Shown: positions 1 to 64,000 of the stretch, piece by piece
Position numbering within the stretch: position 1 is the first letter of the stretch
How the letters are laid out: the number at the start of each line of letters is the position of its first letter
Notes under the pieces: model-generated
Database searches by the model: none
Told to the model about the DNA's origin: nothing
Seen by the model: only the letters and a program-made list of their open reading frames with translations
Assembly: GCA_001179505.1 (NCBI GenBank)
Contig: CDMY01000182.1
Span: 1 to 64,000, forward strand
DNA from: Vitrella brassicaformis CCMP3155
Taxonomy: Eukaryota; Protista; Chromerida
Reading direction: 5' to 3'
DNA length: 64,000 nucleotides
Program-made: the position numbers and the translations under genes

Positions 1-167
1 TGATTGCAGCCATGCTGACGTCGCATCTGTACACCCATACTGCCCCCGACGTCCCATACATGACCTGCACAGCACAGCATGGTGCCGGAGAGGTGTGTGA
101 TACAGACAGCAGACCCAACACAAGATGCACCTCTGCCTTCCATCCATCCATCCATCCATCCATGTGC

Positions 168-1585
168 TTACTGCCAGCCTGCGGCAAGAAGGGTCGATGT
201 CAAAGCTGAGCAGCTCACAGTGCCGGCCCGCCGCGTCCTTGCTGCGTACAACAAGCAGGCACCCAACACAACAAGAGACAGTAGATACCACTTGTCATCA
301 TCATCGCCATTGATGCATCCATCCGTGGCTGAGTGACCCTCACTGACCATCGCTCGTCGGCCTCCATCCGAATACCGTACGCCTCCAAAGCTTTGCCTCT
401 ATCCTCTCGCCGCGCCTCATCGAGCCCCACCCGCTGCACCACTCCCAACCCCCCGCGCATCCCTCGTCCATCCGCCATAGACCGGTGCCCCGCCACCGAT
501 GGTGGGACACCACACGGGCACCTCAACGCAAAGAGGGTCTCGCTGTTGGACGCTACGAGTGTCGCACCGTCAGGCGTCCACACGAGCATGGTGTGCGATG
601 GGTCGTGGCTGATGTGGGGGGAGGGTGCCGGTACGCTGTAACGCTCGCGTGCAGAGCTTGTCATGTCGAGAAGGGAGATGGTCAAGGAACTGTGCGCACA
701 GCAGAGGAATACGTGCGGTGCGGCGGGTTGAGTAACTGTGCTAAGGGGCTGACTTCCCGGCTGACTGACCGGTCTGCGTTCGTCTTGATGAAAGCTATAC
801 TCTTGCCGGTCGGGTTCCACCTTACGTCAGCGATCACGGAGCCATCGAACCAGACGCCGCCACCCACACGCATAGGCTCACGATGGCGCATCAGCGTTGG
901 ACAGCATGGGCTGCCACACCTCGATGCCGCTCGTCCACACGAGCGCCACTGTGGGCCGCAGAGCATAGGGCTGCCAATCGAGCCCCACAAGATGGGCCTC
1001 TTTCCCATCAACACCTGTACACATTCACACACATCCACCTACACGGGTCGGTCGGTCTATCTGTCTGTCTGTCTATCTGTCTGATTGCATGTCCGTATAT
1101 GTATCACCTTTGCCAATGGGGCTGGTGCTGTCGGGCACGAGTATCTCCGGCACGACATGGGTGAACACTGCATGTGGTTGCGAACGGGTGAAGGCTGCAG
1201 CCAGGGCAGACAAACAGTAAGGCAGGCCGCATTGTTGCACGCACATGGAAAGACGGTCGTGGCATCTACTTAGTACCAGTCTCAGCCAAGGGGACGCGAA
1301 AAACACTCTGCCGATCGCCACTTAAACCTGTCCGTACGTGTATACACAAGTCAAGTACACACCCTCGTCCGGATTTGTGACCCCTCCATCCGTCCCTCCC
1401 TCACCCGACAAACAAACCTGTGATATGCATGCCGTCTGGCTGCCACACCAACGCCCGGCCGGCAGCCTCTCCCGTACACTGATTGTCGCCGACATCAGTG
1501 CGCCGCACCCATCTGTCCAGCTGCTTGAGCACAGTCGCCTTCGGGCGCGAGCGATAGGGCAACAGTATGTGCCACAAGTTGTTGT
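168..1585 (-). CDS. Multi-exon WD40-like beta-propeller protein (boundaries uncertain)
   Basis: Three minus-strand exons carry propeller-blade turn motifs: ALVWQPDGMHIT (~1430-1460), IADVRWNPTGKSIAF (~790-835) and MLVWTPDGATLVAS (~550-590). They are separated by GT-AG introns with microsatellites. Start and stop were not resolved. Confidence 0.45.
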
Positions 1586-2170
1586 CATGTTAGACGTCTG
1601 AGTGAGGCAGGTAGGGCGAAGGTGAGGGAGGTGCGGATGGCGGGAAACGACTGGTCTTGTGCGGATGACGGCACATGCGAGACGATGTGCAGAGACCTCT
1701 GTCAGGCACAGACACATAGATCAACGTATCCGTATTGAGTGAGTCCAGGTCTCACCACGCCAGGAGGAAGCACAGACCCTTGGGCGCTTCGTGAATGCAC
1801 AAGCGTGCTGAGGAACTCACAGATGGTGTAGCTGTCGTCATCGATGACTGTGGGACGAGCTGCGGGCTGCGAGCGGGGAGTCTTGGGTGTGGCGCGGCTC
1901 GTGTAGGCTCGTGCTTCTGAGCGGATGAGATGCAGATGCAGATGCTGTGCCAGATCTTTCGCTACTCATAGCTGCAAAATCACGCACCAGAAGGAGAGAG
2001 AGCGATTGCACGCACCAAGAGGAGGAGCAGCAGCGGTTTACGCACCAGGGTAAGCGGTTTCGAAGCACCCTAGGCCTGCCAGTGGCCAGGGAGGCGAGCT
2101 CAAATTTCACCTGTCTTTCCTCAATTACATCGCCACACTACCATCGCCTACTCCTGCTGCTGACGATGCG

Positions 2171-4141
2171 ATGTTGTTTGGCTTCCTGAAGCGGGAAGTG
2201 TGGCTGCATTTCCCGTTCCAGGATCTGGTTTTCTGGTATCGCTACTTGCTGCTGTGGGTGACCCGCCCGTCGTATCGCAAGGCGAAATGGCACGTCTTCT
2301 TCAATGGGTGGTGGCTGATGATGCTCATCCGGCACATAGGCGAAACACTGGGACTCATATCGCGCCCCAAAGCAGCTGCCCTGCGTGAGCAACTCGAGAG
2401 ATGCGACGAGAAAGTCCAAGGTACACTAGCACTGATGCACCATGCATGGTGACGCCAGGGTGGCTTTGGTGTGGATGGATGTGATTAGAGCTGGGCCGCC
2501 CCAAGCTTCACACAACCATCAACGCAAAGGTACAATGCTGACCATGCAGCGTTGGGTGTGTGTGTGGTCGTGCGTGCAGGGGCTGCACCTTCAGCGCTTC
2601 AGCTACGAAGTCAAGAAGCCTCGCGGGGCTATCATAGGTACGGGCCTACCTCTTTGACGAGAGGAATGGCCGCCACACAGACAGACCGTTGTCCTTTTGT
2701 TTGTATGATCTGTTGGCCAGCGATGCACGGTTATGCGTCACACTTCCGCTTCTGCTTCCTCACACTCCCCGGGCAGAAATACGATGGCAGCTGGATACAG
2801 AAGTAACCCACACACCACACCCAACCCCCAAGCCCTGTTTGCACTTGCTGTCTCTATGTCATTGGATCTGATGTCATCAATCAGGTTGAATTTTGAGGGC
2901 TTTAGCGTTTATGCATACGACCACCAGGGACACGGCCTATCGGATGCCTGGCAGGACGTTCGGTACAGACAAACACAAAATGAATGCCAGCAAAAACACG
3001 CAGTGGACGGATTTGGGCTGTGCGTGCCTCTGTGTGTGTGTGTAGGTGCAACTGTGAGTCATTTGACGACCTGGTCGATGACGCGGCGGTGGTACTCAAT
3101 GACGTCAGAACAACTGTCGGGTGAGCGACACTGTGCTACACGACACACAGATAGGCGCGCATCCCTACACCCATCCACGAGTCCTCCCTCCCTGTCTGCT
3201 TGTCCCCGTTTGTTGTCAGTGGTTCGGTGCCGGTGTTCATGATGGCGCTGTCGATGGGAGGCAATGTCGCCGCCCAGGCGGCTGCTGGCGCGGCCGGGCG
3301 AATGCTCGACGGCATCGTACTGGTCAGATTGGCATCATAGACATAGACGTATACGCTCGTATGGCTTCGCATGTATTTGGTCTGCTCCTTGTGCAGTTAT
3401 CGCCGATGCTGGACATGACGATCATGAAGGCGGCCAACCGGCCCTTCATGCCCCTGCTGCCCATCGCCAGCCGCATCGCCCCCCACCTGGCCATAGGAAG
3501 CAGACCGGTGAGTAAATGTACCTGGACAGACAGTCAATCTGTGTATCAATGTGCCAGGTGCACATAGATGAGGTGCACGTAGAGATTGTTCTGGACCCGC
3601 TATTCTACACAGGACTGTAAGACAGCTACATACAAAGACCACGCCACACCACAGACAGATGGAGATGTGTGTATCTCTTCTGTGGCATGCACACGTGCAG
3701 GAGCCGTGCCCGCATTGGGTTGGAAGTGATGCTGGCCGTAGACAGCGCGATGAGCAAGGCGTCGTCGATCCGGTGTCCGGTGCTGCTGGTGCACTCCCAC
3801 AAAGACGGCATCGTCGCCCCAGACGGATCCAAGACGTTTCTCCAGAAAGTCTCATCCGAGGTGGGCGAATGACGTGCACGTAAATGGGCCTGATCTATGG
3901 GATGTGTGTCTGCCCTGCCTCTCTCGTGTCATCAGAAAGCCGACTTCGTGGTGGCGGACGAGATGTATCACCATTTGCCGAATGAAAAGGGCAACGAGAA
4001 GGTCAGCAACTGAGACAGAACAGGATGTGCATCGGGTCAGGGAGCCGTGTATGTGTACCTGTGTGTATGTGTTTGTATCAGACCTACGAGCATGTGCTCC
4101 ATTTCCTGCTGGCCCACACCCCGCCAAGAGACACCACATAG
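2171..4141 (+). CDS. Alpha/beta hydrolase, monoacylglycerol lipase/lysophospholipase-like (Hydrolase_4)
   Basis: Spliced exons give HGYASH (oxyanion), FSVYAYDHQGHGLS, ALSMGG (nucleophile Ser), CPVLLVHSHKDGIV (Asp) and MYHHLPNE (His). The last exon reads TYEHVLHFLLAHTPPRDTT* with stop at 4139-4141. Confidence 0.9.
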
Positions 4142-5639
4142 ATAGACAGATCGATAGAAAGATAGACAGACAGACAGATCGACCCACACATGCACATACC
4201 TAGTTGTATAGAATGTCTCGCCCGTCCGCCCGACTGTCTGCCCGCCCGACACGATTGACCTGTCATGTACATATCGACTGAGTGTTAATGCTCATGCGGC
4301 AGCAAGATGCATGGATGGATAATTTTTCCGTTGTGCTCGACCCTTCGGTGAGCGTCTGTCTGTGTGTGTAGTCCACGTGTGTATACGTATGTGTGTGCTT
4401 TTGTGTGTGGTATTGTCGGAATCGTGGCTTGCTCGTGGCTCGCTCACGATTCGATTGCTTGGTCGATACCGACCGCAACAAAACCTTTTACCGCACCATC
4501 CGACAGTAGGACGTACAGGGAAAGGGGAGGGAAGAAAAAGTCGAATCCTGGGCACACATTCGGTATGAAAGCCGCTGTTCTGTGTCCACGTGTGTACGCT
4601 TTCATGAGCTTTCATTGACATAACAGATCGGGAATGCGTCTACGCAGCTCAACTGCATTTCATGCTGATTTCTCGTACGCCATCACATCGCCCCATCCGC
4701 ACAACACACAACCCGCAGCCAGACGAGCAAAAGGGCGCATTCGGTGTGTTTCGGCAGCGGGCAACACCAGCTGGATAGGAGAGATGCCAGCTTGCCTTTC
4801 TGCCTGTCTGTCTTCCTGCCGGCCTGTATATCTGAGACGCCTCAGCTTATCTGTGTGCCTGCAGTGTGTGATTGGACAGTGGAACTCTTCACGTTGGCTC
4901 GTGAATGTCTCTGCAACGGGACATGCTTTTCCTTCATCTCATGGCGACTGAATGCCTTTGGGGAGAGCTCGTGGCCACATATCACTTAGCTGCGCGATTT
5001 TTGTGGTCAGCATCACGGACATCCCGGTACGTTGGCTGCCGTGACTGTTCTCTTGAATGTCTCAACGTCCTCGCTGCCACCCGAGAGATTCTGTTAGTGC
5101 TCACAGCTATCAATCGTTTGTGTTTCCGTATGTTCTTCTATCTTCAATGGTATGGATAGAGAACACCATGTTCGATGCACGACATTCCATCACCTACGTC
5201 GGCGACTGAGACCGCTGGGTGACGACTTCGTCTTCAAGGTACGCGTGAGAAGGAAATGGGGAGGCATGACAAGCCAGTCAGCACCGACACGCACTGTCAT
5301 TGCGCACTATCTTTCCTCTGCCGTTGTATTCAAGTTGTATTTGTGGCTTCTCCAGGCGATGATAGAGCTCACCATCTCCTTGTCTGGCGCAAATGGAAGA
5401 AGAGTTGCGCTGCAGGATGCCTGACTCATTCCTTCTGGTGACTCGGACCTCACCTAAGAAAACTTCGACGCTCCATCCTCTATATCGAACAGCCCCACGG
5501 ATGAGGTCGATAAAGTACTGACAGCAGGGAGAAGGTATGTCGGTAATGGATGGCATTGTCCGAGCAATGGCATTGCCCAAAGGATGGGATTTTCTTGCCA
5601 CCGAGGTGCTTGTTTTCAAGTTGCCCCCCGAGTGATCCA

Positions 5640-6892
5640 CAGACGAGGGGAAATCTGCGGCGGGGAGGTGGACAAGTTTGGCGATCACTTCTACGTGTGT
5701 CACACGGGCCGTGAGCGAGTCACGAGACACAACAACATGCGCAACTTGTTTGTCCGCATCCTGGCTGAAGCAGATGTTCCCTCCAATGTCGAGGTGTCTC
5801 TGCACAGCCTCGGCATCACCCCGCCTGACGACAACCCCAACAACCAGCGCATGGACATCTATTGTGTGATCGACGGCAGTGATTACCTGCTCGACGTCAC
5901 CGTCGCCCACCCCTGCCGCCCTGACAACTCCCCCATACCTTCCACCGAACAGTCAACCGGCGTGGTGCACAGCTCCCAGGTGGCAAGGCNNNNNNNNNNN
6001 NNNNNNNNNNNNNNNNNNNNNNNNNNNNNNNNNNNNNNNNNNNNNNNNNNNNNNNNNNNNNNNNNNNNNNNNNNNNNNNNNNNNNNNNNNNNNNNNNNNN
6101 NNNNNNNNNNNNNNNNNNNNNNNNNNNNNNNNNNNNNNNNNNNNNNNNNNNNNNNNNNNNNNNNNNNNNNNNNNNNNNNNNNNNNNNNNNNNNNNNNNNN
6201 NNNNNNNNNNNNNNNNNNNNNNNNNNNNNNNNNNNNNNNNNNNNNNNNNNNNNNNNNNNNNNNNNNNNNNNNNNNNNNNNNNNNNNNNNCACCAGCACAG
6301 CTCTCAGGTGGCAAGGCGGCCCAGCTTGCGGAGAAAGACAAGATCGACAAGTATGGACCAATCACCCAAGCGGCCGGCTTCCGCTTCGTGCCCCTCGCTG
6401 CGGAGACATTCGGCAGATGGGGAGACAAGACCATGGATTTTCTCAAGATGCTCGCCAAACGAAAGCCTCGCCCCACATCCATTCCCATGGAGGAGGACAC
6501 AGCTTTCCGAGAGAGCATCGTCAACCACTGGAGCCAGCTCCTGTCCGTCGAGTTGATGAAGCACAACGCGTTTCAAGTGGCGAGTCGTGCGCGGCGGCCG
6601 CCAGAGGGCCACGGAGGGCCAGCGCGTTTCCGGAGGACTTTGTCAGCCGCGGGCCATACAGGCCACACACCAGCCCCGCTGCGGGGCTGTAAGGTGGCTG
6701 GCTGGACCTGGGTTCTGAGTGTGCGTGTCATGTTGCATGTCTCGCGCTTGTTTGCAGTGTGCGACATGTTTTCGCAGTCAGCGAGCGCTGTCCATTGTTT
6801 CTGCATGTATTGTTTCGCTTCATTTGCTTGATACGAACTGATGCTTAGACGAACTTCGTCGCCCGTTTCATGCATCTACTTAAAAACAAAAA
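5640..6892 (+). mobile_element. 5'-truncated non-LTR retrotransposon, RLE (restriction-like endonuclease) C-terminal region, family A
   Basis: Zn-knuckle ICGGEVDKFGDHFYVC, then RHNNMRN, RMDI, LLDVTVAHP, AEKDKIDKY and FVPLAAETFGRWG, the motif order of R2/CRE-type RLE domains. No RT domain upstream. A-rich 3' end at 6881-6892. One frameshift at ~5940. Confidence 0.85.
5990..6289. other. Assembly gap (300 N)
   Basis: Run of N in the sequence. Confidence 1.
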
Positions 6893-8369
6893 TCTTGATG
6901 TGCCTCAATTCACAGGCCACTATTACGGGCAAGACGAAAAGTGGCACGGTGGCTTTTTTCTATCGATCGGAAGAATGTAAGAAAGAACATGAACGGCTCG
7001 GAGAGCAAAACTATCCGAGCATATTCATTTGCCCATCTGTCTGTCCGTTGGTGGATTCTCTTTGAGCGGGAGATCATCCGTCGTCAGCGTCTATCTCCTG
7101 TCTGAAATGATGGCACATCAACTTATTCGACGGTTCCCCCGCTTACCACACGATGTTCACACCTTGAGTGATCAGAAGCTGCTTCTGCGCTATGGCTGGG
7201 CTCTCTCTGCTGTGTATCTTGACTGTTTACGACACAGAGGTGGAGAAGCAGAGATCGCGACTGACGTCGCCCTGTTTTGTCTATGCTCTGTCACTATTTA
7301 TGGCTAATGTCACTTGACGGTGTTGCTGTAGGGTATGTGAATGCATTGATTGACTAAGTGGTATATGGGTAAGTCCTCGGTCGATGTCACACACGTGTCA
7401 CAATCGTCCGAATGAATGTCTCATCACAGCTCTCCAGCGATACATCATTCCAGCGCATCTATCTATCTATCTCCATGCGCCGGAGGACCATCTGCCTGTC
7501 CAAGCACACCGCACACTCATGCGCAGCTCCAGCGTGGATCATGACTGCTCATGAGTCGTGTGTGAAGAGTACGAGGCTGTATCGCGAGAAGCCCTCGAAC
7601 CCGTCCAGCACCTGACATTGAATACCACACTACACAAGAATGACGAGACACACATGGGCAATACCTCGTGGCTGTACAGCATGGACGGCAGGCACAATAT
7701 GTCACGCGGCCCAAACTCAGGGAACCTCAAACCTGCACACACATGGCACACACCACGACACCACGGCAACGTATGCACACATGCTACACACTTGGATGAA
7801 GTAGCCATGCTTCCTTCCTTCCTTCCTTGCCTGCCACCCCCCCCCCCCCATCCACCCAGCCACCCACCCACCCACCCACCCACCCACCGAGATTGTGTGC
7901 GACAAAGGGGGCCGATCCCCGCGGGCAGTCGCCAAGAACAGCGATGCCTGAACATATGATTCCTGTTGTGCCGCCGCACGTTTGTGTGCATGTGTGCATA
8001 TCAGAGAGTGAATGTCTGCGTGCGTACAGCAATTGGTGTGCCATCTGTCGAGGGAGTCGAAGTGCGACAGAGCCGCGGAGTCTTTGTTGATGGTCAGAGC
8101 CATGGCGTACCGCCCCTGCAGACAGGCACACAGATGTAGCTGTCCAGGCAGTTGGCTGTGTCCAATCAGCTCTTACACTTACTCACCTGCAGACGGAGCG
8201 GGGGCTTGCCCTCATGATATCCAGACCTGCCATTCCACACAATCAGGAACCCATCAGTGATGGACGTATCTTTCTCATGCGCGTGTGTGTGCAGTCAATT
8301 TACCGATTCCTAGTAAACATATCGCCCATGAGGATCTCTACGTACTCGCCAATCTACAATGCAGTGCAA

Positions 8370-11229
8370 TCAAGAGAGACACATGCAGCTGGTTGGCTGT
8401 GTGGTGCCTGTGTGGCTCTGTGCTGCCATGGAATGTGTGTTGCTTGCCTTGTTGAGGTGTGGCTGGAGATCATCGAGCAGATTGAGGAGCATCGGGTGGG
8501 CCTGCGTCTCCTTGGTGACCGTGGCCTGCTTCTGGCGGGTTCCCCAGACACCCAGATGCAACCCCTGGTCACAAAAAAAGGCATATCTCATACACGGGAA
8601 CATTATCGCTTCCTGCAAAACGTACCTCTATGCCTCGCGAGCTACCGTGAGGGCCCTGCGGCACACGACAGAGAGACAGGGGGGAGAGAAAGAGATCTCC
8701 GCTTCTTTGTGATTGGCTCGTGAACTCACGTCTGTGCGTCCGCTGACTTCACATATCGTTTGCGCTTTGTCCAGGGCATCTGTGTGTTCGATCAGAGTGA
8801 TGCCGTCTCTGATGTAGAAGCCGACCATACGGCCCTCGCACAGCACACCACACGAGTCGACCACATCTCGCAGCAGATTACCGAAGGCCATCCGACACCT
8901 CAGACTGTGCAAGTCCATCCACAGCCGCTGACATACGCACAAGAGGAGGATGAATGCTGCATGAGGCATGGATGCAGTCACCTTGCGTCTCTCCTTCTCA
9001 GCATCTATGAGACTCGTGAGCTGAGTCTTGGACAGGTCGAGGCCGCATTCCCTCAGCTCATTCACCACACTGCACACATGTGGAAACATTGGCTATCATG
9101 ATTTACCCACATTGTATGTGGGGCGGCTGTGTGCGTCCGTAACCTGGTGGGGATGTGGTAGTTGGTCGGCCGTCGCACCATGTGCCCGAGGGTGTGGACG
9201 GTGCCCACCTTCGACCGCACCTCAGAGGCGGAGAGCTGGTGCTGGTAGGCCCCCTCGTCGCCTCCAGAGGTCTCTCCTTCGATCTCATTGCTGTCGATGC
9301 CATACCTGGCGATGGGCTGCACACAAGCAACAACATGGAGACAGACAGAGACGAGATATGCGACATGGAGTGGACACATCACCTTTTCCAGCATCCAACA
9401 ATCATGTCGGGCAGGGATGGTGCACTCCGCACATACCGAACCGTCAGACCGCACAAATCGAACCTCTACCATATCCTCACCAGACGCTGACAGACAGACA
9501 CACATACCCGTCTTTCTGTCACTATCCTTTTTCGGCGCACACACACCCGTCTTGCGCTTGGTAGCATACGTCATCCGCATAAGGTCTGTATCCCTGATCT
9601 TGACGGCCTCGATGACGCCCTTCTCCAGCAAATCATCAGCTACTTCTACGCTGCACAGACACACAAGACATACATACATACGCACATGTGTGGGGGTATC
9701 TGCGTGTGCTTGTGGCCGACCTGTCCCACAGCCTTGTGTTGACCCCTCCGTCCTGTGCGAGTTGTCCGCTGCCCATCTGCAACTGCCTGCGTCCCTCCGA
9801 CCCCTCCCCTCCCTGCCCCTCCCGCAGGCGCGCTTCGTCTATCTCCACACGCCGACGGACGTCGCTGAATGGCGCCGCCGCCCACAGATCTTCCAGTCGC
9901 CTCACCATCATCCATCGCAGCCTATCACGGATGTCATCGTTCGAGCGGTCCAGTGGATGGGTGGCGAGGAAGCCAGCTGCCTGCCATGGCCCATCGAGGC
10001 CGTATGGCGGGCCTTGGCGGTCTTTGGCTCTCACGGCCGGGGTGGATTTGCTCTGCGCACTCGGCCGCGGCGTGTGATGCACTTCGGTGGGCGGAGGGGG
10101 GGTAGAGTCTGCTCCGTTGTTGGGGGCCTCATCGGTCATGTCGTCACACGCCTCTTCTGCCCCGTCGTCATCCGCTGCTGCCGGGGCCGGTGCATCGATC
10201 GCCGCAGTGGTGTCCATCTCGCCGCTGCGTCTCACCGGCACCTGGCGACGCCCTCCGTACGCCTTCTCGACGTCCACACCCATCGCCGCACAGCCCACCA
10301 GGATGAGACACATGCCGTCCGTAAAGGACGCGCACTCAGCATCCGACTCGGACGCCTGCCCTCCGTCCCACTGCCCCCCACGACTCGAGTGCAGCTGCAC
10401 CGCCTGCTCGAGCATACGGCGTATGATGAAGAGGTCTATAGCCGGGCCGGGCCCGCCATTCTCGCTCCGGTAGGCGCTGATGTATGCCTCTTGGATGGTC
10501 ATGAAGAGCAATCTATGATGGCCGGGCAGATCTGAGAGGACGCGACGGAGCCTCTCCTCGGCGTCGCTCTCATGCTGCTTGCCTGAAACAACAAACGCAG
10601 AGAGATTGAGATTAAGAGTCAGCACCGTTGTCTGGGGCGTCTGCGACCTGATGCCTCCAGCATGGCACTGTCATTATCCTTTTGTGGGGCCTTCTGCATT
10701 CATTCATTGTGATCTGATCGACATACTGACGCATACGGGCGGTCCCTTCTGAGCGGGTTGCTCCATAGCGGCCTCTACTTCAGTGGCTACTTGATCGATC
10801 TCAGCCTCGTCCATGTCTTCCCTCGCTGGCCGCTTCTCTCTGCCGGAAACTACACCATCGGCACTGCCGGCAGCCTGATCGACAAGCACCACACATTGGC
10901 GTACAATCATTACAGAATTGACCTACCTTCGACGTGGCCTTGTGATTTGACGTCGGCCGCCTCTTCCTCTTTTTGGCGGCGTCCTCATCCTCGCTACTGG
11001 TGCAATAGCCGTAGCCCGGCTGGTCTTGTTGATGTGACGTTGGCCGCCCTCTCCCTTTGTTGGTGTCCTCATCCTCGCTGCTGGTGCAGTAGCCGTAACT
11101 TGGCCGCCTGGGCGCTGTCTTCCTGGCACGCTTCTTGACGGTGGAGAGGGACTCGATGATGACACAGTCGCTGTTTATTCGACTGACATCCATGTTTTCA
11201 CTGTATTTGTTATTCGGTGAATCACTCAT
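8370..11229 (-). CDS. Multi-exon hypothetical protein (3' end uncertain)
   Basis: Coding-like exons with GT-AG borders: MSDSPNNK... (11229), a long exon at ~9700-10585, then VEVADDLLEK..., VEVRFVRSDG... and ELRECGLDLSK.... No family recognised. Confidence 0.55.
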
Positions 11230-11629
11230 TCAGGCCGACCGGCGACTCTAAATTGCTCTAAATCTCTCTGGACATTCACGCATGGTAAATTGCCAAAATC
11301 GAATGGCTGATATTTGATTGTCTGTCAATTGAAGAAGGGAGACTTATTTACGCATGAAGTAAGAACGCCGGGATTGCTGTCAAATAAGAAGAAGGGGACT
11401 TTTTTACGAACGGACTTTTTATCAACGTGAAACGGACTTTTTAGTCTTAGTATTAGTGAGGTCGGCTCGTGTGTGTCTCTGCTTTTCTGGTTTTTCTGCC
11501 GTCGCCCCGCGCTCTTGAGCCGTCCAGGTATGAAGCGCTGTTGCTGCTCACAGATGCCACAGAGAACCCCACGCCGTTGTTGGTCATGACGATTCAATTG
11601 CATGCCATCAGCGATACGCACGCCGGAAA

Positions 11630-11910
11630 GCTGTCACGCCCATCGGAAAGATGTCACGCCCGCCGGAAAGATGTCTTTCTGCCTCAGTGAGCTGTCTGGA
11701 GCTCGAGAAAGCTGTCTTTCTGTGCAGAAAGCTGTCTTTCTGTATGGAAAGCTGTCTTTCTGTGGCAGAAAGCTGTCTTTCTGTATGGAAAGCTGACTTT
11801 TTGTACAGAAAGCTGGCTTTTTGATGGACCATCTGGCTTTCTGCAATACAGTAAGTATCGCATAAATGCAATACAGTAGGTATCGCAATAGAGTAAGTAT
11901 CGCAATACAG
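11630..11910. repeat. Degenerate minisatellite: ~20-bp GAAAGCTGTCTTTCTGT units followed by GCAATACAGTA(A/G)GTATC units
   Basis: Directly visible tandem copies. Related units recur at 12218-12315. Confidence 0.85.
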
Positions 11911-11924
11911 TGTGACATACGTTA

Positions 11925-12215
11925 ACTCATAGCGCAACGGCAGGCAGAGTCTGTCGGTCTCTCATGAAACGAACTGCGTCAACATCGATCAACCCTCAAT
12001 CATGCGACAAACATGCCAGCACCATCCTCAGCGCCCGCCTGGCGTATCTTCCAGCGGCGCCGCCCACCACGCACACACATACTCGCACTACGCGCCAACG
12101 CAACAGACAGACGAGCACGAACCCACCCCATCACCTGGCCATACGACTTGTCTGCCCACGCAGCCTTGGTGCGCAGCTTCTCAACCAGGCGGCTGAAAAA
12201 ACCGTTGCAATACAT
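11925..12215 (-). mobile_element. 3' fragment of a CRE-like non-LTR retrotransposon, family B
   Basis: Encodes FFSRLVEKLRTKAAWADKSYGQVMGWVRARLSVALARSASMCVRGGRRRW, matching the C-terminal helix consensus of CRE-like RLE elements. Its 3' tail recurs at 33579-33666. Confidence 0.7.
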
Positions 12216-12885
12216 GTAGAAAGCTGTCTTTTTGAGTGGAGAGATGTCTTTCTGCAGCGGCAGATGGCTTTTTGCAGCGGAAGCTATCTTCTCCGGCAGA
12301 TCGCTAGCTTTTGAGCTCGCCATCCAGCTTTTCGCCCAGACCTTGCCTTGTCGTGTATGTGACCATATGTATGGGTGATTGAGACACCCATGGCCGGCCA
12401 CCTCGTGGCCAGTCAGGCCAGGATCACGGCCGTCTCCCAAGCGAAGCAACCGAGGAGGGTTGTCTGCAGTGATGCAGTGATTCACTGAATGACTGAATGG
12501 AATCAATTCATTGATTGACTCACAAGCAAGCACACACTTATGTGACTCGACTGATGGAATGGCGAAGTGTTTTGTGCTCGCGTCTTCTTTTTTCGCAGAA
12601 GCACTTCACTGCAAATGCGTCGCATTCGGATCAAGAGGGCCTGTAAGGCCTCTCAAGGCTTGCCTGACGCTGGCAAGAAGTCTGTTTTATCATGAGAAAA
12701 AGTCCGTTTTACGTGATAATGAATTGTGCAAGGAAACGGACGAGAGCTGACAGACGAAGCGAGTTGGTAGGAGTCACTGAGAAGTCAGGTAGAAGAGGAG
12801 GCGGCCGAAAGGAAGACCGAAGACTCTCTAACTACTCCGTGTAACACTCTGTCCACTCCGTCACCCTCAATGGTGTGGCTCGCAT

Positions 12886-13002
12886 GGGGTGATGCCGAGG
12901 CTGTGCAGAGGCACGTCCACACTGAAGGAAGCAACATATTGTTGTGTCTCGTGACCCGCCACGGGCGGTGTGACACACGCAGAAGTGATTGCCAAACTTG
13001 CC
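12886..13002 (-). mobile_element. Decayed internal fragment of RLE family A
   Basis: The reverse complement aligns by eye to 5673-5825 (CAAGTTTGGC.ATCACTTCT.CGTGTGTCACAC...GTCACGAGACACAACAA...CTCTGCACAGCCTCGGCATCACCCC) with an internal deletion. Confidence 0.85.
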
Positions 13003-13725
13003 AGCCTCCTACCCCCTGGACACGTAACGGTGTGCATGTCTGGACACGTAACGGTGTGTATGTCTTTTTTTTGAAATGTGCGCGCGCAACCGCCCGAAAT
13101 GAAAAGATGCGGTGGAGGCAGTGAAGATTGAAACCGCGCGGCGAGAGACAGGTACGCAGCGTGCTGGGGGGGTAGGGTCCGGATGGGGGACGACGGGCCG
13201 ATACATAGAAAGTTGCGGGTAAGCATAAGGAGTTGTGCACGCACGTGACAGCGCAAAGTCCCGAATGGTTTTCACGCGGTGACGTAGGTTACATACGCTG
13301 GTACATCACGCTATGCATTTTCGTAGATATTACACACTTTTTCTCTTTACAATCGCTAACGTTTGCTGTTAATCGCATTTCCCCGTTCTCGCCCCCCAGC
13401 CAAACCCGGTGGATGAGTCAAAGCTGGCTAAATCATGCAGGCGCCTTTCGAAACGTGTATATAATACATCACAGCCCAAATCTCCGCGATCCCGCGAGAC
13501 ACGAGCTCGCTCATTTGCATACGCAGACACTGGCGGGTTGAAAGCATCAATCTCTCAGTGCGATCATCGGTTGACTCTCTCACACCTCTATCTCAAATAC
13601 ATACATTCTGTGATTGGCTACAGCGCAGAACAGCCACTGGGCTTTCGTCGACAATGTAACCTCCTCCAAATGCTTCGGTCTACTTCGGTACATCCCGATG
13701 GGACAGGTCGAAACAAGTCAATGGC

Positions 13726-14770
13726 TTATTTCGGGAGGGTGTAATATCCCACAGAGACCCCTCTTTTTGGTGAAGAAAACTCACAGCTGTAAGACTCCTT
13801 AATGGCACCATGGACCCGCAATTCTCTCCATGCTGCGACCAAAGAGACCCAGACAAGTCCCACGCCTTCTATTTCCGACTGATTGTTTACCTTCGCATAT
13901 TTCAGGCATCCTGATCAATGGGATCAAAGTAAAACGACATCAAACGTCTGACTGACGTGTTCGTGCAATGGTTCATATCTGCATACCCAGGGCAGTCGTC
14001 AAAAAAAAGAATGTTTCTTTCGGACGCCATTCGCCGAAAGTTCCTGCGAGGAGAACTTGTGAAAAAACCACTGTATACATAGATGACTTACGAAAGATCG
14101 CTCAGTGCAATATCACGGGTATGACCTGCACGGAGAGAACAAGATGGGGTGCATCACACGCTTCGGTCATATGCACATCACGACGTCCGTACCTCCATCG
14201 ACAAGCATCAAGTCGCATGTGACGTCTGGGTGCGTCCGATGAAATTCCGGGACCGTGACCCTGGAGTGCCCGAAGGCTAACGCGAATCGATGCCCATAAC
14301 GCTTTGCAAAGAGGTCTGTACATAGAGATGTAAAGATGAATATGCAAAAAAGGCGCGTCAGGGGATTACCTGCCACTTTGCGAGTATATGGATGCCGTCC
14401 TATGTCAAAAGATACCACACGAGCCTTTTGGTTGCTCGTCAGCCTGCAGAAAGACGAACAGTCGCAGACGCATGCCTTTTCCAACGACGGATAGGCAACA
14501 TGTGCAGCTTATCATATGTAGCTCGAATGCCCGGTATTGAAACCTTCGTGACATAACATCGCGATTGATTTCATTGATTCATTTTGTTGAGGCAACGGAT
14601 TTGCATTCGTGTTTAACGCACCGATCTCACAAATGGTCTTCACGAATGGGAGTGAAGCCAAATCGATGAAACTGACCAGTCAGACAGGAGCCGTACAGCA
14701 TGGCCAGCCGTCTGTCATTCGGCCAGCTCACGTCCGGACTTGCTGGGCAATTTGAAAACATCCTCCTGAG
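13726..14770 (-). CDS. Class I SAM-dependent methyltransferase (Methyltransf_24-like); one intron has an AT donor; start not found
   Basis: Exons splice in frame to GCFQIAQQVRTFIDLASLPFVKTICEIGFNTGHSSYIWLTSNQKARVVSFDIG...GHSRVTVPEFHRTHPDVTCDLMLVDGGHTRDIALSDLSNFRRMASERNILFFDDCPG...RGVSVGYYTLPK*. Motif I (EIGFNTG), DGGH and DD motifs are present. Confidence 0.85.
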
Positions 14771-14944
14771 TGAGAGACATAACTATGTCTCTCACTGAAA
14801 GTAACTCATGACCTCGACTTCCTCTTGTCTCTTGCCTTCGAAATGAGAGTAGGGTTGCAGTGTGTCTTGCATGTCGTGGTACAGCTTTATGTTTGGAGTA
14901 GGCATGAAAACGCAAATGAAGAAGACACGAAGCTCATACACTTG

Positions 14945-14995
14945 TCATTTGCTTGATACGAACTGAGGCTTAGACGTTTCATGCATCTACTTAAA
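14945..14995 (+). mobile_element. Isolated 3' terminus of RLE family A
   Basis: TCATTTGCTTGATACGAACTGA.GCTTAGACG...TTTCATGCATCTACTTAAA matches 6820-6884. Confidence 0.85.
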
Positions 14996-15985
14996 CTTAA
15001 GCACCACACGAGAGACAGCTGCCTATTCAACTCACTCACCGACGGATGGGCAGGCAGGAAAGCAAGGACGCAAAAGGACCCGAAAAAGGCCGTTCGTCGA
15101 CCCAGCAGCTGGCGAGCGAGTGCAGACAAGGGGTCTTGTGTTGTGTCGTCGACCTCTCATGGCTACACACCTGAGACACCCACCACACCAGGGGAACCAG
15201 CCAAGAGCCACACACAAAACAAATCAATGCAGCGTGCAGATGGCACTCTGTCCTCCCTTCCCAGCCAGGCTCTCACCACACCCACCTCCCTAGTTGTTTC
15301 CGTTGCGTCTCCGGCGCCACCAGTCCCTGACACGCCCCCACCCACGACGCGACCTCGACCCATGACGACCGCCGTCACCACTCTGCACACACACACGCAC
15401 GCACGCACGCACGCAGACACACAGATAAACGCACGTACGCACCATCAGCCCATGTATCAGCAAGCGCCCAAACGACAGTGAAGGAGGAAAGAGAGAGAGA
15501 GAGTGGGTGAGTGAGAGAGTTGGTGAGCGTATGCATGCACTCGCACGCAGCACAGTGCTGTCCAGTCTGGCAGAGAGGAGGATAGCAAGGACATGCATGC
15601 AATGCAATGCAGAACCATGAACCAACGAATAGCAGACACGACACGACTCACACACACACGCATTATATATACCCACACCCCGATACCCACCCACCCAGCC
15701 AGCACGAACCCATTGACAGAGACACGCAACGCCCTACCAACCCTCCCCCTTCGCGGCCAGCCAATTGCGGCCAGCCATGATGCGACCACGCCACCCTCGC
15801 CGACACACCACAGAGCCCGCAGACACACAAATACACACACATTCATTCATGTTCACGTGAATGAATGACTGTGTGCATTTACACACACTGGGCAGCGGTC
15901 GATCATGTCCTCTCTGATCTGATCTCGAGAGCTCATCCCCTCCCCTCCCTCTCCCTCTCTCCTTTACTCGCACGTGCATGTGTGG

Positions 15986-16190
15986 TGAGCGAGCGAGCGA
16001 GAGAGAGAGAGAGAGAGAGGGCGAGCGAGTGGGCGAGCGGGCGAGCGAGTGGGCGAGCGGGCGAGTGGCCGAGTGGGCGAGTGAGCGAGCGTGCGAGCGA
16101 GCGAGTGGGCGAGCGGGCGAGTGGGCGAGTGGGCGAGCGAGCGAGCGAGCGAGCGAGCGAGTGAGCGAGCGAGTGAGTGAGTGAGTCTGA
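15986..16190. repeat. Compound (GA)n/(GAGC)n/(GAGT/GGGC)n microsatellite
   Basis: Directly visible. Confidence 0.95.
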
Positions 16191-16882
16191 GTCATCCGCT
16201 GTGCGTGTGTGTTGTGTCCCTCCCCTCTGTGTGGGTGAGTCCGTTTCTGTGCGTGTGTGTGCGCGTGAGTGTCCATCTTTCTTTCTACGGCCGGCCAGCA
16301 GCCACGCACGCACACGCGCACAGAGCCGCTGGCCGGCTGCCGTACGTCGCTGCCGAAAAACGAAATTGGCGGGCAGCTCTCGCTTGGCCCTCGTCCCTCG
16401 CTCATGTGTCACACACACAGCGAGACTCACACACATAGACAGACAGGGGAGTCCATAGATGCACGACACATACACACACACACACACGGGAAAAAAAGTA
16501 ACCATACGAGATCGTTCAAATGACCTTATGCATCCGTCTCGACGTCCATGCCTCTCTTTCTCTCTCTCACCTCACACGCACATCCGTTCTCTCTGTCCGT
16601 CTTGCTCATACATGAACCAATGAATGCACAAATGCCAGTAGTGAGTGAGGAGAGCACAGCGGGCGAAAACACACACACACACACATACGCGCACTCACAC
16701 ACTGACCACACGGACACGGACAAAGGCAAAGGCAAAGGCAAATAGCTCACCCACCACATCAACCACTGTCCACACACACACACAGCAGAAGTTGTTAGAT
16801 ACACACCAGCAGACAATGAGACAGACAGAAGACGGGCAGAGAGAGAGGCAAGCCTGAGACTACGGACCCTGAAGAGGGTCTT

Positions 16883-16913
<31 letters not shown>

Positions 16914-17579
16914 GCGCGAGAAGGATGCAGAGAGAGCGAGGGTGAGGTTTTCACAAATACGCCGACATGAAGGTACTACGCGTACGTGCCAGTGAGTGAG
17001 TGAGTGGGTGGGGTGCATGGAAGGAGGAGAGGATGGAAAAAGAGGGCTCGACAACAGCCAGTCAGCCACCATCAGGTATGAACAATAGCTGATACCCTGA
17101 CTGCACTCACTGAGTATGTATGCATGTATGTTTGTCGTCCGGCTGCCTGCCTGTCTAAATGCACCGGACCGTTACTGACAATACGCACGCAGATCGAGTA
17201 GAGAGATTAGACAATAGTATTATCAAGATACTCAATGGAAAATTACCATGAGAAAACCACTTACACTAGAGAGATGCCGCGACCAGTCCCTCGTTTGGCC
17301 ATGTCGGCTGCCTCCAGCCACGCTGAATGAGCCACTCCTGTGCCACCATCGATCGAAGTTCCGCCAGCGCGTTTGGGAACAGCTGGCTGAAAGGAACCAG
17401 CTGGTCTCCCTGCCACCATCGTGCCGTCGGGAAGCGTTGCTCGAGGACACACAGTATGACACGCTTCAGCTCCAGTGGACTCGGAGAGATAAGCCCACCA
17501 CTCTGCTCCGTGAGGCGCTCGGCGAGGCAAGCGGCTGCTGGATGACCGTGAGCGGCACGCGAAGACAGCTCAGCACTTG

Positions 17580-18150
17580 CTACGGTCTCATCAAGTCGCC
17601 CGAGAACTGCATTCCTGTCAGACTCGGCTCATGAAGGACAGCGGTGAGGTGTCTTCTCTCCAGGTCAAGATCAGCGCAAAGTCTCGGCTTGCGCAGCTGG
17701 AACTTTGGCGGCGCTCCTGAGGACTTGATATGGCGAGGGTTGCCGCGCAGCGCGTAGATGAGCTTGTTCCGCTGCTTGTGAATATTGCGCGACAACTTTG
17801 CGAACATGACGTCCTGCAGCAGCTTGTTCGGCACTGAGCGCAACGACTCCCGACTGACCGCACCTACACAGACAATCCAAGCAGCGCAACGCTGATAATG
17901 TGCGTTCCTTCTCCCTGTGTCTACCTGTGTGTTCTCTCTGTCTGTGCATTGCTGTGCACACATGCCCCTTGTCTTTCACGGCTTGTTGACCGCAGTTTCA
18001 GGACACACGGTCAGATGTCACAGAGCACGTGGCGCTTGCCACGATGCATCTTTTGTTTTCAGCTTCACGAGACGCGCAGTCAACCAGACGTCTCGTACCT
18101 TCTTAGTTCCTGTCTTCGAACGGCTTTCAAAGAGGGGGCACGCGTCGCAA
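17580..18150 (-). CDS. Hypothetical protein, probable last exons (upstream exons may reach ~19180)
   Basis: Exon GAVSRESLRSVPNKLLQDVMFAKLSRNIHKQRNKLIYALRGNP... shows GC3-biased codons. No family recognised. Confidence 0.4.
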
Positions 18151-20446
18151 CCTTCTCTCCTCCTCTCCTTCCCGTCCCTTACGTTTACGTGCAGGTCGAT
18201 AGTACAGGCCTCGTGCACCTTCCCATGCCACATCTGAAACACATCAGAACCACACACCTGAGCAACGCGTCTCACCCTTCCCCGCCTAGCAGCTCACCAC
18301 GGTCGCAGCAAAACCCCTTCGGCTCCCCGCGCGTACACTTCAACAGACGGCACCCACCTGCTCACACACGAGCACGCACGCAGCCGCCCGCGCACAGCCA
18401 CACACACACAGAGATTTCACACATCCATTCTTGCCATTCCTCCCGCCACTCACCGCATGGAATGACAGGCGAGGCAACCAACACCAACAACAGCAAAGCG
18501 ATTGCACGCGGGGCGCCACCTGATTCTGCCAATTTAGAGTGTCTCATGTTCTTCGCCGTCACACAGAAGAGAGAGAGAGACAACGCACGCAGCGGTCAGC
18601 CAGCCAGCTACCCAGTGAGAAGGCGTCGAATGGACCGATGTATCCCCCATAACCCACACCAGGAGCCCGAGCGCTACCACGGCGTGCGATTGTGCGTGTC
18701 TGCCACACCCATTGGTGACGGTCTTTCCCGCCTCACGTGTCGAGACAAAATCGCACAACCACACGCACGACTGTGAAGCCAGCAAGTGCAAACCACACCT
18801 CACGACCACTCCGATCTGAAGAACCACACCCAAGCGTTCATCCCCTTCCCTCCCCTCCCCTCCTCCTCTCCCCTTTCGCCCACGTAACCCGACCGACGAG
18901 CTAGCCGCCCATTAAATCTCATTGCGTCATCAATGAATGAATGACGTGTGTGGCACCGACGAGCCACTGTACGTACGTATGTATGCGTAGGGGGAGAGGG
19001 GAATGCATGGGTGGATGGATGGATAAAGGAGCCGTAACAAACCTCACACAATACACAGACAGATACAGATACAGACACAGGCAGAGGGAGAGGGAGAGGG
19101 CCGGCCGTGTGTATGCATGTCGATCGTACCACACCGGCCAGCTAAACGGCGAATTGGTATGAAGCCATTCATGGATCCGTCACCAGACAATGCGTCAAAG
19201 GCACGGCATGCGTGTAGGCAAGAAAGACCACAAACACACGGGACATTCTGGCGGAAGCGACGGAGAGAATTGGCAGATAGAGAGAGCGTGTGCGCGCGGT
19301 GAGGGTGGAAAAGCCGCGAGAAACAACACGAGACCACTAGATCAAAACCTCCAGACAGAGATGAGAAGGAGTGTGCAACAAGAGAGAGTCAGCTGAGCCC
19401 ATCCGCATCTCTCCCTTCTCCCTGGCCCGGCCCACCAACTGATACTTGCTCGGTACTCTTTCTGGCTGGTCATTGTCCGTGCTGTTCACTACCGGTAACC
19501 GTAAAACCACGGACGGACGGACGGACGGACGGACGCTTCAAGTGTTGCTGGCCTGGCTAATTCCTGACATGAAAGACCAACTATTTACCTGCCAGTAAGA
19601 ACGGCCAACTAGCTGCACTAGCTGAGATCCTCTTCTGCCTGCCTGCCTGCCTGCCTGCCGGTCTGTCTGTTTGTTTGTCTGTCTGCCTTTGCAGCTAAGA
19701 CGCATGGGCACACAGGCAGCAACAGCAAGTGACGAATTGACCGAATGAGCGAGGGAGGGAGTGGGTGGTGGGTCGGGTCACCAGGGCTGGCTCGATACGT
19801 AAGCACGAAGAGATGCAAAACCGCCTTATCAGGTTGTAGAAGCGACGTTGGCTTAGTGAGAGGGAGAGAGAGCGTCAGAGAGGGTGCTCTTGTGATAGTG
19901 AGTCCGTATGCACAACATCAGCATCAGAATGAATGCGAGAGTGCGTGTTTCCATCACGACATCACACACAAAGGTTAAGACACACACATCCATCCATCCA
20001 CAACACATACAAACACATGCACACCTATGTAAGAAACGCGCCAACGTACAACGGTCACCTCACCTCGCCATCCACCGTGGCCGGTAAAAAACAACAGCAG
20101 CCACCGTTTGCTGGATGGGGAAAAGGAACATTGCCCAGCTGGAAAAGCCGGCTGTCTGGTCGGTCATCAAATCCAGCAGATAGATAGATACAGGGGAGGG
20201 TAGGAAGGAAGCAGCAAGCAAGAGAAGAGGAGGAGGAAACCCATGCAAAGAAAGCATCACCCACCCGTCATTCATTGTCTTCTGCTACACAGCCAAGACA
20301 CACCACACCACACCCCACACCACCCCATCACGCCACGCCACGCCACGCCACGCCACGAAAACCCCCGCTCACACCGACAGCCGCCCCGTCTTACGTTATC
20401 CCACCACACACTACCACCTTCATCTCGGCCATCCCTCGGTCGCCCC

Positions 20447-23130
20447 TCACGCCCTGTGCATGGGTGTGGTGCCGGTCTCGCCCGCGAGCGCCTTGTTCCT
20501 GGTCATCAGGAAGGCGGGAAAGCCCTCCTCGGCGTCGGTGTCCAGGTCGATCAGCTTCATGATGGTGTCATGGATCGTCTTGGCGTACTTCTGGGCCAGC
20601 GAACGGGACACAAAGTTGGAGGCATACTGAACAACACACAGAGAAAGAGAAAGACAAGAGGAGGAAGTGCGCGTACAGAACGGGTGTGGTGTTTGCTGTG
20701 CTGTGTGTCCGTTTCTCAACTGCAGCGACCAGTTGAGTCTGCCCGAGATGGTGACCAGGTTGTGCAAGAAGAGGTGGTTGCCCACGCCGTGCTGGCTCAC
20801 GCACGACCAGCTGCTCTCGATCTCCATCTCGAAGTCGCCCCCGCCCCTCACCTCGCTGTCACTGCCGCTGTCCATGCTGTCGACGTGCTCGTGCAGGATC
20901 GAACGAGGCGAGTCGATCGACGTGTGGACGATGGTGGGGGTGCGGGGGTAGCGCGACAGCCCGGCCAGCATGGTGGGCTTGCGGGGGCCGCGAGCCGACG
21001 CGCCGTTGCCCTTGCGCAGGTCCGTCGTGTCCCAGTTGCCCGTATTCTGAAGATCACATCGCACACAACACACATATCAATGCAGCGAGGGAGGGAGGGG
21101 TGCGTGTGTGTTTGCTTGCGTACCGAGATGAGGAACACCGAAGGGCGTGCCTTGGGGGCCAGGAGCTCGAGCATCTTGTCCAGCCGCTCGTTCTCCATGT
21201 TGTTTTTGAGGAACTTGGTCACCACGTCCCAGTCGGAGCATGCGTTGGTCGGGCTCGGCCGGTCCACCTTGCTGTGGATGCTCGTGTTGACCGTCGACGC
21301 AAACTGCCAGAAATGGTCAGCGCGGGTCGAGTTGGCCGGCACCTCCAGACCCAGGCTCATCAGGCAGGTGAAGCACCCCAGACGCGGCAGCCCGTCGGCC
21401 TTGGGGGCCGGCTTGTCGCTCTTGACGTCGGCAACGGCAGGGGGGAGGGGCGCCGGGACCGCCCCTGCACGACGAGGGGCTGAGCAGCGATGGGCTGAGG
21501 TGGCTGAGGACGTCTGGGTTGCTGTCCTGCTTGTCGATGGGCAGGAGGGGGGGCGAGGGGGGCGAGTGCGAGGGCGGGATGGGGGAGGGAGGGGGCGTGG
21601 GGTTGGTCGACGTCTTGCTCTCGGTGCGAAGGGGGGGCGGCTTGTCCTTCATGGCCTTCTGCATCCACCTGCGTGTGGAGATGGCCTGGGCGGTGTAGAG
21701 GGACGTCTTCTGGTCCTCCTTGCCGATCAGCTGGGCGGCAGCAGAGGCTGCCGTGGCGGTCAGCACCGAGTTGAGGGGGATGTTGTGCTGCTTGCACGTC
21801 TGGATGAGCTTCTTGGTCGTCGACGGATCGAACAACAGAGGCACTATCGACGTATGCGCAGCCTACACAACACACACAGGGAGAGAATGAACGGATGCTA
21901 ATGTGTTGTGACAAGCCCCCCCTCTCTCCCTCCCTCCCTCCCTCCCTCCCTCTCTCGCTTCACTCGCCTCACCAGCTGCCTGTCCCTGTACTGCTCAGCG
22001 GGGTACATGACGGAGAAGGGGTTCCTCTTCTTGACCATCAGCTTGCGGAAGAACATCGTCAGGCCCTTGCCGACCTGGAAGGCCGCCTCGTCAGCCACTG
22101 CGTACAACGGCTTCGTCAGGGCGTCCAAAAGCGTCCCACGCATCACGGACGACACCGGCGGCGGCAGCGACTCACTCAGAGGCCCCCCCATGAAGGGGTT
22201 GTCGGCCATCGAGGGGAGTTCAGGGAGCGATTCCAGCGATGCAATGGTCGACGCCGACGCGAACATGTGTAGAGGGGGAGGGGAGGTGCGGTGGGGGTTG
22301 CGGCGCTGGGCGAGGGTGTAGATGGTGTTGAGGAAGTCCTTCCAGAAGTTCTGCCGCGCCATGCCGTCCATGATGCCGTGGTGGAAGATGCCTACGATCC
22401 ACGTCCGGTACGATGGGTACAACACCGGACCCTGCACATATCAAGACACACCAGCACCAGACCGAAGCAGCGATGGTGCAGCGGATCGTCCGCAAATGTG
22501 TGTCAAACTGAGTTGGGTTACCCTTCTGATTCTCTGAGTGGTGGGTGTGGCCTGGAGCACTCTCATTCTCCAGAGAGGCCCCGTGGTGGTGGGCAGGGGG
22601 TAGTTCTGCTCATAGCGGAGGACCTCCTCCCAATCGCTACACTGAGACATCTCTATGTCTGCACACAACACAGAATGCGAGCTTGTTTCAATCTCTCTCC
22701 TTCTCGCCTTCTCTGATTCTCGCTTTCTCCTCCCCCGACTGTCTCGCTGTGCGTGTCTGTCGTCTTACCGGGCTCGTGGTGAGTCTCTGCCCATCTGCGC
22801 CTAAGGCGCCCCCTATGCTTGTCGACCAGGATCCTGGCGCGCAGAGCGGCGTGTTGCGCCATGAGCATCCTGCCGGCCTCCTTCACGTCCTCGAGGTGGA
22901 AGGGCTGGCTTGTGATGACACTGATGGTGTTCTGGATGAACAGCGGCCGCTACCGGCGGTGTGGAGGATGTCCCAGTTCTGCTCCCAGTTGTCCAGCTCT
23001 CTGCCGAAGCCATGCTCGTCCACCTCGCGTGGGGAGGAGGGGGGGAGGGGGGTGGGGTGGGGGGGGGCCGTCAGGCGCCAACAGGATCTCCTCCTCGTCC
23101 ACCTTCGTGGGGTGGGCGCAGCACGTCAAC
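20447..23130 (-). CDS. Stand-alone condensation-domain/alcohol acetyltransferase-like CoA-dependent acyltransferase (possible frameshift near 22946)
   Basis: HHGIMDG active-site motif (22363-22383). Also N-terminal RELDNWE, LMAQHAALRARI, GPLWRMRVL, KLIQTCKQHNIPLNSVL and C-terminal TISGRLNWSLQYASN, all typical of the PapA5/Atf-like fold. Confidence 0.8.
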
Positions 23131-23554
23131 ATGGCCAGATCACGCCCGTCTACCGCAGGAGGTCGGCGGAGCTCTCGCGGTCACACGTACACGCGAGGCA
23201 ACAAGCTCAGTCGGGAAAAACGAGTACAGGGGTAGGGGAAGGTGGAGTGAGACGAAAACTCCGATGCGCTCCGATGAAAACAGACGCCGTCGAAGGTGTC
23301 AAAAACTAAGCAAGAGGAAAACAGCACAAGGAGAAAAGGAGGTGAGAGAAAAAAGGAGACAAGGAGGATGTCGTGAAAGGATGAGCTCGCAGGTCGATCC
23401 TCCGTTAGCTCGCAAATTGTGGTCATCCGCGTTAGCTCCTCAACCGTTAGCTCTGTTTGGTATGACTCTCCATTGAGGAAAGGGGAAAAGGCGGGAGGCA
23501 AGAGCCATCGAAAAAAAAGCGAGCCCAAGAATCAAGACGCTGCCCCTTCTGTGC

Positions 23555-24517
23555 GTGATCAGCCTCAGGCTCCGGGCAGCCAGCACAGAATGGCACGGCA
23601 TCGTCACCGTGAGCACCCTTCGCAGACGGCTGGAGCGCCTCATCGATTCGGAGGGCCTCAGGGGTGCGCTCAGCTATGTCGGTGACCCTGCCGAAATGCC
23701 CAACGGCCTGACACACTTCGGCTATGTGTCACGGGCGCTCTATGTGGTGATGGATGGCCGAGGTACCCTCGGCAGATGGGCGAGGGCCATCCATCTGGCT
23801 GCTGCTGTTGCTGATCGGCTGCCCCTCACACTCTGCCCACGGGCCATCCAGCAGCACTTCAGCAGCAGGAGGGCCTACCACAAGACGCCGCGAGCCATCT
23901 CACAGTACGCCGCATTCGGTGGCCGACTGGTCGGCATGGAGCTGACAGCTGGGGCTGACGATGGGGACTTCCTCCTCGGCTCTCAGCGTGTCCGCGTCGT
24001 GCCTCACGGCGACATCGACGTCGACCATCCTTACAGGCAGCAATACGACAGCGACGATCCGGTCGTCAGCACAGCCGAAGGTCAGCTCTTCCCATCCTTC
24101 TCGGCCTGTGTCGTGTGGCTCGTCGCGACACGCGCCCACCAAGCCATCCGGTCGCTGGCGGCAAGCACCTCGTCCCACCCAGGCCTCGTGATGGACCTCT
24201 ACCGGAGTCTCGCCACATCAGCCATTCAGGACGACACCGCGCACGCCGACTGCGCGTCCCCTGACGGTTCCAAGCACCAGCGCGTCATTGTCTTGTCGGG
24301 CGCCCGTCGTGATGATACGTTTGCCGCCTATCTGCGTGTCAGTGCGGCGTCGGCAAGTGGGTATGTGGTGCTGGGCACTACAGAGGCACATGTGGAGGGG
24401 GCCGAGGGCTGGCTGCGAAGCGCCCCAGCGACCGGAGAACTCGTGAGGCGGTTCGCTAGAGACATTGGTGTGGACCTGGATGCGCTGCGGCTGGTCGACT
24501 TGAGCGGCTCGATGTAG
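23555..24517 (+). CDS. Intron-poor hypothetical protein of a lineage-expanded family (start uncertain)
   Basis: 320-codon open frame with coding-like composition. The DHPYRQQYDSDDPV motif recalls a Vitrella-expanded family (from memory, unverified). Confidence 0.6.
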   Translation: MISLRLRAASTEWHGIVTVSTLRRRLERLIDSEGLRGALSYVGDPAEMPNGLTHFGYVSRALYVVMDGRGTLGRWARAIHLAAAVADRLPLTLCPRAIQQHFSSRRAYHKTPRAISQYAAFGGRLVGMELTAGADDGDFLLGSQRVRVVPHGDIDVDHPYRQQYDSDDPVVSTAEGQLFPSFSACVVWLVATRAHQAIRSLAASTSSHPGLVMDLYRSLATSAIQDDTAHADCASPDGSKHQRVIVLSGARRDDTFAAYLRVSAASASGYVVLGTTEAHVEGAEGWLRSAPATGELVRRFARDIGVDLDALRLVDLSGSM

Positions 24518-25206
24518 ACACAAGGTGAGGGAGGAATAAGGAGTTCGGCCGAAACACGTCGAATGACTTTTCTTGTTTGGTTTGTCTTTGTCCAGGTGCG
24601 CTGTTCAAGTGAGAGCGACTTGCCGAGTCTTGCCTTCCCGCCTGCCTTTCCTTGCCGCGGCATAAGGCCTCTCGGACTGACATTTTGTTACATCGGCGTA
24701 AAGGTGTCGATCGTGTTTCGTCTTTGTTGTGTGTGCTTACTGCTGTGTACGATCTGACCGGTGTTCTACCTCATCGTCCGGCTACGTTCCCCCACACTAT
24801 ACCAGCCTCCGGGCAATATATGTGAGTGGTGCCGTGTCCGGACGCCCAGGCAGGACACCAGTCAGAGACACGCAGCAGAAAAGGCGACGTGATACATGTG
24901 TGATCCCTGTGTGTTGGGTGGTACTGTGTGTTGGGTAGTTGCGACAGTGACAGTTTTGCCCGGTCTTTTTCAGGCCAGAATGTTTGACGGTGGCCAGTGA
25001 GTAATGGTCAGTCAATCAGTCTCGTGCAGACAGACAGACAGACAGACGGACAGGTCATGCGATCCAGCCATTCAACATATCCCTCCACTCAGCGTGACCC
25101 CCACTCGCAGACAGACGGAAAGGAAAACCCGCAGGTGTGCAAAGCCGTCACTCCCTCTTCACCCTGCCCCCTCCATACTCCTTTCCCCTCCCGCCGAAGC
25201 AATCAG

Positions 25207-25886
25207 TCAATTGTCGTGTCCGCAAGGGTTCTCATCGTCGCACAAGACCGAGCCGACCACCTGACGGAACAAAACACCAGACAGCCATCCTATGATATGA
25301 CAGGCCGACAGCGCAGTTTGTCAGCTCTGCTCACCCCGGCGATGACCAGGACGTAGATGAAGGCCAGAGCAGAGCCCAGCATCAACGCACGCTTGCCCCT
25401 GAAGCACAACGACAGCGGAAAGGACAGCAATTTCTCACTTTCGGTCGGCCCCACGGCGACACTCGCCTGACCATATCTTGCGGGGCGAGTTCTGAGGAGA
25501 GACAAAACCGTACCAGCAACCAAGTGAGCGCATGCCCCTCCCTCCCCCGTCATTCTCCTCACGTCGGGGTCCGTCGAGTAGCGGCAGAAGGCGACGCATC
25601 CGACGGGCGGGAAGAGAATCGACCCGAAGAACATCAGGATGGCATGCGTCGGGTCCAGCTTTTGCGCGGCGATGAAGGGCTTCGACACTCCAGTCTGGGG
25701 AGGCACGGCCCTGGCCTCCGGAGCCCCGGCCTCCACAGTGCCGGCCTCCACAGTGCCGGCCTCGCCGGCCTCCATCCCCACTATGGGCTCTTCCTGCACC
25801 ACTGCTTTGGGGCCGGTGGCCTCTTCCAAGTCGATGTCGTATAGGCCCACGTCAGTCATGGGCTCGTCAGGCTGCTCAAAAGACAT
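25207..25886 (-). CDS. Small membrane protein with an acidic N-terminus and two C-terminal hydrophobic segments
   Basis: Three exons: MSFEQPDEPM...AILMFFGSILFPPVGCVAFCRYSTDPDVRR / GKRALMLGSALAFIYVLVIA.. / VGSVLCDDENPCGHDN*. Contains a 15-bp EAGTV repeat. Confidence 0.65.
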
Positions 25887-26598
25887 TCTCACTCGAACTG
25901 GAAGTTGAGAACCGAACGGAGGGATGCGAGCCTTGACAGGATCGTTTCCGCTGGTATCACTCGAGGATTCAATGGATGCATCGGCTGCAGGGGCCACGTG
26001 CAAAGGTTGACTTGAGTCTTCATCTCTTACGGTCCACCCACGCAAACCTGTCCATCCATATGTATGCTTTCCCGCTGAGACTGACGTCTGTTGTGTGTGG
26101 ACGAGCAGCAGCCACCGCACACATGTACACGGACCCATAAACAGACACCAGGCAGCGTTGATCAAGGCCTGTCTGGCACACAGAGAGAGACGCGTCCTCC
26201 CGCTTGCCCGTCTCTGGACAACGCGCGCACGAGCTCTCGGTCTGGCATTGAGACACGGTGCCATCACGGCCGGCCATCTACCCAACCAACACAGCAACTT
26301 GAAGCCAATCTCCTCCTTATGCACGTCTGCCCAAGCGGACGCTCACACGGCAAAGCAACATACACAGCGCACTGACACCACGACTTAGGCGTACAGGCAC
26401 AACTCTGGAAAGAGACACGACGGAAAGAGAGAAGGAAAAATCCAGCAGCCACAAATCAGCCATTCCAAGGCATCCAGACAAATATGCATGCAACAGCCTC
26501 TCTCTCGCCAGCTGTCCTGCCCACCCCACCCCACCCCACCCTCCCACTCCCACTCCGCGAACACACATTCGTGCGCTCAGCCAGCCATATGCAATCAA

Positions 26599-27430
26599 TC
26601 AATCATCGCCATTGTTGCCGTCGTCACCGTTGTCCTCCTTTTCCTCATCGCGGACACGGAAGACTGTCTGCGTCCAGTGGTTGGGGCCTGGGGAGAACCC
26701 GTGGCCGATATTGTCGGAGTGGAAGGCGATGTGGATCTCGTCCCACTTGTCAAGCCCCTGATACTCCTGCCCGTTGGCGTCCTGGAAGCTGCTGGTCAGC
26801 AGCACTCCTAGCTTGGCGTTGCCGTGCTCGTCGGCCACAATGCCGTTGTAACCCTTCTCTTGACCAGGCTCCCCCTCCCATCCCCTGCCCAGGTTCAAGT
26901 CGGCTGGGCCGCCTCGCGGCGATCCGGGCTTCCGCACCAGCCAGGCCGTGTAGAAGCCACCTGCACTCACACACACATGGCAAGGGCACACACACATGCG
27001 CATTTCTTGCTCTCTGGTGGCTGGGCTACCTGGGACCATTCCCGTCATCTCCATGTCGAAATAAGTGAGGCCAAACGCGTCGAGGATGGTCACCTTGCCA
27101 CCGACGTCAAGCCAATCCTCCTCAGTGTAGTCTGCCATGTCCACACCCGCCGCCACAGCCTGCTCCTTGATGGCCTCAAACGTCTGCACCAACCACGCAG
27201 ACAGGCAGACCGGCAGACAAACCATGGATGCACACAGGCAGACAGCCATCAGCTCACTGTCGGATCATTGAAGCCGGTGCCCACTTCCCAATGAGCAGGG
27301 TCGCGCGCGAGAGCGGGGAAGCGGGCGAGGGGCCCTGACAAAGACCAACCGCACGTGTGTTGCTTCCTCCGGGGTGCGTGTCTGCGTACCATTGGGAAAG
27401 AAGGCGCGAAGGAGATCGTCTACCTGAGGT
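26599..27430 (-). CDS. Hypothetical protein resembling uncharacterised bacterial exported proteins (start uncertain)
   Basis: Exons splice in frame to ...RDPAHWEVGTGFNDPTTFEAIK...EDWLDVGG...MTGMVPGGFYTAWL...YNGIVADEHGNA...IAFHSDNIGHGFSPGPNHWTQTVF. Confidence 0.7.
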
Positions 27431-28133
27431 GGAATGGTTGCGGGGCAGGCAGCCACGAGGGAAAGGCACGAGGGAAAGGACGACAGCCATGCGCAACATC
27501 GTGTGGGAAGGAGGCAAGCAGGACAGGAGAAGCCTGAATCGTTGGCTGGGCTGTCTACATGTGCCGTTACCGGCTGACCGTTACGGCCATGATTGTTGGC
27601 TGGGTTTGGTGGTGGTGATTTGTCTTTTCTATCTTATCTGTGAGAAGAACGGAGGTATGTCTTCATATCTTTGGTTCGTGACGTTTGTGAATGAGCTTAA
27701 GCGAATTGAGGCGGATGTGAACCGCCGTGTTGGCCGATTCATCACTGGTCCGTCACCACACACACACATGCATAGAGATCCACACATCTCACACGCCGAG
27801 GGCTCACTGCAAAATGACTGCTACTTCTTTATACAAACAAACACTCAGAGAGGCAGACAGGACATAAGCACTCGCGCCCCACACAGGACCCGACATACGG
27901 CACCCGACACACACGCACACACACGGATGGATGTCCACACTCACAGACGTGAAGGCACGCCAACAGCACAGCACGCTATTCACTTAGACAGCGGGGAGAC
28001 ACAGATGCGGCGGATCTCACCAGCAGTCAGTGCAGCCAATGACCCACGTATTCATATACACCGGCACACAAACATACGCACGCACACGCACACCTCAGGG
28101 GCAGGCAAACGGAGGTGGGCTATGTCCGCACAC

Positions 28134-29069
28134 TCACTGCACACTGAGAATCTCCAGCTCGTCAGCTGTGAAGTCCCAACTGCCCCCCAGCACGTAATAG
28201 GGGCCACCAAGAACAGAGTGATGATACAGAGCCCCCATATAGCCCTCAGGCATAGGCACACCCCAGCTCACACCGTGGAAGTGGGTGCACTCGCGGATGT
28301 CATCACGCGACCAACCATTGCCATTGCCCAACCACAAGCCGCCGACAGTCACTCTCGCGTTTCTTCGGGGCACAAACCCCCTCCTAGACGCCACCAAGAC
28401 AATCTTCTGTAAAGGCGACCACTTGGTGGCATTCTCATAGTGGCCCGCCAGGGAGAACAACCACACGTCACTGCCGTATCCGTGCCACCCCGGCATCATG
28501 CCGCTGCCATCGAAGGCGGGCAGCCTGATGCCCTCACTGATGTAGACGCCGAAGACGTACTGGGCGTTGCGGATGACAATCACCAGGTCGGTCTTGTTCC
28601 CAACACGATCCAGCATATCGCCGTATGTTACACCGTTGCGGGAAGCCCTACATGTCACACACACACACACAGAGGACAGACAGCCACTGCTGATGATTTG
28701 GTGCGGGAACCCAAGTGTGCCTTGTCTGTATGTGGGAGTATACGCACCGGTAGAGCATTGTGAGTGCTGTGTCGTTGCCCAGCAGACCACGCAGGTTGTC
28801 ATACTCTGACTGAGACAGCGAGGAGTCCGATGGCGGCCGACTCTCCTGTAGACGACGAACCTGCACACACAAGCAACAGACAGACCGACAGACACTGAGT
28901 GGAGGGACAGTGCATCTCGACCTGAGCTGGCTGATGGTGCGTGTGTGCGCGTTCGTGTGGTACATACCTGTGTTGTGTTTGTGGGCGACATGAAGGCATC
29001 GCTGCCCGTCACACAGAGGGCGAGCGTGACGGCCAAGGCCAGCAGCATCATGCCACGCAGAGCCACCAT
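28134..29069 (-). CDS. Signal-peptide TLDc-domain protein (copy 1, intact)
   Basis: Signal peptide MVALRGMMLLALAVTLALCVTGSDA. TLDc motifs LYRASRNG, LVIVI...FGVYI, WLFSL, GGLWLG and LGGSWDFTADELEI. Two introns splice in frame. Confidence 0.9.
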   Translation of the reverse strand: MVALRGMMLLALAVTLALCVTGSDAFMSPTNTTQVCTTRTRTHAPSASSGRDALSLHSVSVGLSVACVCRFVVYRRVGRHRTPRCLSQSMTTCVVCWATTQHSQCSTGAYTPTYRQGTLGFPHQIISSGCLSSVCVCVTCRASRNGVTYGDMLDRVGNKTDLVIVIRNAQYVFGVYISEGIRLPAFDGSGMMPGWHGYGSDVWLFSLAGHYENATKWSPLQKIVLVASRRGFVPRRNARVTVGGLWLGNGNGWSRDDIRECTHFHGVSWGVPMPEGYMGALYHHSVLGGPYYVLGGSWDFTADELEILSVQ

Positions 29070-29633
29070 TCTGCGCACGTGGAGGGAACGAAGGACAGCA
29101 CGCAGCTAGTCTGTCGTGTGTGGGAGTGGGTGTTGATGGTATCGACGGAACGAGGATGTCCACTCCAAAAACAGAGATCTGGCCGGGAAACGGGAAGATA
29201 TACAGCCAGATCTCTGCCGTGACAAGGGAAACAACTGAAGATGTTTCCTCCCTCTCCTTCTCTCTCCTCTCTCGCTCTCCCCTCTCCCTCCCCTACTCAT
29301 CCCTCCTCGCGGTTTTAGGGTAAGCAACCCTGAGCCCCAAACCCTAACGTCTGAGTCGTGCATTCGGTCATCACTGAAGTCATCAGCTGACGCGTGAAGA
29401 GAGTCCGGCACATCCATTGTCGAGACACACGCACACAACCACACATATCATATCAACGCATCAACACCATATATCAACAGCCGACCAGATGACATTACAG
29501 AGATAATGCACCTCTCCCTCCATCCCTCCCTCTCGACTGCTGCCAACAGCACATGACAACACTCAGCAGCTCGAAGTGTCCCCCACCCACACACCACACA
29601 CACCGCCCCCTCCCTCCCTCCTCCCTCCTTCTC

Positions 29634-31351
29634 TCAGTTGATGCCGAGTGTCACCCACTTGCCCCGCTCGTCGATGCCGCCCAGCTGCTGCCACCCACAA
29701 AACTGACAGTCGGCATTGCCCAAAGGCTCGCTAAAGCCCTTGTCGATGGCCCCCTCCCCTATGCCGTGTCGGGCCGCCTCGTCCAGCCGGGCCCTATGCA
29801 CCACCTCACGCACACCCACACGGCCACGTGTGTGCAGCACCTGTGTGGGCGGCTGTCGGCTCTGATGGCGAAGCATTGCAGCGGCACCCGCACCGTCACG
29901 CCGCCCACATTGGCCGTCCCGCCCACCACCTCCCTGTTGCTGCTGGCATACAACGCCGACTTGACGAAGTGCTCGATAGCCGCACACACGGCGGGCCATG
30001 TCACTGTCGCGGATGCCGATGTGGGCACTGATGGCCTCGTTGGCGGCGTCTTGGTCGAAGCACATGGCGGCGATCTTCCAGCCGATGGCCTCTGACTCGT
30101 GTGGGCCGTATCCAGCGGGGGCGGGGGACAGATTGGCCGCAGGGGCGTGAGGGGGCTCCAGCAGGTGGGGCAGGAGAGTGGGGAGAGACTTCATAAGGAA
30201 AGCAGCCAGCGACCGCTGAGGGGCGAGGGCGGCATTGACGGCCGCCATCGCCTCCGTGCGGATGTCGTTGAGCACTCTCATGCACCGGGGCAGCACCAGC
30301 TCGCGCCAACGGCGGTGCCATGCCGTGTCTGTGGGCATCTGGCCGACGTCGGCTCCGCTTCGCAGCAAGGTGCGGATGATGGCCTCGCGAATGGGAATCT
30401 CACTGGTGGCATGGTCCCTGACGTCTTGCTGATTGTTGACGTCTTGCGAGAACTCAATCGATGCATAGAGGTTGCAGGCGGCCAGATGCAGCGGTGTCCG
30501 GTTGGGGTCGCCCGTCGTCTTCCCTCTGTCGATGTCCGCTGCTGCCACATGGCGGCAGAGGTAGTCGGTCACACAGGGAGAGCCGGCACCTGCCGCCAGG
30601 TACAGAGGCGTCGATTCAGACCCACTCACTGCCGTCAGACTCGCCCCGTTGTCCACCAGCAGGTCCAGTGCGTCCCTCCCTCCCTGCGGGCTGCACTGTG
30701 GATCAGATTGCCGTTCAAGTCTTCTTCGGTTGCAAGTGTGGCGTCTTGCTGGATGAGCCGGCGAACTATCGACAGCAGCCGCTCCTCATAGACGGGGGAC
30801 ACCTGGATTCGGTCAAGGATGGGCCGGGGCAGATCCATGACGAAGGAAAGGCCGGGAAAGGACGGCGCACCGCAGCGCCGCGCGCGAACAAGACCCTCAT
30901 TGCGCTCTCATTGCCCCCACGGATTGCTATCCTGATGGGTTCGCTGTCCCCCCAGGTCGGCTCGTTGATGCGGGCGCCTCCGTCGATGAGGACATTCAAG
31001 ATGGCCGCCTCGGCCTCAGGCGACGACCAATGAGGCAACGTGAGTACGCAGCGTCGACACGTGCGTCGACCATGGATGATGCCGAAGTCCACTGTCGGCA
31101 TAGCGCTGCCATTCCAATTGTCGATAGCAAGCGAGAACAGCAGATACCGCCCTGTACGAACGGGATGCCGAGACCCGCAGTCGCACGCCTCGCCAGGACC
31201 CAGCATCCGCAGCCGGACTTGATGGTTGGGGTCGGCACCATTGTGGATGAGGTCCGTGACCTGCTGCTGGTGGGTGAAGGTCCGACGAATAATGCCCTCA
31301 CTCAGCTGTCGGGTCTGACGACAAAGGGTGCAATGGATGCGGTCATGCGTT

Positions 31352-31389
<38 letters not shown>

Positions 31390-31471
31390 CACCTACCGCA
31401 TTGCTGGTGCCATCCCTGTGCCTGATGTCGATGTCCTCGAGCCGCAGACAGCCATCCCCACTGGCCGCCAT
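29634..31471 (-). pseudogene. Ankyrin-repeat protein, copy 1, frameshifted
   Basis: Relative to copy 2 the frame breaks at ~30850 and ~30680. A compensating pair of indels lies at ~29990 and ~29845, and the segment equivalent to SHERHSDGRFPYSQRFIDSY is missing. Confidence 0.8.
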
Positions 31472-32340
31472 CACTCACGCGACCTGCTTACACATCACCC
31501 GCAAAGAGGCAGATCACACACGGGATGCTTCCTCTCTTTGTGAACCCATTCGCACCTTGTCAGTGAGTGTGTGATTCGCCGTCAGTGAAGACAACACGCA
31601 CCGGCCACGGGGAAGATGTCGTGCGAAGCAGACAGAACACCACACAGTGTCGTGCCTGCCCTCCTTCCTCTCTAAGGTGCGCTCGCCTTGCTCCCTCTCT
31701 GCCTCCCCTTCTCGCACCTCTTTCTGCGAGCGGAACAGAGCTAGCGTAGCCAACAGATGATTGGCACCTTCCGCTCTTGAGGTTCAGGTTAGGGCCGAGG
31801 GTTTCGGAGAAGCATGCGCAAGCATCAGAATGGACTCCGACATTGCCCCATTCATTAAATCACTCATGGCTCATCCGCACCTCCAAAAGGTCCATGTAAG
31901 GCATGCAGCTCTCTTGCCGGCCGTCCGGCTGGCTGGCTGGCTCTCATTCAGCACACACACACATTCGCAGAAACACATCAGGGCAGGATGACGACATAGT
32001 CACACGCATAGAGCCACAGTCACTATTCATTACAGTCAGTCCAGCCAGCGCACACACACTCACTTCAGCAAACAAACACACCAACACACACACACACACA
32101 CAGGGGCACCAGCAGTGTGCTGACAGATCAGCTGCACTCAGGCGTGGAGGCAGGGAAGCAGACAGACAGACAGACGAGGGCGCAGAGAGGACGGCACAGA
32201 TGGAAGGCACCCATTTATGTCAGTACAGTACGATAGAGGTAAAGGCACATATCCCCCTCCTTCCCTGGCTACGTGCACCTCTAGCTCATCCGCCATGAAC
32301 ACGACTGACCCACCCAACACTGCTGCGTCGCCCTCACGGT

Positions 32341-33279
32341 TCACATCAAAAACAGGAATGACGAGAGCCACAGACACACCGACAGGAAGACATACGTCCG
32401 CCTCGCTGATGATGGCAGCATACTTGACAGCACCTCTATCTCGTCAGCCTTGAAGTACTCCGACCCGCCCAACAAAGCACTGCCATAACCATCGTCATCC
32501 CTCACTCCCGTGTAGCCCTCAGGCACATAGCCACTGTAGGTGAACTGATAGCAGCTGCGGATGTCGGCAGCAGGAGGGCCATGGATATTGTCAGAGCCCA
32601 AATACAAAAATCCACCGATCGCCACCCTTGCACCTCTCTGATACTTCCTCCCGGTCACCATCACCCACTGATCGTCTCCGTCGATCTCCATCTTGGTCGG
32701 TAAGGTGAAGTGGCCGGCCAGTGAGAAATACCACACATCACTGTCCTACGAACGGTCGTTGGTCGGGTTGTCGGGCTCCTGGATGTCGGCACTGATGTAC
32801 ACGCCGAAGGCATACTTGTCCTTCCTGACCACAAACAGGAGAGGTTTGGCGTCGCCCACATTGTCCAGCAGGTCGCTCGCCATAGGTGGTGCCGTGGACA
32901 GACGTTCTGCAACACACACACACACACACACAGACGGAATCTGCCCCATTAGCTGTCACACCATCCCAGCCTGCTGGCATGGTGTGTGTCTACCGGTAGA
33001 GTGAGGTGAGCGGTGTGGTGTCATTCAGCAGGCCGACCAGCGCCTCATACTCTGACGCAGACAGCGACGTGTTGGCAGGAGGGGACACCTGCAGGAGGCG
33101 CAAACGGACCTGAACAGATCCAAGACAGCCATGGACACCAGAGCATTAGATGAGTGGGTGAATAGAACACGGTGTGTGTGTGTGTCACATACCTGCTGTG
33201 CGGGTCTTGCTTCTGTGCCAACGCAGGTACCCACCACACACAGAATCATCATGATAGCAGCACTCCGCCAAGCAGCCAT
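32341..33279 (-). pseudogene. Signal-peptide TLDc protein, copy 2, disrupted
   Basis: A 4-bp duplication (TCGCTCGC, 32873-32880) shifts the frame after TTYG. There is also an in-frame TAG at 32746-32748 before DSDVWYFSLAGHF. Confidence 0.85.
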
Positions 33280-33578
33280 CACGTGAATGGGAACAGAGAG
33301 AGAAGAGGACAGAGAGCCTTGCTGGTCAGAGGGAGGACGGGGCAGACAGACGAGAGATGAGGTGAGAGGGACGAGGAAGCTGACAGATTGCCTAGATCTC
33401 GTACGCTGATAGATCTCACCGGGTGCTACAATGAGAATACTGGATCCCGATAATCAATTGGAGATGCCGCAAGCTCTCTCCCCCTCCCCGTCTGAGCTCG
33501 CAAAGTGTATGGTTTTGAGACAAGGGTGCCCTAAAGCGTTTGAGGGCTCCATATGTCTTGGAGTGTGGAAAAACATTG

Positions 33579-33666
33579 ACTCGTAGCGCAGGCAGAGTCT
33601 GTCGGTCTCTCATGAAATGAACTGCGGCAATCGACCAACCCTCAATCATGCGACAAAGATGCCACC
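33579..33666 (-). mobile_element. 3' tail fragment of CRE-like family B
   Basis: Near-identical to 11925-12020 (GCAGGCAGAGTCTGTCGGTCTCTCATGAAA.GAACTGCG...AACCCTCAATCATGCGACAAA.ATGCC). Confidence 0.8.
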
Positions 33667-34090
33667 ACACATTAAATGAACCGTGGAGCACACTGACTGC
33701 CATGGACGGTGGGTGTTTTGTGTGTGGCGGGTGTAGCTAGTTTGTCTGCTGCTACTTAGGCTGCCTGGGTTGTATATGCAGCAGCAGGGTGATGCGGATT
33801 GCTTCACGGTCGCCTGGTATATGCATGACTTCTGGTGACACAGATACAAATTACATTACATTACCATGCACAGGCGAATTGTCGAGACACACGCACACAC
33901 CCACATATATCATATCAACATATCAACGCCACATATCAACAGTCGACCAGATGACATTCCAAAGATAATGCACCCCTCCATCCCTCCCTTCGTCCCTCTC
34001 GACTGCTGCCAACAGCACATGACAACACTCGGCAGCTCAAAGTGTCCCCCACCCACACCACACACACACCGCCCCCTCCCTCCCTCCCTC

Positions 34091-35911
34091 TCAGTTGATG
34101 CCGAGTGTCACCCACTTGCCCCCGTCGTCGATGCGGCCTAGCTGCTGCCACCCACCAAACTCACAGTCGGCATTGCCCAAAGGCTCGCTAAAGCCCTTGT
34201 CGATGGCCCTCTCCCCTATGCCGTGTCGGGCCGCCTCGTCCAGCCGGGCCCTCTGCACCACCTCACGCAGACCCACGCGGCCCCGTGTGTGGACCACCTG
34301 GTGTGGGCGGCTGTCGGCCCCGATGGCGAAGCACTGCAGCGGCACCCGCACCGTCACGCCGCCCACATTGGCCGTCCCGCCCACCACCTCCCTGTTGCTG
34401 CTGGCATACAACGCCGACCTGACGAAGTGCTCGACGGCCGCACACACACGGCGGGCCATGTCGCTGTTGCGGATGCCGATGTTGGCAGCGATGGCCTCGT
34501 TGGCGGCGTCTTGATCGAAGCACATGGCGGCGATCTTCCAGCCGATGGCCTCTGACTCGTGTGGGCCGTATCCAGCGGAGGCGGGGAGGGGGGCGGAGGG
34601 TGGATTGGCCACAGGGGTGCCAGGGGGCTGCAGCAGGTGGGGCAGGAGAGTGGGGAGAGACTTCATAAGGAAAGCAGCCAGCGACCGCTGAGGGGCGAGG
34701 GCGGCATTGACGGCAGTCATGGCCCCGGTGTGGATGTCGTTGAGCACTAGTGTGCACTGCGGCAGCACCAGCTGGCGACGATGGCGCTGCTCTGCGGTGT
34801 CTGTGGGGAGGCGGTTGATATCCGCTCCGCTTCGCAGCAAGCTGCGGATGGTGGCCTCGCGAATGGGAATGTACCTGGCGGCTCGGTCCCTGGGGCCTTG
34901 CAAATTGTTGACGTCTTGCGAAAACTCAATCACGCAATCAAGAGTGCTGGCGGCGTCGTAGAGAGCCGTCTCGTTGGGGGCCTTCGGTTTCCCTCTGTTG
35001 ATTTCCGCTGCTGGCAGGTGGCGGCCGAGGTAGTCAATCACGCATAGAGAGGTCTTCTGTGCCGCCACGTGCAGAGGCGTCTTTCCACCCGTTCTATAGT
35101 CTCCCAAGCCAGTGTTGGACACTACTGTCATATCCGCGCCGTTTTCCACGAGTAGCTGAAGATAGGAGTCGATGAAGCGCTGCGAGTAGGGGAAACGCCC
35201 GTCGCTGTGTCGCTCGTGGCTGGCCGCCCTGCGGACGAGGTTGTTGCCGGCCCTTGGGTCATCGGTTGCAAGCGTAGGGTCGTGCTGAATGATCCGGCGG
35301 TATATCGACAGCAGCCGCTGCTCATAGCCGGGGGACACCTGTCGTTGCCTGAAGTAGCTGCTGGGCAGCTCCATGGCGAAGTTATCGCCAGAGGGAAAGG
35401 GACGGCGCACCGCAGCGCCGCGCGCTATCAAGACCTCCATAGCGCTCTCGTTTCCCAAAAGGATTGCCATCCTGATGATGGGTCGGCCGTCGATCCACTG
35501 CGATTCGGTGATGTCGCCGCCTCCGTCGATGAGGGCGTTGATGATGGCCGCCTCGAGCTCAGGCGACGACCAGTGAGGAAGGGCGAGAGGCCGCCGCCGA
35601 CCGCTGCTGTCAATCACGTCGATTGTGAGATGGGTGCCGTCGCTGAGATTGTCAATTACGAGCGAGAGCAGCCGATACATCTTACCACCCTCGCCGATGC
35701 CCCGCACCCGAAGGCACGGCCAAGTATTTGGGTCAGCACCATCCCGTAGGAGATCCGCCACCTGCTGTGGATCAGTGAATGTCCGATGAACAACGCCGTC
35801 AGCCAGCCGTCGGGTCGCATCGCTGGTGCCATCCCGGTGGGCGATTTCGACGTCACCGAGCCGCAGACAGCCATCAGGCAGCTGGCCTTGCGCACTTGCC
35901 GCCATGGCCAT
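34091..35911 (-). CDS. Ankyrin-repeat protein, copy 2, intact single coding exon (~606 aa)
   Basis: Open frame MAMAASAQ...WVTLGIN*. Ankyrin motifs GADPN, PIIRMAI..GN, GKTPLHVAA and ETALYDAA, plus a C-terminal domain shared with copy 1. Confidence 0.9.
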   Translation of the reverse strand: MAMAASAQGQLPDGCLRLGDVEIAHRDGTSDATRRLADGVVHRTFTDPQQVADLLRDGADPNTWPCLRVRGIGEGGKMYRLLSLVIDNLSDGTHLTIDVIDSSGRRRPLALPHWSSPELEAAIINALIDGGGDITESQWIDGRPIIRMAILLGNESAMEVLIARGAAVRRPFPSGDNFAMELPSSYFRQRQVSPGYEQRLLSIYRRIIQHDPTLATDDPRAGNNLVRRAASHERHSDGRFPYSQRFIDSYLQLLVENGADMTVVSNTGLGDYRTGGKTPLHVAAQKTSLCVIDYLGRHLPAAEINRGKPKAPNETALYDAASTLDCVIEFSQDVNNLQGPRDRAARYIPIREATIRSLLRSGADINRLPTDTAEQRHRRQLVLPQCTLVLNDIHTGAMTAVNAALAPQRSLAAFLMKSLPTLLPHLLQPPGTPVANPPSAPLPASAGYGPHESEAIGWKIAAMCFDQDAANEAIAANIGIRNSDMARRVCAAVEHFVRSALYASSNREVVGGTANVGGVTVRVPLQCFAIGADSRPHQVVHTRGRVGLREVVQRARLDEAARHGIGERAIDKGFSEPLGNADCEFGGWQQLGRIDDGGKWVTLGIN

Positions 35912-37187
35912 CACTAATGCGACCTGCTTACACACACCACACACAGACAGCAGAAGATGGGGCAGATGCCTCTCTCTCTCTCTGTGTGTGTGTGGACCCA
36001 TTCGCACCTTATCAGTGAGTGTGATGCCTCAGTCAACGGCTAACGGACCAAGATCAGCGAAGAAGGACTGGATGAAGAGCGCAGGCAAATGGGAAAAGCG
36101 CAGCGTTTGTTGAACAATTATGTCAGCAACTCTATGATGAGACGTAGTAGAGGTTCCACAAGAAGGAGTAAGGAATCTACAAAATACACTGTTGCACGTC
36201 CACCATAGTTTTATCCTGGTGAAGGGAGGGGAGGGGAGAGGATATTCGGCTCTCAATCTCTCCTCCCTCTCTCCTTTGCTTAGGGTCCAGGGTTTTCATG
36301 AAACGTTTGATTTTGCAGTTCCCCTTTTGCATTGCTTGTCTCTTGCAGATGTGTCATTGTGATTGAGTGGCACATCGGGTGGACAATCTTCTACGCTCTC
36401 CATTGGACAGCGATAGCAAATCGGATGCTTCTCACTGAAGGAGCACATCAGTGAGAATCCGAAAAGCTACAGAATGCATCAAAGTGCTCTGTTGCGAATG
36501 CATCCATGGAGTTAACCAATCGCTGCCATACTGCTTGTGTCTGTCATCACACACACGAACACACACGCGTGCACAGAGACACCAATAGTCAGAAAGAGTG
36601 AGTCGACCTGCCAGCCACGCACGCCTCTAAATACTCAAATCATTCAGTCATGCAGGCCTGCATTCCGGAATGCTAAGTATGTGTGTGTGGGGGTGGACCG
36701 AACCCATCAACAAACCAACCGACCAACCGACCAATAAGACACCAACCAACACAGAAAAACCACCTGGTATGTCCCGACGCGTGGTATAAGATGGTGAGAG
36801 GTATGTGGATGTGTGTGTGCATGTGTTAACCAACCCAGCAAGCTAGCCAATCCCTCTTCCTCCCTCCTCCCTTGGCTCTTCTACGTACTTGTGTACGTAT
36901 GTACGCTTGAGCTGCGTCCATCCCGCATCCACCGTCCGTCAAAAATAGCTGTAGCTGTGTGTGTGTGTGTGTGTGTCTGTCTGCCAAGGTCGGTACGGTT
37001 GAAATCCCTGTAGTAGATGACGCTAGCCAGATGAGATAGATGCCTGAGCTGACTGCAGGCAGTAGCTACTGGACTGGATGTACCCTTTACGCACTACATG
37101 TCTCTCTCTCAATCCATCCGTCAATCCATCGATCGAGATCGATCGATTGCTGGATACCCCTCACTCACTGACGCACTCATTCACTCT

Positions 37188-40100
37188 TCAATCGACATCT
37201 CCTCCGGCTCTGGTGACTTGCCCTGACCACACACACACACACAGACAGACAGACACACACACACACAGATACCGCCCGCTTTCTCGGCGTGCTCGGTACA
37301 GGATCCCTGTCTGCCTGTCTGGGCTCACCTGATCGCCCCCTCCTCTTTCTCTGTCGTCGGTGTCCTTGCCCGTATTGCCCTCCTGCTGCCGCTGCTGCTG
37401 CTGCTGCTGCTGGGTGGTCTCCGCAGCCGCCGGCCCCTGCTGCTGATTCTGCTGGTGGGTGGTCGCTGCAGCCGCCTGCGCCTGCTGCTGGTTCTGTGGT
37501 GCGGTGGTGTGTCCGTCCTTGGCCTCTGCGGGTGGGGCAGCATCGGCTTGGGGAGTGTCGCTCCAGGGTGTGATGATCACGACGCCTGGGAACTCGGGCG
37601 AGGTTTTTTCAGTCATCTGCAAACCTGCACACCGCACACACACACACACACACATTCAGAGAGAGAGAGAGATGGAATGAGTGAATGGGTGTGTGAAATC
37701 CTTCTTCCAACGACGAGGGTTCAGTCTGTACGCACCTACAACGCTCTTCGCGAAGTGGAAGCCGAGAGGATCGTCGAAAGGATGGCCTCTTGTCACTTCA
37801 CTAGCAGACAGCAGCCGCGAGCCGCCAACGCCTGGCACACCATGAGCACCAGCAGCAGCAAGACCAGCCATCAAAGCAGAAGACCCCGGCGCAGACGGCC
37901 GGGCTGCCTGGGCAGCAGGGCTGCCGGTTCTGGTGTTTGCTGCTGGACGGGTGGCTCCAGGGCTGCCCTGGGAGGGCGATGACGCTTGCGATGACGGCCT
38001 TGGTGGCCGTGAAGGGGGTCGGCTGGAGAGGGGAGCCGGAGGGGGTGGGGAGGGGGTGGGTGGGCGGCCGGGGCTCGATGGAACGGTCACAAAGGGAAGA
38101 GGCGACTGCGACGAACGGTCTGGGGAAACACATCCACACGCACAGGAGAGGAGACAAGAGAAGACATCCACGTGAGGAATCTCTCCGGTGTGAAGGGGTG
38201 GGTGCATCTGTGTGTGTGTGGCGTACCAATAATGTGTTGCTGCGCCCCGTATCTGTGCTGCTGCATCCCCCCCGGCATGGCCCTCCACTGCTGCCCCTGC
38301 TGCTGCGGTGAGCCGGCCAGCCCCCGGACCTGCTGCAGACACGCCAGGAAGTCCGGCGAGCCGTAAGAGGGATGCATGTACGGCGGCTGTGGGTGCGGCA
38401 CGTACGCAAACCTCCCACCTCCACCCACAGCAGCAGCCGCCGCAGCAGCAGCAGAGGCCGATGGCTGTGGCTGCGACCCACCCCCACCACCCCTCCCTCC
38501 TCCGTAGAGGTGCAGGGTGGGCGAGGAAGCGCGCGGGAGTGGGCATCGGACCGACTCTCCGGCCGGCAGGATGGGCCTGACCCGCCCCGCCGACGGCTGC
38601 GGGGATGTGCGCAGTTGCGGGAACATCGGGTGGATGGCCGGCTGCGTGTGGAGAGTGGCAAGCAGGTCCGACGCACCAGTAGTTGTGATAATGGGCGGGG
38701 GGTGTCTCCGGTGTGTGAGGGGCGATCCAAAGGCGATCTCAGAGTGCTGTGTCACCAGCCGCTGCTTCTTGACCACAGAACCGTCGGACTGCGGCGAGCG
38801 CTGCTGCTTGTCGGCCGATGGGCCGTTGGGCAGAGGCGCCAGGACGTCTGTGGCAGATCTCTTGGTCCCTCTCCGCTGTTCGAGGACACTGCTGGCCTCA
38901 CTCTCGCGCCGCATCTCGTCTGGCTGGCCTGCAAGGGACGGGGGAGGGGGCGAGGGACTCACCGCACGGAAGCTGTGCGCGTCTTGAGGGCGGCTGAACC
39001 TACCCCGCATCAGCTTCTCCACCAGCTCGAGGTGCGACGTCCCGTGGCCGGTACTCGCACCTCCGCCCGCCCTCTTGGATGTGTCGCCGATCGGATGCAT
39101 TTCGACGTCAGAGATGTGTGTCCGCTTGCCGTCCGGCTCCTGCTTGGTGGTGCCGTTGAGTGGTGGGATGGGGGCGGGCTCGAGGGAGAGGGTCCTCTTC
39201 TGTCGCGAGCAGTGGTCGCGGTCATACTCCTGGAAGTCATAGCACGCGAAGCGATCCATCGCCTGCCGCCACAGGGCCGATTGCTGAGGGAATCCAAGAC
39301 ACACAGTGATGATGTGATGTGATGATCGTATATAAATGGGTGGGTCCATCCCTCGTTCGTACCTGCTGGACGAGCCTCAACAGGGCCGCTCTCTCCTCGT
39401 TAGTGTCCTCCTCTTTCTTGTCGCCCTCGGTCTCCTCCTTGGGCTCCACCAGCCCCAGCTGACACATGCCCTTGGGCTCATTCTGACCCTCCGACGCCGC
39501 CCCCTCGGCCCCATTGCCCTGCTCCAGTTTCTTCTGCAGCTCGGCCACCAGGGGGTCTTCCTCCTCTTCGAGCGGCTGCTCGTCCTTGGGGGACTTCCTG
39601 GGCAGCGGCGGTGGTGGGAAGGGGTGCTTCTTGCGGTGCTCGTTGAGGTGGAAGTAGAAGGTGTTGAGGGCTTTGTCTTCGGTGCGGAGCTTCTTGATGC
39701 GGCCGGCGAGAAGGAACAGCTGGTTCGACGCCTTCTTGACCAAGTCACGCGCCCTGAATGAATGAATGCCGCGACAACGAAGACAAATGAGTTCATAAGC
39801 GTGTGATGTCGTCAAAGTGACTGACCGTGTTGTGTCTTCGGCGAGTTTCCGCAGCCCCTCGCTCTTGAGGTCAGGGAACTCTCGTCGGTGGTCGGGGTAG
39901 TTGATCACATGGCGACGGCCGTCGCGGAACTCGGGAATGCTTCCCCCGGCCGGCGGGTTGGCCCATGGGTTGTCGCGCCACTTGTCGTTCCACATGTGGT
40001 TGTGTGCACCCGAGCTGCCCGCCGCCCCTGCTCGCCGCGTGTCGACCTGCTTGAGCAGCGCATCGATGTTCTGGTACTGCTCGTCGCCCACACCGACACC

Positions 40101-43100
40101 GACACCCATGCCCTTGCTGCTGCGGCTCATCTGCACGCGCCTCAGCCGCTCCTCTGGCGACATCTGCCCGAGACTGACGCCCTTGCCCATGCCGCCGATT
40201 GGGATGCCATTGAAGTAGGGGTTGTCTTTGCCGAAGTGGGGGTGCCGCTGTGCGCTGGTGCTGTTGAAGCCGGCCCAGGGGTGAGCCCGTCTGCTGCGGG
40301 ATTCCGTCTTGTACTTCTTGCGCGTGAGGCCGTCGGTGGACTGGGAGGCCGAGATGCTGCCGCGATCGCTGAAGCCGGAGCTCGCCGATGAGTCTGACTC
40401 GACAGAGTCTGAGGAGACAGCGAGAGCACAGCAACAGCAGTTGTGTGGCTGGCATGAGGGGCTGTGTGACTGCGTGGGTCCGTGTGTGGCAGCTTACAGT
40501 CGGATGACTCTTCTCCCTGCGACTCCACCGACTCCTCTTCGGTGAATTCATCAGAGGAACGCGCAGCACGACGACCTAATGGGCACAAAACACCAACACA
40601 CATGGAAGAAGGAATTGATTGTCCCTCTGCTGCGAGCCCTCGCCTCACCTGCAGTTGTTCTCCGTGGCTGTCCCGCCTTCGCCGCTCTGGCACCCCCGCG
40701 GGCACCCCGGCCCCGCGCCCCTCGTCCTCCGGAAGCGGGTGTGCTCTCCCTCGCCACGGGTGGCGCCAGGCCCACACCAGGAGGCGGGATGAGTGCCCCT
40801 CTGCCTGCACCAGCCGTTGGAGGCAGAATGGAGGGAGCGGCCGCCTTGGTGGTGCGGACGCTCGCGTGAGTCGCACCTACACAAGGGCAACGCGTGATTG
40901 TGTGGGCATGCATGTGTTTGTTCGTCCCGTGTTGTGTTGTGTTGTGTCGCGTGTGTGCATACCTGCAGCATCGAGGACGAGTTTTGGGTTGAGGAGGTAG
41001 CTGTTCTGTCCGGGGAACCGTGCGTTGATCTGCTTGTCGGTGTAGTTGCTCTGGTGCAGCGCCGCCACGAGGTACGGCGCGGCGTACAGGCTCTCGAAAT
41101 CCATCCACAGGACCTCACGACCAGCTCGCTGACAAATGAACACACACACACACACACATACATTCAATCCGATTGGATGTGTGTGCTACGCTGCCCTGAG
41201 TGAGTGCCACTCACCCGTCGCAGGGGAAGGAGGTCGGTGCCGCCCTGCATGGCGTAGTACTTGACGACCTTTGATATCTGCGCGTTGCGGTGGCACCGCT
41301 CGCAGGTGCAGATGCGGTTGCAGTAGGGGCAGATCCATTGGCGGCTAGCACTGACACAAGCAGCGGTGGGAGGCACCCACACAGGGAGGGACAAATAAAC
41401 AAGTGACAGACAGCTGGTTGGTTGGTTGGTTGGTTGGCGCATTTGTGGCGTGTGTGTACTCACGTTTGTCCTCTGTTCTCAGAGTAGCCCCCGAAGTTGT
41501 GGTTGAGGCATTCGGAGCAGAACATCCGCCAGCAGTAGCACCCCGCCTGGGCAAGATTCGACGTGCCGCCATAGAACTAACATGATATCACACAGAGGGC
41601 AAAGCAACCACACGCACACACACACACACATAGATGAGATGCATAGGTGAACAGATGACCACCCTACCATCGCCCCTCGCTGATTCGTTGACCCACTCAC
41701 CTTGTCGAGGCTTGCAGTCTTCTGCATGAGTTTGTTGGTTGGCATGTTGGTATTGAGGAACCGGGAAACCCTCTCCTGGTGCGAAGGCGAATTGCGCTCC
41801 GGCAGCTCCCCGTAGCTGTACCCCATCGCCCTCCCCTGCCCTGGCGCCAAGCCATACTGATACGCCCTGGCCGGCGGGCTGCCCCTCCCCCCTCCAGCAG
41901 CTTTCTTCCTGTTCACCGCGTCGCCCGGCAGCCGCAAGCCGGTCGACGGCGACCCACCGCGCCCGCGCCCCTTGGGGCTGGCGAGAGGCGGCGGCAACGG
42001 GGCGTTCATCGACTCGGCTCGTGCTGTGCGGTCGGCGTGCACCTCGTAGTATCGGTTCTTGACGTGCTCGAGCGGGTCGTGCTGGGGCTTGGTCCATTGG
42101 GTGGCCTCGAACTCATCGAGGATGGCCTGCCGCTCGGCCTCGCTCATCCCAGGGACGTCTGGGCTGAGGATGGGCGGGGGGAGAGGGAGCAGCCGCTTGG
42201 GCGACGTGGGTGAGGTTTTGCGAGCGGGAGAGGGCGTGTGCGCCTTCTTGGGCGAGCCGGCAGTCTTCTTGGCGGGTGAGGGCGGCCCTGACGCCTTGGG
42301 GCTCCTACTTGACCTCCTCCGGCCGCCTCGCTTGGGGGGCGACCGCGGGGGCGGTGGGTGGGGCAGGAAAAGCGGCGGCTCCGTCTCCTCCACCTTGACC
42401 GACGGCTGCTCGTTTTCATCTTGCGCTGGCGCCTCTTCAACGTGTGCAGGTGGTTCCGCCCCAGCAGCAGCTTCAGCCGCCGCCGCAGCTGCTGCCTCTG
42501 GGGCAGGGGTAGCGGATGGCTTCATTTCAGCGTCAGGCGGACCAGCGGGCTTCTCGTCGGGCTCGGGGAGAGGGAGAGGGAGAGGCAGAGAGAGCTTCTC
42601 GTCCACCACCTCGGGAGGTATCGGCTGCTTCTCGATGTTGGCCTCGGGCTCAGCGGGGGGCTGATTCTCGTCGGCTTCTTCAGCTGCATCCATCCTGCTG
42701 TCTGTCTCAGAGGGCGCAGGCGGCTTTTCGTCGGGCGGGATGTCCTGTGGGGCAGCAGCAGGCGGCTCATCGGATGGGTTCTCCTCCATGGTCACGTCTG
42801 CATCAGCCGCAGGGTCCGCGGGAGTCTCTGCTGGAGGCTGTGGCTCGTCGGCTGCCTTGGGCTCTTCCTGTTCTGACTCCTTGTCCGCCCCCGTCTCATC
42901 CGTCGGCTCTCGTTGCTCTCCAACACCCTCCTGCTGTCGCTGGTCGCTGTCGTCGCCCACCTCAGCTGGCCTCTCCTCTTCTCTCCTGCTCTCACCGGCC
43001 TTGTCCTGTTCTTCCGGCTGTTGCTCTGGCGGCGGTCCAGCTGCGATCTTGTCATCGTCGATCGGAGCAACCTCACTCCTCTCGCCTATCTCGACATCCG

Positions 43101-46100
43101 GGGATTGGCCGGCAGCGGCAGCGGCAGCCGCTGCGATGGCCGTGCTCCCGTCCTGCTGCTGCTGTTGCTGGTCGGCATTCTTTTCACTGTCCCCCTCGCC
43201 CTCGTCTGCATGCACCACCTCCTCAGCAAGTTTGTCGGCCACAGCCTCGTCCGCTGCCTTCCCCCCCTCCTCTCTCGCTTGGTCGGTGGCGCCTTGCCCA
43301 GCCTCGCGCTCATCGGCATCGGCTGCAGCGGCCTCGGTCTGATCGGCCGGTCGCTGCTCGTCGGTGTCATCGAACGACGGCACGGGGGGAAGCGGAGGGA
43401 GAGGAGGATGAGGTCGGGGCGCCTCGTCTTGCGCATCAGGGGAGGGGGGCAATGGAGGGACAGCGGGGGGTGGGGGCGGCATGTCCGTATCGCCAGGAGG
43501 GTTGGCGTCGCCATCTGTCCGCTCAACCTCGTCCGTCTCCCTCATGGTGGCGTCAGCGCCTTCCTCCTCCTTCGCTGCCCCGGACGCATCACCCATCTCC
43601 TCATTCGTGTCCTCTGACTCAGCAGCCGCTGCCGCTGCTGCTGGTGCTTCTGAGGGACCCTGCTGGTCATGATCGCCATCATCCTTGTCGTCAGTGGCCA
43701 TGACCTCATCGCCATCGCCCTTGTCTGCCTCCGCAGCTCCCTCCTCCTCTCCCTCGCCTCCCACCACCGCCGCTGCTGCTGGTGCAGACGGTTCCTCTTG
43801 CTGAGCGGGCGGCATGGCCTCATCCTCAGGTGGTCTGGACGAGTGGGGGCTCTTGGCTTGTGGGGGATGGGCACGGCCGGGGGGAGGGGTGGGCGGCAGC
43901 GACCCGTCCTTGCGCTTGGAGCGGATGAGCAGGTCCTCATCGCTGTCGCCATCCTCGGCAGGAGGTGCCTCAGGCGGCTCGTCCTCTGCGGCCTCTGGTG
44001 CGAGCTTGGCCTTCTTCCGCGACTTGGTGTCTTTCTTGCCCTTCTTGGATGAAGTGGGGGGCTTCACCACGTCCTCCGCCGGCTTGTCGTCCTCTGGCGG
44101 CTTCTCGTCCTCCGCTGGCTTGTCTGCCGCGTCGGTGGGAGGCTGCTCGTCGGTGTCCTCTGCCTCTGCAGCGGCTTCGCCCTTTTTGGTCTTTCTGCGG
44201 CCACCCTTGGTCTTCGGCTTGGCCTTGGCCTTTGGTTTGGGTGCCGGGGTGGCGTCACTCTCGTACTTCCTTGACCGGAGCCTCCGGGAGCCCCTGCCGG
44301 TCGGGTGCTCCTCTTCCTTGTCCTCAGCGGGCTCAGATGGCTTGGCCTCACCCTCTGCCTCGGTGGCCACCTGCGCCTCGTCGGGGGCCGCCTGCTCCTC
44401 AGCGTCGGCCGCCTTCTTCTTGCGATTGGTTTGTCGGGCCTTCTTCTTGGGCGCTGCCTCAGCCGCAGAGGTGTCGGGGGCATCACTTGGAGGCTCCGCT
44501 TCTGCCCCTGCAGCCTTCTTGCCCTTCTCGGTCTTGCTCTTTGGAGCCGGTTGCGGTGGCTCAGACTCTGCCGCCTCTGCCGTGTCATCTTTGGTTTTTC
44601 TCCTGCCGCCCTTCTTGCCGCGTGTCTTGCCGCCCTCATCCTCCTCATCGGCAGCGCTCGCTGCGGCCGCTGCGGCCGCCGCGCCCTTCTTGGCCCGCGC
44701 CTTGGCCTTGGTCTTGGCTCCCGCCTTGGCTTTGGGCGCAGGTGCCTCGCTGGCCGGCTCGCTCGACGGAGGCTGGCCTCTCTTGCTGCGGCCAGTGGAG
44801 CGGCCCGACTGCTCGCCCTCCTGGGGATCATCTGCGTCGGGGGGTGGCGTGGGTGCTGCCTTGGCCTTCTTCTTCTTCGGCGGTGGCTTGGGGTCCTCCA
44901 CAGGGGGGTCATCAGGCTGCTGCTGCTGCTCATCAGCAGCAGGCTTGGCCTCTCCCGCAGCATCCGTGGCGCTCTCTTCAGGTTCCTCAGGTGCTGCACT
45001 GGTGTCCCGCTTCCGCTTGGTGCCCCTGCCGCCACGAGAGGCGCTGGATGCCCCTCGCCCCCTGCCGCCACGGGAACCCCCGCCTCTGCTCCTGCCCCTC
45101 TCAGCAGCTGCGGCCTCCTCGGCCTTGCGGCGAGCCCCACGAGTCTCCATGGGCTCAATCTTGATCTCGATCATGGCGCCCCGCTGACGGGGGGTGGATG
45201 ATGCGGCGCTCTGTGTCTTCCTCGGACGCCCGCCACGATTCTTGCCAGTGTTGCCTCTTCCCGCAGGGGCGGGCGGGTCCATCGCTGGCGGGTCGTCGTC
45301 CTGCTCGGCCGGCTCCTCTTTGACGACCGAATCCACCTGCATCGCGTCGCCGCCATCGCACTCCTTCTCCTCACCCCTCGACGCAGGATCGTCTGCTGCA
45401 GCTGGCGGGTCGGTCGCCACCTCAGTAGCAGCCGCGGGGGGAGGTGCGTCAGGTGCTTCGGAGGGGGGCAAGAGGCGAATAGACGGCACCGGGGCTGCGG
45501 GGGCCGCCTCTGGAGGAGAAACAAGTGGTGCGCCAGCTGCACTGCTCTCCTCTTGTTGCGGCTGCTGAGCCCAGGCCGTCACAGAACCTGAGTCGCGAGG
45601 GCCTGGCTCCTCCTCGACCTTGAGTGACACTTGCTGCATCTCAAGCAATGCCGGTGGCACGGAAGGAGGGGCCTTGATGGCCACCACCTCAGCAGCTGAC
45701 GGTGGCGGCTGCGCTGCATCTTGCTGCTGCTCCTCCTCCTCCTTGTGTTGACTGGCCTCCTTGTCGGTTGCCTCTCCCTTGGGTGAGAAGGAGGTGCTGC
45801 GGACGACGCCGACCGGCCCGACCTTTGCCTTTGGCTTTGGCGATGGGCTGATGGGGGCGGGAGGGGGAGGGGCCTTGGCCTGCAGGGGTAGCAGGGGCAC
45901 AGCGGGCGCCTGATGAGGGGTCGTCTTGGCAGCAGCGGCGCGGGTGGGCGTCTCTGGGACGACATCGTAGACGGGCGGCGGGGGCAGGTTCTCCCTCACC
46001 CGCTCGCTGTAGTCCTGCAGCACCTGAGTCTCGTCGGTCAAGCGGTTGATGTACTCGGGGTGGCGGCCGGGCGGCCCCGTGGCTGCAGATGATGCGATGC

Positions 46101-49100
46101 CGACGCCGCCCTGCCGCAGCTTGCTGAAGCACACCGACATGGCCCGCCTCTTGCCGTCCTCAGTCAGCTTGCATCGACAGTAGTGGCAGAACGGCCCACT
46201 GACCCTCGGGAAGCCCGCGTTGCCCGCCTTGGCCGTTGCCGCCGCCTTGGCTTTGTTCTTGGCCTTGGCCTTTGCCTTGGACTTGGGCGAAGCAACGCCA
46301 CTCACCACCGCAGCAGCCGCTGCCGCGGCCTGCTGCTGCTGTTGCTGTGACGCATCTGCCGTGGCTGCAGCAGCGGCCGCAGAGCTGGCGGATGCCGATC
46401 GCAGTGGTGGGGCGGGGAGAGAGGCCTCGGGAGGTAGGTTTAGCGGTGGGGGGAGGGCTTTGGGTGGGTTTCGGTTGGAGAAGATGTACTTGTCAATGGT
46501 GGCCGCACCATAGTATTTGGACTCAGTGTTGGGCACCCGCTCCCAAAGAAGGCGATAGAGGACGGCCTTGGGGACCCACTCGACGTGCACGTTGTCGCCG
46601 TCGTCAAACGACACCAAATACTCGCCGCGGCTCTTGTCAAAGGCCAGCAGCTCCTCGACAGAGTCACACAGCTGCTCAAAGGTCAAACGATCCACTATCT
46701 CTGCAGCCCACCAAATGAACGAACGAGAGCAACAGGGACAAATATGTGCCTCCATCCAGTGTTGTGGGGGGGTGGGGGGGTGGGTGTCGCGAGCGTACTC
46801 TTGAGCACGTCGAGGGTGACGGTGTTGCCCTCCCGTCTCTTCTTCCGCCTCTCCTCCTCCTCGCCCAGCCGGCTTGCGATCTCGGTCCTCAGGTGGGTCA
46901 GTGTGCGGTCGTTCTCCTCCAACATGCGGCGAAACTGGGGCAGCAGGCACTGAAGAAAAAACATGACGCGCACAGATCGAATCATCCATGAGCCAGCCCA
47001 TCTTCCGCTGCAAGCACGTACCTGTATCTCCTCCTCGTATGTGATGAAGTTGGCCTCCTTTTTCCTCCTGCCGCCCCCGCCGCCCCCGCCCCCGCCGCCG
47101 CCGCCGCCGCCCCCGCCGCCGCCGCCTGTGGAAGTGCCGCCTTCCTGTGATGGCGATGGTACGCTGGCGGCGGGCTGAGAGGGCGGGTCGTCGGATGCCT
47201 CCCGCTCCCTTAGGCTGCGATCCGGGCTGGGCAGGGCCTGTGGAGGGGTGGGCGGATTGCTCGCAGACAACTCACGCTGAGAGAGGAACACACAAATACG
47301 CGATGGATGGATGGATGCGCATAGAATGCGCCACGTTGGTGTGGGTGTGGGTGTGTGGAGCACTACCTGGTAGGTTTTGAAGTCCTCCTGTTGCCGCTGG
47401 TACTCCCGCATCTTCTCTCGCTCCCGCTGCTTGAACGACCGCTTGTCCGACCGCGGCTGCACAAACGCCTCACCCAAATCCATACCTGACACACACACAC
47501 ACACACCGAGCACACACGTCTCGGTCGACCACTAAGCGCCTGGGTGTCTGTCTGTCTGTCTGCCGTGGCTTACTCATGAACTCGGGGTCAGTGGTGTACT
47601 GCAGGCGGATAAGCTGCGCGTCGGTGAGCCCGCTCGCCTGGTTGGCCGACGCTGGCACGGGGGGCGTCTCGAACGCTGCGCCTGAAGCACACAAGCGGGC
47701 AAACATGTGTGAATGCCCTCCCTCTGTAAGTGTGTTCGCGTTGCCCTGACCGAGTTTCTTCTCCCGCATCTCGCGTATGGCGTCGAAGTCGATGAGATCG
47801 TCCAGCGCCCACTGCCATGAGTAGTGGGGGCCGGTGAACTGGCCCTTGAGCAGCGGCTCGGTGGCCGCACGCCCCGTGGCCTGCGACGCCTCGTGCGGCA
47901 CTATCGAGATGCCGTCAAGGCCGTCGATCTGCATGCTGGTGCTGCCGGCGTCGCTCCCGGCTGCTCCTGCTGCCGCTGCGGCGCTGCTGGATGGGGCCGG
48001 GGGAGGTTTCCTGTTGATAAAGGCGTCGGTCTGGTTGGTACGCTCCACGTATTTGGCCACGTGTGGCTCGATGTCGAGGAAGTCGAGCCACCGCTTGTCA
48101 AGCGGCCAGTGGTCACGCTCACTCAACTCCCAGAACTGATGGACGGACGGACGGACGCAGAAGTGAGAATGGTTGTCTGTGAGTGTGGAGTGGGTCGTCT
48201 GCGTGCCGTTCCGTACCTTCTCGGCAGTGTCTATTGTTTCGAGAGGCGGCGCAGGTGTGCCGAAGTCGGCGGGCGTCACATCGTCAGATCCCTGAATCAA
48301 CTTCTCACTGCAGATACACACATGGACACACATTTCGTGCTTCTCGCGTGTCCGGCTGGTCTCCCCCCCCCCCTCTCTCTCTCTCCATCCCAGCGGGCTT
48401 ACGTGAATTTGCGATTCTCGTTTTTGTCGAACGATGCTGTGACCTGCTGCCCCTTCTTGACCGCTCCCCTCCTGCCCCCGATCTTCTCCTTGCGCTTGAC
48501 GCCGCCCTTGGGCTGCGGCTGTACGTCATCGTCAGCACGCCTCACGGTGCCGTCCACCGATGGCGCGTTGGGGTACAGGAAGTCAAACAGATGCTGCACA
48601 CCTCCGCCCAAGCCCGTGCCGAAATTGCCCTGGCGGCCGACCCCACCCCCGCTGGCTCGGCCCTCCTTGGCCCGGTGCGGCCCCCCAGACTTGGCTCGGG
48701 GTGTTGTCTTGGTCCTGGGTGTGTGAGCCTTGGACCGGCTGCCGACCGGCGGAAATGTGCTCTTGGCGGCCGGGGGGCGCACCTTGACTGGCGGAGGGGG
48801 CGGGGGGGGAGGGTTGATGTACATGGCCGCCTCTTCCGCGGCCGACGCTGGTGGCGCAACTCCATTGCTGTCCTTTGGAGGTGGAGGAGGCAATGAAGGC
48901 ACCGAAGGCACGTCAGCAGGGAGAGGCGCCTCCGCTGCTGCTGCGGCATTGTCCTGCACGTGGTTGGGTAGGGGTGAGGGTGACGATGGGGCGCCACTCG
49001 GGTCAGAGTTGACGCAGGAGCGATTGGATGGGTCGACGTCACAGGGAGGAGGGGAGCAAGCGGCGGGAGCCTTCATCGGCACGTCAACGTCCTTGACTGC

Positions 49101-49175
49101 GGCCACGTCGCCGTTGGGGGCGGGGGCTACCGCCTCGGGCAGCGACGGAGCGCCAATCTCCACTGGTGGATCCAT
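37188..49175 (-). CDS. Giant (>3,000 aa, estimated) predicted nuclear protein with chromo-like domain, split zf-4CXXC_R1 (CDCA7/JMJD1-type) zinc finger, AT-hook-like motif and long acidic/Pro-rich regions
   Basis: Consistently oriented exons, with junction phases checked around the 5,000-nt exon 41701-46700. Chromo-like VEELLAFDKSRGEYLVSFDDGDNVHVEWVP (46558-46659); CHYC...C (46129-46188); CYC.RMFCSECL...WICPYCNRICTCERC (41290-41540); RGGRPRK. Confidence 0.75.
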
Positions 49176-49972
49176 CAGCTAGCTGATCACACACCTGCAA
49201 CATCACACACACAGAAGAGAGAGAGAACCCATTCACACGTGTGGACCCCGATGCGGACACAAACCCTCCCTACATGCACTGATCTACACTGTCTGGCCTG
49301 CCTGCACACGCCCGCCTTATCGGCAGTGCATCACAGCTTGTCTACAGGCAGAAATGGCCGTCCAATCATGGGAACAATCGACACATCTCGCTGACAGGCA
49401 CACTACCACGAGGCCAGAGACATTATCTGCCCCGACATGCACCCCTGTTCTGCATTCAATGCACCCATCCAGCCCACCTTATGAGACCGGTAGACTTGGG
49501 CAAATGCCGACAGATGCTCGATCCACACTCATGCCCCAATCTCCGCAAGCACCGAATGGAATCCCCCCCTGGCGCGACAACACCGATTAAACCGCCCCTT
49601 GTGAAGCTGTTGACGTGGAAAGAACGGCGAGATGGCGTCCCGTTTTGGCTAGCGTCAATTCGACGAGGTTGCGACACAGACAGCTCGTCAGCAAAGGGTG
49701 GGCCTCCGGGCTCCAGTACACCCTCTACGGTCTATGCGACGCCCAGAGGCTATGTGGAATCGTTTCCTCCGCTTGGAAGAGATGCGAGCTTTGAGTTGGC
49801 TTTGAGCTCGCAGATCTTCCCTTGGAACCGCTCTTCCCTTGGAGGCGCTCATCTCCTTTCCGACCCATCGCCTCTCCCCGCCGCCTTTTCCCCTGCTGTG
49901 ATTCATCCCGTCGCAGCCGCCAAGGCAGCCGTCAACGCTGATTCGCGGCGAAGGCCGTGAATTTCCCCATGG

Positions 49973-50250
49973 GCAGGCCACGCAGCCAGCAACGCAGCAG
50001 CGAGGGCAGCAGCAGCACCCCGTCTGGTACCTATGGGTCAACGATCGGGCCGTCCGCCGCAGCTTCAAACTCCTCAAGATCTAGGACATCGTGCGGCTCA
50101 GAGCAACGTGCACGTGGCTCAGAGATGCCTTCGAAGCGAATCAGCTGCTGCAGCGGCTCACCCACTTCCTCAGCACACAGGCGGGGCTGCGACAAGTGCG
50201 CAACGGACAGCCGCCGATGCAGCTGCTGGCGTTCGAGGACCAGCAGATGG
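49973..50250 (+). pseudogene. Remnant of a lineage-expanded family with an F-box-like N-terminus
   Basis: Frame HPVWYLWVND...KI*DIVRLRATCTWLRDAFEANQLLQRLTHFLSTQAGLR...LLAFEDQQM has an in-frame TAG at 50082-50084. Family recalled from memory, unverified. Confidence 0.5.
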
Positions 50251-50383
50251 GTATGGCTGACCTGCAGCATCGCTCGCCTCCCTTATCCACACCCAGCAGC
50301 ATCGCATCCCGCGCGGGATGATCCGCTGGCTTCCCTCTGACCTCCTGCTGCGTTGACCAACCCAATTGGACCAACCAAGGAAG

Positions 50384-52992
50384 ATGTGCCACGTGTGCGA
50401 GCGCCTGCGGACCTTCGACGAGGCCGTTACCGAGGCCAAGGCCTCGTGGAAGCTGTGGAATCACCTCCTGCCCTCCCTGAAGCTCCTTCTCGCTGTGTTG
50501 GCGCTGGGGTGTGCTGTGGGCGGCCTTGTGGCGGCCCTGTTCATCCCTGGCTCGACCCTCGTGCTTGTCGGCGTCTACCTGGCGCTCGATGTGCGGGCGT
50601 ACCTGCGGTTCCGCCAGCGGCGGAGAGATCTGCAGGAGATGGAGCACTACCGCTCCCCCCACCTGGACGAACACTTCAGGCCATACCTGGAGAAACAACT
50701 GCTCGACCAGCCGCCTGAGGACCTCTACAGGTGCGGCGACTCACGGTGCCGTCTTGTGTCAGATCTTCCCTCACTCATGTCCCTCTCTCTGCGTGCGTGT
50801 GTAGTTCTTTCTTCTACGCGTTTTTTGGCCAAGCGCCGGAGACCATATCGGTGCAGCAGTTGGTGGATTGGTTCGATTGCCACACCCCGCGCGACATCAA
50901 GCACACCAAGGACATCATCCCGGTGTTGGAGGCCAAGCTGGGCTTCAAGTTCCCCGACCACGTGCGGGAGATCCCCGATGTCACGCCACAAAACTACTGC
51001 CCCCGCACACACGGCATCCGGTACGGTACACACATGGATGGCCACACACACATACGCAAGGACCTGCCTCGCTCACTTGTCGGTCTGTCTCTTTGTCTGA
51101 TGGCCCAGCTACGGTGAGACTCGGATGGAGGCCTTCTACCGCCCTCTGGTGCTGGTGCTTGTGGTACGTCTGGTGAGCCTGACGTGCCGTCTGGTGCTGC
51201 AGGCTGTCGGATGGACGTTCCATCCTCCTCGTGGCGACTACATGATGGAGTATTTCGTCTCCGACCCGCGGTCAGCCGCCGACAAGGCCGCCGGCAAGAG
51301 GATGGACCCCCCGCCTCTACTGCGCGTGCACGGTAAGCAAGATGGCGAGACCAACCGGCAGCGAGAGCGGCGTTCCTGACGGTGTCCGACTTTTTGACAG
51401 GTTTCGGGCTGGGAATGTTATACTACTTTCCTCTGCTGATGTCGCTGTGGTTCCGGTCGTCGCCCCTCTGCCAGTGGATCAGCTGGGGCATCTTCTTCAA
51501 GAAGCGTGAGGCCCCATCGCCGCTGCGCCCGATGGTCTTTGTCGAGATGCAGTGGATCGGCCTCTACCCCCACGGCGACTTCGACCTCGCCCGCTGCCCC
51601 ACCATGATGCAGTCCGTCGAGGAGATGGTGGCATTCCTTGAGCATGAGAAGCTCGTCAGCAGCGAAGCCGTCATCCGAATGGAGACGGCGTGGGCACAGC
51701 GGCATGGCAAGGGCGCCCAGGTGCAGATCGACACGCAGGTGGATGTCTTCTGCCAGTCGTATGGGACAGGGGTCGTGTCGCTGCTGCATCGGCGGTTTCC
51801 GGGGCTCATCCGGAGGGCCCTCTTGTTCGATCCCATCTGCTTCATCCCCCAGCTTACCAAGAAGGTATAAGACACATCAGCGTGGTCTCTTTCTGGCTGC
51901 CTTGTTGATTGTTGTCTTGTTTCTTGCAGGCCCAGCTGACGCAGCTGACCCCACTACAGGTGCACAGCGAGGTGCCACTGCCGGCTACCATCCTCCCCGC
52001 CCGCTCCCTCCCCTGCATCCACCCCATCAAGCGCCGCCTCCTCGATCAAGACGCCATGTCGACCGACGCCTCCTGCGGATACGACAGCGACACCTCACCC
52101 TACCACTTGTCCGCCACATCCTCGCCCCAGAGCACACACCTCCAGCCGCCCGACCCTGCCGGGCTGCGCCAGCGCGCCAACCGCAGACACACGATCGCCT
52201 CCGAGCACAATGCCAGCACGCCCAACTTGTGCGGGCTGGTGGCGGATGGGTTCAACGCGGAGATGGGCATAAGCCGCAGGTGTCAGCGGAGAGCATCGAA
52301 GCGGCTGAGGGCCATGGGGGAGAAGGCGAATACGCTCTTCCGAGAAAGGTGAGAGGCGGGGAGAAGAAATGAGATTGATAGGATAAGTGGCCGGTCTGGT
52401 TTGGGTGGTGAACCTCGGTGTGTCGGTTGATGTTGTTGTTCATCATTTGTTCATTCAGGTTTCAGCTGTGGATGATGTGGCTGGTCGCTTACAAGGAGTT
52501 CGGGACCATCTGGACGGCGGGCAGGCAGCTCCAAGGTGAGGGATGGAGGGAGGGAAGCGAGAATGATGTATGCAGTTTTCCGGTGTGTGCAGGGTGCGAG
52601 TACATCGACAGGGGCGACCTCTTCCGCCTGAAGGATAACCTCATGGTCCGCCCGACACATGACATCGACACACTCGCTCTGTCGGCGTGTCATGCGTGTG
52701 TGTGTGTATGTGTGCGTGTGTGCGTGGTGTGTGCAGGTAGTTTTGGCTGGTGCTGACGGGCTGCTCGCCTCCCAGGCCATCCAGGGCTTCATCAAGAGCA
52801 ACGAGGAGGCCGTCCAGCTGCTCGTTGTGCCAGAGTGAGCACATGAGCACGCCACGCCACACGATAGCAGCGTTCACCTCCCTCCCTCTGTGTTCTTCTG
52901 CCTGTGTGTGGGTCAGTGCTTCGCACGCCTTCTCTCTTTATTTCGAAGAAGGTCTGGAGGCGACGCTTCGTTTCCTGACGCACGAGAACTGA
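50384..52992 (+). CDS. Membrane-anchored alpha/beta hydrolase
   Basis: N-terminal hydrophobic segments, then LRVHGFGLG (oxyanion), VFCQSYGT (nucleophile elbow), LLFDPICF, VLAGADGL (Asp) and ASHAF (His). Ends LTHEN* at 52992. Confidence 0.8.
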
Positions 52993-55187
52993 CTTACTGG
53001 CTGAGCCGCCTTGACCGACACACATATACACAGATAGGGAGTGAGAAGTGGCCTGTGCTGGCTCGGCCCGCCATGTGTGTCTGTGTGTGTGCGTACTCGC
53101 ACTGATGGGTGGATGAGCCTGTGTGAGCGGGGAAAAGAGAGAGGGAGTGTGCGTTCGTGTTGGACCACCAGTGCGTGCGTGTGTCAGAGAGGCGGGCAGT
53201 CAGCTGATTGATTTGTCATCTGTGCATCTGCATCATCGCATGGATCGGGTTTTTCGTGCGTCCGAGCTCTCGCCCTCCCGGCTTCATGCCTGCCTACCTG
53301 CCTGCCTGCCTGCCGGTACGGTGCACTTGTTGCATTTTAGTGAGAAGGAGCTGAGCAGAAAGGGCACACAGACGGTGGGAGGGCCATCGGGCTGCTGCCT
53401 CGTGTGCTTCATCTGTGGTCTTTTATCTATTCATTGAGCCAGCAAACAGCTTTTCCAGACAGGCAAGGTGAGAGCTGGATGGGTGGATTGATTTGTCAGT
53501 GGGGAGGTAGGCCGCAGTCAGCTGGGAGATGGGGAGGGGGTGAGGGACAGGGGGAAGAGCAGATTTTGTTGTGTATGGTACGTCCGCACTCTCTGTCTGC
53601 TATTGTGGTGTTGTGTTGTGCTGTGCTGTGTTGTGCTGTGTTGCGTGTCTGTCTGTCTGTCTGTCTGTGTCTCTGTGTGGGTACGTGTGTATGTGTACAG
53701 CTAGATGTGTACATGTCGTGTGTGTCATCCGTCGAGTGCAGTACTGCATGCATCCGTCCATCCATGTGGTATATTTTTTACCCACCCCACCAGCCATCCA
53801 CTGGATACACAGCCTAAGGAAATGAAGGAATGAATAGATCGATCGATCGATACAGATCGATCGATACACATCAGTACACACGTGTACGTAGATACGCATT
53901 GATTGCCTGACAGAATTCCCTGCATATGCGTGTCCACGTGTGTGTGTGTCTCTCTGTGTGTGTGTGTGTGGATGCATTCAACGCTGCCTGCAACACTTGT
54001 AACCAACATGATATGAACGGATGTTTGTCTCTGTCTGTCATGCCTGCCTCCTCTCTCTGAATGTCTGTGCGTGCTGTGTGTTAACGAATCATTCGTTCCC
54101 CTATCTGTCTGTGTATTGATGTGTGTGCGTGTGTTGGTTGGTTGATGTGATGCCCGTCCGCCCCTTTAGGCGGACATTTATAGGCACGCTTTCGATGCAT
54201 GCTTGTGTGCAAGGACACAATCAATGCATTGATGAGCGGATTGTGTGCAAGACCTGGAAGTGTCTGTGCGTGTCGCTTTGTGTGCACGGCTGGGAGGGAG
54301 GGAGGGAGGGAGGGGAGGGGCTGCGTGTGCGTGTGTCGTGTGTGTGTGTGTGTGTGTATAGCATATAGCCAGCTACAGCTAGTGATATGATATCCATCAT
54401 GCCTGGCTGGGTTTATAGCTAGTAGCATCGATCCATGGGTATGAGTGACTGACTGACTAAAGGACAGAACGACGTCGACTGGCTCGGCTCGGCCGCGGCC
54501 GGTGCGATTGATGAATGAATGAATGATTGATTGATTCGTTCGCTCTTCGACGCATCAACTTGAAGTAACTCTGCGCGCTCGAATGAGTCTGTCAACGTGA
54601 AAATCTCCCTGTCAGTCGACAACAGTCTCCAGCATATCTCACGCTTGTTTCAGCTGGAGTGGGCGACATGCATCGTACGTGCTACACACACCGTAGATGC
54701 AGTCGCTCGTACTGTCGCGGCCCCCCGGAGAAGAAGACATGAGAGGCGTCCTTGCTTTTGTTGACCGGCGCAATCTGGCTTCGGCGTCACCTACAGCAAG
54801 AGGGACAATGCATGGCAGGCCACAGCCATGTACTTTTCTGGAGGCGCGAAACTGCACTCACTGGTAGCATGCTACCGGTGAGTGGGATCGATCGTTGCAA
54901 ATTGCATCAGACACCGTTTCGTCAAAAGTCTCTGCCTGGATATGTAACATATGCGCTCAAGCGTGGCTGCTGATGGATCAAAAACAAACAGCAGAAAACC
55001 CAACACCCAAACGAAGGCATACTATGGCTTTGTTCGCCACACATTACCGGGACTAGAGCTGTCTTTTCCTAAGCAGCCTAACCTCTCACAAAAACCCCCG
55101 GAAAGCACATGTAGCAATCAGTCCCAAACATACACCCGCTAAAACACATCTAAGAACTTGTTATTGTGCGCCCTTGCCAGCCTTCTT

Positions 55188-58100
55188 CTACAGGCGACGC
55201 GCAGCAGCGGCCTTGACTTCGTAGTGGTCCACCCAGCGGCCTGTCGGCGTGACGAATTTGGTGGGGTCGTCGTCCTTAGTCGATCGGCTCATCTTGCACG
55301 AGGCGGCAAGCTCTTCATAGTCAAAGGACTTGCAGCTGGTCTCCTCCAGACACTTGCGGGCGCATGAGGCGGCCTTCTTGACGGTGAAGACGGGGAAGTC
55401 GCCGGACACCAACAACTCCTTCTCCGAATACCTGTGGCCACACACACCAAGACACGGCACAAAATGTGATGCATGGACAGTGTGTTGCAGATGCGTGCCT
55501 GTCGAATTGCAGCAGAGGGTTTTCGCCTTCTACGGTGGTGAGGTCGACTCCCCCGGTGGTGATTTCAGCTCCCTCAGTCTCCATGAGGGGTGAGAATTCG
55601 AGTGGCAGTCTCATGAAGGTGTCGTTGGTCTTGAGGTACAGGACGCCTTGGCCGCCCGACCACAAAGTGCGCGACAGATCGCACGCATCGGGGTCCGTGT
55701 AGCACACTGTCCGGATAATGAATGCAATGCAGCACACAATGACACAGAGAAACAAACAAACAGAGAGACAGACCGACAGACAGACCGACAGACAGACCGA
55801 CAGACAGACCGACAGACAGACAGACAGACAGAAAGCGAGACAGAGAGGGAGAGGACGTGACATGAGCCTGATGGATGGATGTTGGCGGTTCATGTGTGTA
55901 TGTGTGTGTTGGTGAGGTGCGTACCCTGGAGTCCGTCGGTTTCCTTGAGGAAGTGTGCGACGTTGATTCTGAGTTCGGTCTGTCCCTTGGGCGGGATGAT
56001 TCCGTGGGGCGTGCCGGCCATGGTCATCCAGTGGTGTGCTGAGATGGGCATGTAGTGGATAGCGGTGCCCGTGGTGGGGTACGCCGAAGTGGCCGAAACG
56101 GCCTTGTGTGTCGTGGCGCTCTTGAGCCCGACCTTGATGTGCTTGTCGCTCTGCGGGTTGAAGGCGTCGGCGTGCGTGATGCCATGGACGTTCTCGTACA
56201 AGAAGTGGATGGGGCCGCTCTCCTCGAGCACCACCTGGAAGTTGATGGTCCCCGCCCCGGCGTACTTGAAGCCGCTCCAGTGCACCGTCACGTCGTGCTC
56301 ATCGACCTCCACGTACACGCCATCCGCCGTCGACAACTCGGACGATGCGTACCCGTTGATCACCTGACCAAACAAGTCAATGCGATGCGGCCACACACAC
56401 GGAGGATGGACGCCAAGTGGATAGATGAGTGCGCGTCTACTGACCCCGTCGTAGCCGAGTAGGATTGAGCCGTCGAGTGAAACCTTCATGGTTGAGTAGA
56501 TGCCACCGAAGTACGGGACAGGGAAGGGCAGAGCCACCTCCGTCTCCCTCTCGCCAGATTCAAACGTGAGCTTGTTCTCAGCCGTCTTGTTCTCGAACCA
56601 GAAGAAGTCACCTGAACAAGACAAGTATTCTCATATATGTTTCCCTTATCTCACTACTTCGTCTCAGCGGCTTCTACCAGTGGTCATGACGTAGTCGGGG
56701 GCGGTGGGGATCTGAGTGTCCATCCCCAGCTGCGCGCTGTACATCAGGCCCTTGACCGTATCCTCATTAGATATCTGACCAACGGCGGGACCCATGCGCA
56801 TCGCGGAAGAAATGTAATGGTCGTGACGCTGACTGACCTTGACTTTGTAGGTGTTAGCTGTGTTTGACGGGATGCGCTCCCGGATGCTGGCGGGGGATAC
56901 GCCGAAAGAGGCCCCCTCACATGTGAGTGTGAGTGTCTTGCTTGTGGCAACCTCCCGGCCGGTGGGCGAGCCTTCGTTGGTCGCCAGGTGCAGAGTGGCC
57001 GTGCGGGTGCCGCTCTTGGACGGGATGCAGCGGACCTGATGAAAGAAACAACAAACCACCCAACACAACACAACACATACAAAGAGACGAAGAGACAAAG
57101 AGACGGACAGGCAGACGTCAGCTCACTGGGTGTGGTAGGTCTGACCTTGAGAAGGTGGGATTCCTGGTTGGGCGAGACGGTGACGATCATTCCCCTAGGG
57201 GGCAGCACTTCAAAGTCGTTGGCATGGTCTCCCGTCACGTCTTGCACTTGCACGGCCAGGACACCGGGGCCACTGTTGGCTATGGGCACCTCAACAGCAG
57301 GGCTGGGCACGTGCACAGCACTCTTGCCCACTGACAGACTCGGAGGCAGAGCCGGCGACAAACTCGACCCGCCCAACGCCAGCAGCCGCAGGGAAGAAGT
57401 CACACCGCTGCCGCCGCTCTGGATGTCCAGCGTGGCCCTGCATACATGAAGCCAATACGGCAAAAAGGTGTCTGGATGGATGGGTGCATTGCAACGCCAG
57501 CATGTGTCCCAAACATGCATACCCGTATTGGCCGGCAGTTACAGCGTCGACTTCGACTGTCACATCGACTGTGGCGCCCGCTGCTACTGTGGCCGTCGCC
57601 GGATACGACACGGCGCTGGTCAAACCCGCCGTCATCTGCACTCATGCATACATGTCAGGACACCCACCTCTTCTGCACTACCATGGACAGACAGTCAGTC
57701 ATTTGGTGGATGGCTTACCTGCAGGGCCTTGCTGACGTTGAGTCTCTTCTCGGTGACGGTCAGGAACGTGTCGTTTTCAGAGAGGGGCGTGCCACTCTGC
57801 AACAGGACGTCCTTCTGCTGGGCCCACGTGAGGTCAGGATTGACCGCCAACATGAGCGCCACAGCACCCGTCACGTGCGGCACGGCCATCGATGTGCCGT
57901 TGGCCGTGTACAGCCTTCAGAAACGTGCCATCCATCCACATAGAATAAATAATACATGAGCACGCACATTCAGGGATCACCACAAGTGTGCATGTCGCTT
58001 ACGATTCATTGAATAGGCTGGTTGGCACGGTGGAGACGATGTTGGCCCCGGGCGCTGCGAGGTGGATGGTCTCGTTGCCGTACGAGGCCCAGTAGGGGAT

Positions 58101-58733
58101 GTGGCCCTCCTCATCATGCGCCGTAACCGTCACCATGTTGGGAATGCCGAAAGTCGCCGGGAAGTCGGGCATGGCGTCGTTGTCGTAACCCTCGTTGCCT
58201 GATATGGTATACGTACATGAATCATCACGCGAGCATCCATCCTGTGTAGATGTGTGTCTCGTTGCCTGCCTGCGGCACAGATGAATAGCTGGTTGGCCTT
58301 CATGTTTGCGACAATGGCGTTGTAAAGTGCGGCGCTGAATCGGACTCCTCCCCACGAGTTGCTCGTCACGTGCGCCCCGTGGTCCACCGCATACTCGAGG
58401 GCCTCGATCGCATCCGACATCAGACCTAACAAACACATACATGCATGTACAGATGGGCCACACAGAGGCAGAGAGCATCACTCAGAGGGCATCAGTGATT
58501 GAGTCAACTAATGACGTACCACTGCCGTCAGCCGCAAGGAACTTGAGTGCCATGATCTGGGCATTCCACGCAACACCGCTGACTTCAGCTCCATTGTTGC
58601 CCTTGGCGGCAATGACACCAGCAACTGAAACACATATGTACACGAACAGACAGACAGACAGACAGACAGGCGTGTTGTCAGCGACCCTGGCTCCACAGTC
58701 GATTGACGTCCATCGGCCGGTTGATCTGCCAGC

Positions 58734-58774
<41 letters not shown>

Positions 58775-58776
58775 GC

Positions 58777-58807
<31 letters not shown>

Positions 58808-58890
58808 GTCTGTCTGTCTGTCTGTCGCTCTGTCTGTCTGTCTGTCGGTCTGTCTGTCTGTCTGTCGGTCTGTCTGTCTGTCTGTCGGTG

Positions 58891-58928
<38 letters not shown>

Positions 58929-61900
58929 CAAATGGTGTGTCCGCCTTTATACCATGTGTTCCGTGTCCGGCGTCATCCATGGGGTCGCCATCCTGGTTGC
59001 GGAAGTCGTAGCCGTAGATGTCATCAATGTAGCCGTTGCCTGCCAGCCCACACACGCACCCACCCATGTACCCGACACATACATGCATGGTAGCTGGATG
59101 TATGTGCCTGCCTGCCTGCCAACATACCGTCGTCGTCAACGCCTGCTTGTCCGTTGAGCTCGGCCTGGTTGACCCAAAGGTTGTCCTTGAGGTCGTTATG
59201 GGTGTAGTCGACCCCCGTGTCGAGCACGGCCACGACAGGGCCGTTGGGCAGCTTGGCGGACGAGCCAGTTGTGACGGACCATGCGTCGGGGGCTCCGATG
59301 GACATCATGCCCCACTGGTTGCCGAAGGAGGGGTCATTGGGAACTGTGCCTGTGGCCTTGACCACCTGGTCCTCCTCGCAAGCCGCCACAGTCTCGTCGC
59401 TGCAGATGTCGTCCACATGCCTCTGGAACTCGGTGATGTTGGCAGGACTGCTCGGGTCGACATATAACTCCAAAATGTCCACGTGGCTACGATTCATCTT
59501 CCGGTGCTCCTTGATGGCTAAGCACACACACGCAGAATATGACTCGGGGAGCGAGGGAGCAATGCACATGTTGACTCTTGTCCACGCCTGCCTGCCTCCC
59601 TGGCTGTCTGCCTTTCGTGCGGCCATCCATATCTACATAGGTGCACAGGTACCGTCTCCGAGTTTGTCGTCGATGTCTGTGAGCCCGCTGAGTCGTCTGC
59701 GGCCTGCCTCTGCAGCGGTAGCGTTGTGGTAGACGACCAGGATGCGGGGAGGCAGCCCCAGAGCGGTGATGCTGCCGCTGGGGGGAGTGCCAGTCAGCTC
59801 ACGCCCCGACTTGCCGCCTTTGCCACCGGGCAGGTCGGCCTTATCCGCAGACGTGCTGCAGCAACCCAACGACACACACAGAGGTCGGAATGCACGGCAT
59901 GAATGTCTTCGGCATGAATGTCTTGCTGACGTGTGTTCTTCTTTGGCCTGGAGTGCTCGTCTGGCGGTTTGTGTGGCGTTGGTGACGTTGTTGAGGTCGA
60001 GTGACTCCTGGATGTCGGCCTCGATGGCAGCGTGTGCATTCGACAGCTTGGCAAAGTCATCGGCAGTGAGGAAAAGTGGCAGCGGCATGGGCAGCCAGGG
60101 GACCGTGCCAGTGGTGTCGCTCAGGTGGAACAGACCCAGGCTGTACAGCATCGATATGTCCGCACTGATCGATCCACGGATCGACGGATGGACACCAATG
60201 ACAACGAGGCATAACAAAGATATACAAACACACAGAATCACATGGGGCTGGCCATGTTGTTGTTGGCCTGTTACTTGAATAGTTCTGTGTTGATGACGTC
60301 TCTGTTTCTGGAGATCATCCAGAGGTCGAGGTCGGTGAATACGGGCGAAAAGGCGGCGGCGGTGGACTCCTGTGTGTTGGCTGGGGAGGTCGTGAAGAAA
60401 CCCATGTTGACCATCTCGCTGAACAACGCAGACCCAGCCGTTGCATTCAACTCGCCAAACAATGACGCACTCGACTGCACACTCCGACAGAGACAGACAG
60501 GAATACAACACAATGCATATGGGTGTTTGTCGCGAACGCTCCCCCTTGGCTTGCCGGCTTGCTGACCGTGTCCAATGTGACGGCGAGTATCTTGTTGTCG
60601 TCGTCCACCTTGACCGAACGGATGAGGTATTCATTGGCCTTTGCCTCCGTGTAGTTCCAGTCGCCTGACACTCGGAAAAGGGTGCTAGAGGGGAAGTCCA
60701 CATACGACAGCCGACGGGAGCCACCACCACCCTGCTTGGCCTTGAGCTGACGAGCCTGCACAAAGCAAGCACACACAGGGAGAGAGGGGAGGTAGAGAGC
60801 GAGACACCTCTGGCTGGTGATTGACTGATGTTCCATCCATCCCCACGTACCTACCGGTGGGGGTGTGATGTTTTTCCAGTAGAAGTCGGGGGTGGCGGCG
60901 TTGATAGCAGTAGTGTCGAATGACGAGAGGAGGACCATGTTCCACTTGTGCAGCACGTGGTCCTTGGCCGCACCCACCAACGACTCCCACGTCGTACCTG
61001 CCTTCATACCCAGATCACGAGGAGTCACCTCACTAACACAGACACAACACGCAACCATGTTGCACTCATGTGGTGATGTCGTGTTCCCTCTCAGCTGGCT
61101 GTCCGGGTGGTTAACTGACCTCTTGCGCCACGCGGATGTTTCAAAAAGACTGAGGTCGAAGTTGGAGAGGTGCGCTGAGGCAGGGAACTCACCGATGGCG
61201 CAGTCGTGGAAGTTGGGGCGCCAGTTGGACGACCTGAGGAAGGCAAGATCAATCACCCATGATGATTGCAGGGTGTGGTGTCCTACTTGAAGAATCCGAT
61301 GGGTTCTGCGTGCCCCTCGTACACGGCCCAGAAGCGGGCGCCGCCATAGTTGGATGCGGTGGGTGTGGTGAGGTTCTGGTACTCGAAGCCCCATGGCTTG
61401 ATGGCGCCGTCGCGGGAGCGGATGAAGCCCCACGGGTGCCACACGCCATCCTGGCTCTTGTAGACGCCCCATGGGTAGAACGTGTTGTTGTAGCTGCCAC
61501 ACAAGACACACGCAGTTTGATACCTTGGTCGGCTACTCGCTGGCGCTTTCGCATATGACATCTGTGTGTTTACCTGAAGTATCCGATAGGCACGATTTTC
61601 CAGGAGACGTCCTTCCAGGTGCTGGCCGTTGGGGACATTTCCATTGTGGGGTCGGCTGGGCTGTAGGACCCTCCGTCGGTCGCTGGGGGAGCTGGAGCAG
61701 CCTCCAGACGCCGGCCAGCGACCTCTTCCTGGTAGAACAGGCCGCATGAGATGCATCGCTGGATGCCTGGGGAGTTCCAGCGCTGGATGCCTGGGGAGCC
61801 CCAGCGCTGGATGCCACCGGACATCCATCGGGAGAAGCCGGGAGGCAGCAGCATGCCGTCCTCGCCACCCTCGGTGCTGCGGGCGATGCCGGGTGACATC

Positions 61901-64000
61901 CACCGCTGAATGCCACCGGACATCCAGCGCTGAATGCCGGGGGCCCCCCAGTCACCCCAGGAGCGTTGGATGCCGGGAGAGCCCCAGTCGCTCCACCGCT
62001 GCAGGCCGGGAGAGCCCCAGAAGCTGCGCTGGATGCCAGGAGACGTCCATCCCCAGGTGCGATGGATGCCGACCGGCATCCAGATGCGCTGAATACCGGG
62101 CGACCCCCAGCCCCACCGTTGAAAGCCCGGGGACATCCAACCCCATCGCTGAATGCCGGGGGGCGCCCAGCCCCACCGCTGAATACCGGGCGACATCCAG
62201 CCCCACCGGGCGATGCCCTGCACACATACCACACAACACATATGTGATAGCGGGGCATCAAGTCATGCAGGCAGGTTGGTTACGATGGGCATCCAGTTGT
62301 TCCAGCGACCTAGCCCCACATGGCCCAGGACCCCGAAGTAGCTGTCGAGCCAGCGGGCGATGCCCGTCCATCCCCAACCGTAGGCAGCAGGGTGCCATCT
62401 CGCAATGCCGAACCACCCCCTGGTGCATTCATATGCCGCCAGACAGACAGACAGACAGACGGCAAGAAAATGGGCAAAGCAGCGACAAACCTTCTCTCCT
62501 TTTCTTTTCTGGATTGGCTCACCAGCCGTGGTAGGCAGGACTCACCCAGCGGCCCTTGGCAACCCATCCCTACACATACGAGCAGACGCATCCGTGAAAT
62601 CCATTCATACTAATAGCGCATCCATCCCTCTCGCTCTTCAGTACACTCACCCATCCCCAGTAGTCGTCGAATGACCAGCGGCCGTTGCCCACCCACCTGA
62701 ACCAGACCGTGGACAAGAGGAGGCCAATCCATTCATTGCCTATGTATGTACGTGTGTATATGTGCGGTGCGCGTCCATCACCCGAATCCGGTGTATTCGT
62801 AAGGGTTGTATCCTCGCGCAATGCCGACCCATCCCCTGAAACAAGACAACACAGAGACACATACCTCATCAACACTCCTTCTCGTGTATGATGCCACATG
62901 CCAACATTTACCAGCCCGGGTTCCAGCGGGAGATGTCTTGAGGAGAGAGAACACGGACACAGACAAGAACTGGTGTTATCCGTGCCTCTGCAGTAGGGCT
63001 AGCTGCCTTTCACTCGGCCCACCCACCTTCAATGGTCCGATTCTCCTCTGCTCTAGCAATGCCGGTCCAGCCCCAGTCGGGATTCCAGCGGGCAATGCCA
63101 ACGTAGCCCCTGAAGGAGTCCGAGGCAAGGGAGGCATGCAACTGGATGCAACCCTCTCTGTCATGCATCTAGCGTACCATGACCGTTGGATACCCGGATG
63201 GCCGCTAACCGACACAATCACACACAAGAAAGCGAGTCCAGCCACGGCCTGTCTTCCGCGTGTGTGTGCATGTGTGCGCGCAATACTGTAGGGGATTCCA
63301 ACGCTCGTGGCCTGAAATGGCGCCTCTGCGCGAGTAAGGAAATCAAGAGATTCGACCCCGGACGTAAGCATTTGATACCTGATCGCGGCTTACCCTTCGT
63401 AGTACCACGGGGTCCAGCGTGCCATGCCAAACCAGCCCCTGGTAATCCATACAAGCATAGGCAAATAGGGTTACACGAGCACCACGGCACCTTCACATGC
63501 ATGTGGTCTTTGTGCGCACCAGCTGAAGTATGCGGGATTGAACCAGCGGGCAGTGCCCACCCAGCCCTACAACATCAATTGTTCCATCCAACTCGGGCCC
63601 ATGCACTCCCCCTTGTCTGTCTTCCTCCCTTTGTGCATAGTGTGGTGATGCGTACCCATCCCCAGATGTCGCTCCATCTCCAGTTGGCCCCGCCGACCCA
63701 GTTCCACCCGTGAAATGTGCCGAAGAAGCGAGACACGTCCGATATGGGGAAGAACGGCAGAGTCTTCATGCCGGTCTTGCTGAAGGGCCCGCCCTCGGAC
63801 CACGACAGGGCCGGCGCAAAGGCGAGTTCGTCCCATGGGGATGCTTTCGAGTGGTCGACGAAGTCGGCCGAGCCGCCAGGCAGGAAATATCGAGCTGAGA
63901 AGAGGCCCGGACTCTCGCGAAACCCGAAGCTGTGGAACTGTCCACCACTGGGCAGCCACGCCTCTGCGGCACGCACAGCAGGACGGATGACGTGTCAAAT
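55188..64000 (-). CDS. Multi-domain S8 subtilisin-like serine protease, 5' end outside the window: GxxRW repeat array - unknown domain - prodomain - S8 - Ig-like - NIDO-like - PAN/Apple
   Basis: Catalytic triad VLDTG (Asp 59219-59221), HGTH (His 58963-58965) and GTSMA (Ser 57890-57892), plus NSWGG and AAGN oxyanion motifs. PAN-type [17 protein letters not shown] near the C-terminus. Exon phases were followed from ~63900 into the catalytic domain. Confidence 0.92.
58733..58928. repeat. (TCTG)n microsatellite inside the subtilase intron after HGTH
   Basis: Directly visible, about 195 bp. Confidence 0.95.
61756..63710 (-). repeat. Coding array of ~30 G-x-x-R-W / WG-rich peptide repeats
   Basis: 16 units lie in exon 61574-62217 ([10 protein letters not shown] type). 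14 more lie in ten small exons plus the end of the upstream exon (GWxGIARWxP type). Confidence 0.9.

What the first reader, a model, noticed from the sequence alone, without database searches (positions are those of the whole stretch)
41290..46660. CDCA7-type zinc finger split by ~1,490 disordered residues, next to a chromo-like domain
Seen: PFCHYCRCK...MSVC (46129-46188) supplies the first three Cys of the zf-4CXXC_R1 pattern. The rest (CYCWRMFCSECL...RQWICPYCNRICTCERC) comes only after 4,428 nt of open acidic/Pro/Lys-rich frame plus 12 residues in the next exon. Together they reproduce the CDCA7 pattern CxxC..C..C..FCxxCL..WxCPxCxxxCxCxxC. A chromo-like segment lies ~120 codons upstream and an AT-hook-like RGGRPRK lies within the insert. 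Established: the CDCA7 finger recognises hemimethylated CpG and activates HELLS; related fingers occur in plant KDM3 demethylases. Inference: a giant loop inserted in a folded reader domain, in a chromatin reader not known to me from alveolates.
Basis: partly seen in the sequence, partly recalled or inferred. Interest (0 to 1): 0.72.

Follow-up and report, generated by a model that had tools for sequence, protein, structure and literature searches.

The report
Zinc finger split by giant loop
In the alga Vitrella brassicaformis, one gene and one mRNA encode a CDCA7-type (zf-4CXXC_R1) zinc finger whose first four metal ligands lie about 1,490 disordered residues before the other eight; Cryptosporidium relatives show the same split with shorter loops, so it looks like an extreme natural loop expansion, though the fold is untested.

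Summary
On the minus strand, a 5,000-nt exon (41701-46700) encodes a chromo-like module, then PFCHYCR..MSVC (46129-46188), then 1,476 residues of disordered sequence. Two small exons (41464-41576, 41215-41350) carry CWRMFCSEC...CPYCNRICTCERC. Spliced RNA contigs from two studies join all of this in frame, and no intron removes the insert.

The gene is Vitrella brassicaformis CEL93640. Funabiki et al. 2023 already list it as "Other zf-4CXXC_R1", but they aligned it without its first three cysteines.

New here:
- Orthologs in at least ten Cryptosporidium species and one transcriptome protein share the same order of conserved blocks.
- Their Cys3-Cys4 gaps are 121-460 residues, against 1,490 in Vitrella.
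- The invariant upstream residues (Cys, His, Cys, Arg, Cys) are exactly the four ligands the downstream eight cysteines lack to build CDCA7's three cross-braced zinc sites.
- The insert lies in the loop that is already variable in fungi and ciliates.

It is not a CDCA7 ortholog. ICF residues G294 and R304 are not conserved, and HELLS is not detected in Vitrella.

Physical reassembly of the halves is inferred, not shown. The AlphaFold model of an ortholog was too poor, and the upstream half alone gives no significant match. The joined-sequence search was left out by rule.

Verdict: a new variant of a known kind, of moderate interest.

The parts
48070..48138 (-). Conserved N-terminal block QFWELSERDHWPLDKRWLDFLDI of the same gene
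   Evidence: tblastn with the C. muris, C. felis and GHVP01012585 orthologs (52-57% identity, E down to 4e-4), in the same order as the other blocks. The exon limits here were not checked with reads.
47767..47832 (-). Second conserved N-terminal block (GPHYSWQWALDDLIDFDAI)
   Evidence: Weak tblastn match to Cryptosporidium orthologs, in the same order as the other blocks.
46799..46949 (-). Exon of 151 nt (coiled-coil-like, Arg/Glu-rich) directly upstream of the large exon
   Evidence: Junctions 46949/47022 and 46700/46799 in the spliced RNA contig X4 record 17; GT..AG ends read.
41701..46700 (-). Single 5,000-nt exon: chromo-like module, upstream finger half and the disordered insert
   Evidence: Matches X4 record 17 without a gap or mismatch. 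RNA contigs from X6 also lie inside it. The frame is open for 1,666 codons. No Pfam family matches the 1,400 residues after the upstream half.
46543..46680 (-). Chromo/Tudor-like module (helix, three strands, helix)
   Evidence: phmmer found the orthologs through this module (E 2.8e-5 to 8.5e-4 in 1.84 billion proteins). Fourteen columns are invariant in A2. The AlphaFold model has pLDDT 88-93 over residues 10-50. The best structural neighbours are chromoshadow, Tudor and chromo domains, but only at Z 3.2-4.3. Pfam gives only sub-threshold Tudor hits.
46129..46188 (-). Upstream finger half: Cys1-His-x-Cys2-Arg ... Cys3 (CHYCRCKLTEDGKRRAMSVC)
   Evidence: P, C, H, Y, C, R, S and C are invariant across Vitrella, Cryptosporidium and GHVP01012585 (A3). 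It is the top hit in the window for a profile built from orthologs only (E 1.6e-3). It matches the CH-x-C-R signature, which supplies two Zn1 ligands and the Zn2 histidine in CDCA7; the third Cys is a Zn3 ligand (PMC11343032).
41541..46128 (-). Insert between Cys3 and Cys4: 1,476 codons of the large exon plus the first 12 codons of exon 2 (the 124-nt intron 41577-41700 is spliced out)
   Evidence: Composition and charge blocks are: basic at residues 500-900, with an RGG box and Lys/Ala tracts like a histone H1 tail, and acidic at 900-1400. Only short microrepeats are present. No Pfam hit. No credible splice joint lies inside it.
45217..45237 (-). AT-hook-like RGGRPRK, the only GRP core in the exon
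   Evidence: Pattern search. Pattern match only; not tested with a profile.
41464..41576 (-). Exon 2: Cys4-Trp, Cys5-x-x-Cys6 (CWRMFCSECLNHNF)
   Evidence: Junctions in RNA contigs of X4 and X6. A profile built from orthologs gives E 4.2e-6. Aligns with CWRMYCSEC of Cryptosporidium.
41215..41350 (-). Exon 3: Cys7-x-x-Cys8-x3-Cys9-x-Cys10-x-x-Cys11 plus the start of the C-terminal helix
   Evidence: On its own it matches PF10497 at E 9.5e-5, 22.9 bits against a cut-off of 22.7, profile positions 54-79 of 99. A profile built from orthologs gives E 4.2e-11. Junctions are seen in X4 and X6.
40963..41128 (-). Probable exon 4 (RAGREVLWMDFESLY...), continuing the domain's C-terminal part
   Evidence: GT..AG ends and frame read. 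GREVLW.DF aligns with GREI[TS]W..F of the orthologs. Not covered by the stretch laid with reads, so the limits are inferred.

Best explanation
This is the Vitrella brassicaformis gene for CEL93640. It belongs to a family shared with Cryptosporidium and one other protist transcriptome. Family members carry, in order, conserved N-terminal blocks, a small chromo/Tudor-like module and a zf-4CXXC_R1 zinc finger.

[quoted passage not shown] In CDCA7 that loop is four residues long, and both cysteines bind the same zinc (Zn3). The two ends of the insert therefore lie side by side in the fold, and a disordered segment of any length can bulge out without breaking it.

Most likely the upstream piece (Cys1, His, Cys2, Cys3) and the downstream piece (Cys4 to Cys11) come together in the same molecule to form the three cross-braced zinc sites. 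The insert is a block-charged disordered tail. Its basic part is Lys/Ala-, RGG- and AT-hook-like, and its acidic part follows. This would add unspecific nucleic-acid or histone contacts.

The likely role is a chromatin-binding scaffold or reader, not a hemimethylated-CpG sensor for HELLS.

Shown: one exon chain, one mRNA, an open frame, orthology of every block and the position of the insert. Inferred: zinc binding, reassembly of the halves and any chromatin role.
For: - **One mRNA.** Spliced contigs from two studies agree, and the 5-kb exon is uninterrupted.
- **Same gene as the literature.** The window translation matches the CEL93640 text in the supplement of PMC10538959, including the splice joins.
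- **Orthologs.** They were found with the chromo-like module alone. All of them carry P[FL]CHYCR..C[PF]SK, an insert, and then CWRM[FY]CSEC..CP[FY]C..C.CERC.
- **Ligand count.** The invariant upstream residues are Cys, His, Cys, Arg and Cys (A3). In mouse CDCA7, Zn1 is bound by C1xxC2 plus C5xxC6, Zn2 by the His after C1 plus C9/C10/C11, and Zn3 by C3/C4 plus C7/C8 (PMC11343032). The downstream eight Cys therefore leave every site incomplete, and the upstream four ligands complete all three.
- **No alternative ligands.** The Vitrella insert contains a single Cys.
- **A known variable site.** The Cys3-Cys4 spacing varies in fungal CDCA7F. The ciliate proteins that group with CEL93640 in that paper's tree carry inserts of roughly 50-115 residues there.
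- **Family link.** The downstream-half profile has the three CDCA7 chains as its best PDB hits (E 0.005-0.06), aligning Cys4-Trp through Cys11. Exon 3 alone reaches the Pfam cut-off.
- **Selection on the frame.** A 1,476-codon open frame that then splices in frame to the second half implies selection for translating through.
Against: - **The upstream half is not significant alone.** Pfam gives no hit. A profile of it does not retrieve CDCA7 from the PDB; its nearest matches are unrelated, such as the ribosomal protein S4 zinc knuckle.
- **No structural test.** The AlphaFold model of the C. muris domain, which has the shortest insert, had mean pLDDT 43 and no structural match.
- **Extra cysteines.** Most orthologs have a fourth, non-aligned Cys in the upstream piece, so a small independent knuckle cannot be fully excluded.
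- **Another Cys motif in Cryptosporidium.** Its inserts hold a conserved CN[IV]C motif of their own, about 27 residues before Cys4, which could substitute there.
- **DNA-contact residues are not kept.** R304/R315, R344 and Q275 of CDCA7 are replaced, so the binding target is unknown.
- **Limits of contigs.** They cannot exclude a rare isoform.
Confidence: 0.7

Rival explanations
1. There are two unrelated zinc modules. CHYCR..C is a small independent zinc knuckle attached to the chromo-like module. The downstream part is an N-terminally truncated, degenerate zf-4CXXC_R1 that works with fewer zinc ions or uses other ligands.
For: The upstream profile finds generic zinc knuckles, not CDCA7. Vitrella, most Cryptosporidium species and GHVP01012585 have a fourth Cys near the motif. 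Funabiki et al. aligned CEL93640 without the upstream half.
Against: The extra Cys is not at an aligned position, and it is absent from the C. muris group, which has three Cys plus His. The invariant set is exactly the ligand set of the first half of CDCA7, including the His next to Cys1. That His points away from Zn1 in CDCA7 and cannot share a site with its neighbour. Eight conserved downstream Cys would leave three incomplete sites. The ciliate relatives have the same CH-x-C..C piece, which was aligned as part of the domain.
Confidence: 0.12
2. The finger is a relic in Vitrella. The halves are homologous to one domain, but after the huge expansion they no longer assemble, and the protein works through its disordered region and chromo-like module only.
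For: No structural evidence of assembly. The insert is three to twelve times longer than in any relative found.
Against: All twelve ligands, the Arg after Cys2 and the Trp after Cys4 are intact in Vitrella, despite deep divergence from Cryptosporidium (29-36% identity in these pieces). The frame is kept open over 4.4 kb and through two splices into the second half. A relic would be expected to lose ligands or the frame.
Confidence: 0.08
3. A minor isoform removes the insert through an intron within the exon (exitron), and that isoform carries the working finger. The long form would be a precursor or a separate product.
For: Contigs drop rare variants, so absence cannot be shown.
Against: No joint with canonical ends lies inside the exon. 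The joints reported there have 21-letter sides or also occur in the DNA runs. They sit on CTG/CTC low-complexity tracts and come from contigs of other loci. Orthologs also keep long inserts, and one of them comes from a transcriptome assembly.
Confidence: 0.05

Closest known systems
CDCA7 zf-4CXXC_R1 / HMZF domain (human, mouse; PDB 8TLE, 8YV8; Pfam PF10497)
   Same: Same order of ligands: C-H-x-C-R, C, C-W, C-x-x-C, C-P-x-C, C-x-C-x-x-C. CDCA7 chains are the best PDB hits of the family's downstream profile. Exon 3 reaches the Pfam cut-off. The Arg after Cys2, which reads the CpG in CDCA7, is kept.
   Different: The Cys3-Cys4 loop is 1,490 residues instead of 4. Three residues are deleted between Cys4 and Cys5, which removes G294. 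R304 is Asn, Q275 is Cys, and the Arg after Cys11 is His. No HELLS or CDCA7 class I protein is listed for Vitrella. The protein is also far longer, with a chromo-like module.
Ciliate 'other zf-4CXXC_R1' proteins (Paramecium XP_001427761, XP_001443245; Stylonychia CDW86779) in Funabiki et al. 2023
   Same: They group with CEL93640 in that paper's tree. They have the CH-x-C..C piece, an insert between Cys3 and Cys4, and four residues between Cys4 and Cys5.
   Different: Their inserts are only roughly 50-115 residues by my count from the printed alignment. Whether they have a chromo-like module was not checked here.
Cryptosporidium 'large with possible RING domain' / 'RING domain-containing' proteins (e.g. 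C. muris CMU_037740, XP_002139058)
   Same: Orthologs: the same conserved blocks occur in the same order along the whole N-terminal half, and the finger is split at the same place.
   Different: Their inserts are 121-173 residues and hold conserved motifs of their own (YYSRSL[IV]PW, CN[IV]C). Their C-terminal halves show no detectable similarity to Vitrella. Pfam finds no RING domain, only sub-threshold PF10497.
Chromo domain plus class II zf-4CXXC_R1 proteins (Acanthamoeba XP_004340890, Taphrina CCG81269) and fungal CDCA7F
   Same: A royal-family-type module is combined with a zf-4CXXC_R1 finger. CDCA7F has variable Cys3-Cys4 spacing (PMC10538959).
   Different: Those carry a recognisable CHROMO domain and a compact finger. 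Here the module fails every Pfam chromo and Tudor cut-off, and the finger is split by a very long insert. No direct sequence comparison was made here.

Membership tests
zf-4CXXC_R1 (Pfam PF10497) | Score at or above the Pfam gathering cut-off | tested here: met
   Exon 3 alone scores 22.9 bits against a cut-off of 22.7, E 9.5e-5, profile positions 54-79 of 99. This is marginal and covers the last third only. Exon 2 and the upstream half alone give no hit. The joined sequence was not searched, by rule.
zf-4CXXC_R1 (Pfam PF10497) | Eleven cysteines and one histidine in the canonical order | tested here: met
   C171, H172, C174 and C190 of the large exon, plus eight Cys in exons 2 and 3. All are invariant in orthologs. 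The order agrees with the ligand list of PMC11343032.
zf-4CXXC_R1 (Pfam PF10497) | Compact domain of about 100 residues with short Cys3-Cys4 spacing | tested here: not met
   1,490 residues lie between Cys3 and Cys4. The spacing is known to vary in fungi and ciliates, but by far less.
zf-4CXXC_R1 (Pfam PF10497) | Cross-braced three-zinc fold | tested here: inconclusive
   The AlphaFold model of C. muris residues 453-708 had mean pLDDT 43 and pTM 0.24, and Foldseek found nothing. The Vitrella domain exceeds the 1,200-residue limit.
CDCA7 orthologs (class I zf-4CXXC_R1, Funabiki et al. 2023) | Three ICF-associated residues conserved (human R274, G294, R304) | tested here: not met
   R274 is kept (CHYCR). 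G294 falls in a three-residue deletion between Cys4 and Cys5 (alignment). R304 corresponds to Asn in CSECLNHNF.
CDCA7 orthologs (class I zf-4CXXC_R1, Funabiki et al. 2023) | HELLS/DDM1 partner and a maintenance DNA methyltransferase in the same genome | not tested
   Taken from the literature only. The table in PMC10538959 lists HELLS, DNMT1, DNMT5 and UHRF1 as not detected in Vitrella, with DNMT4-like CEM15752 and DNMT2 present.
Chromodomain / Tudor (royal family) | Profile match above cut-off | tested here: not met
   The best hit is PTM_DIR17_Tudor at 14.7 bits against 27.2. There is no chromo hit in Vitrella or in any of 11 orthologs.
Chromodomain / Tudor (royal family) | Three-stranded sheet packed by a C-terminal helix, similar to solved members | tested here: inconclusive
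   The model has strands 14-21, 26-32 and 37-43 and helix 44-52 at pLDDT about 90. The top structural rows are chromoshadow, Tudor, PWWP and chromo domains, but Z is only 3.2-4.3, within the background range the tool states. Foldseek gave no hit.
AT-hook | Gly-Arg-Pro core flanked by basic residues | tested here: met
   KNRGGRPRKT is the only GRP in the exon. This is a pattern match only, with no binding evidence.
RING finger (as the Cryptosporidium orthologs are annotated) | Match to a RING profile | tested here: not met
   A Pfam scan of four orthologs lists no RING family up to E 1. PF10497 is the only zinc-finger family found.

The most novel reading that the evidence does not exclude
The halves may not pair within one molecule but between molecules. 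The 1,490-residue block-charged linker would let the upstream half of one chain complete the zinc sites of another. That would give zinc-dependent chains or networks of a chromatin protein, a polymerising split zinc finger. Alternatively, loop closure could be regulated, so the finger exists only when zinc or a partner brings the halves together.
Probability: 0.07. Interest if true: 0.8.

Novelty: new variant of a known kind. Interest (0 to 1): 0.5.

Why it matters
- **It completes a published domain.** CEL93640 was aligned in print with its first three cysteines missing. The alveolate 'other zf-4CXXC_R1' proteins may be full three-zinc fingers once the distant piece is counted.
- **It extends the family into parasites.** Cryptosporidium was not in the 180-species panel of the co-evolution study. 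No paper in the library I could search names it together with zf-4CXXC_R1. A full ligand set there would mean this finger type is not tied to HELLS and 5-methylcytosine maintenance.
- **It is a natural test of insertion tolerance.** The series 4, about 55, 121-173, 460 and 1,490 residues lies between two ligands of one zinc ion in a cross-braced fold. This bears on domain-insertion design and on how profile searches miss split domains.
- **Cryptosporidium parvum can be genetically modified,** so the family's function can be tested there.

Tried and rejected
- **Word-index protein searches.** Two searches with the Vitrella exon found nothing, not even the protein itself. In the first search low-complexity words filled the candidate list. 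The full protein also probably exceeds the length window (I estimate over 3,000 residues, not measured).
- **Third word-index search.** With C. felis as query it found only Cryptosporidium. Absence from Chromera, Toxoplasma, Plasmodium or dinoflagellates is therefore not established.
- **Upstream-half profile A3 against PDB sequences.** CDCA7 was not retrieved.
- **Whole-domain profile A1, insert included, against PDB.** Only spurious hits.
- **AlphaFold of C. muris 453-708 with a 14-row alignment.** pLDDT 43, and Foldseek on it gave nothing.
- **Foldseek on the chromo-like model.** Nothing.
- **Pfam on the last 200 residues of the insert, on probable exon 4 and on the 317-codon downstream frame.** Nothing.
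- **Exitron reading.** Rejected on present data. The joints at 41941/43628 and 43648/46258 have 21-letter sides. The 43170/45722 joint occurs in DNA runs too and lies on CTG/CTC tracts.
- **Large tandem-repeat origin of the insert.** Rejected: only 18-24-nt microrepeats are present.
- **Organism of GHVP01012585.** Not identified.
- **Left out by the operators' rule.** The two halves, and exons 2+3, were not searched or folded as one joined sequence.

Full report
**Anatomy**

The feature lies on the minus strand. Translating 41479-47013 gives an open frame of 1,844 codons. Its last part is read-through into an intron.

Reading the DNA gives these GT..AG junctions:
- ...ASLDK|gtgagt at 41701/41700;
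- ttag|TTCTATGGC at 41577/41576;
- CAAAC|gtgagt at 41464/41463;
- gtcag|TGCTAGC at 41351/41350;
- CGACGG|gtgagt at 41215/41214.

The large exon runs from 46700 to 41701 (5,000 nt). Its 1,666 in-frame codons hold only six cysteines, at residues 11, 171, 174, 176, 190 and 447. From there, 1,476 codons lead to the end of the exon.

Exon 2 (41464-41576) reads FYGGTSNLAQAGCYCWRMFCSECLNHNFGGYSENRGQ. Exon 3 (41215-41350) reads ASRQWICPYCNRICTCERCHRNAQISKVVKYYAMQGGTDLLPLRR. Exon lengths keep one frame throughout.

**Expression**

Of the four public runs laid on 41150-47100, two behave as DNA (X1 and X3, with unspliced contigs). Two behave as RNA (X4 and X6, from different studies).

An 8,023-nt contig of X4 joins 41215-41350, 41464-41576, 41701-46700, 46799-46949 and 47022-47058. 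The 5,000-nt exon has no mismatch and no gap. A contig of X6 shows the first two junctions, and other X6 contigs lie inside the insert.

The other joints reported inside the exon are not isoforms. They have 21-letter sides or also occur in the DNA runs. They sit on CTG/CTC tracts and belong to long contigs of other loci. Both halves are therefore in one mature mRNA. Contigs cannot exclude a rare isoform.

**Identity**

The supplement of Funabiki et al. 2023 (PMC10538959) prints the finger of Vitrella CEL93640 as NTNMPTNKLMQKTASLDKFYGGTSNLAQAGCYCWRMFCSECLNHNFGGYSENRGQTASRQWICPYCNRICTCERC... This is exactly the end of the large exon followed by exons 2 and 3.

That paper files CEL93640 under 'Other zf-4CXXC_R1'. 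For Vitrella it lists no CDCA7, no class II finger, no HELLS, no DNMT1 or DNMT5 and no UHRF1. It lists only a DNMT4-like protein and DNMT2. Their alignment row has no cysteine before Cys4, so the upstream half was not recognised.

**Family membership of the downstream half**

- Exon 3 alone matches PF10497 at 22.9 bits, against a cut-off of 22.7.
- A profile of the downstream half, built from orthologs plus the two Vitrella exons, has the three CDCA7 chains as its best hits among 177,635 PDB sequences (E 0.005-0.06).
- The alignment runs from Cys4-Trp to Cys11.

**Orthologs**

phmmer with the 81-residue chromo-like segment, searched against 1.84 billion representatives, gave four true hits. 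Three are Cryptosporidium proteins (C. muris CMU_037740, C. felis, C. bovis). The fourth is a transcriptome protein held in EukProt (GHVP01012585), whose organism I could not identify. A further search added six more Cryptosporidium species.

Every one of these proteins has the same blocks in the same order:
1. QFWE..ER..P.D[EK]RW;
2. the chromo-like segment;
3. P[FL]CHYCR...C[PF]SK;
4. an insert;
5. CWRM[FY]CSEC..HNF...CP[FY]C...C.CERC and GRE[IV].W..F.

All of these blocks map to the Vitrella exons in that order.

The number of residues between Cys3 and Cys4 is:

| Organism | Residues between Cys3 and Cys4 |
|---|---|
| C. muris group | 121 |
| Other Cryptosporidium | 147-173 |
| GHVP01012585 | 460 |
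| Vitrella | 1,490 |

Profiles built without Vitrella recover each Vitrella block as the top hit among all six-frame segments of the window:

| Block | E-value |
|---|---|
| Chromo-like module | 2.7e-15 |
| Exon 3 | 4.2e-11 |
| Exon 2 | 4.2e-6 |
| Upstream half | 1.6e-3 (next best 0.12) |

**Why the upstream piece is most likely the first part of the same finger**

In mouse CDCA7 the domain binds three zinc ions in a cross-braced way (PMC11343032):
- Zn1 is bound by C1xxC2 and C5xxC6.
- Zn2 is bound by the histidine right after C1, with C9, C10 and C11.
- Zn3 is bound by C3 and C4, with C7 and C8.

The downstream eight cysteines alone would leave all three sites incomplete.

Across Vitrella, Cryptosporidium and GHVP01012585, the invariant residues of the upstream piece are Pro, Cys, His, Tyr, Cys, Arg, Ser and Cys. 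These include exactly the four missing ligands, plus the arginine that contacts the CpG in CDCA7. The extra cysteines near the motif are not at aligned positions and are absent from the C. muris group.

The insert lies between C3 and C4, the two neighbouring ligands of Zn3. Its ends must therefore meet in the fold. This is also the place where spacing varies in fungal CDCA7F. The ciliate proteins that group with CEL93640 carry inserts of roughly 50-115 residues there (my count from the printed alignment).

**What remains untested**

- The upstream half is too short for a significant match. Pfam gives nothing, and its profile does not find CDCA7 in the PDB.
- The AlphaFold model of the C. muris domain was of low confidence (pLDDT 43) and gave no structural match.
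- The Vitrella domain is longer than the folding limit.
- Reassembly of the halves is therefore an inference from ligand counting, conservation and comparative position.

**Not a CDCA7 ortholog**

- Between Cys4 and Cys5 the family has four residues (WRM[FY]) against seven in CDCA7, which removes G294.
- The position of R304 is Asn.
- Q275 is Cys in Vitrella and Arg in the orthologs.
- The Arg after Cys11 is His or Leu.
- According to the published table, HELLS was not detected in Vitrella.

Reading hemimethylated CpG for HELLS is therefore unlikely. The target of the finger is unknown.

**The upstream module**

With a 12-row alignment, AlphaFold gives pLDDT 88-93 for a short helix, three strands and a C-terminal helix. 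The nearest solved structures are chromoshadow, Tudor, PWWP and chromo domains, but at Z 3.2-4.3. The tool itself rates that range as background. Pfam gives only sub-threshold Tudor hits. 'Chromo-like' is a fair description of the shape, not a family assignment.

**The insert**

- It has no Pfam match and only short microrepeats.
- It is a block polyampholyte. Residues 500-900 are basic, with an RGG box, Lys/Ala tracts like histone H1 tails, KRKR/KKKK runs and one GRP core (RGGRPRK at 45217-45237). Residues 900-1400 are strongly acidic.
- The last 170 residues are more hydrophobic and could hold a small structured element. This was not tested.

**Verdict**

The claims of novelty in alveolates and of a CDCA7/HELLS role are not supported.

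What is new:
- the upstream half of CEL93640 has been located;
- an orthologous family exists in Cryptosporidium with the same split;
- the Vitrella loop is extreme in size.

I rate it a new variant of a known kind.

Noticed in passing
P0001-P0014 (alignment A1), inside the Cryptosporidium inserts: Cryptosporidium orthologs keep two conserved motifs inside their 121-173-residue insert: YYSRSL[IV]PW, and [ST]H[VI]C[NS][IV]C..FE about 27 residues before Cys4. Neither occurs in Vitrella or GHVP01012585. They may form an extra zinc knuckle or a lineage-specific ligand swap.
   Followed up: partly
window 48070-48138 and 47767-47832, minus strand: Two N-terminal blocks (QFWE..ER..P.D[EK]RW and G.H[FY]..[RQ]WAL.DL.D) are shared by Vitrella, Cryptosporidium and GHVP01012585. 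No Pfam family was listed for them in the scan of the orthologs. This looks like an undescribed conserved module of the family.
   Followed up: partly
window about 47070-47150, minus strand: A (GGC)n tract encodes about 25 glycines in the exon upstream of the finding. The RNA contig of run X4 ends close to it, probably an assembly break.
   Followed up: no
window 43139-43170 and 45722-45750: CTG/CTC tracts (poly-Gln and poly-Glu on the coding strand) attract short matches from long contigs of other loci in both DNA and RNA runs. This produces false 'joints' in the read-laying output.
   Followed up: yes
window 41351-41463, 41577-41700, 41129-41214 (introns, minus strand): The short introns carry (TG)n/(CA)n and CCAA-type microsatellites just inside the splice sites.
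   Followed up: no
window 38087-41128, minus strand: The gene appears to continue for several more exons. The RNA contig has 2,569 nt beyond exon 3. These include an Arg/Gly-rich stretch and a 317-codon open frame (39237-40190) with no Pfam match and no detectable similarity to the orthologs' C-terminal halves.
   Followed up: partly

What the first reader, a model, noticed from the sequence alone, without database searches (positions are those of the whole stretch)
61574..63710. About 30 Trp/Arg/Gly peptide repeats fused in cis to a subtilisin: candidate self-processing peptide-precursor system
Seen in sequence: hand splicing (GT-AG, phases consistent) gives ...[72 protein letters not shown]...[103 protein letters not shown]. 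Sixteen GIQRW(GW)(M/G)SP-type units follow, the block is closed by AGRRL, and the frame continues into an intact S8 prodomain and catalytic domain. The Arg is invariant while the spacers vary, the pattern of a repeated processing site around variable cores. Established: multi-core precursors are cut by dedicated proteases (fungal Kex2-processed repeat proteins), precursor-enzyme fusions exist (BURP-domain burpitides, borosins), S8 domains act as peptide proteases/macrocyclases (cyanobactin PatA/PatG), and short W/R-rich peptides are often membrane-active. Inference: this polypeptide may release a library of ~8-16-residue Trp-rich linear or cyclic peptides. A structural role (wall or coacervate-forming repeat) is the alternative. 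I know of no described alveolate example.
Basis: partly seen in the sequence, partly recalled or inferred. Interest (0 to 1): 0.88.

Follow-up and report, generated by a model that had tools for sequence, protein, structure and literature searches.

The report
Tryptophan-rich repeats ahead of an algal protease
In the alga Vitrella brassicaformis one long gene encodes about thirty short tryptophan-rich units, each ending in a single arginine, followed by an intact subtilisin-type protease whose substrate pocket looks built to cut after arginine; whether it actually cuts its own repeats, and what the pieces would do, is untested.

Summary
On the minus strand, eleven mini-exons plus one 644-nt exon encode a 372-aa block: 19% Gly, 15% Trp, 33 Arg against 1 Lys. 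It has about 31 units, each ending in [PV]-G-I-[QA]-R, usually followed by W. All introns are GT-AG and in phase. Contigs from RNA runs show spliced joints from the repeats into the protease, and a transcript of a truncated paralogue links repeats to the prodomain region. It is very probably one gene.

Two corrections. About 450 residues with no known domain lie between AGRRL and the protease. The protease is a thermitase/SUB1-type S8A enzyme, not kexin-like.

New here: the S1 pocket has Glu and Asp at the BPN' 156 and 166 positions, which predicts cutting after Arg or Lys and so matches the invariant Arg. Also, RRL occurs three times (0.18 expected), the first closing the repeat block; this is the Toxoplasma ASP5 motif.

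No relatives of the repeats were found outside Vitrella among 1.84 billion representative proteins.

The repeats are probably a disordered N-terminal region that this protease can cut. Whether the peptides are products or by-products is open.

The scan has already noted a similar repeat-plus-S8 gene on another piece of this genome, with the same open question.

The parts
63656..63967 (-). Exon 1 as seen in the window. The true first exon or exons lie beyond base 64000. It encodes 86 non-repeat residues and then the first degenerate W-rich unit (63689-63709).
   Evidence: The reading frame is open, with a likely acceptor AG at 63969-63968. The donor is confirmed by the RNA contig joint 63566|63656.
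62284..63566 (-). Ten mini-exons of 25-136 nt: 63566-63520, 63438-63394, 63325-63287, 63204-63178, 63109-63027, 62936-62912, 62835-62782, 62696-62651, 62569-62523 and 62419-62284. Each encodes one to three type-A units (GW-x-G-I-A-R-W... of 9-17 aa). Several of the splices fall inside a Trp codon.
   Evidence: All introns are GT-AG with consistent phase. Two further introns are confirmed by RNA joints. The same joins appear in the annotated paralogue protein P0003.
61574..62217 (-). Exon 12: about 16 type-B units ([10 protein letters not shown], 8-12 aa), one acidic interruption, then AGRRL (61705-61719) and a Pro/Ala/Ser-rich linker.
   Evidence: Contigs of RNA run X1 cover it with no mismatches (records 5-7). 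The single-sequence AlphaFold model is coil with pLDDT 37. No Pfam family matches.
59900..61493 (-). Middle region of about 450 aa in exons 13-18: 61493-61287, 61233-61120, 61032-60855, 60755-60567, 60474-60275 and 60164-59931. No known domain. It has seven N-x-S/T sequons, a threefold PWG mini-repeat, and a second RRL at 60705-60716.
   Evidence: Joints 61233|61287 and 60164|60275 are seen in X1. Joint 61032|61120 is seen in X2 record 14, and X1 record 4 spans exons 15-16-17. Pfam finds nothing, the fold model has pLDDT 32, and there are no homologues.
59330..59855 (-). Prodomain-like segment (exon 19, 59855-59653, plus the head of exon 20). It contains a third RRL (AGRRRL, 59690-59707) and ends ...QVVK-ATGTV just before the PNDP start of the mature enzyme.
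   Evidence: Its position and beta-alpha-beta pattern suggest a prodomain. This is inference only, because Pfam I9 was not detected in the separate exon pieces. Joints 59855|59931 and 59517|59653 are seen in RNA contigs.
57719..59329 (-). S8A catalytic domain in exons 20-25: 59517-59128, 59039-58953, 58624-58520, 58425-58270, 58198-58003 and 57914-57719. Catalytic residues: Asp 59219-59221, His 58963-58965, oxyanion Asn 58194-58196, Ser 57890-57892.
   Evidence: PF00082 hits are collinear across the exons. The best PDB matches are deseasin MCP-01, Tk-subtilisin, Plasmodium SUB1 and thermitase. The GC-AG intron 58199-58269 is confirmed by an RNA joint.
58164..58193 (-). S1-pocket determinants: Glu at the BPN' 156 position (58191-58193) and Asp at the BPN' 166 position (58164-58166, immediately before the conserved F-P-A).
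   Evidence: HMMER alignments place the Asp opposite thermitase N170 and deseasin H212. The Savinase alignment starts at query residue 11 against chain residue 160, which is BPN' 166. The role of positions 156 and 166 in P1 preference is described in PMC3378952.
55188..57718 (-). Probable C-terminal continuation of the same gene: several exons with no Pfam family, then a PAN/Apple exon (55421-55188) that ends in a stop.
   Evidence: The exon-chain model comes from my own script only, with no RNA check. PAN_1 scores E=1.1e-9, above its cut-off. Whether these exons belong to the same transcript is unverified.

Best explanation
This is one large multi-exon gene of Vitrella brassicaformis. It encodes a modular subtilase that is probably secreted. 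From N to C terminus the in-window part holds: (1) a 372-aa block, predicted disordered, of about 31 Gly/Trp-rich units each ending in one Arg ([PV]-G-I-[QA]-R, then W); (2) an RRL motif; (3) about 450 residues with no known domain; (4) a prodomain-like segment; (5) an intact thermitase/SUB1-type S8A catalytic domain. The S1 pocket of that domain carries two acidic residues (Glu at BPN' 156, Asp at 166), so it should prefer Arg or Lys at P1.

Most likely the repeat block is a lineage-specific N-terminal extension, a sticky Trp/Arg tether or pro-region, that is also a built-in substrate. Once the enzyme or a paralogue is active, it would cut after the regularly spaced Arg residues and dismantle the block into 8-17-residue Trp-rich peptides. 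I think those peptides are more likely by-products of removing or releasing the tether than the purpose of the gene.

Shown: the repeat anatomy, the splicing, the single reading frame, the intact catalytic residues, and the acidic residues at positions 156 and 166. Inferred: secretion, P1 specificity, self-cleavage, and the tether role.
For: One gene. A 1,320-aa stop-free model covers 25 exons. Contigs from RNA runs (mainly X1; 61032|61120 only in X2) show GT-AG or GC-AG joints at 63566|63656, 63438|63520, 63325|63394, 61233|61287, 61032|61120, 60164|60275, 59855|59931, 59517|59653 and 58198|58270. Other contigs span exons 10/11-12 and 15-16-17. These joints are absent from X3 and X4, whose contigs run through the introns and so are genomic DNA. 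The MMETSP transcript ORF P0001 of the paralogue runs from the repeats to the prodomain with identical joins.

Arg is under selection. There are 33 Arg against 1 Lys in the block, compared with 16:20 in the middle region and 3:8 in S8. Five different Arg codons are used. dN/dS against the paralogue is 0.43.

Protease. PF00082 matches are collinear and the triad is intact. It is S8A by its PDB neighbours.

S1 pocket. Asp aligns with the 166 position and Glu with 156. G166D in BPN' shifts specificity to P1 Lys, and 156 also controls P1 preference (PMC3378952). The nearest solved homologue, MCP-01, prefers Pro or basic residues at P1 (PMC11294657). An algal S8 wall-lytic enzyme, sporangin, needs Arg or Lys at P1 (PMC8643629).

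Disorder. AlphaFold gives coil with pLDDT 37 and the ESM Atlas model of P0003 has pLDDT 0.33.

Extracellular hints. There are 16 N-x-S/T sequons and a PAN exon downstream.
Against: No experiment or read data bear on cleavage. P4 is Gly, whereas subtilisins usually want a hydrophobic P4. The 156/166 assignment rests on sequence alignment of a single exon, not on a structure. The signal peptide is outside the window, so secretion is inferred. The prodomain was not recognised by Pfam. The exon 12 to exon 13 joint of this copy is seen only indirectly: a contig ends at 61574 with 43 further letters, and the paralogue transcript uses that join. Read laying left 29 joints unlisted, so the joints of exons 4-11 of this copy were not individually seen. 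The RRL motif closing the block suggests another protease could release the block whole.
Confidence: 0.45

Rival explanations
1. Peptide factory. The purpose of the repeat block is to be cut into a library of about 30 Trp-rich peptides, linear or cyclised, with a biological activity of their own (antimicrobial, signalling). The cis-encoded S8 domain would be the dedicated maturase.
For: The units are regularly spaced, with an invariant Arg-terminated flank and variable interiors. The S1 pocket is predicted to accept Arg (PMC3378952). Precursor and protease are co-encoded in one transcript. S8A enzymes are known to process peptide precursors after Arg; the lanthipeptide protease EpiP appears among the PDB matches. 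The scan's notes report a similar repeat-plus-S8 gene elsewhere in the genome (a lead only).
Against: Each peptide would carry only one Arg, at its C terminus, and several carry Asp or Glu. The net charge of the whole block is only +15 over 372 aa, far below classic Trp/Arg antimicrobial peptides. Unit length and sequence drift freely, and units are gained, lost and inverted in the paralogue, which is more typical of low-complexity regions than of conserved bioactive cores. No cyclase-type features or other modifying enzymes were seen. There are no relatives outside Vitrella.
Confidence: 0.15
2. Structural or adhesive module released whole. The Trp/Arg/Gly block would be a disordered, sticky domain (wall-binding, matrix-forming or condensate-forming) that works as a polymer. 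It would be separated from the rest of the polyprotein at the RRL motif by a Golgi aspartyl protease of the ASP5/plasmepsin V type, or stay attached as an anchor. On this reading the Arg residues are kept for Arg-Trp contacts, not as cleavage sites.
For: RRL occurs 3 times in the model against 0.18 expected (7 of 20,000 shuffles reach 3). Each time it reads [GS]-R-R-L-[ES]. The first closes the repeat block, and all three are kept in the paralogue transcript. ASP5 of Toxoplasma cuts RRLxx after Leu, including at sites far from the N terminus (PMC4764566). The strict use of Arg over Lys (33:1) fits aromatic-Arg sticker chemistry (general knowledge). The block is predicted to be coil, and its P-G turns and high Gly content resemble elastomeric repeat proteins (general knowledge).
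Against: Whether Vitrella has a clade-D (ASP5-type) aspartyl protease was not tested. The third RRL lies inside the prodomain-like segment, an odd place for a maturation cut. This reading does not explain why the linked protease has an acidic S1 pocket. Nothing shows wall or matrix localisation.
Confidence: 0.3
3. The repeats have no function of their own: a neutrally expanding low-complexity insertion in the pro-region of a subtilase, tolerated because the pro-region is discarded.
For: The repeats are confined to this lineage. Unit number and order are unstable between paralogues. No fold is predicted.
Against: dN/dS is 0.43 rather than about 1. Arg, Gly and Ile positions are kept across units despite synonymous codon changes. 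Eleven introns keep phase and splice sites. The R:K ratio is strongly skewed only here.
Confidence: 0.07
4. The repeats and the protease are separate genes, or the joined model is an artefact.
For: The exon 12 to exon 13 joint of this copy is not directly listed. The contigs are short (the longest piece on the locus is under 450 nt). In the paralogous locus the public annotation splits the region into four small genes.
Against: The reading frame is unbroken across 25 exons. Spliced joints are seen at every other step. One MMETSP transcript ORF spans repeats to prodomain in the paralogue. There is no stop codon and no unaccounted coding gap.
Confidence: 0.03

Closest known systems
Apicomplexan SUB1/SUB2-type and bacterial thermitase-type S8A subtilisins (PDB 4tr2, 8pol, 4lvn, 1thm; deseasin MCP-01, 3vv3)
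   Same: The catalytic domain is clearly of this kind. It has the D-H-N-S residues and the DDDGNGYIDD calcium-loop insert. The best sequence matches in the PDB are these enzymes. A long N-terminal region precedes the mature enzyme, as in SUB1 and SUB2.
   Different: None of these enzymes is known to carry a tandem Trp/Gly/Arg array. The S1 pocket here is acidic (Glu156, Asp166), whereas it is polar in PfSUB1 (Ser537; PMC3378952) and has His at the 166 position in MCP-01.
Fungal Kex2-processed repeat proteins and multi-core RiPP precursors (ustiloxin UstA; epichloecyclin GigA with kexB, PMC10540207)
   Same: Many short tandem units, each ending in a basic residue, paired with a subtilase-family protease.
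   Different: The fungal precursors use dibasic KR sites cut by a kexin (S8B) encoded by a separate gene. Here the sites are single Arg, the enzyme is S8A, both are on one polypeptide, and about 450 unrelated residues lie between them.
Peptide-processing S8A proteases of bacteria (lanthipeptide LanP such as NisP and EpiP; cyanobactin PatA/PatG)
   Same: These are S8A domains that mature ribosomal peptides. LanP enzymes cut after Arg (general knowledge). EpiP appears among the weak PDB matches.
   Different: Their precursors are separate small genes with leader or recognition sequences, not a 30-unit array fused to the enzyme. No macrocyclase features were examined here.
Chlamydomonas sporangin (hatching enzyme, S8)
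   Same: A bacterial-type S8 of a sporangium-forming alga that needs Arg or Lys at P1 and digests wall proteins (PMC8643629). Vitrella also divides inside sporangia (general knowledge).
   Different: No Trp/Arg repeat region has been described for it. No homology beyond the S8 domain was tested here.
Toxoplasma ASP5 (TEXEL, RRLxx) and Plasmodium plasmepsin V (PEXEL) substrates
   Same: Three RRLxx motifs, one of them exactly at the end of the repeat block. ASP5 cuts such motifs after Leu in secretory proteins, including at internal sites (PMC4764566).
   Different: No evidence that a chromerid enzyme with this specificity exists or acts here. The organism is free-living, so host-cell export is not at issue.
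Aromatic/Arg/Gly-rich low-complexity proteins (elastomeric P-G-turn repeats, adhesive or condensate-forming proteins)
   Same: Composition (G 19%, W 15%, R 9%), P-G turns, no predicted fold.
   Different: The resemblance is in composition only, from general knowledge. There is no sequence relationship and no test of material properties.

Membership tests
Peptidase S8 (subtilase), subfamily S8A | Catalytic Asp, His, Ser in that order plus the oxyanion-hole Asn, and a match to PF00082. | tested here: met
   DTG (aa 1043), HGTH (1099), AAGN (1191) and GTSMA (1263) are all present in the spliced model. PF00082 hits lie on four exons at collinear profile positions: 2-26, 61-90, 97-151 and 236-276.
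Peptidase S8 (subtilase), subfamily S8A | Closest to subtilisin/thermitase-type enzymes rather than kexins. | tested here: met
   The PDB matches are deseasin MCP-01, Tk-subtilisin, Plasmodium SUB1, thermitase, BPN' and Savinase. No kexin or furin appears.
Kexin/furin proprotein convertases (S8B) | A P-domain after the catalytic domain, and dibasic cleavage sites in the substrates. | tested here: not met
   No Pfam hit of any kind in the pieces downstream of the catalytic domain. Each repeat has a single Arg, and only the three RR(R)L sites are dibasic.
Subtilase propeptide (Inhibitor I9) | A match to the I9 family immediately upstream of the mature enzyme. | tested here: inconclusive
   No Pfam hit in exon 19 or in the head of exon 20 when scanned separately. 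The PDB alignments begin only at the mature part. The spliced segment could not be submitted as one piece.
Multi-core ribosomal peptide precursor (KEP-like or RiPP-like) | Tandem cores flanked by a conserved recognition or cleavage motif. | tested here: met
   About 31 units end in G-I-[QA]-R.
Multi-core ribosomal peptide precursor (KEP-like or RiPP-like) | An N-terminal signal peptide on the precursor. | not testable with these tools
   The 5' end of the gene lies beyond base 64000. The paralogue lacks the first exon.
Multi-core ribosomal peptide precursor (KEP-like or RiPP-like) | Released mature peptides detected. | not testable with these tools
   There are no proteomic data. This needs peptidomics.
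ASP5/plasmepsin V substrates (TEXEL/PEXEL) | An RRLxx (or RxLxE/Q/D) motif in a secretory protein. | tested here: met
   RRLEA, RRLSY and RRLSG lie at aa 456, 682 and 929. Three are observed against 0.18 expected. The consensus is taken from PMC4764566.
ASP5/plasmepsin V substrates (TEXEL/PEXEL) | A cognate clade-D aspartyl protease in the organism, and cleavage after Leu. | not tested
   PMC8540915 includes Vitrella aspartyl proteases in its tree, but the text I read does not say whether one falls in clade D.
PAN/Apple domain proteins | A match to PAN_1 above its cut-off. | tested here: met
   Exon 55421-55191 gives E=1.1e-9 and 38.4 bits against a cut-off of 21.4. Whether this exon belongs to the same transcript was not checked.

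The most novel reading that the evidence does not exclude
A eukaryotic 'self-contained peptide factory'. A single secreted polyprotein would carry about 30 variable Trp-rich cores, each ending in Arg, together with its own Arg-specific S8A maturase. A second set of RRL sites would first cut the polyprotein into modules. The released 8-17-residue peptides, linear or further modified, would be the functional product. This would be the first cis-encoded multi-core precursor plus protease in an alveolate.
Probability: 0.15. Interest if true: 0.85.

Novelty: new variant of a known kind. Interest (0 to 1): 0.55.

Why it matters
Chromerids are the free-living photosynthetic relatives of apicomplexan parasites, in which SUB1/SUB2-type subtilisins and RRL/PEXEL-type maturation drive egress, invasion and protein export.

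This gene combines three things in one polypeptide: a SUB1-like protease, an array of about 31 identical-looking candidate cleavage sites, and three RRL motifs. That makes it a natural substrate-plus-enzyme construct in which both kinds of processing could be studied.

The match between the invariant Arg and the acidic S1 pocket turns a vague idea ("maybe it processes itself") into a sharp biochemical test that is cheap to run.

If the peptides turned out to be the product, this would be a new route to ribosomal peptide libraries in eukaryotes. If the block is a cleavable sticky tether, it would be a new way of latching a secreted protease.

Tried and rejected
1. Pfam on every exon piece and on the paralogue proteins. 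Nothing matched the repeats, the middle region or the post-S8 exons, apart from S8 itself and PAN.

2. HMMER against 1.84 billion representative proteins with the big repeat exon. Only P0001-P0003 are real, and all three are Vitrella. The other 18 hits are unrelated low-complexity repeats (G[FY][DN]xxG pentads, PGFQN, PGIQQSQSE and the like) and I rejected them as compositional.

3. Word-indexed searches with the repeat exon, P0001 and P0003. Each found only P0003 or the query itself. The length window (0.55-1.75 times the query) means longer proteins, including this gene's own annotation, could not be reached.

4. ESM Atlas searches. No score reached 0.9. Weak structural similarity to beta-solenoids rests on a model with pLDDT 0.33, so I did not use it.

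5. AlphaFold single-sequence models of the middle region and of the repeat exon. pLDDT was 32 and 37, too low for any fold search, so none was run.

6. My first automatic exon-chain models skipped mini-exons and read a TDRQ 'exon' out of the (CTGT)n intron. I corrected them by hand and against the RNA joints.

7. The look-up of encoding contigs for P0001 returned no record.

8. Considered and dropped: cell-wall-binding repeats of the CW_binding or GW type (no Pfam signal), and C-mannosylation WxxW motifs (the spacing does not fit).

9. Literature searches for a described Vitrella subtilisin or a Trp-rich repeat subtilase found nothing relevant. Searches for His211 of MCP-01 and Asn170 of thermitase found no paper in the library, so those two residue roles rest on my memory.

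Full report
**What is there**

The feature lies on the minus strand. Three-frame translation and hand curation of splice sites give a stop-free model of 25 exons and 1,320 residues between 63967 and 57719. The true 5' end lies beyond base 64000: an acceptor AG precedes 63967 and the paralogue lacks the upstream exon.

The finding's coordinates are exact. Base 61574 is the donor end of the large exon and 63709 is the first Trp-rich unit.

**The repeat block**

- The block covers residues 87-458 of the model (372 aa). Its composition is Gly 19%, Trp 15% and Arg 9%, with 33 Arg against 1 Lys and a net charge of +15.
- Splitting after each Arg gives about 31 pieces of 8-17 residues.
- There are two unit types. 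Type A (GW-x-G-I-A-R-W..., 9-17 aa) sits in ten mini-exons of 25-136 nt. Type B ([10 protein letters not shown], 8-12 aa) occurs about 16 times in one 644-nt exon.
- Around the Arg, P5 is Pro or Val, P4 is Gly (27/33), P3 is Ile (20/33), P2 is Gln or Ala, and P1' is Trp (21/33).
- The Arg is encoded by CGC, CGG, CGA, AGA and CGT, so it is kept at protein level.
- Elsewhere in the same protein R:K is 16:20 (middle region) and 3:8 (S8 domain), so the Arg-only pattern is special to the block.
- The core motif occurs 16 times in this gene and essentially nowhere else in the six-frame translation of the window.

**One gene or two**

Public runs holding this DNA fall into two kinds. X3 and X4 hold about 85% of the words and their contigs run through introns, so they are genomic. 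X1 and X2 hold 43% and 12% and show joints with CT..AC ends, which are GT..AG on the gene's strand.

The joints seen are 63566|63656, 63438|63520, 63325|63394, 61233|61287, 61032|61120 (X2), 60164|60275, 59855|59931, 59517|59653 and a GC-AG intron at 58198|58270. Contigs also link exons 10/11 to 12 and exons 15-16-17.

The exon 12 to exon 13 join of this copy is seen only as a contig that stops at 61574 and carries 43 further letters. The tool left 29 joints unlisted.

Independent support comes from P0001, an MMETSP transcript ORF. It belongs to a truncated paralogue and runs in one frame from type-B repeats through AGRRL-equivalent, the middle region and into the prodomain-like segment. It uses the same joins as my model. 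I put gene unity at about 0.9 or better.

**What lies between the repeats and the protease**

In fact about 450 residues in six to seven exons lie between AGRRL (aa 454-458) and the prodomain-like segment (from about aa 913).

This region has no Pfam family. It has no homologue among proteins of 302-962 aa and gives no confident fold. It carries 7 of the model's 16 N-x-S/T sequons.

**The protease**

- PF00082 matches four exons at collinear profile positions.
- Asp1043, His1099, Asn1191 and Ser1263 are all present.
- The nearest solved sequences are deseasin MCP-01, Tk-subtilisin, Plasmodium SUB1 and thermitase. It is therefore S8A, not kexin-like.
- The prodomain could not be confirmed by Pfam because it is split between exons.

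**A new link between enzyme and repeats**

In exon 24 the sequence after the oxyanion Asn reads N-E-G-...-M-P-D-F-P-A. HMMER aligns the Asp with thermitase N170 and deseasin H212. The Savinase and BPN' alignments start at that residue against the position that is 166 in BPN' numbering (the numbering conversion is from my own knowledge). The Glu after the Asn is BPN' position 156.

[quoted passage not shown] The enzyme is therefore predicted to prefer Arg or Lys at P1, the one residue that never varies in the repeats.

Two further points fit this. The closest solved homologue, MCP-01, prefers Pro or basic residues at P1 (PMC11294657). An algal wall-lytic S8, sporangin, requires Arg or Lys at P1 (PMC8643629).

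Two cautions apply. P4 in the repeats is Gly, which is not what subtilisins usually like. The pocket assignment rests on alignment, not on a structure.

**A second processing signal**

RRL occurs three times, at aa 456, 682 and 929, each as [GS]-R-R-L-[ES]. Only 0.18 are expected and only 7 of 20,000 shuffles reach three. All three are kept in P0001.

RRLxx is the consensus of Toxoplasma ASP5, which cuts after Leu, including at internal sites of secretory proteins (PMC4764566). Whether Vitrella has such an enzyme was not tested. This opens the possibility that the block is released whole in the secretory pathway.

**Relatives**

Searching 1.84 billion representative proteins with the big exon found only three genuine hits, all from Vitrella. 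P0002 and P0003 (CEM32503, CEM32504) lie on contig CDMY01000758.1 of V. brassicaformis CCMP3155; P0001 is an MMETSP transcript that matches that paralogue.

That locus (L001 10221-13781) is a 78-96% identical copy. It starts inside the first intron, ends inside the prodomain, and has deletions and an internal inversion. It lacks the S8 domain but is transcribed.

dN/dS between the two copies is 0.43 for the repeats and 0.27 for the middle region. No Chromera or other alveolate relative appeared.

The scan's own notes list a similar gene on another piece of this genome with about 29 Trp-rich repeats plus S8. An earlier follow-up on it also found no relatives and left cleavage untested. I treat this as a lead only.

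**Reading**

I favour this account: a disordered, sticky N-terminal extension of a secreted, Arg-directed S8A protease that the enzyme itself can dismantle (0.45).

- The whole-block structural or adhesive reading, with release at RRL, is a serious rival (0.30).
It is weakened by the low charge of the peptides and by the instability of unit number and order between paralogues.
- Neutral low-complexity expansion (0.07) and separate genes (0.03) are unlikely.

**Limits**

- The signal peptide and the first exon are outside the window.
- Spliced protein models could not be submitted to the structure or family tools, so the S8 domain and the prodomain were examined exon by exon.
- Read laying could be called only once and listed only part of the joints.

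Noticed in passing
window 61705-61713, 60705-60716, 59690-59698 (minus strand): Three RRL motifs ([GS]RRL[ES]) in one protein against 0.18 expected, all kept in the paralogue transcript. They match the Toxoplasma ASP5 'RRLxx' cleavage consensus. The first closes the repeat block.
   Followed up: partly
L001 10221-13781 (V. brassicaformis CDMY01000758.1): A truncated paralogue at 78-96% identity. It starts inside intron 1, ends inside the prodomain and has no S8 domain. It has deletions and an inverted segment (11698-11933) in the type-B repeats. It is annotated as four small genes, yet it is transcribed as one ORF (MMETSP P0001).
   Followed up: partly
window 58734-58928 and 58646-58669: A (CTGT) microsatellite of about 49 copies, with a short (ACAG)6 nearby, inside the intron between the exon carrying the catalytic His and the next S8 exon. 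Similar CAGA/CTGT/GCCT runs in other introns (62440-62460, 59105-59120, 59586-59613) create chimeric contig joints in the public assemblies, for example 59120|62440.
   Followed up: no
window 58199-58269: A GC-AG intron splits the AAG|N oxyanion motif of the protease. It is supported by a spliced contig in the RNA runs X1 and X2.
   Followed up: yes
window 61400-61490 (exon 13): A threefold mini-repeat of about 13 aa built around P-W-G ([VF]-x-[KR]-S-x-D-G). The paralogue has a deletion between PWG copies that shifts the frame, and the frame is restored further on by a retained intron in its transcript.
   Followed up: no
window 55188-57718 (minus strand): Downstream of the S8 domain there are further long open exons with no Pfam family, including a 228-aa exon at 55926-56609. 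They are followed by a PAN/Apple exon (55191-55421) that ends in a stop. This probably belongs to the same gene and resembles the 'subtilase-PAN' family that the scan notes elsewhere in this genome.
   Followed up: partly
L001 1197-9795 (minus strand): The paralogue's neighbour is a 1,575-aa protein with ANF_receptor, Ephrin_rec_like and TRP-like hits. This is the chimeric receptor/channel type that the scan also notes elsewhere in this genome.
   Followed up: no
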